Below, piece by piece: positions 1 through 64,000 of a DNA stretch of 64,000 nucleotides. The stretch is from the NCBI GenBank assembly GCA_964057225.1, contig OZ059895.1, positions 6,572,001-6,636,000 on the forward strand, read 5' to 3'. The DNA comes from Auanema rhodensis (Eukaryota > Animalia > Nematoda). The notes under the pieces are model-generated. The model was not told the origin of the DNA. It was given only the letters and a program-made list of their open reading frames with translations, and did not search any database. The position numbers were made by a program, and so were the translations under genes. Every line of letters starts with the position of its first letter. Positions within the stretch are counted from its first letter, which is position 1.

Positions 1-7191
<7,191 letters not shown>

Positions 7192-8991
7192 AGGAATAAT
7201 GTATAACAACCGGCTACAAATGGTTGCAGTTGATATTGTTAAGAGAAATAGAACGTCGAGGAATAACGTAGAACTGTGAATCTGTCATGCAAACAGAATG
7301 ATTAAGGAATTAGATGACCAGTTCGGTTTCCTGTAGCTTCAATCCGTAGCGATTCCTATTATACTCTCTTGTTATTGCTTAGTGTATAGAATAAGCAATA
7401 TATTATCTAATGCTCATAAACTACACAAACTTAAGCTACAAATAAAAAGATTTGAGGAATATAAGCTATTAGTAGAATATAGAATAAAAATGGCAACAGG
7501 ACTACTTAGAATTAGATATGAATACAACCTAATGATGTGATATAGATTTCTGTATAATAGAAACAGTGGTTGGAAAAGGACTAGAGAAGACAACGGGAGC
7601 GATAGATGCTGATGGTAGTAGCGGGGCGACGACGAGGGAAGTGGGAAATGGACGTCTCTCTCTATTAGTCTATCTTTCTTTCTCTTTCTATCTTATTCTG
7701 TCTCTTCTATCTACATGTATTTATATGTATGTGTGCCTGGTTGTCTTTTTCCTCTCTCGTTACATGTATAAATGTATGTCGCCTGTATGTCCTCCTGTTC
7801 GCCGTCCGCCCATCCGCGTTCTTCATCTTCTTTCCCTCTCTAGTTTCTTACCTCTGTATCAGCATCCCTTCTGCTACCTCCCCACGCTCGCGATCTTCGC
7901 CGATCTGACAGACAAACTCTCATCGGAGCTGGCTACTCTACCTACCATCTGACCGAATTCCTACATCTCTTTCTCTCATTCTCATACTCGCTAACTAACC
8001 ATATAACGTTTTCTATTGCCACATATCAGCCCATAGCTACAGCTATTCCTGACAATAGTCCAGAACGATTCCTCACTATACAGCTACTTCTCACCATAGT
8101 CCAAAAACATTTCTGATTGTTAATTCAAGTTGGTTTGAGCATTTTCAAAATAATTGAAGGAATCTTTGATTATTCAAGAAAAGACTTGCTACACTGTCAG
8201 CTCAACAAATATGATCACCACAAGCTACAACAGTAGCGGTTTTCATAAATCTATTTCCAGCAGAATGGGCAAAAACTTAAACACACCAATAATAGGTTGT
8301 GTTACCTCAATCTATGGATAGAAATTTTTGATCCAAATCCCCAAAACAGACAAGAGTCGATAACCCTTGGAGTTAGTATGATGAACTGACCTTGTGTCCA
8401 GCCCGTTTATTGCCACGTCATTTCACATCTTAAATAACGTCATCTGACACTCGTAGACATCAGACAGCATATTCAAATGCGTTAGTTCGGAGATTTTAAT
8501 AGTATGTAAACAAAAAGATAAATATTGCCTAATTCCAGGAACGCATTTATACAAGAATAAAAGAATTTTGGAATTTCTAAACATTAAACATTAACTACAT
8601 TATTGGCATTTTGTGATTCTCAAAAATAATCAAAACTTACAAAAAGAAACAGCGTGAACAAAAACTGAACCACATACCCGAATCAGATGATTAAAAAATT
8701 AAATCAAGCAAACGCTATGCAAAAATTTGCATACTCTCTGTCGCTTCAAGACTTATAACTCAATAAAATGAAATTGAAACTTTCATTATGCATAATGTCA
8801 TAAATGACACAAAGTGATAACAGAAATAATTATATTAGATGAAGGATAAAAATTAAGGTGTACAAATTAGTGATAGTAAAAATCTTCTACACATATCTAA
8901 AGCTATATCAATAGACTGAGAGCAAGCTGTTGCTTTGACCTGTACATGCAAATTGTCAAAAAATTTAACTTTCACTTAAAATCCTAGATAG

Positions 8992-10582
8992 TTAAAGTTG
9001 TTCCCCACCGTTTTCCAGAGGACCCTCAGGCACTGGAATATCTGAAAAGGAACAAAAGCTTCAAATGAAGAAAATATATACTTACTCTTTTTGTCGTCAT
9101 AATCATTATCGTGGAGTCTATCACTATCTTTTAAACTATCGTCTCGATCTTCCAATTTCACACGATCACCAGGACCAATTGGTAAATCCAATTGAGGAAC
9201 AGCTTTAAAGAAAAGTTTAAATATTCAAATAAGAATGTAAAACGAAATACCTCCTTCATTTTCAGTATCGGATGGCTTTTCTACATTGCTAGCATCTTCA
9301 AATAAGATAAACATTAAAGAATCAGATAAAAAAAAACATACTCAGTATAACATCGGGTAGTGTAGTCGTTTCAATTTCAGCAGCAATATTTAGAGCAGGA
9401 GCATTTACGGAATTCTGTGAATTAATTGATTAGAACACTATTTATGAATTAGGATATACCTGAAATGTTTCAGACTTTGCGTTAGTTTTAAAACTACCAG
9501 ATTTAAGAGCAGTTACTTCATTTTTCAAACTGAAAAAAAACTCATTATAAATTTAGAACAAAAGACGCATTACATTTCAATAGTTTCTGTTAGTCGCTTT
9601 GCAATTATTTCTTGAGTCGACAATAAAGTTTTTAAAGAAGTTGTGTTCCTTTCCCCTTCGGCCTAAGATATCATTATAAATAATAAACATACAATATACA
9701 TTAAACAAAAACTTACAACGCTTCGACGTAATTCCACAACTAAATCTTCTTTATCCCTAAAAAAACGAAATTTTATATTTATAAACATAAAACATCTTGT
9801 CAAACATACTTAATGGTTTGCTCTAATTTATTCTTTTCTAATAAATCATTATCCACCTTTAGCTTAGCATTTCGGAGTGAAGTGGTGCATTCTAAATTAA
9901 TAAAAATTTATTTAAAAAGTGAGTTTTCTTTTAATTTTACCATCGACCTTACTAGTACATTCCATTCTGTCATTTTTCATAGTATTCTCAATACTTCGGA
10001 ACTTTTCCAAATCTGCTTTCGAATCTACAAATCACTTTAATAAGAAAAGAAAGTTTTATATTCTTTTCCAACCTATTAACTGCTGTTTAGTATTTTTGTT
10101 TAATTGTTGTAAACTATCTAATTGTTCTCTTAAAAACGATAATTCTGTTGATTGCGCCTGAATATATACATAAAATCTGTGATCACGTATAAAAGTTCTT
10201 ACTTGATAAATGTAAAATAAATAGAAAAAGAAGACAAGTCCAAACAAAAAGAGAAACAATGGCCAATTTCTCATTGCTGGACGATCAGAATTTGACCTGA
10301 AACGTATACTCTGAGTGACATTATGTTATATATAAATTGGTCGGATTTAAATAAAATACATGAATGGTAGTGAGAAGAGGAAACACGAATAGATAATAAC
10401 GAGAAACATGGCCATTTGTTCAATAATAAGCCCACATAAAGAGAATTTTAGACAACTAAACCAAAAACGGATTAAGAACTACAGCTAATTAGCGATCAAA
10501 AAACAATGTATTGAGAGAAAATAGAAAGATAAAATGTAACAGACCTGAGTAGCGGTTTCCGACTGGAGACCGATGAAAACAT
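8992..10582 (-). CDS. Type II single-pass membrane protein with long coiled coil and acidic tail (GOLM1/CASC4-like architecture)
   Basis: Exons give MFSSVSSRKPLLRSNSDRPAMRNWPLFLFLFGLVFFFYLFYIYQ (signal anchor), then heptad-rich AQSTELSFLREQLDSLQQL..., ending NIPVPEGPLENGGEQL-TAA. The family call rests on architecture only. Confidence 0.7.
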
Positions 10583-10949
10583 ACAGCTTTCCCACTCTAA
10601 AAAAGAAACATTAAATAATTAACGAGGGCAGAGAAGCAACAAAAAATGAAAGGAATAACAAGACAAATTAAAACAAATGCGATGGGATATGTTTAAAAAC
10701 GTGGTTTGTTAGAAGAAACGTGGCAAAATGACAAAAGCGTGACTTTGTAAACAATTTTTGAGGTCGACGACATGATAAGGTCATATAAAATGAAAAAAAA
10801 ACTAAAAATTTCTCAAGTATTCTTATGACGAAAGACATTTTTATCGGAGAAAACCGTAAAACATTTAGAGTTTAATCGATGGCTTACTTGGCATTGGAAA
10901 CAATTTAAGAACAACAACAAACAACAATATATGAAAACAAAATGTGGAC

Positions 10950-12593
10950 TTATAAGTTTTTTCGTTGAGCTTTGAATTTACTAATACGCTTTGGTGGTTC
11001 AGTAGATGTCGAAGGCTCAATGTCAAGCTGGGATGAAACCGAAGGAACAACTGAAACAATGCTAACAATAATGCTCATAACAGCTAATCAAACCCATAGG
11101 TTGCCGTTCAACAAAAACTCCAGAAAATGCATCTTGACTCCCAGAAATAACGCGAGGTTTGCTCTCGGCTTTTTTCATTTCACGTATTGCTTCGTGATCG
11201 ATTGGGCCAGGCTGATTAGCATTTCGTAAAATACTACCAGTTCCTTCTGTGAGTCCGAACGATTGAGGCTCATGAACTTCCAGACAATTTGGCTGTACAA
11301 TAAGAATAACACAAAATAACTTATTTTTTAGTCAAATACTTACCGTTTGAGTAAGGTCATTTTCATCAGCAAAATGTACACTACGACGTCTTCCAGTGTT
11401 AGACGAAGAAGGCATTACATTTGACGATTCTTTTAACACTGAGGGTTTAGATAAGCGTGTTTCCTCTTCGGGTAAATCATCTGAGTCCAGCCTAAGGTTA
11501 TTAAATGATTCCGTCACTGAAGAAGAGGTTAATATACTCTTCATCATCTTCTTCATCATCATCATCATCATCGTCGTCATCATCACTGTCATCATCAAGC
11601 CGAGCAAGTAACTTGTTGAAATCCTTTAAAACAACATAAAAAATACAATAATATTCAAATAAAGTCTATACCTCAGCACTTACACCAGGAGGCGGATGCA
11701 TTTTCTCTTCCTCTTCCTCTTCCTCCAATTCATTATTTGTTTTTTCTAATAGTTCTAACTCCTCTAATCTTTTCATTATATCAGCCTATTTTAAAAGTTT
11801 AAAGTATCTCACTTAATTAAAAATAAAACTTACATTAGAATCTGTTTGTTGTGAGGGTTTAAGAGTTTTGATAGCTCTCTGTTTGTCGCGATTTCCTACA
11901 TTAAAACAATATACAAAGTAAAAAATCAAAGTATACGTTTGAATTCTGCTTCTTTTTCTTCGTCATATTCTTCTCGAATTTCAATTTCCTCTCCTTGGCT
12001 ATTCTAAATTTATTTTTAACCAAAGGAAGAAAAAAAAACAAGTATACTCCTCTAAATAGCTTTTCTGCAAATCCGAGCTGATCATTGATAAGTTTTTTCT
12101 CAGCTTCGACATCACTAATAACTTTTTTTATAGCTTAAAGAAAAAATTATGAATCGAATAGCCGTAACAACGTACTGTCCATTTGTCTATTCAGAGTTTC
12201 AACGGCTTCAAACGTTGATTTTTCTACAAAATAGCCATCCCCGATTAGCATCATCACTTCATTAGTTCTAACTATTTTTCCCGGCATGAAGCCTACTTTA
12301 CCAAAAGGAACCTGAGAAGCAGGATATAAAATATAAAAATAATTTATAAAAACATACCATTACATGATATTGTAATTTCTTAGGCAGATCTGTCAATCGT
12401 TTTATTAGAGCATTATATTCTTTTAACTGTTCCTTTTTTTGCTTAGCTACACCATCAATTCTTTCATTTTCCTACGCTTATAAAAGTTTGTTAAACCGGA
12501 GTACAGTAAAATGTGTACCTGATCCACAGCTGATTTTAAGATTCTGTACTTTTCATCATTTTCTTCTTTACTGCCATTAGTTGAAGAGAACAT
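10950..12593 (-). CDS. uri-1: Unconventional prefoldin RPB5 interactor URI
   Basis: Prefoldin-alpha motif VMVPFGKVGFMPGKIVRTNEVMMLIGDGYFVEKS, IEIREEY, an IMKRLEELE segment, a poly-Asp tract (11540-11600), RRRSVHF, and a C-terminal URI box KRISKFKAQRKNL-TAA. Confidence 0.9.
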
Positions 12594-12997
12594 ATTTCTT
12601 TACTAAAGAGAAAGTATTGGAGATACAGAGTTGAACAATCAATTCAGCGTGACCTTCTGTGCAACTCCTACTTCATACACAGAAAACACGCAAGCGTGTT
12701 TACTTGGCCCATTTATGGTTTTTGTTGCAAGTCTTGACTATGCAACTAAAGTTTTAATGTTTTAAGTAAGAAAAATCATATTAAAGTTTATATGGCCATT
12801 TAGCGATATAAATTGAGGGGATGCATTTACTGTTTGAGGACAGTTTATTAGTAAATGTGTTGTAAACTATTTATATGTACAAAAGACAAAAATTTAATAA
12901 AATACAGAAAACATTGTTGTTGCTTTGTAGCAACTTAATGTCAAGATGCTTGGCAAAATAAATGAAAATGTTGAGCAGTATCCCTGGTGTTATCTCT

Positions 12998-13892
12998 CTA
13001 ATGTGATCCTTGTGCTTCGCGAACCTTATCTTCTATCTTCTTAATGTCATCTTTTAAGGTGGACTCCGTGTTATTATGGCTAATTCATAAAATCATTTAG
13101 AATTCTTGAATTAAATGAAAATTACCTGACAATATATTCATAATCGTTCACATCCGGCTCGCTCTGTTTTTCTTCGTCATGAGTGATCTTGAAATTATAA
13201 GCATTATTTTTCCAAATTTACTGATTAGTTGATACCAACCGTCTCAGTTTGGTTGCTGGAACTTATCGTACCGTTGCCAGATCTTAGATAAGCATCTTCA
13301 CCAAATTCTCTAACCAAGCCACAGAAAAGTGGAGAATTCTCTTTATTACAGATCTGATTCGAAACAGTGGAATCCTAAAAAAAATAAAATACTTAATTAT
13401 GTTACCAAAAGGCGGTAACTTACATCTAAACATTTGCAGAAAACATCATCGCAATGCTTTCTTCCAAGTTGGTCATCGTAGCATTTATCATGATGTATAC
13501 AACATTGGTTGATATTTTCTGAAACAAAGAAGATCACTGGAATGCTACCGAATCTAAGATCGCCGTAGCCAACAATGAAACATAAAATGCGTTAAAAAAC
13601 ATCTAGAACTTAATATTTCATAATATCTAGACAGGAATATTTAACTTACAGAGTAAATAATAAGAGAATAATTTAAAAAATTGTCTTTACTAACGTTTAA
13701 GAGCCGGACAATCGATTTCAACCTGATTTTCACTTATATATTTAGAAAAATCATCAGTTCCACATTCCCATTCGATCTCATCTTCTTCTAAATTATTAAA
13801 TAAACCCAAGAAAAAATCGAAAATTTACCATAATCTAAGTCAGTTGCAAAGATGATGGCAACTAGACAGAAAAGATATATCCAAATATGCAT
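12998..13892 (-). CDS. Secreted Cys-rich phospholipase A2-like protein
   Basis: Signal peptide MHIWIYLFCLVAIIFA, WECG, and the PLA2 motif NQCCIHHDKCYDDQLGRKHCDDVFCKCL with the His-Asp pair intact. Later FCGLVREFGEDAY; TAG at 12998-13000. Confidence 0.8.
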
Positions 13893-14816
13893 TATGATTT
13901 AAATGGTTAGTAAAGTTGTAAGCTGAAACGTTTCAAAAGTATACATTGAATGACATGAAATTGAGACAGTCTCTAACAAATTCAGCTATTCCATTTTTAT
14001 CGAGATGAACATGAATAAAACGAAAAACATATAAAGCTAGAAGACTGTTGTACCGACTGAGCTTAAGGCCACCATGTTGCCACCCAAAGTGGAAAATACA
14101 GGTTTAAATCGATGACATCATTCGTTATGGACTATTAAATAGAAAAAAACGCGATGAAAAATAAAATTGGATTCACTTCCTTGGACTTGGATTGCTGCCA
14201 CAGCTTTGGTCCAGAAACTCAGATTCCCACTTGTAAAAAATTATTCGAAGCCCATTATTGAAACCGGCAACCCCATACATAATGAATTATCTTAGTCTCA
14301 TTACTTACGACGAACAGTTGTCATAACATATACGAAATTAACATGATGAGAAATATATTATTCAAGTTAGCCAAGAAAAACTCGACTAACTATGTGGGGC
14401 ATCACACGTAAATGCTGTAAATAAATGAAAGTTATGTTCGTGTGACCTAGAGCAAAGTACAAAACACCATTAAGAATCTCAATTATATATAAGATGTTTT
14501 TTTTTCGCTTTGTGCAATAAGAAGAACTGTTCTGAAACAAAAACAAGACAAACTAGTGCTTTAGGAAAATTCATTCTCGATTAAATGACAAAAAGTGAAA
14601 TTGAAATTTTAGGATTGAGCAACTGTTGTTTTGAGCAATATTATAATGGACCCTTTTGAGACCGTACGACAATCGCTTGGCAATAAGCATTGATTACACT
14701 TGAAATTCTTTTGTAAATTCACAGACGTATTTAACAGAAATATTAATACGGTTAGTATTGTTTGTTTGTAAGTAATGGAGTTGATAAAATTAAATCTAAA
14801 ACACGGATGATCCTAA

Positions 14817-17720
<2,904 letters not shown>

Positions 17721-18114
17721 CTTCTTAATATTGATCACGAATTCATCCGCGTTCACTATCACGCACTAAAAGTTTGATAACGATTTTAGAAACTGACTCC
17801 TACGAGCGTTACTATCAGGGCTTCTTTTATCGAATAAATTGCGTAGTTTCAATGTATAGATCTTGTCTTCAATTAGCCCCGGAACCCCCCAGCTTCACAA
17901 CATGTATAATTGTATTTTCTTATCTAAATCTATTGTACTTTTAAAAAATGTCTAGCCGAAAGAATAGTATATTGTGAAACTCAATTTAACACCATAACAG
18001 TTAAAAAACACAAACTTCTTCAAAAATTTATACAAACACCTTGAACTTTTAAAAGACTTTATAAAATTATGCCGAACAAGCAATTACATTCAGAAATATT
18101 CATATATATAAAGA

Positions 18115-19264
18115 TTAGGCATAGCTAGTTTTAAGATTGGAGCACATACACTGCGGCCTACAGGAAGTAGCACGCCGACGCCGAGGAGTAACCTAGAAAA
18201 GCTTGTTATTGATATTTACATAGTTAAACTGGTTTACCTTATCTGTTGGCGACGACTCGCTGGTTGAAAAGTGAACGGTGATCAAATTCTCTAAGTTTTC
18301 CAACATCGATTCCATGTTGGCGATCTAGAATATATGACACTGAACTTAAAAACTGTTGATTCTAAACAACCTGAGCTGGGGTAATTGAGGGCTCGGTTGG
18401 TGCTGGAAACGTTCTCTCCAAGGCCACACATCGTTTCATTTCCACTACGTAAGCTGCTACACAGCCAATAAACTGTGAAGCATGTCTGGTAAATTCGACA
18501 CCTATAATACTGCGATCAGAATAATGATACCAATTATTTTAAACCTTCATGTCGTAGCTGAGGTAATACACAATTTTTTGCCGCTTCACAAGCTTTAAGA
18601 CAAGCTCGACCGGCAGTTTCAACTTCTCTGCAAAAGTATAAATATGATTCTTGATATACGTTAAACTAATATATATAACATGTGCTGTCAGAGTGTGTAC
18701 TGCTAGCAGACAACTCAACCAGTCAATCAATATCTCAAATTCGGGAACAAACCTTCTTAATGATGCTCCATCTTGGGATGTACCTATGCCCTGGGTAGCA
18801 TGGCGGAAGAGAGCCAATTGGACTTGGCACTCATGTACCAACTAAAACAAAATTTTTATTATTGGAAAAAAACCAATTAGGAAAGCAGCATTCACAAGTA
18901 ATGACTTGAGGCCAATAGAATCATCGATTAAAATTTGTCCGAATTTAGAGCAAAAACTATGTGCACAAAGCAGACACGATATGTATTTATACCTCTTACG
19001 ATCAAAATAAGCGAGAACAAAATGAAATAAACCGATAAAAGACAAAATGCATTCGAAACATGATAAGAATTGTAAGTAATATACTACAATTTCCGTTAAA
19101 ATGTTAGAAAAAATATACAATTACAGCTCGTGCTGACTAACACACAGCTAAGATATTACAGTTAAGGCATAAACAAACATTTAGTAAAACTAGTAGAAAT
19201 AATGAAAATACAACTAGCTTACCTCGTTTAACTTCCTTACATTAGACATGGGGTGCTGTCTCAT
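18115..19264 (-). CDS. rsbp-1: R7 RGS-binding protein (R7BP/R9AP-like membrane anchor)
   Basis: Spliced product M(RQHP)MSNVRKLNELVHECQVQLALFRHATQGIGTSQDGASLRRE..., with the IGxxxDxxxLR motif of R7BP. It ends in a polybasic plus Cys tail, TPRRRRATSCRPQCMCSNLKTSYA-TAA. Confidence 0.8.
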
Positions 19265-19334
19265 GCCGGCGGGCAAACCGCCCGCGGCTGACAATAAAAA
19301 AGCGAAGAAAAGTTAGAAAATAAAGTAGTAGAAT

Positions 19335-21690
19335 CTAGGGAAGAAGAACGGCCAAATGGCCAGGTAGATGGGTCAGAGGGCAGGAATACGAGGGACCGAG
19401 AATGACGGGAACCAACACTTTATCTTTCTTCAGCACGCGCTGCTTCCACTCATTCGCACGCGCTGCGAGCCTAGCCGCTCGCGCCTCAGGATTGTCTGCC
19501 TCTAGTCGCTGGTCGCTCTCTTCGTCTGCACCCTCGCCGTCGGATAAATAGCCGGGTTCTACGAAGAAATCGCCTTGGTCTGAGTCCGCCTCGTCCGTCT
19601 CTGGGTCCTGCAACGATAACGCAATCAACTTAGCTCAGCTTTTGGAATTCCTTTCAACAACTATCGTGGGAAGGCGTGATCTCGCGTTGCGGCGCGTATC
19701 ACGTGCTTCAACACGGATTGCGTTCGGAATAAGCAGAGCCAAAAACAATAATAAGTTTTTTTTGGCAAAATATCCAAAATTAACATTTTTGTATTCACAA
19801 TTTAATAATATATAAAAAGTTTAATATTTCAAAAATCAAAGTTTTTTTTAAATGAAAGCTCTATTATTTCTGTTTATTAGATAGTTTTGATCAGTTAAAG
19901 TAGAAAAAAATCAATAACTGCCCACAAAAGACAAAACCAAAACAAGCTTAGCATCCGTGTTGCACCGATACATTTGCACACACTTATAATCTTTTTAAAT
20001 ACGAAAACATGAAATAAAAACATACCTCCTCATCTGATCTACATTCCTCCGCGTCAGAAGGTTCATCTTCCCATTCAACATCTGAATCAACCTAGAAAAA
20101 AATGGTTTATCACTTTCCTCACTGTATAAAGCTTCCAAAAGGGCAGAAATAAAAACTTACATCATAATCAATTTCACTTGACTCAGCTAACCACGGTTTA
20201 CGACACTTAACCTTTCTGTCTTTTTTTCGCCAAGTTCCATAATATGGTGGTCGATAGTTATCATGAAATTGGAATAATTTAGCCCGCAACTCACTGCAAA
20301 ACAACTTGAAATTATAAAAAAAAACATGACAGGGTATGATTACATTTTTCGAGGACAAACATAAGTTCTTTTCTTTGAAATTTCATCTAGATATGTATTC
20401 TTAGTTACCTAAAATGAATATTTTAAACACATTCTAATTAATACAACTTTACATCTTCAAGTTGAGTTAGAATGTCTGCGTCTGTAGGTAAAATTTCCCT
20501 CTGGTGAAGGGGAGCAAGAGTCATACCGGGTTTCACCTAAAAGAAAACAATGAAAGATTATGGAAAGTATTAAACAGACTTGGAATGGCTTATACCATAA
20601 ATCATCATCTTCTTCATTAACACCTTGGTATTTTTTCTCAACTCTATTAAAGAACCCTATAAATCTTGCAGATGCTTTACGTTTTCGGCCTTCTTGTGCC
20701 TAAAATAAAAAGTTTTAGAACTGTTCATTTCCCATGCATTAGTTCATAAAGAAAAGGAACTGGACACTAAATATTTCAATGAAAATCGTATTGAAAAGAA
20801 ACCAGAGTGGGTCTGAAGCGTGCACTTTAACCAATATAACTACCACTTCACCTCTTTTTGAAACATGACCGACAAAAATTTACACGTAGTTCCTCATGTT
20901 AAAACGAAAAAGCTACTAGGATTGCAACATGCATAATACCCTTAGAGAAAATCCGGTCAATCAAACCATACCTCTTCTTCTTTCCTTTTTTGAAATTTCT
21001 TTTCTTCTTCCTCTCGCCGTTTGGCTTCCTTGCGTTCATCTTCTTCCTTCTTACGCAGAGCTAACTCCTCTCGTTTTTTCTGTTTCTCTTCTTCTTCCTT
21101 TCGTTTTTTTTCGGCACGTTCTTCTTCTGCCTTGCGTTTTTCCTCTTTCCGTTTTTCTTCTTCACGCCTCTTTTCTTCTCGTTCCCTAGTATAACAGTTA
21201 AAAAAAATAAATACGAAAAAAGGCATACTTTTCTTTCTTTTCACGTTCTAATCTTTTTTCTTCAGCTGCCTTTTCCTTCTCCAACTAAAATAAAAATATA
21301 GGACTCTCAAGATCTCCTATCACCATACCCTAGCTTTTTCACGTTCTTCTTCCTTTTGTTTCTTTATTTCAAGTTTTCTTAAACGTTCAGCTTCTCTCTC
21401 TTCCTAAATGAAAAAGAGGTATGCGTTAAACCTATGAAAACTGTTACCTTACTGAGCTTAGGAGTTCTAGGAACTTTCCTACCAGAAGCTGTAATTGAAC
21501 TTACATTCAGAGCATCTTCATCTGTTAAATCAATGCATTCAACAACATCAACCTGAAGAACAGACTCAAAAGAAGATGTGACTATCTTAATTGAAACCTT
21601 GAGTTTTTTTGCCTCTGGTTCTGTTGGCGATCCGGGATCATCCATCTCGGGAAGAGCAATAAGATTTTCTTTGCAACCTTCCTGATCCAT
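19335..21690 (-). CDS. chaf-1: Chromatin assembly factor 1 large subunit (p150/CHAF1A)
   Basis: KER-rich helix (20957-21400), ARFIGFF PIP-like motif, the CAF1A signature KLFQFHDNYRPPYYGTWRKK, DYDVDSDVEWEDEPSDAEEC, and GDFFVEPGYLSDGEG. Confidence 0.92.
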
Positions 21691-21939
21691 GGTGATAACC
21701 ACAAGTTACTTAAACAGTTTATTGAAGATATTGTAACTCTTAGCACAACAATAGATTGATATATAGTAAAATATAGTATAGTTAAATTTCATTTTATTAG
21801 ACCTAGATTACTAAAACTTTTTGAATTAGTGCATTTATTCGTATTAAAAATTCGAAAATTGAATTCTTACATGCGAAAATCATAATTACGAATAAACCCA
21901 GTTATAAAAAAAAGAAATTTTAAAAATTTTAAAAAATAT

Positions 21940-22145
21940 TCCTTTGCGCGGGTTTTCAATTTCGCTCATTACGTACGAGATCACTACCGTAATCTAAGAA
22001 ATTAGAAAAACCTGAGAGTCTGTGAATGACGTGTGTGGGCAAAAGGGCGGAGCAGTGGGCGGTCGCGAGATCGATAGGGGCTGTCTCGTTGTCTATTTTC
22101 TGCTGATATCTCGATGTCTTTTTAGCGAAGCACGAGCGTCACGTA
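21940..22145. promoter_or_regulatory. Likely promoter upstream of chaf-1, possibly bidirectional
   Basis: CpG-rich patch in AT-rich DNA with GCGCGGGTTTTCAA (E2F/CHR-like), two GGGCGG GC boxes (~22045, ~22057) and TCGCGA, 250-450 bp upstream of the chaf-1 ATG. Confidence 0.5.
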
Positions 22146-23772
22146 TAATTTTTATTATTATACGTATAAATATAGATATTCATGTTCTTTTTATAGTCTA
22201 TAGTTTAAAACTCTTATTCTTTTATTTTCTTCTTTAAGAACATTCAACTAGACTATTTTCATCATGTTCAGCTACTTTGATACTTGCTCTTCACCTATAT
22301 TTGTTCGTTTCGGGATAGATCTTGTAAGATTTCAATAGCTTTCCACTCATCACTCTCATATTATGCTCTTCCTCATAATATCACGCTGCTGACCTCCGTC
22401 TTCCTGGCTTACTTATAAACAAGTGGCATTAGAGATTAGAAACAATGTTGGTAGTAAGTATCAAATTAAAATGGGAACTATCTATTGATATGTGATTTCA
22501 TCATTGAAACGAAAAAATAACTGTAAGATTGAAAAAGATCTGATCGCTTGTGAAATATCTTTAAATCTTATTTCTAACCTCAAATTCAAACGGATGTCGT
22601 CAGCTCTTATTTCTTTTTCAACATATCATATTGCTCACAAGTGGATGTTTCGACATATTCTTCTAAATATGTCGAAACTCTTTTGATCATTAAACTATTC
22701 CTTTTTACAAAGTATTATATTAGATTCATATATTGTGATCATCTATATACATCTTAGTATTCATAGATGCAGTATTTATCATATTAATTTTTTTTAAATT
22801 TTTACTGTTTAGCTGATAGAAATAGGATGGAAATAATTAAATTTAATAAATTATAATAAGTTTAATTTGAAAACTTTAACGACAACAACAGTGAAAACTA
22901 AGGAAAGTAAAATGAAATAAAGAATGAAATGGTGATCTGCAAGTATGGCTTCGAAATGGAAAATTTTCTTTTCTACTGTTTATTGGCTCATATTGCATGT
23001 TATCATTTATTCTGGGCAAGTCGATCCCTATAAATATCATTCAGCCGTCTATTTCGGCTTGCGCATTTGGAAAACTGATATGAATTGGTCTCATTCCTTT
23101 TCATTATCACTAATTTTACAACCAAATTTGAAGAGTCAGTGAGCACATATGACCTCTTGTCTTAGGCCTTAAAACTTGTTCTTCGATTTCATTTCCGCAT
23201 TTACTTCCAAACAATTAGTTTAATCATGTAATAATAATAAATGACATTAAACTCTGAATGTCTGATTACAACTTTTTTTGTTTTGAATTGTTTATATCTT
23301 ATATATTCTTTTCTTCAATCTATCTATGTAAACCTTGTTAGTTGATTATCCTTGTTCAGGTAAGCGAACAAATACATTCCTGCCTAGGGTTTCTCTAAGA
23401 AACAAGAAAAAGGAGAAGGAATGCTAATGATAGAGAAGAAACAGAAAAAAGCCAAGTAATCTTATACCTAGTTGAAGCTTATTCCTTTATGCCCTGAAGC
23501 AATACCACTACTACTGAGTCTCACAATTCCACATACCACAAGAATTATTCCATCCTTTTTCTTATATTCTCGGTATGTGTACCAACTCTTCAAACTCAAA
23601 TTTTCATCAATATCATACATTTTCTCATTTTGTATGCCTTTTCAATCTTTTCTAATGAAAAAGATTATTAAATACAACATACGGATAGTATAAATGAACT
23701 TGTTAATTCTTTAATTTCTTTAATATATCCTGCTCTCTCTCTTTCTCTCTCTCTCCCTCTCTCTCTCTCCCT

Positions 23773-23834
23773 CTCTCCCTCCAACTCTCCCTCCAACTCT
23801 CCCTCCAACTCTCTCCCTCCAACTCTCCTTTCAA
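23773..23834. repeat. 12-bp minisatellite (CTCTCCCTCCAA) x ~5 embedded in a CT tract
   Basis: Four exact units plus one degenerate unit, read directly. Confidence 0.85.
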
Positions 23835-25326
23835 CTCTCTATCTCTATCTCTCTCTCTTTCTATTTTTTATTTAGCAGCAATGCTATAAGAATAAATAAA
23901 TAACATTTTAATTTTAAATTTGTTTATGAAACAAAAAAATACAATTTAAATTATTATCATTTTAAATAAAACATGTGCTATTATAATATTTACTTATCGT
24001 AAACACATTTTTTCTTATCAGTTGATAGTTACAAATCTGTTGAGGCCAGGCTTCCTGTCGTCATCGTGCAATTTTCTTTTCAAATTTCAAGCCCCAGCCA
24101 AAGCGTGAACCATCACGTGAAGTACGCAAATTCTATTTTAATTTTTTCATTCATTGAACTCAAATGCAGTTTAACGGTTGCTTTCTTCATTATCATCTTA
24201 TTTTCTTTATTTATATCATATAGTTTATATAACTATGTATATACATACGTATATGTATATATAGATATATATTATAATTTCATTTTCTTATTTTCATCTA
24301 CTATGTTACTCCATTCCTTGGAAAATCCAAGAAATTTTGCGACTTGTGGCCGAAGGAAAATTAATTACCATCCTTATTGGTATTCGAACTTATCCTCACG
24401 CCTAATTGGAAAGAAGCCTGAGAACTATAGAGAGATATAGAAAATGAAAGAGAGAATTGGAAGAAAATAGAGAAAACTGAAAAAGGAGAGAGAGAGATAG
24501 TTAAATATATCTTTTGATATTTATATATAGCATAAATATTATATGAATAGTTAGTATACCCTATGATTTCTTCAGCTTTTTCTTCAGTTTCTTTCTTATT
24601 CCCCTCTTCTACATTTCCTTTCTCTTTTTCTTTCATTTTGTCCAAATTTTCTTTGAATCTCACACTATTCTATTTCATTCTCACTCGTCCTCCTCTCTCT
24701 TTCTCAATCTCTCTCTCTCTCTCTATCATCCGTCATACTCTTTATTCTTGTGAGCATTTCAACAGATTTTCCGAATGCCAATTACCTTTTTCGTTTTATT
24801 CCACGACTTCTTTTCATTTTTCCTTCTGTTTATATTCTCTATACATTAATAAATCTCCTTCCTTGTTGTAAAGATTTGTATTATATCATATTCTTAATCT
24901 GCCTTATTATATATTTTCTATATGATGTATATAACTATATGAGTTTTGAAGCTTTTTACTATTTGTATTCAAGTCAATAGTTATATGATGACATCATTTT
25001 CACCATATACTCAAACCCAATTCATCTGGTCGTTGTCGTCTGTTATCGCGCGAATGCCGAGTTATTGTCCGGTTATCGAAACACAATTACATGGAAGTAC
25101 TTACATTCTCATCAGAATATCTTGCTCGCCTATGACGGTAGGTACTGACGACAATCTCAACGACGAATCGACTTCATGTGCGAAACTACTTTTGGCATTG
25201 ATGGTATACAACTTGCATACATGCAGATGTACATACATACATAGTATGTACATGCACAACAATCATGAACTTTTCGTATTTTTCAATCTGTAATGAGTGC
25301 AACAATCGTTTATTATTATCACCTTT

Positions 25327-25366
<40 letters not shown>

Positions 25367-25668
25367 AACAAAGAGAGAGAGAGAGATCAACAAAGAGAGA
25401 GAGAGAGAGGGAATTATATATCTTTTTCAAATCATAAATCACTTCATCATCTTATATTTCATAGTTTATCACGTTCATGATCATAATGTTAATTTCAACT
25501 GTAAATGAACAAAATTCATAATCTTCTAATATTTTCATATATTTTCTATTAGTTTCCTTCATATATCATGCTCATAATTTTACTATATACGTACATTGAA
25601 GTTATGGATTCTGAAGACCTTCATATACATATCTGAGATGTTTTCTTCATATAACACATTGATATACC

Positions 25669-25716
<48 letters not shown>

Positions 25717-27919
25717 CTTCAATTTTTCCTACATACTTTCTAGTTATATATATATATATATATATATAAGAAAATTGAAGCTGATAGTGAGTAAAGAAAA
25801 AAAAGAAAAAATGTATAGGAATGGAGAAGGGCTGAATTACTTGCTGTAGTTTCGCGTTATCCACTCTTTTCTCCTTTTTCGTTTCAGTTTTTTTTCTTAT
25901 TCAAGACAAATAAACAAATATTCGTTGTATTGATCGTTTGTTCAATCTATTGCTCTCAAGATATATGTATATAATATATATATAATATATATATATAGAT
26001 ATATAGATATATGTTATGATCTACTTATAATTCATTTTTATCTTAATACTTTTGCTCCCTAGATATCCTTATTACAAGTCCAACTTCTGAAGCCATTTTT
26101 CAGCTTTCACAACAATTCATATCTACATCATCTTACAGTTGTTTTCATTGTCGGCTTTATTTTATGCATTTGTTTGTCCTTCTCATGTCTTTTCACTGTT
26201 GCCCTCATTCAGTTCTAGCACTCGCGTCATTCTTAGCTGTCAAGCTGATGTTCATGGTTTTTGCATCAAATGCTTGCTCCATCTTCTCACTATGATGATA
26301 ATACTAAGAACTTTACATGATGATTTATATAATAATCATTCATTCTTTGTAATAGAAAATTAAATTTGAAATCCATTAATATCGTCTTGTTAAAGATGTT
26401 TTTTCTTTTTCATTCATTATTCTTACTTCTTGTCATTCTCATTATGACAATTTTCTTTATTACAAATTGAATATGCATCGTCCTGTGGCCAATGGAGCTT
26501 GATATTCGATTTTCCTTTTCCTCCCCCTCATTTGAGTAAAAGGTCAACATCGTTGTCGTTGTGAGTTGGTGAACTCTCCAGCCTCTATGCAGTATTCAGT
26601 ACTAGTCATCCATCTATCTGTCCATAACCCCCCTCACCCCTCCAAACTTTAGCCTTAGGCTCAAATGAAGCTTCAAGCCTATCGACACATCTTGCCATCC
26701 AGTTTGAAGCAGTAGCAACAACCGCAGCACTAACAACACCAAAAGCAGTAGTAGCAGTTTACATTCCTCTACGGGTTGTCGTTGTTTGTCGCCGACGATG
26801 TCGCTAGCGATTAGTTGTGCGTGAATAGAGCCATAAGGGCACATGTCCTAACTCAAGCTGTATTCTATTTTTTGACATTTCCATTCTATTTTTGATGTCG
26901 TCAGTACTATAATCGCTTTTTCGTTGAATAACTATGCCTGACCTGCTGATCTGGAATTCATACAATGTAAAACAAAAAAAAACTTAGAAACAAGGAAGGA
27001 TTTCGAATACAACAGAAACTTTTACATATGCAGCTATTACATATAATGGAAATAAGTGGAAAAAAATGCTCAGAAGAAAGTAAAAATAGCCTGAGGGCAC
27101 ATGGAATAACAGCTTGATGAGATGACGAACTGCTTAAAATGACAAACGAGAAAAGAAACTTGTCATGCTGCATAGTACTATGCTTAAACTGTATGTATGA
27201 TGACGTCAATATGCATCAATTTAAAAAAAAAACGAATAAAAAAGTAGCTTGATGTTTGGCTATAAGACTTCAGTATAGGCATAGGCCTAGTTCTTGAAAG
27301 CAGAATCATCAGGTGTTGATGTGTATGCTTGATTGCAGATTGTCTTTAGCTTTAGCTCTGTAAAATCCTTTACTAGTTTTGAAGAGAGAGAGAGAGAGAA
27401 GGAGAGAGAGAAAGATATAGAGAGATATAGATCTACATCAATGCTTCAAGTATAACTCATTTATCAAAATGCTCATAGTTTGATGTCAGTTATTGATGTT
27501 TTTTGAGCTTTAGTTCAAGTTAGTTCTTAGACTGTACAAGATTTCATTGATTTTCTTTTTGTTTATTTTTTCTTTTTTTCTTCTCATAATCTTTACTATC
27601 TTTTCATCTTTTTTTTTTCAATGTATATTTCATGTTTTTCCCTTATAATTATAACTATGAGTATGTACGTATATATGTGAATTGAAGCTTTGTTGAGTAT
27701 AGATTGCTCCAAATCTCTTTCATATTCTTCTTCTTCTTCTTTTTATTCTCTTTTCTTTCCCTTTCCTTTTCGTGGTTTCTAAGCAACACGTATTCTAGAA
27801 AACTGTTAAATACCACGCTTTTAGAACCGATGAGTTGATGTTAGAAGAACATATGAAGAGAAGAAGAAGAAGAATAAGTTGGGTTCATTTTCTTCTAGTT
27901 TGTATTCTCTCTCTCTCTT

Positions 27920-27970
<51 letters not shown>

Positions 27971-30900
27971 GCTATATCTATCATCCTTGCTAGTTACCCT
28001 TGTCATCTCAATTTTCTTTATTTGAAGAGCTTAATGTATGACGAAGATGTTATAAAGGTGATCAAAGATGTAGTTTGAGATGAATCGAAGAGCATTTTCA
28101 AACTTGTCTTGTGAGCAAGCTTGAAATGAAATTGTCTATAAACTTGTAGACATAATGTCATCTCAAGATGTTCCAACTTCACTATTCACATATATCATTT
28201 ATACAATGAATAAGAAATATATGTAATAGTTAATATAATTTATTCTATTAACTATATCTTCATTGTATTGTTTTCAATATAATATTTCTTCATCATTCAT
28301 CTTTTGAATTTTCTTGATTTTTTTAAATCTGTTTACTCATAGCTGCTGCTTCTTGTCCTTAATGATTGTGTCGTCTGTCATCATTCAGTACTTAGCACAC
28401 ACACGGTTCTTCAGTTAGTGTGAGTGTGAGCAAGAAAGTCAATGATGAGAGACGACAACCACACGAGATGCTCTACGTGATCTTCTGATTTCAATCTTTT
28501 TTGACTTACTTCTTCCGGTCGGCTTCTTCAAATAGCATCAGCAACTTCTTGCTCGCTTGCTAGTGTACCTGTTCAACTGCTTGTTCGTCTTCAATCATCT
28601 TCTCGACCTTGCGAACTAATTGGATTTTTGAGGTTTTTTTTAGGAATCTCGAATGTTATTTTAGGACAAAAAACATTTTCTACCTCACTTCACACGTCTA
28701 ACTTTTACTTCCATTTGATTGTTTCGACGGTCGGCTTTATCCTCATGTGTATGTGTATGTATATATGTGAATGAAGGAGACATAGAGAGAGGAAGAAAAA
28801 AATAAAGAGAGAAAGAGACAGACATAGAGAAAGAGAGAAATAGAAATTGTCGTCAACTTCGTAGTCGTCCTCTTTTCTTCTATGTTCTTTTATCTTTCGA
28901 ATCTGCTCTTCATCTTTTCCGGTATTCAGCCTAATCGGCAATCCGTCAAATCTACTAATCCTTGCCACCGCTCATCATCCCGGCTTCTCCTTCATTCTCT
29001 TCATGCTTTACCTCTTCCCCTCTCTACGTCTTGTCATGTTCCTCCTCTCTAAACTTTTGGTTTTAATCAATTTTTCCTGCAGAAGAGCATCCGATCAGTC
29101 GTTGATGAGCCGTTGCTTATCATATCCAACAGTTTGCTTCAGCCTTTAGAAGCTTTCTGTTTCAATTTTTCTTTTTGTTTTGTTTCTTCTCATTTTCTGT
29201 TTTCTTGTCATATTTCAACATCAATTTCCTTATGCTCATGTTCGAACGAGACTCTTTTTCATTTGTTTCTGTGATTGCTTAACGTTCAAAAGATGTTTTC
29301 TCAACATCACCCATGTTTCCCAATTCATTCAATTCGAGACATGATTTCAGCTTTTTCTTTATCCATCTTTTTCTCTGTTGGATTGCCAATTTGAATGACT
29401 TTTCATAGTTTTCTGCTCCCCTTCCTTCTCTCCAACCATTACCAATCTCTTTCTTTCTTCATTTCATGTGCAACGATTTTGACAACGTTAGCTTGATCCG
29501 AGTTTCCTTTCCTATCCATATCCATGGTCTTACTTGTTTTAGCTATTGCTTCCCTTCATATCTCCATACATGTAAGCTCTGTCTCCATATTAGAAGAGAA
29601 GGAAAGTAAATCATTAGAAGCCGGAGATTGTTGTATATCACATGTAAATCAGAAAGCTATACTGACATCAAGCCCCTGAATTGTTCTGGATTTCATAGTT
29701 TTGCATAGCACGATCTAGAGTTTAGCTATCACATCACGATATGAATCACATTAAGTCTTGATCTCTTTTAATCCTCTCTCTCTCTTTATTTCTCTCCATT
29801 TGCCCCTCTCTCTCTCTTGCCGTCTCTCTAAATGTCTTCCTTGTTCAGCTTGAAACACTAATAGATCTGCTGACTTCATCATTCATCCTTTCATAGATAT
29901 TCTTACGCAACTACCTCTTAGTTCCATTTTTGGTAATTTCACTTGCACTCAGACCCATGCTGTAAGAAACAAACTTGTATTCAAAGAGCCCAATGACGTT
30001 TACATCTCTCGACTTTTCCCCTGTCCGTCCTTTTCTCTTCTTACTCTTGTCACACGCTGTCTCTCGTTCTTTCTCTTTCCTCCATCTCTGAATTCCCGGC
30101 AGCACTTTTCACAATTCGACACAAACTCACAACAACTTGTATGCCATGTAAGCTGAATTTTCATCCGCTCACTCATTGCTAAGTTCTATCTTTCCAACAT
30201 TTTTTATACAAAAAAAATTTTTTTTAATTGTCAGTTTCCTCATTTGGTCAATTTCTCTCACCATTTATGTGATCTGTTTCTCTACATATCTCTTATTTCT
30301 CCTCTGTTTTCAGTTCGCTAACTATTAGCTTTTCCCGTTTTTGATCTGTAGTTTCCCTTTCACCTCTCGTCCTTTTTCTCAGTTCGTTTCACTCTTTGAG
30401 CATAATCTTGTCGTTGATGTGAAATTGCTTATCGTTCGCTTAGGTTGACGTAACTATCGAATAGTGACCGTTGGTGTCATGGAGGGACAGTTTCTCTTTC
30501 TCTATTTTCATCTCAATATTCTCTTCTTCCCTTATTCTCTCTTCTTTTTCTCGTGAAAGCCATAATAACAGCATCATTTCTTGAATAAACAGTCTGTGCA
30601 CATACAAGCCTCAGACTCAACGGATCGTATCGTCAACGTCCAGTATACCACTTGCGTCACGGCTTGTGGCTAGTGAAGGATGATGCAGGTTGTGGACATT
30701 GTCCTCTCGTTCCTTTAAATCATTCCCTTTAGCAACTTTCCACTCTATCTTTCTCTATCTTTCTCCCTCCCCTCTCTCTCTCTCTCTCTCTCTCTCCCAG
30801 TGTTCATCTCTCTGTTCTCTCTTAGAGTCCCTCTGTTTTCCATTTTTCAATAATTCATCAAGCTTTCACTAAACTTTCCTAAATTTTCCCGAATACTATG

Positions 30901-33900
30901 TTGATATTTGATAATTTTATTCAAACCATATTTAATTTCAGTTAACTATATTTTTATATTGTGTTATTAATTATTTTCTTAATCATTACTTTGACACTTC
31001 AAATTCTTCTTTTTTTCAAGTTTTCTTACTAATCTCTTACATTTTTTTATTTTCTCATCCCTACTCTGATCACAATCATTCTGATCAACCATCAGCTGAT
31101 TTATTCAACTTGCACCACGTGCTGTTGTTGTTAGAAGCTTGACACCAACGTAGTACTCACGGGGTTGATGTCCTCTTACTTCACTCATCTTCGACACTCT
31201 ATACAACTAATGATGGCTGACGTTGAGTTTACGCCGTACTCATCACGACCTTACTGTATTGTGAAGACGACAAATTGACATCATCATTGAACTTCATCGT
31301 CTGCTTGTATCATATTCTTCGATCCCCATGGATTTTGAAGAAGTATCAAGTGATATGATGATTGAGATTTAACTACTAATGATGAATTTCTTGTTGAAAG
31401 CTTTTATTTAATCGCAATGATGATAGAAAGATTGGTTTTCTCTTTAGTCCAACTGACTGACACGTCAAGCCGTCGTCATGCTGACATCGAATGACCATTT
31501 CCCTGTAGTTTTTCCTCATTTTTTGATATAATCAGCCACATACACATACATAGATACACTTATCGTCATTACATCTAACAGCTGAAATGTCATAGCTGTT
31601 GCTTTCTGTGAAATTGAACTGCTGATGTTATTACTACTATTACTAATGCTACTGCTGTTGTTGATTTTGCTGACGATGTGCGTGTATCTGTGTGTGTGTG
31701 TGTGTAGATGTAGCCGAACAACGCACAGTTCACAATTTCCTATGTGGTCACTGAGCAGTAGTTAGATGCTTTGTAACATTTGAGGTATTGAGCAGATTGG
31801 CTCAACATCTACGTCACTATGTATTTCTTTACGTGTTGACGTCAAATAAGGCTAATAAGATTGTTGTGCTTTATAATGATCATGTCAAACCTGAAAAAGG
31901 AAATTGAGACAGAAGAAGAAATGGGCCAACTGAAGAATGAAGATGATAATGAAGCAGAAGAAGAGAAAGCTTTAAACAACATCTTCAGCATAGGCTTATC
32001 ATTTCTTTTCGCCAGTTTAATAGATTTCGTTGTAAGAGGATTTCAGTTCATAAAATCAAGAAATGATTTTTCATGATCATATTAATGATTATCAAAGATC
32101 TTTCTTATTTCATTTATATTAAATTCAATTGTCATTGTTTTGCGACTATGTGATGCTATCTCTCTTGCTAACACTTTTCGTCATCATCGTGATGATGATC
32201 GTCGTCTTCGTCGTCGACACCATCGTTGACATCATCGTTATACTTAAAGGGAATCTGATTATTCAGGCTCAGATATGTATACGCAAATGTGTTTATAAAC
32301 ATCATTTCATCGTGTTGATGATGATTATGTTGATGAGAAAGACAGATTGATTAATGATTTTAAACGACGACGACTATGAAGAAGACGACGTTAGCGTGAT
32401 GACAATAATACTGACGACGTCGACTGACATCGAGTGCTTCAAAATATTGCCTAGCGCCATCATAATCATCATCATCACCACAACTCCACTATCGATATCG
32501 GTTTTGATCGATTTGGCCCCAAAACTGTTTCCTTCCAATGAGCTAATTATCCTTTTTGATCATATTTTCTCTCTTCTGTGTTTTGTTCCTATTTACAGGT
32601 ATATGTTCAAGTCCTACTTGCTTACTCATTCTTTCTGACCCATCTACCTTTCTCTCGTTCTCTATCACTCTCTTACGTTCTCTTTTTCTCTTGTTCATCC
32701 TCTTTTTCATCTATTACCTCCTTTCCACTCATCACACTGAGGTACTATCTAACGGAACTGTTATGTCATATTCTCGATTCCTTTCGTAATTCATCGTTCT
32801 TATCGTCATTTTTTCTTATTTCACAGATTTTTTTCAACAATTGTATTAATTTACTTCGTTTTAGGACCATATACATGGCTCAACATCATTCACATTACGT
32901 ACTTGGAAGTCATCATAGTCGTCGTTGTCGTTTACCACCGTCATCATAATTAACGGCATGTCATCTGACATACCTGAAAGAGTAGAAGAGGGTAAAGATG
33001 GGGGGCAAAAATGGAAAAAATCTGCTGCTGCTGTTCTTTCAAGTCATTGTGTTGAATAGTTTTCTTCCTGTTTCAATTTCATTATCGTTATTTCAACGAT
33101 TTTCTTGTTGTATTCAGAATCCATTTAGAGTGTATTTCATCAATATCATAACTACTACTACAGCTACAGCTACAGCTACTGATACTCCTACAGCTACAGC
33201 TACTGCTACTACTACTAGTATTATATGAAATTTGTATGTTTTGAGGCATAAATGACAAGCTGAACTGTCATATGATGATTTAACAACACATCAAACATCA
33301 TCATCATCATCATCATCATTATCAATCTATGAAGCTCAATTTGAAAAAAAAAGGAAGATGATTGAGAGCTAGATAGTCAATTCATTCGTATGCTCGTTGT
33401 GCATGTCAGAACATACATCTAGAGCACATGCGCAAAGATTATTGATGATGATGATGGTAACTAGAAGTACTATGGAGGAGAGTAGGGAGCATAGGATTTG
33501 AACATCTTTTCCTTATTTTTCCTCTTTTCTCTCTCTCTCTCTCTTTCTCTACCTTCTCCCCTCTTTCTCTCATCTTCTTCTTCTTTTCCTTCTTCTTCTT
33601 TCTCGCTTTCCCTTATAATATATCTTCATCAAGCTCTTTTCTCTCCTTTTTTTCATTTTTACGGAGACACTCTCAATTCTGTATACTGTCTGTCTGTTTA
33701 ATTCACTCTGTATACAGGCTTGAATAGACAAGCACAGATAGGACTATGTGTTAGTTAGTCAAGTTGCCAGCAATAGTCACATGTCCTTCCGATGCTCTTC
33801 CTGATTCTCTCGTTCTTTTCAACATCTCTCTATCATACTACATTCTATTCCAATTCTTTTCCTTCTGTATTCTCTCACTATCTCAACATCTTTCATTTCG

Positions 33901-35297
33901 ATCATCCTTCTGTAACCAGTTTCCTGTACCTGTCTCTCGTTCTCTGCTCCTCTCCTTCTCTCGCATCATTTCACCAATACATTGACGGAAATGATGAAGT
34001 AGACGTCGGGGAGTCGACGACGGCGTCGACGACGACGACAAGGAGAGTATCGACGATTGCCCTCACACACTGTATTCTATCCTTTTTCACCATTCTATCT
34101 TGCCATCAGTCTGCCATCTATGTTGCCACTTTTTCATATACTACTCTTTCCGCTTCAGCCTTAACACTTTCTTGCCTCTCTCTTTCTCTCCCTCCCTCCC
34201 TCTCTCGCTCTCTCTCTCTTCCTCTCTCTTCCTTTCTCTCTCTCTCTCTTGTTGTTGCTCTACTACTACTACCACTACCGGCAGACCGTTGTTCAACCAT
34301 CTGTTTTCCTCTCGTTTCACTCGCTATCATCATCGTCGGCAGAATGATATTTTTGGATTGCCAAAACGACTACAAATAGATTTTCCAATTTTTGATTTAT
34401 TAATAGAAATCTTCAAACTATTTTTAGCTTTCAACTCTTTTTTTAATTTTGAACTATTTAATCTAATTATTATGTATAATCAATATATTTTTATTTATAA
34501 TATATACTTATCTTTTAAATTTACAATGACGACATTCATCATGTTCATTTTGCCATTATCATCAGCTTAAACTTAAGCTTATAACCACCAGGCTTATTAT
34601 TATCTTTGTCGACCACGTTTTGAGCTTATTGAACAAAATGAATTTACCCAAAGCCATGTCAGCTGATAATTCCCTTTTGCTTTTGCCACCCTTTCATTCA
34701 TCCATCCATATCCTTACTCTCTTTTGTCCCCCCTAGGGGTTATGAAGTAAGACATCTTCACCCTCATGTTACTCCATCCTTCTTGAAGTTTTTTTTGAAT
34801 TCTCTTCACTCTGTCTTTCTGCTTACTTTCTCTTATCCTATATCATTCATTCTCTTCCATCATGGCTTACTCCATATTCAGCATTTTTCCAAGTTTTATC
34901 ACCAGTAGCAGCCTTCTAAGCAATTGCTGTTCCCAAGACAGCTTAAGCAGTTATGACATTTGTTTCATGTTGTTTGTTCTTGTTGAAACATTTTTCTTCT
35001 TCATCTTTCACATTCTTCTTCTCTCATTTTTAATCTTCTTCTTTGAAATATTTACAATTTTCTATTTTGAAGAAACAACAATTTCGTTTTTTAAAATCTT
35101 TTCAAACTTTAAATATCCTCCAACTCTTTTTTTATTTCATTAAATGTTTCATTTGCTACAAATATTATCACACATATACAAAATTGTATATATATCTTTT
35201 CATCATCTTACTATTTCATTTGAATTCTTTTCATTTCAAATATTAAATTTCCTACAATTTGTATACAACATCTTTCAATTTTTTTAAAATCTCTCTT

Positions 35298-35328
<31 letters not shown>

Positions 35329-35919
35329 GACATATACACTCTCTATATCTACCTGTCTATCTAATATAGTATATATCCAAGTTTATATTCTATAGTCATC
35401 TGATCTTTGTATATACTCAATAGAGCTAGAACGACAATACTCAATCGTCTCTCTATTCCTTCCTCTCCTATACTTGTATTCTCTCGTTTAGAGAAAAAAA
35501 TCAGAAGGAAGGTTGAATTGACCAAGACAACCACGTCATCTAAACCTTTCATATGTGCTTCTCTATTTCTCTTTGTCTAGTTAACTGTTGTATACACTGT
35601 CTATTCTAAACTACATTGATTGTACATGTATGAAGCCGAGAAGGAACGAATATGAGATGAAAACATGGGAAGAATATAAAGTATAGAGGATTTCATTGTA
35701 GATAGTAACAGTAGTAATAGAATAACTACAATGTTATATGAATTTGAGAAAAAAAAAAGAGGAAAAGATTGCACTACAAGTAAGGAGAACAGTACTTCTT
35801 CTATTTTGCTTTTCTTTTTTCTACTTCATATTCTTCTTCCCCGGGGGATCTCTACTGTCACAAAGAGATAGAGAAAGATGGAGAGAGAGAAAGATGAAGA
35901 GAGAGAGAGAGAGAAAGAT

Positions 35920-35957
<38 letters not shown>

Positions 35958-37416
35958 AAACTCTATATCAACGATAAAGAAGGGGAGAAAGAAGAGAGAG
36001 AGAGAGCTTTTGTCCGTTAACAGAAAAAAATGAAAAGTAAAAAACTTCATAAAAAGAAGAGAAATATAGAAAAAAAGAAAAACGAGGGAATGGCTATTAA
36101 TGAAGAGATTTGAAAGAAGCAGAGAGAAATAAAGAATGATCTATAAAGGAAAGCGACAACCCAATAGATATTGTATTGGACAACGACGAAAGGACCACTA
36201 CCAACATCATCTCCTTCTACTTTCTTCTCATTCATCGTCGTCGTTGTCGTTATCGGTCTTCTTGTCGCCGTCAGTACACTCGTATACTATTGAATCTCTA
36301 CGCCTGTCTCTCCCTCTCTCTTTCTCTCTCTCTCTCTTTTTCTCTCTGAAAGGGACAAAAAAGTTTTTTCTTCACTTTTGTTGCTGCTGATCGTTGTCTT
36401 CATCGTATCACATCTTAGTGTATCTATGCTCCAACGACGTCAGAATCTGACCGACAAGCAAACGACAACCAATATGTTTTATGTATTTCTTCATAATTTA
36501 TTTGAATTTTTTAAAATTATTAATGGTTTATTTTACAAAATTATATAATACTAACTAACTAACTATATGAATAAGTATTATCAGAAAAAACTTTTTTGAT
36601 TTCTCTATCTCTCAACCATATATTCCTGTACATGTATGTTTCTATGATTATCTATACTCTCCTTCACCTCTATACTATACTACTTTGTGTAAATTATTTT
36701 TTTTATAAATTAGAGATCAAGTCTTGCTAATGATACTTCTGATGCTGCTGTCCCGTGGTTGTATGGGCCATCAGATAACGATGATACTGCCGTTTGCTGA
36801 TGATTATGATGCTGTTGCTACTATCTTTGACAGCGATTAAGACGACTGCTTGTCGTTTGACGTCGTTTTTGTCATCTTCTAGCACACATACCAAGTACCA
36901 ACCTTTTTGTCTTTCTCTTCTCTCTTTCATCATATTTCCAATTAACTTTATATTCAACCTTTCCCTTGTAAAGGTATCATAATCAAAACAGTTCGGAGCT
37001 ACGACCGGTCAAATACATAGATTGTTTCTTCATCTGATGTCATTATTGAAGAGAACAAGTGAGAGAGAGATCACGGGGCGAACCAGGTATTTCTGAACTT
37101 CTAGCAGACGTTGTACATGAAAATGACGGCAACACTGCGATACAATAAGAAAACTACGTATTTCTTTTAATTGGTTTAAAGCTTTCATTGACTATTTTTT
37201 TCTGTGTGACAACCCTGAACTTTCAATGCTAACTGGTCATCCTGACGGCACAAAAGACAATAGGCAGTCCAGCTTGTTTCTAATTGTTCACATTCAAGCA
37301 GCTATTGTTTTAAGCTTTCTATACCAACTTGCCTACGTTGTGAAGTAACGCGCAAGCCATGTTGTATGCGCTTCTAAGGTGTTTTGGTGACTACATTACC
37401 TTCTTCACTCAGTTCC

Positions 37417-37420
<4 letters not shown>

Positions 37421-37498
<78 letters not shown>
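37421..37498. repeat. Perfect (CT)39 microsatellite
   Basis: Uninterrupted dinucleotide run. Confidence 0.97.
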
Positions 37499-37501
<3 letters not shown>

Positions 37502-40500
37502 ACAGCCTCACCTTTCCTATGCAGGTATGTATATCAGTGTTTTGAAAATGAAGAAAAATGTCAATAAAAGGACATATGAGATAGTACGGCATAAGAGGAC
37601 AGAAATTGAAAGAGCCAGATTGTTAGAGAAAATTCACGAAATAGTAAACATTTTTTTGATAAAATAAAAAGTTAATAAGAAACAGAGAGTTTGTTGGTAG
37701 GACAAAAGCAAAAAGTAGAGAGAGAAAGGAAGAGAAAGAAGCAGAAGTATTACAACGTGGTGGTCGATCGAGAGAAAAGTGAGACAAATCTGAAAAAAAA
37801 AGAAACACGAATAGCGAGATTCAGAATCATGAGAAGAAGAACAGATACTGAAACATCAGTAGAAAGAGAGGAAGAAGAAGAAAAATAGAGAGAGGGAATG
37901 ATAGACAGAAACAATAAGCGATGATCCAACGACAACCCTCTATCGTTCTTCTACTATCTTATTCTTTCATATTCTTTCCTATCTGACGCTCCAAGCGATA
38001 TTGATACATCACATACTTACATACACAATTTTTTGAGTTCATTCTTCATTGTTAAAAGAGAGAGAGAGAAAGAGAGAGAGCGAGAGAGAGAGAGAGAGAG
38101 AAGAGATAGAGAGAAAAAATACGTAAGTATGTGTGTGTGTGTGTGTGTGATGATAGAGAAGCATGTTTGAAGTCATAACGTCCCATCTTGATCTTTCTAT
38201 CTTCACCATCATTATCATCATTTTATTTTTTTGAACATTTATGTATATGTATGGAACAAATAGCTTCCAATATCTTCATTCACATACATTTGCACATGCT
38301 TCTGATGTGAAATCTTATAGATCCAATCAGACGGTTTCGTTCCCACTTCTCCATCCTAACGGCTTTTCCTCAGGCCGAATCATAACGTCCGCAATACAGA
38401 TTGGAGCAAAAGTGCTTTTCACACTTACATTTCCTCTCTGTGTTCATTTTTTTCTTTTTCTTCAAGTCTTCTGTTTCGTTTACGATCGGATTTAGTAACT
38501 TGGAAGCCATTCACGTCATAGCATCATGTTCTTTCATATACTTTCCTAATATTCATGACACTTCATATCCTGTTTTATTCATTTTTTTTCTTTTTCTCTC
38601 CTCTTTATCACAAAAATTTTCTTTTCTTTCCCTCATTTTCTAATGTTGATTGTCAAAGCATTTTCTTATTGATTTTATTTGTATCTTTCTATTGTTTTTC
38701 TCAGTTATCTTCTATTGATTTTTCATATTGTTCCATTCTATTGTTCTTTTTTAACAATTAGCCTTTATATTTTACGTGAAATGTTACGTGAACTGTCGAA
38801 GCATCATCATCATCATCATTTTTCTTAAGTGCAAACATTGAGAACGGTTGTGTCCACCTATCTAGCCTATACTCTTAGTCTTCTCTATCTCTGTATCCCT
38901 TGTTCTCTCTTTTTCCCTCTCATTTTCCTTTTCTTTTCTTATATTCCTATCTCTTTATCTCTATTCCTCTCATTTTTTCTCTCCCTCACTCGCTCATCCT
39001 CACACGTTTTGTCCGCCCTCGCACGTCGTCGGACTGATGATCAGCCCCCCGAGGGCTCTTCCTTCATACCCCTCCTTCTCACCCTTCTTCCATACTCCCC
39101 CCCTCCTCTATCGTCATCCTCATTTTGTCCTCTTTATGTCTTCTTCTCATCTTCTTTTTTTCACAAACCAAGCCTCACATATCCATCTGAAACCTATTTG
39201 AACTTCAACATTGCAACTTGACCGTGATTTCAACTCACAATTTAGCTTAATCCTCACTTTTTTGTTCCATTAATGCTTTTGATTTTTTTCATTTGAATTA
39301 ATCTCAAAATTTTGTCACCCATTGGGATATTTCCGTTTATGTTCTTGTGTAAGCTGAAAAACTTTTCCGTTCTACCACCAAACTTCATCAGATAGCTATG
39401 CAATTTCAGATGTCGTTTTCATCTTTGATTTCTTTTCTTATTCAAGTTTGAACTCATCTTTTCAAGTTTTACGCAACTTTAGCCATGCTTGTAGTTTATT
39501 GTAAAAATAATCACCTGGCTTCTCAGAATAGAATCTATGTTCTATTCTTGCATATCCCCTCCGACAACTTGACGGCGATTTCACCCTGCTCCGTCATTAT
39601 TCTCCTCCCCCACCCCTCCGTCTTCTCTCTCTATCTTTTACCTCTCTTCCTCTCCTTTTATTTCTAATCATATTTCTGTTTTTCTCTGACCCTCTATGTG
39701 ATTCTCTCCTTTTCTGTTTCTTCTCTTTCCATATTAGTTCAATTCTTCTTATTTGAAAAGCTCAATATCTTCACGTTTGTTTCTTACATGCCATCAGACG
39801 ACGTGTCAAATGAGTAGACTTTGCTCATCTCGAACTCATCTGAATCGTAGAAATTTGAGACGATATTGAGAAAAGATGCAGCATCCGTGGCAGCGATCAG
39901 CTTGCTCTTCCCGAAGTGAGCTTTGCGTTAGAGATGAAAGAAGTACCATGACGTTAGTAAGAGTAATAGTTCAGCTTCATGAATGGATAATGCTGCTTCT
40001 TTTCTACTTCTGATTGATATAGCTTTTCCTTCTACCTAGTTCAGTAATCTTCCAGTATGCCGTCCTAAGCTTCAGCTATATGAAATCGTTTTGTGTGACC
40101 TGATGGTCTATTAGTTGAATCTCTGGCTTCAGCTCCTGATTCGATCTCTGATTCTTCTATCTGTTATCTGTTGTCAAAATTTCCTTTATATGATTACAAG
40201 CTTTTCAACTCCTAGAACTCCTCCCCTTTGACTAACCAGCAAGCCAGCAATAGAGCAGCAGCCAAGTATAGAGCCTTCACTTGCGGCAGTCCTCATGTTT
40301 CCATGGCAGCTGATAGCCGACTTGCCTTATATCATCCGACCTTTTTTCCATTTTCAACCTTCTCTTCCCCTTTATTTCCTTCTCTTAATCATTTTAAACA
40401 TTGATGGAAATGATTTTTCTTTTTTCTCTGTTTCCCTAGCCATCATACTTATCCTTTTTCGCTTTTTCATGCACTCCATACTCTAGCTTTTCATTCTTCC

Positions 40501-40712
40501 TCCTCCACAACCTACTCTCTTTCTCCTTTTCTCCTTCTTTTTTCAATATTTCCTTTTTCTTTCTTTTTTTATATTTTGAGATATAAGCTGGTGTTGAAGC
40601 ACTTGCTACCTTCATCTCTTACCAATACTCCCCATTTTACTCCAAAAAACGCTCAACACTTCATAGTATCTATATAGCTCACACACCCTATAGTTCCTAT
40701 CTTTCTCTCTCT

Positions 40713-40763
<51 letters not shown>

Positions 40764-42115
40764 AGTTTCATTTCTCGCTTTCCCTCTTAGCAGTTTTAAC
40801 TATTTTTTGATTGTTTCACATAATATTAGGTGTTTCTATCACAGATTTGAATGATTATTCTGATTATCTTTTCCTCCCTCTATATTTCTCTTTTTTATTT
40901 TCGCTCACTCATTCTCTGTTTCATCCTTTCTATATATTTCTCAAGATTCATCTTAATTTAAATTATTACGTATATTAAGTCTCGCTCTATTGCTCAGATT
41001 GTGCTCTATTTCTAATAAGATCTCACCTGAGAGCAAACTTAGCTCCCAAACATGACCAAAGAGTCGGAATGAGTTAGCTAGTTGGAGAGACGGAGAGAGA
41101 GCAAGCAATGTTGAAAAGGAAGAGAGAGAGGGGTGGAGTAGGAAGAGAGAAAAGAGTGCCGACTGAATCGAAACAGCCGCACTCGTTCCCGCGAGTCTCT
41201 CCTACTAGGCTCCAGTTGGGTTCCGGCTTCCAGTCCCCACAAGGTTCATGCTTCGAAGTCTCCGTGTTTGAGCCTTCAGCTAGTCCTAGTCTATTCTGTT
41301 CCATTCATCGTTTTGCCTGTTTATGTCTGTTTTTTCTCGTCCATCACCTAAGCATTGCTCAATGTTTGTGATGTCTTTGTACTCACTCATCCAGTATAAC
41401 TCAACTCTTCTGTTATCTTGTTTAACTGACAATGTGACTCGGAGATTTTTCGAAAAGAACATGATATCATACACATCAATATCCACTACAACATCCTTTT
41501 CTCATCATCTTCATCATCATCAACGTCTTCTTCTTCTTCTTCTTCAGCAGCATAGGCCTCATTTGTCCTAACCCTTCCCTTTTCTCTACGTTGCCCCCTA
41601 CACCACCACGACATACACAACGTCTTTCCCACCTCTACTGCCCCCCCCACCCCATCCCCATCCACCATTCCATCTTGTCGTTCTTGGCGACACATACACG
41701 TTGTCATCATCTTGGACGTCGTTGTGTCTTTATAAATCCCCCTCTTTCTCTCTCTAATTCTCTCTCATTCTCTTTCTTTCTCTTTTAAATATTTCTCGAA
41801 TCAGAAGCATGAACAGTAACTATATTACTTTATCAGATTATTGTGCTCATTTCTAACCACAGCTTTAACGAATTCCTTATCAAACAACTTCTTCTCAATT
41901 TCATATTTTCTCCGCCTTTCATTTTAAATGTTTCTTGACAGTGTCGTTTGTTCACTTCTTATCTATGGGATGCTTATTGATCTTAAACATTTCGCTTTTT
42001 CTTGTCGTTCCTCGTTATATGATGCTTGCTCTCTATGTGTATCCTGGACTCTAGTCTCACGTAATTTCACGTATATTTTTCCAGTTTGGAAGGAAAGTGG
42101 TTTGGAAGACAGACT

Positions 42116-52953
<10,838 letters not shown>

Positions 52954-52959
52954 GTAGCA

Positions 52960-53019
52960 AGGGCGCCGATTGGCGGCAACTGGTGGCACGTTTGAGGGTT
53001 TGACGCCAATTGGTGCCCT
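52960..53019 (+). other. GC-rich RNA stem-loop immediately 3' of the mef-2 stop codon
   Basis: AGGGCGCCGATTGGCG pairs with CGCCAATTGGTGCCCT over 16 contiguous pairs, two of them G-U. Confidence 0.75.
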
Positions 53020-53471
53020 GTGTACCCAGCCTAGCTCATCTTTTTTCATTTTTTTTTGCATCAGGCAGAGCTATTCCTCGTTCTTAAGCGATATCTTTTC
53101 AAAGTCCATCCTCAGAAACGGCTAATTTCCATGCGCACCACAAAAACACGGTTTATCAAAATTTGAGTTTTTCCTTTCGATTCCCCGGTTTTTATGCGAT
53201 CCCGATTCTGTTTAAAACATCTATAAACAAAACATTATTACAAATATATAAATAAAGTTCGATACTATACGAATATATTATATATAATATAAATATATAT
53301 ATGATTGTGCTCTATAAATAAGTATCACAGAGTAATTATGATTTATCCCAATCCCCCAATCCTACTGTTTTTCCTCATAGGTGACCTCAAAAGTAGTTAA
53401 CGTTAATTCACGCTTAGAATGATTCTTTTTTCCAATTTTATATGCAATGTGTGAAATGATATCAGATGTGT

Positions 53472-53491
53472 AACAATAAAATTTTATTGTT
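53472..53491. terminator. Palindromic bidirectional polyadenylation signal candidate between convergent mef-2 and gei-17
   Basis: AACAATAAAATTTTATTGTT is its own reverse complement. AATAAA lies at 53475-53480 (+) and 53483-53488 (-). Confidence 0.6.
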
Positions 53492-53761
53492 TATCATGCT
53501 GAAAATTGAGGTATTTGTTACAGACAGATGATTTATCTATTAATCGATAAAGACGTCATAAAAAGATGAGATGCATATTCAAATGTTTAAAAAATGATAT
53601 ACAACTATTTGCGAGAATAGGTAGCCATTAAAAAACCGGGTTAAACTCTATATAAGTATGATACCCCGTGTCATTCAATCATACCAAACAATAAAATGAC
53701 CAAGTCAGTTATATAAGATATGACTACACGAACCGTCTATGATTTACAAGTATATTGTTCA

Positions 53762-56760
53762 TTATTTATTCCGAAAATCAGGGGCATAGCTTGGATCATT
53801 CTGCAAACTCTGCAACGCCTGAAGAGGAGAAGCTCATTCATTGAAAAAGGTAAGAGGTACCAACCTGGGCCAAGTTCATTCGACCGGTATCGTATCGTTC
53901 TGAGGGAGGAGGAGGAGGAGGCTGAGGTGGAGCTCGATACCCATATGCTGATGGAAACTGCTGCTGCCTACCTATGAAACTGTTAGGCGGTGGTACATGC
54001 TGAAAACTCATGCTGTTGGGAGGCATTCCGGTGCCGTTAGACCAAATCCCCGGTAATCTATTCATCTATAAAAATAAACATCAAACTACAATGATCTACG
54101 AAAATGTACCGCATTCTGGCCGGGCATCCCAAAAAAATTGTTAGGGGCATTGACTTGGGTCATACGAAACATGGGTTGTTCAAATGTCATATTCAGCCTA
54201 TGAGGTGGAATTGAATTTCCTCCCATCGTAGGAGCCGCCGTTACTGCTGGCGGCATGGGGGGAGGTAAGGGAACAGATGATGAGTGTGGTGCTGAAACTG
54301 GTTGAACAATTTGCCGTACAGGAAATTTACTCTGAAATATCAAAAAATATTTAATTCGCAGATAACACACGACATACAGATGACATAGGAATGTTATTCG
54401 GATTACTGGGACCTGGAATAATGCTCTGAGAAATTGTTGGACGTTGAACTGGTCGTGGAGGAGTATCATCCAATATTATTACGGAATTATCAGAACTACA
54501 TGGACTGCTGGGATAATTCTGCTTGCTGGGCTCGATTGCTGACATGATGGCGACAGAATTTTGTACTGCTCTCTGCATATCTACGTCATCATCATCGGAA
54601 TCACTTAACGCTGTAAGATCACGATAAATAAATTAAATAAAAAATTAAATTCTTACTAATGATATCATCTTCGGGTTTTGGTTTAGAAACTACAGTTGGA
54701 TTAGTAACAGAAATTGGTTTGTGATTAGTTTTGGTTGAAGTACTGGGACCCTCAAGAGATACAATATCTTCAGCGTTATCATCGCTACTAGATAAATCCT
54801 GAACCTGAAAGAAAAATAACAGTTAGTAAATAGCTGATAAATTCAACAAACCTCTTCCTTTATAGTTCGATAACCGCCATCACGAAGAAGTTCAACTTCC
54901 GTAACATTCCTGTCTACAGAATTCAATACATCCTCAAAATACCTAAGACATCTAACAGTAAATTAAAGTAATTGGGAAGGAAAAAAACCCGTCAATAATC
55001 AAATTATTATAATGACATGGACCGGAACAAACAGCACATTTCCATGTTGGTCTTTTCTCGTTCATATCCAAAAACAATTTCAAGTCAAAACATTGAAGAT
55101 GAGTACATTCTCGTCCTCGAGCTGGCAAAATCATTCTAATTTTGCCCAACTGAAATGTAAACTTTCAAAAAAAGAGAAAAAAACTTCAAACATACCGGAC
55201 AAAGTAAGCTCACTTTAATTTGTGATAGTGAGATACCATCATCATCGCCTGATAGCCTTCGAATAATAGTCTGTTTCGTAATTTCACTAGTCTAAAATAC
55301 ATTAAATTAAAATAATACACAACTAAGAAACAATAGCTCGTCATTTTTAAAAGAAAGTAAATAAATAAATATCTTTGAATTATACAATATCTAATGGGTT
55401 AATAAGAAATATATAAAAATAAAAATTAATAATATCTAAAAATATCTTACCAGTCGAACTGCACTATTCTCATTGGCACGATCAAATAAAATTTGTGATG
55501 TAACACGGCGAACCTAAAGTAAAATTAATATGTATGACACATTAAAATCTAGTTTACTTTATAAATTCCACAAGCCCATGTCCTTCGATCTGCACTCCAT
55601 TCAACTGATAATCTGAAAAAAACATGTTTAATTTCGATAGAAAAATTGCTTTTAAATATTCAAAATTATGAAAGAAAAGAACTAACGTATGAGGAACATT
55701 TATAGGTCTAGGAGGGCAGCAATATTGAGTTATATTCACAGGCCTTGAAGGCCTTTTAGGTTCAGCATTGGGTTTATTGGTGGGAATTACATTCTAAATT
55801 ATGTTTTATAAACATCAACCAAAAACAAATATACCGGTAAGACAACTACTTGATCATCTAATCTAACAAAGCAATTAAGGGGAAAATCATCAACTTGTTC
55901 TTGGGCTTGATAATCTCCCGTAATATTGAAAAACCTGAAAAAACAATTTTACAATCTTTCGAGGGAAAAAAATAACCTGAGCTGTAACTCCAGTCGGGGA
56001 AGGTCTTTTTCCCGTTTATCCTTGAATTCAAGTATGTCTGAAGCACTGAGACCAAAAGATATTAAATTTTTAACCTGAAAATTCCAAGGTTTCCTTGAAA
56101 ATATAAAAATCAGTACAGTTTTTATCGCTCCCATTAGAGGGGGAAGCTCAACAGGCTCCACAAGGGTTGCAATTAGATCATAAAATGGTAGTACCATCGG
56201 CCTAAGACCTTTCACCAGACGAAGCTAAAGCGACAAATTATAAACAACTAAAATTTCAATATGCAACCGAGTTCTGTTTGGGAGGCATTACATTGTGATT
56301 ATAATTTTGGGTAGGAGCTGTATATCCATTGTTCATTCGTCTGGACATAAAATAAAATAAAATAATCTTTTCTAACTCAAACGATATATATAAAGCAAAA
56401 ACTAAAACTAACTGAACAAGCTGCTGAGGGTAGGGAGCAGGTCGCGCAGGGGCAGCTCGTCTCATTAAGTCATCAACCTATCCACATTTTGAATTTCTCA
56501 GTTGTGAAAAACTCACAAACTTACCGTTGATACAAATTTCAGTTGAGAAGTAGGAGAATGTAATAAACTAACACACCGGTGAATAAGTTCTTGCTTTTTA
56601 CCCAATTTTGGCAAATTAAAAACTATTAATATGGACTGTAGTTCGTTTACCCGCAATCCAGATACTAAACTCTAAAAAAAAATTAAAAGGGTTAGCATAA
56701 AGAATGTTGCCGAGTTAGTCGCACTTCATATTTCAGTAAATCCGCTCGTGATAGTGACAT
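53762..56760 (-). CDS. gei-17: PIAS/Siz SUMO E3 ligase
   Basis: SAP domain (LRVNELQSIL...GKKQELIHR), LPFYDLIATLVEPVEL, ELQLR, PINIT motif KRPSRPVNITQY, SP-RING (CP..GKIRMILPARGRECTHLQCFDL...KRPTWKCAVC), and SIM/acidic segments. It ends PDFRNK-TAA. Confidence 0.94.
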
Positions 56761-57082
56761 CGAAAAGGCTCAGAGGTGTGAAGAGTTCGAAACTCCACAG
56801 ACCTTAAAATTTTGACAACTACCTCCAATATCCTGTAAGCAAGGTTAGATACTTAAACACAAAGAAAAGCGAGCGCTAAGTGGATTGCATGTATATAAGG
56901 TAATAATAAAAATGTACATATACAGAAATTAGAAACGCTGTTAATTCCTCCTCGTGGAGAACTCAACGTGGTCACATAGGCCATGTGAAATTTGAATTAA
57001 GAACAAACAAAACCAATAAACATTTATGATTTATATTTACTAATTGGCTAACAAACTATCGAACACCAAAGTTTCATATTTT

Positions 57083-58412
57083 CTATCTTCTGTACCAAAG
57101 TTGAGCTTCTCTCTTTCTCTTAATTTTCTTCTGAAGCTGAAGAACTCCATATAGAAGAGCCTGCAATAATATATATCTCTAAAATATATTGAGAAATTAA
57201 AAAAACCTCAGCAGTTGGTGGACATCCTGGAACGTAAATATCAACGGGAATAATACGATCACATCCTCTCACAACTGAATAAGCATAGTGATAATAGCCA
57301 CCACCGTTAGCACAGGATCCCATAGAGATAACCCATCTGAAGCAGTATGATGTTAAAGATATCTGCTTGACTGAAATGTCTCGTGATTCGAGTACTGCTA
57401 ATGGGAACGTGATAGGAAATTATTTAAACCCAAATTATTTTAGGTTGAGCGCTCAGAAGGACCTCGCGGGTAATCGATAATATTGATTGGGCCGCTGTGA
57501 CGTCATAACAGCTGCATCAAAAAACCAAAAAAGTATCCTGAATAGCAGAAACTAGATTTCATCTAGACATACCGTCCAAGATTCATAAATTATGAATTAT
57601 TTGTAATAAGTGACAAATAAATGACCAATACACAATGAGCGAGAAAAGGTTAAAGCTGTTAACTAACTGAGAGAAGAAGGAAGTGAGATTTAATTTGCAA
57701 AAATTTAAATCAAAATATTCTTTAAGGATGTACTTTTTGAATGATTAATCGCCTTTACATTGTATATCATTCAAAATGCCAAAAATTTTAAATCTGTCAA
57801 ATCGCGCCAAAAGGGTCAGAACACGTGTGACGTCATTTTCATGGAATAGTACTCCATTCGTGGATATATATATTTGTTTATACGTACTTAGCCTCTGGCA
57901 TTTGATCATAAATTCTGCGTAAAGCAGGAGCCATCTTGTTGGTAACTGTACCCGCAACAAAAATAAGATCAGCCTATATGTATAAATATATAAATAATAT
58001 ACTTCATAAATTGAAACCTGTCTTGGAGAAGCACGGAAAACGACTCCATAACGATCCATATCATATCTTGGAGCAGCGAAATGCATCATTTCTACAGCAC
58101 AACAAGCAAGACCTAAACACCAGAGTATAAAAATACAAATAATTAATTTACCGAAGGTAAGTGGCCAAAGGGAACCACGCTGAGCAAGGTTCATAACATC
58201 ATCAAGACGAGCAAGGGCATATTCTCCACTAGATGAAGATTCCAAGAAAGGTGTTCCTTAATATATCTTGTTATAACTCTCAAATAATGTATAGACGTAC
58301 CTGTTTTTCCAATTCCCTTTGGAGCTTCACTGGTACTAGGAAGAGTTGGAGTGGCTGAAGCCAACCCACGAATTGGAGAAACGAAAACAGCGCGACGAAG
58401 CGCTGACAACAT
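57083..58412 (-). CDS. nduf-7: NADH:ubiquinone oxidoreductase PSST subunit (NDUFS7)
   Basis: Mitochondrial presequence [74 protein letters not shown], and the end QLWYRR-TAG. Confidence 0.97.
57485..57835. promoter_or_regulatory. Promoter-like motif cluster within the long nduf-7 intron
   Basis: ATTGG/CCAAT (57486-57490), TGACGTCA (57498-57505 and 57828-57835), E2F-like TCGCGCCAAAA (57802-57812) and CACGTG (57822-57827). Confidence 0.45.
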
Positions 58413-59017
58413 TCCTTAAAATTATTTTAATTCTACTTGAAGAAACAGTATTTTCATTACAATTCAAAGCATTCAAAAAAAATTTTAAAGACTGAAGTAG
58501 ATGAGCAATTATATTGATGAGAATAAAATATTTTAGAAAATATTTGTTTATTACTTTTTATTAACTTACTTAAATTTATTAATATATATAATTTTAAAAA
58601 AATTCTACTTCGTAGTATTAAAAAAATTAAAATAGCTATTCGCAATGTGCGCACAAACGTTGTATTTGCTGAATATACACTATAGCAGATGCCATGAAGC
58701 AGTTGCTTCAAAAAAAAAAAGTTGTAACCACTTCAATTCATATTTCATTATTATATTATTATAATACGAAAAATTAAAATAAATAACAAGTTTAAATATA
58801 TCTCCGCTCAAATAGGTTGGGAGACATCTGTTTTGTTTTTACAAATGACGGCCGTTCTTTGCGTTTTCTCGTGGCAACTTATTCCCGCTCTTCCTTTAAT
58901 TTCTACACTTATATCATAATCTTTCTGGATTTATTTTTCTCTATTGATATAGTCTTATTTTTATCTGTTGATAAAACTTCAAATATATTATTATTATTAT
59001 GAGTTTCTTGTATTCAG

Positions 59018-61640
59018 ATGAGACTCGGAGAAGAGGATGAACCTTCCACTTCTCGAAATTATGCTCCATATGTAGCGGCGGACAGAAAAGATGGATTGTT
59101 TGGATATGAAAAAAATATAGTAATTCCTCCTCCGTGGTCGAAGAAGCGATATAGTTTGTCGATCGAAGGGTATTTTACAATAGCTATGTTATATCGTTAT
59201 ATTGTTCTATTTTTGTTTTAAGATTACACGAAGAAATATTGGATGTTTATCATTGGCTTAAACCATCAACTTTAGAAAAGGCTATTAGATTTAAAGTTTT
59301 TCAAAGAGTATGTTGATATTTATTCCGTAGATGAGTTAAAGTTTAGGTACAAGACGCTATTAAAGAAAAATGGAAAGATAATGATGTGAAAGTGTCTGTT
59401 TTTGGCAGTTTACGCACTCAGTTGTTTTTACCGACTTCTGATATAGATGTGTTAGTTGAATGTAATGAATGGGGTAACGATTTGTCGTCTGTTTTACAGG
59501 TTTCATTTATTTTATATTTGTTTTCCAAATAACCTTTTCAGGCAACTGCTGAAGCTTTAAAAGCTTCGGGAATGGCTGAAACCATATCAGTGTATGGTGA
59601 AGCCTTTGTACCAATTGTTAAAATGGTTGACAAGGATACACGCTTATCGATAGATATTTCTTTTAACACTGTTCAAGGAGTTAAAGCAGCAGATTATATT
59701 GAAAGGGTAATAATAATCAATTGAGAATTTCTTGATTCAAAATTTATTTGAGGTGAAACAAGAATTCCCTGTTGTTGAACCTTTGGTGTTAATTCTAAAA
59801 CAATTCCTTATTCAAAGAAATTTGAATCAAACTTATACAGGTGGATTGTCATCATATGGCTTAATTCTTATGTTAATCAGCTTTTTGCAAGTATGCTATT
59901 GACTAGTTAAATATAGTGTATCTAAAGAATTATAGATTTACGGGATGCCAGTACGTGGAAAATCTATGTACAGTGGAGGGGTTAATTTAGGTGAACTACT
60001 TATGCGATTTTTTGAAGTTTATGCTCAAGTAAGAAAACATTATTTTGAATATGTTATTATAAAGTTCTCAGGAGTTCAACTACCTAGAAGTAGGGATCTC
60101 AGTATATAATTGCTGTTATAAAAAGAAATGCAGTAAGCCAGGAGAGATGGATGCTGTACTTTCCTTGGAAGACCCTTTGTTGCCAAGTCGGCTATCTTTT
60201 CTATGAAGAAAAAATATTAATTATTTTTAGCTAATGAAGTTGGCCGTTCAACATTTAATTTTGTAGGAATTCAGACTGCATTTGCTCAAGCGTTACAGGT
60301 TTTGTTAAGTGTTTTCTGATACGTTTTTTAAGTACTTTTCAGGTCCTGAAAGGTGTATTTGTCCATGATCGGAGGAAAAGTCGCTTATTTAGTTCCAAAC
60401 TCTATGGTGGCAGTATGTTGTCTCTTATTATGCCCTTCACTCCTCAACAGATTCAGTATAGAAACTGGCTCAAGGTGAGCGACAAGGTATGCATTTGCTT
60501 GATGCTTGCGCTTAAAATTCCGTGTATGCTGATAAGAGCTACTGTGTTCTGATGCATTATTGAGCTTTGCTGCATTTTTTCGGATTAATCTGATTTATCA
60601 ATGATTCTCTTATGTTGAGATCAAATTTAACTGCTTTGCTTTTTATTTGTCCTTCGAGTGCTTACATTTTGTTCAACATTAACTTTAACATTAACCTGAA
60701 AGTCTTACAGAGTTTTTCCATGACATATCCAGGGGAACCTATTCGAGCAACTCAGTTGATTACGAACACTTTCTTAGCGCCGGTAACATATGATTTCAAA
60801 GTCCAATAAAGTTATTTTTAGTATTTTTAGATTGTAAATCTTGATACACTCGACTGGCACACTATAGCGTTTGCTGTGCCTAAACATACCAAACGTTTAA
60901 CCATTTCTCCACCCGAGGAAAAGACAGCAGGTTGCGCTTAGCAGGTCTTAACTAGCAACATACTAGCATTTTAGCAAAATCTGACGAAGAGACACATGAC
61001 GGTACCGATAAGAACAGGAATAATAAATGGTATCCCCCAAGTGATTCTCAATCAGATTCTCATAGCCCCAACGAGAACAATAACGTAAGCAATCTTGTGA
61101 TTTACTAGTTATTCTTAAATTTGTATCTTATAGCAAAATAAGCCAAATGATTTTTATAATGATCTCAATAATGTTAGAAATTCTATGAACTCTATTAGAG
61201 TCGATGACCATCCAATGAATGAGCGATCTCAGGATTCGCATCATTACCCTTCAAATGACAACTTTGATCTAAAATCTCAAGCTCCAATCCCGTAAGATTT
61301 TTTAAAATAAATATTTTGAGTTAATTGAATTTACAGTGCTTATATGAATAACCGCAACAACTCATACTACAATCGACCTCGAAATGCTCCACCAAATATG
61401 AAGTTTAGAAAGACAAAAAAGAGCATGGAACGTCGTCATAAAAATGCTGAGGTTTTTTATTTTATCAATTTTGTTTTTACAGTATTATTTCAGAATCGTT
61501 CTGAAAATCAGCAACTGCCTGACTCAACCCCTTTTGCAAAAGCAAATTACGCTTCTGCAGCCGCACTCACAGAGTGTATGCGATCATCTGACGATGGTGA
61601 TAACAGCGAGCAGGGTTCAGTTAAAAGCGTTTGTATATAG
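59018..61640 (+). CDS. gld-4: Non-canonical poly(A) polymerase, TRF4/PAPD5 family
   Basis: PPWSKKRYSLSIEGLHEEILDVYHWLKPS, catalytic VFGSLRTQLFLPTSDIDVL, FVPIVKMVD..SIDISFN, LILKQFLIQRNLNQTYTGGLSSYGLILM, NLGELLMRFFEVY, LEDPLLP.NEVGRS. The C-terminus is uncertain: a further acceptor at ~61706 could add a last exon. Confidence 0.9.
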
Positions 61641-62371
61641 ATTGTTGGTTGTTACCATCTACTTTACCCCCTCTATTATTTTTTTTTCTCAACTCTTTTC
61701 TCCAGGAAGCGCTTAGTTTTGTAAACTACACATCTTCATACTTCTGTTTAGCTAAAAATACTTAAAAAGTCCAAGGATAGGTTGGATCGCAAAGCTATTC
61801 TCACCTTTTTTTTCTAATTTACTTGTTAATTTTCTTCTAACGCCTATTCTATTGCTTTATTCAGTTGCTTATTTGATTTTTCATTTTGTTCGTATTTTTG
61901 CGTTTCTCCTGAAGCAGTCCGCAGTTACACTGCGCATGCGCCTTAGCCATCGTGATTCTGCTCTGCTCAATACCCATTGACGTCTGATATATGTTTATAT
62001 ATATATATATGTATCTGAGATTTTTATTCTATATTCCATTTTATTAGAGATAGCTCCTTTTACGCATGGTGCTTTTCATTATTTTCTTCATTACTGGTTA
62101 AGTTTACGGTGATCTTCAGTTTTACTACTAGCGTAGAAAAATAGGGTTTGTATTTATCACTATCATGGCTATGTCTGATGGGTTTAAAGTATTATCGAAT
62201 ATGAATATATTATATATATTATATAATATTTGTTTATCAGGGTTAAAGATTATTTCACTGTAGTTTTATTATTTATTGTTGGTCTCATGTTCCTGAATTA
62301 CTTGTTTTACCTTTTTCATGAGTCATACTATTTTGTTTGCATCCTTTGTATTTGCTTATTGTTTTAGGTAA

Positions 62372-63895
62372 ATGGAGCCTAATAGCGGAGATGTTAGTAT
62401 GGGAGGCGAACATTGTAATCCCCACACCGGGAATTCTTCTCAGACCGAGATTAAAGTAGAGGTGAGCTTGTCATGTGATAAGTTAATATGCAATTGATTA
62501 TTATTAATTGCAGAAAGTCAATCACAGTTGGACTGTTAAAAACTTTTCACATTGCTATCAGGAATATCTTGAGGTTTTGATTTCTTAATATTAGTCATTT
62601 CCACATGAAGAATCTTAGAATTTCGTGTATCTTACTCGCGGAGAAGAGCAGTTAACATGGTCTATAAAAATATATCCTAAAGGAAATGGAGAGAATAATA
62701 AGGATTTTGTTTTCCTATGTTTGAACCGAGTGGTAATGCTTCTTCTTAGTTAGCTATTGCATTTGTTTACATTTAGGTAAATAATAATAATAGTGGCAAA
62801 TCGACGAAAATCGGATTTAAGTCTCGCTTCATGCTTCGTACAGCCGAACTAAAAGAAATTGAGGTAACCTCTGCTTTTTCAAATATTTTATTTTGATAAC
62901 ATTAATTTTTCATTTAGATGAGAATACATCCTAATCCTTCACATTCCGACTATGTTTCATACATTAAACGAGACGTCCTTTTCCCCCAAATATTGCCTCG
63001 TGATATGATTATTGTGAATGTTGAAATTGATGTAGCTGTAGAAACGATCACAACTACACACGAGCCAATATTGGTAAGATAAAAAAGCATTTTATTCTCT
63101 CAATCATATGGTTTCAGCCCAATTCTAACTGTGAACAGCAATTAGTTGAAGATTACCAAAGACTGTTCCGTGAAGACTTATTAACAGATTTTACTATCAG
63201 AATTGGCGGTCGGGATATTCGAACACATCGGGCAATTCTGGCAGCCAGGTTTTTCCATTTCATAAAGCATTTACAATGTTCAAGTTTTAGATCTCCGGTC
63301 TTTGGCGCTATGCTAATGCATGAGGACACAAATGAAACAAAAACGGTTTGATATATAAGTTATTATGTAGTTCTCAATTGTGGGCTTCAGGGAATATTGG
63401 AAATTAGTGATTTGGATTACGATGTTGTTTATGAAATGGTTTATTATATTTATACTGGACGCTGTCAGCGTGAAATATCTGATATTGCTGGCGACCTTTT
63501 GGTTGCTGCCGATAAGTATCGGCTCGAAGAATTAAAGGTTGGTTTTTTTTTGCCGTGACAAGCTATTTCCTCTTATTTTCAGAGTCACTGTGAAAAACAT
63601 TTAATTGAAAATTTATCGACAGATAGCGTATGCCATCTTTTAGTCTTAGGCGATGTATATGGAGCCCCTCGATTAAGGAATCGTGCTGTACAAGTATGTA
63701 TTGATATTTAAACTTTTACTTATACTTATCTCATTATAGTTGATCCTTTCACGCCCCAAGACGGTAACTAATACTCAAGGGTGGGATGAAATTCTTAAAT
63801 CACATCCTTCACTTGTAACTGACATTGTTAATAACTTCGAAAAGGCTCAGACTGGATGCGGGGAGTCAAGCCAAACTCAAACCCAACCTCAATAA
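62372..63895 (+). CDS. mel-26: MATH-BTB Cullin-3 substrate adaptor
   Basis: SSQTEIKVEKVNHSWTVKNFSHCYQEYLENFVYL, LTWSIKIYPKGNGENNKDFVFLCLNRV, MRIHPNPSHSDYVSYIKRDVLFPQI (recognised as MEL-26-like), and BTB HRAILAARSPVFGAML...AADKYRLEELK. TAA at 63893-63895. Confidence 0.92.
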
Positions 63896-64000
63896 TGAGG
63901 ATCTGTATTTGCAAATGTGGAAATCAATTAGCTGAGCTTTTTGTTTGAATAACATACGCTGCTTTATATATCGTTCTTCGGACTCAGTCAGTGTATCAGT

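Follow-up and report, generated by a model that had tools for sequence, protein, structure and literature searches.

The stop codon of mef-2 in Auanema rhodensis is followed, after a short spacer, by a 16-bp stem-loop that folds on the sense strand, occurs once in the genome and is conserved in Auanema sp. JU1783. We tentatively interpret this hairpin as an Auanema-specific structured cis-element at the start of the mef-2 3′UTR, and as a candidate for post-transcriptional control of the gene. According to this interpretation, the GC-rich stem would form on the mRNA, purifying selection would act on its base and on 17 nt of the loop, and the distal stem would be free to vary provided that pairing holds. 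The stem would display the conserved loop motif to a trans-acting factor setting the stability or translation of the mef-2 mRNA, and the hairpin would be one among many conserved blocks of an unusually constrained 3′UTR. We infer that it may act through such a bound factor, and on the fate of the mRNA rather than on decoding.

MEF-2 is a conserved transcription factor of muscle and neurons. The window, by which we mean the whole 64-kb stretch of DNA that was analysed, encodes the nematode gene on its + strand, with MADS-box exons at about 42119 and about 48950, an exon 3 at 52150-52701 and, after an intron of 45 nt, a last coding exon at 52747-52950, the C-terminus of which matches the conserved end of nematode MEF-2. 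This end, W-R-x-Q-x-x-T/S followed by the stop, is fixed across nematode clades. In a protein search, exon 3 was 79% identical to the MEF-2 of JU1783, the next-best matches reaching 49%, and BLAST, pattern, protein and covariance-model searches found mef-2 to be single-copy in the genome. The MEF-2 model deposited for JU1783 (P0001) contains VGHRGN at positions 13690-13770 of its locus (L002), unlike the window and other nematodes, and the last intron of that annotation was probably mis-called. In C. elegans, MEF-2 has been reported as a miR-1 target, according to the summary of Simon et al. 2008 given in PMC4290612, and miR-1 is reported to control its level post-transcriptionally.

The UGA stop lies at 52951-52953 (+ strand), with G at position +4 (TGA-G, as in JU1783). 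A 6-nt spacer (52954-52959) separates it from the 5′ arm of the stem (52960-52975), which is followed by a loop of 28 nt (52976-53003) and by the 3′ arm (53004-53019). These positions agree with those proposed in the first-pass annotation, as does its description of both imperfect positions as G-U pairs on the sense strand: the stem comprises 16 contiguous pairs, and the sole non-Watson-Crick ones are the G-U pairs 52965:53014 and 52968:53011. Counted from the first base of the UGA, the first stem pair is at +10. After the stop, the reading frame runs on through 13 codons until it meets another in-frame TGA within the loop (52993-52995), and from there through 12 codons more to a TAG at 53032-53034; both distances had been given correctly, but the annotated end of the element, 53033, cuts through this third stop. 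The hairpin had further been described as GC-rich in an AT-rich UTR. The stem arm does have a GC content of 75%, but the surroundings do not fit this description, as the coding exon upstream has 51-64% GC, the GC-rich stretch runs on from it, and the UTR is AT-rich only from about 53150 onward.

The 60-nt core of the hairpin folds with -32.0 kcal/mol. For a 72-nt piece, none of 200 dinucleotide shuffles was as stable (z -3.7), and longer pieces gave z -2.5 (83 nt, -36.7 kcal/mol) and z -1.8 (101 nt). On its + strand, the window contains two stems of at least 16 bp, against 0.65 expected in shuffles; that of mef-2 is the only GC-rich one, the other being AT-rich low-complexity sequence. [quoted passage not shown] It falls to 0.03 when the coding sequence from 52780 is included as a competitor, a competition that is unlikely in a translated mRNA. 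Neither BLAST nor a pattern search nor a covariance model detected a second copy of the hairpin in the 181-Mb genome (112 contigs), and as it is single-copy by these three types of search, we rejected a dispersed or inverted-repeat remnant of a repeat or transposon.

The cross-species structural evidence comes from two Auanema sequences, the A. rhodensis window and the JU1783 locus, the latter being the one Auanema relative recovered by the protein searches. The neutral background between them is near saturation: at their 4-fold sites, exon 3 and the last exon are 43% identical. Coding identity is 51% at third positions and 90% at first and second positions, and the AT-rich middle of the UTR is 46% identical. 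Against this background, the hairpin shows a patchwork of conservation. The basal half of the 5′ arm is invariant, all nine positions of the block 52959-67 being identical, and the basal half of the 3′ arm is identical at 6/8 positions, with one of the changes turning a G-U into a G-C pair. Within the loop, a block of 17 nt (52979-52995) that includes the second in-frame UGA is identical at 15 positions, and the 3′ half is variable; JU1783 carries 9 additional nucleotides there, and because of the length of this indel its TAG, which aligns with that of the window, remains in frame. The distal halves of the arms have diverged to 33-38% identity. The spacer has kept its length, with three of its six nucleotides identical.

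Pairing has been retained to a larger extent than sequence in the distal half of the stem, where 6/8 pairs persist in JU1783 despite the divergence. Over the whole stem, JU1783 retains 13/16 pairs and breaks three; the pair changes include two double compensations (A-U replaced by G-C, and U-A by C-G) and three wobble-compatible single changes. When the partner arm was slid by 1-3 columns as a control, 22-50% of the positions were paired in JU1783. RNAalifold recovered a shared fold of 22 pairs for the two species. This consensus has a z of -3.3 against 500 conservation-preserving column shuffles, one of which was as good, and a structure conservation index of 0.65 against 0.45. Its energy is -22.6 kcal/mol on the sense strand and -11.4 on the antisense; the sense fold being so much better, this points to an RNA feature of the mRNA strand and not to a DNA palindrome. 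These results uphold the suggestion of the first-pass annotation that selection acts on the RNA structure, within the two species compared: pairing and spacing are kept, the sense strand is favoured and there is some covariation. With only two species, however, the covariation rests on two pairs. Folded alone, the JU1783 hairpin is interrupted and not significant (z -1.2). The stem-base blocks also contain or resemble a palindrome, since the self-complementary GGCGCC occurs in the 5′ block and, for the 3′ block, in JU1783, with GGTGCC, one base off, in the window; two copies of such a linear motif would pair by construction.

Outside Auanema, we compared four mef-2 post-stop regions. The stop codon is TAA in a strongylid transcript (L003) and in Ancylostoma caninum (L004), and TAG in two Mesorhabditis-type sequences (L005 and L006). 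None of the four has a significant fold after the stop or sequence related to that of Auanema, and a covariance model built from both Auanema hairpins found no match in them. Because these four outgroup sequences have no hairpin, it appears, within this sampling, to have arisen in the Auanema lineage; conservation across nematodes, which the first-pass annotation had raised, does not extend to strongylids or Mesorhabditis, with their TAA or TAG stops. In L005 (1009-1035), post-stop codons 3-6 encode R-A-P-I, like those of the window, from which they differ at each of the four third positions. As this stretch is absent from the close relative L006 and from the strongylids, we take it as probably a chance match rather than coding conservation. 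L005 also has a small 6-bp hairpin directly after its TAG, which is not found in the related L006.

The remainder of the mef-2 3′UTR (53035-53520, + strand) is 69% identical to that of JU1783 and contains many conserved blocks, the hairpin region, at 65%, being about equal to the UTR as a whole. Two of these blocks, TCCATCCTCA (near 53105) and AAAACACGGTTT (near 53143), are also found in the mef-2 UTRs of strongylids. Judged from such sequence comparisons, the conservation of the UTR, with some blocks reaching strongylids, points to dense post-transcriptional control. A palindromic AATAAA/TTTATT region at 53460-53505, nearly invariant in JU1783, is common to mef-2 and a convergent PIAS-type (zf-MIZ) gene, and likely marks the end of the mef-2 UTR. 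In the region of this convergent neighbour lies a weak snoZ5-like C/D-box match (54272-54382, + strand) of 29.6 bits (gathering score 60, E 0.047), which has no counterpart at the JU1783 locus.

A conserved loop on a distal stem that varies yet keeps pairing is the usual signature of a protein-binding stem-loop. In this respect, and in its densely conserved UTR, the mef-2 hairpin resembles iron-responsive elements, the histone stem-loop and Smaug or Roquin hairpins. It differs from them in lacking their loop motifs and sizes, having a 28-nt loop on a GC-rich 16-bp stem, and the loop matched no known motif or binding factor. A plain factor-binding site would leave the recoding-like geometry, a UGA with a 6-nt spacer and 16 bp, unaccounted for, which counts against such a site. 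With its first pair at +10, the base of the stem would be met at the mRNA entry pore by a terminating ribosome, so that factor binding or folding of the element is probably coupled to termination.

This geometry recalls known cases of stop-codon readthrough. The extended 3′ stem-loop class has stems of 12 or more base pairs that start 7-8 nt downstream of the stop codon (Firth et al. 2011, PMC3159437), and the 16 bp after 6 nt in mef-2 correspond to this description. Like the alphavirus nsP3/nsP4 UGA and those of Drosophila kelch and headcase, the mef-2 UGA has a stem of at least 12 bp a few nucleotides downstream, the base of which is more conserved than the distal part, with some compensatory change; the compensatory pairing, which comprises two double compensations among 13/16 retained pairs in two sequences, is absent in the four outgroups. 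In kelch, UGA-A is accompanied by a 14-bp stem, and in headcase the stem base is more conserved than the loop (PMC3159437). Since kelch uses UGA-A, a C at +4 is not obligatory. Unlike the alphavirus, kelch and headcase cases, which have long protein-evolving ORFs, mef-2 has 13 codons without a coding signature; its hairpin has G at +4 and a loop that is partly strongly conserved, and is known here from the sequences of two species. Sec redefinition elements and the hymenopteran readthrough element (Howard et al. 2005; Mariotti et al. 2015, PMC4561486) are also similar, in that a stable stem-loop adjoins an in-frame UGA, at which these elements disfavour termination. In contrast to the Sec redefinition elements, the mef-2 UGA is the ancestral end of the protein and not an internal codon, and its 3′UTR has no SECIS-like match, no Rfam SECIS family being found in 51000-55000 or at the JU1783 locus (E up to 1).

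Programmed readthrough, in which the hairpin, located at the entry pore of a ribosome that has the UGA in its A site, lowers termination at the UGA and some MEF-2 gains 13 residues before ending at the second UGA, had been the main proposal of the first-pass annotation, and we consider it unlikely. Besides fitting the class geometrically, the stem starts at +10, within the zone in which entry-channel residues contact the mRNA (+9 to +11; PMC13517186). Both Auanema species share the UGA, the length of the spacer, 13 codons free of indels and a second UGA at the same codon, and the 9-nt length of the later indel leaves the TAG in frame in both as well. The extended tail would finish in W-W-H/Y-V, conserved in both species, and six of the seven replacements within the extension are similar (V/A twice, I/V, G/A, N/D and H/Y), one being negative-scoring (G/V), with two synonymous changes; all four hairpin-less outgroups, moreover, use TAA or TAG. 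The extension nevertheless shows no sign of evolving as protein. Its identity by codon position is 10, 9 and 7 of 13, without an excess of change at third positions and unlike the 90% vs 51% of real exons, and its frame-0 BLOSUM score of 3.46 per codon was matched by 27% of other 39-nt UTR windows, with 12% matching it and lacking stops as well, so that its coding potential shows no signature above the rest of the conserved 3′UTR. A leaky context is a UGA or UAG, typically followed by C at +4; both species have a UGA, but with the purine G at +4 and with U or C before the stop (-1). According to a 2026 review (PMC13517186), release is favoured by purines at +4 and readthrough by cytidine, in keeping with the caution voiced at the outset that G in place of the leaky C weakens this reading. 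The extension has no counterpart outside Auanema, whereas the MEF-2 C-terminus is fixed across nematodes, and the tail has just 13 residues, without a recognised function. Taken together, the lack of a coding signature, the G at +4, the fixed C-terminus and the missing outgroup counterpart leave programmed extension of MEF-2 unsupported. Frameshifting was also discarded for this site, with no slippery heptamer seen before the stop and a +1 frame that stops within 1-2 codons.

The distal part of the stem carries a trace of its possible origin. Positions 52965-80, which cover the distal 5′ arm and the first loop bases, form a 14/16 out-of-frame copy, 41 nt downstream, of the ADWRQQ codons at 52924-52939 (+ strand), and are 13/14 identical to the JU1783 coding sequence. 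The score of this copy was reached by 6/2000 shuffles with the coding tail of the window and by 2/2000 with that of JU1783; a corresponding ADWRQQ copy is found in the window only, and not in JU1783. Perfect stems can arise and be repaired by template switching at replication, with no need for selection on the RNA (PMC8794818). Like hairpins of this origin, that of mef-2 has a near-perfect stem, an arm that resembles nearby sequence and apparently compensatory multi-base differences between species; unlike a recent neutral event of this kind, it has a stem base and loop conserved across near-saturated divergence. The copy also allows an alternative fold, 52924-36 with 52963-74 (-27.1 kcal/mol), which encloses the stop codon. 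This fold is present in the window and absent in JU1783, and was rejected.

From the copy, it could be argued that the hairpin is largely a mutational by-product of local copying and template switching, its perfect 16-bp form functionless and its conserved blocks linear motifs. We think that this is probably not the case. The arms are near-palindromic, and their copies can therefore pair in several registers; template switching is documented both to make and to mend stems (PMC8794818), the interrupted JU1783 hairpin is not significant alone, and the post-stop regions of strongylids and Mesorhabditis have no significant fold. The perfect 16-bp form may thus owe something to mutation mechanics, and the two compensatory pairs carry less weight than appears at first sight. 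Mutation mechanics do not explain the conserved stem base and loop block, however, which lie far above the 43% neutral level. The significance of the shared fold, the diverged distal half that still pairs at 6/8 positions, the wobble pairs favouring the sense strand and the identical stop-to-stem spacing in both Auanema speak against it likewise. A combination of copying and readthrough, in which an Auanema-born hairpin, partly copied from the last codons of the gene, drives low-level readthrough of the UGA and yields two forms of MEF-2, one with a 13-residue hydrophobic W-W-H/Y-V tail, strikes us as quite unlikely. A hydrophobic-x-hydrophobic C-terminus is of the type bound by class II PDZ domains. 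It is highly improbable that the hairpin serves as a dsRNA substrate, whether cut by Drosha or Dicer to yield a small RNA or destabilise the mRNA, or targeted by ADAR or Staufen, an alternative which the first-pass annotation had offered and which found no support. With flanks, its arms reach 29 nt at 76% complementarity with a 20-nt loop, which, with -36.7 kcal/mol for the 83-nt piece, is roughly the size of a pre-miRNA. Nematode pre-miRNAs nevertheless look different from a perfect, GC-rich stem of 16 bp that closes a 28-nt loop, a microRNA precursor having an imperfect stem of about 33 bp, and promiscuous ADAR editing or Staufen binding would call for a longer stem. Conservation is found in the stem base and the loop, and neither arm is conserved over some 22 consecutive nucleotides, as a mature miRNA arm would be; the genome has no second copy of the hairpin, and no Rfam family matched the hairpin, the window region or the JU1783 locus (E up to 1).

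Searches for known RNA classes were negative in both species. The absence of Rfam matches in the hairpin region of the window and at the JU1783 locus led us to set aside the known families considered (SECIS, miRNA and snoRNA), and a miRNA precursor or Microprocessor substrate was rejected on this ground together with the conservation that does not run along one arm. In JU1783, a 7-bp base whose ends lie about 73 nt apart suggested a tRNA-like structure; ARAGORN identified no tRNA gene in the window or in the JU1783 region, and this candidate was dropped.

These analyses favour, tentatively, a structured regulatory element at the start of the mef-2 3′UTR. Taken as it is, the mef-2 hairpin is an ordinary though well-defined candidate regulatory hairpin. 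If it did drive readthrough and a second form of MEF-2, a recoding signal would have emerged recently, and at a time that could be dated, in a transcription factor that is itself deeply conserved. It would then be one of the few recoding elements whose beginnings can be followed back, in part to a locally copied piece of coding sequence. As a candidate control element, it offers a concrete 60-nt target for dissecting how mef-2 output may be tuned in Auanema.
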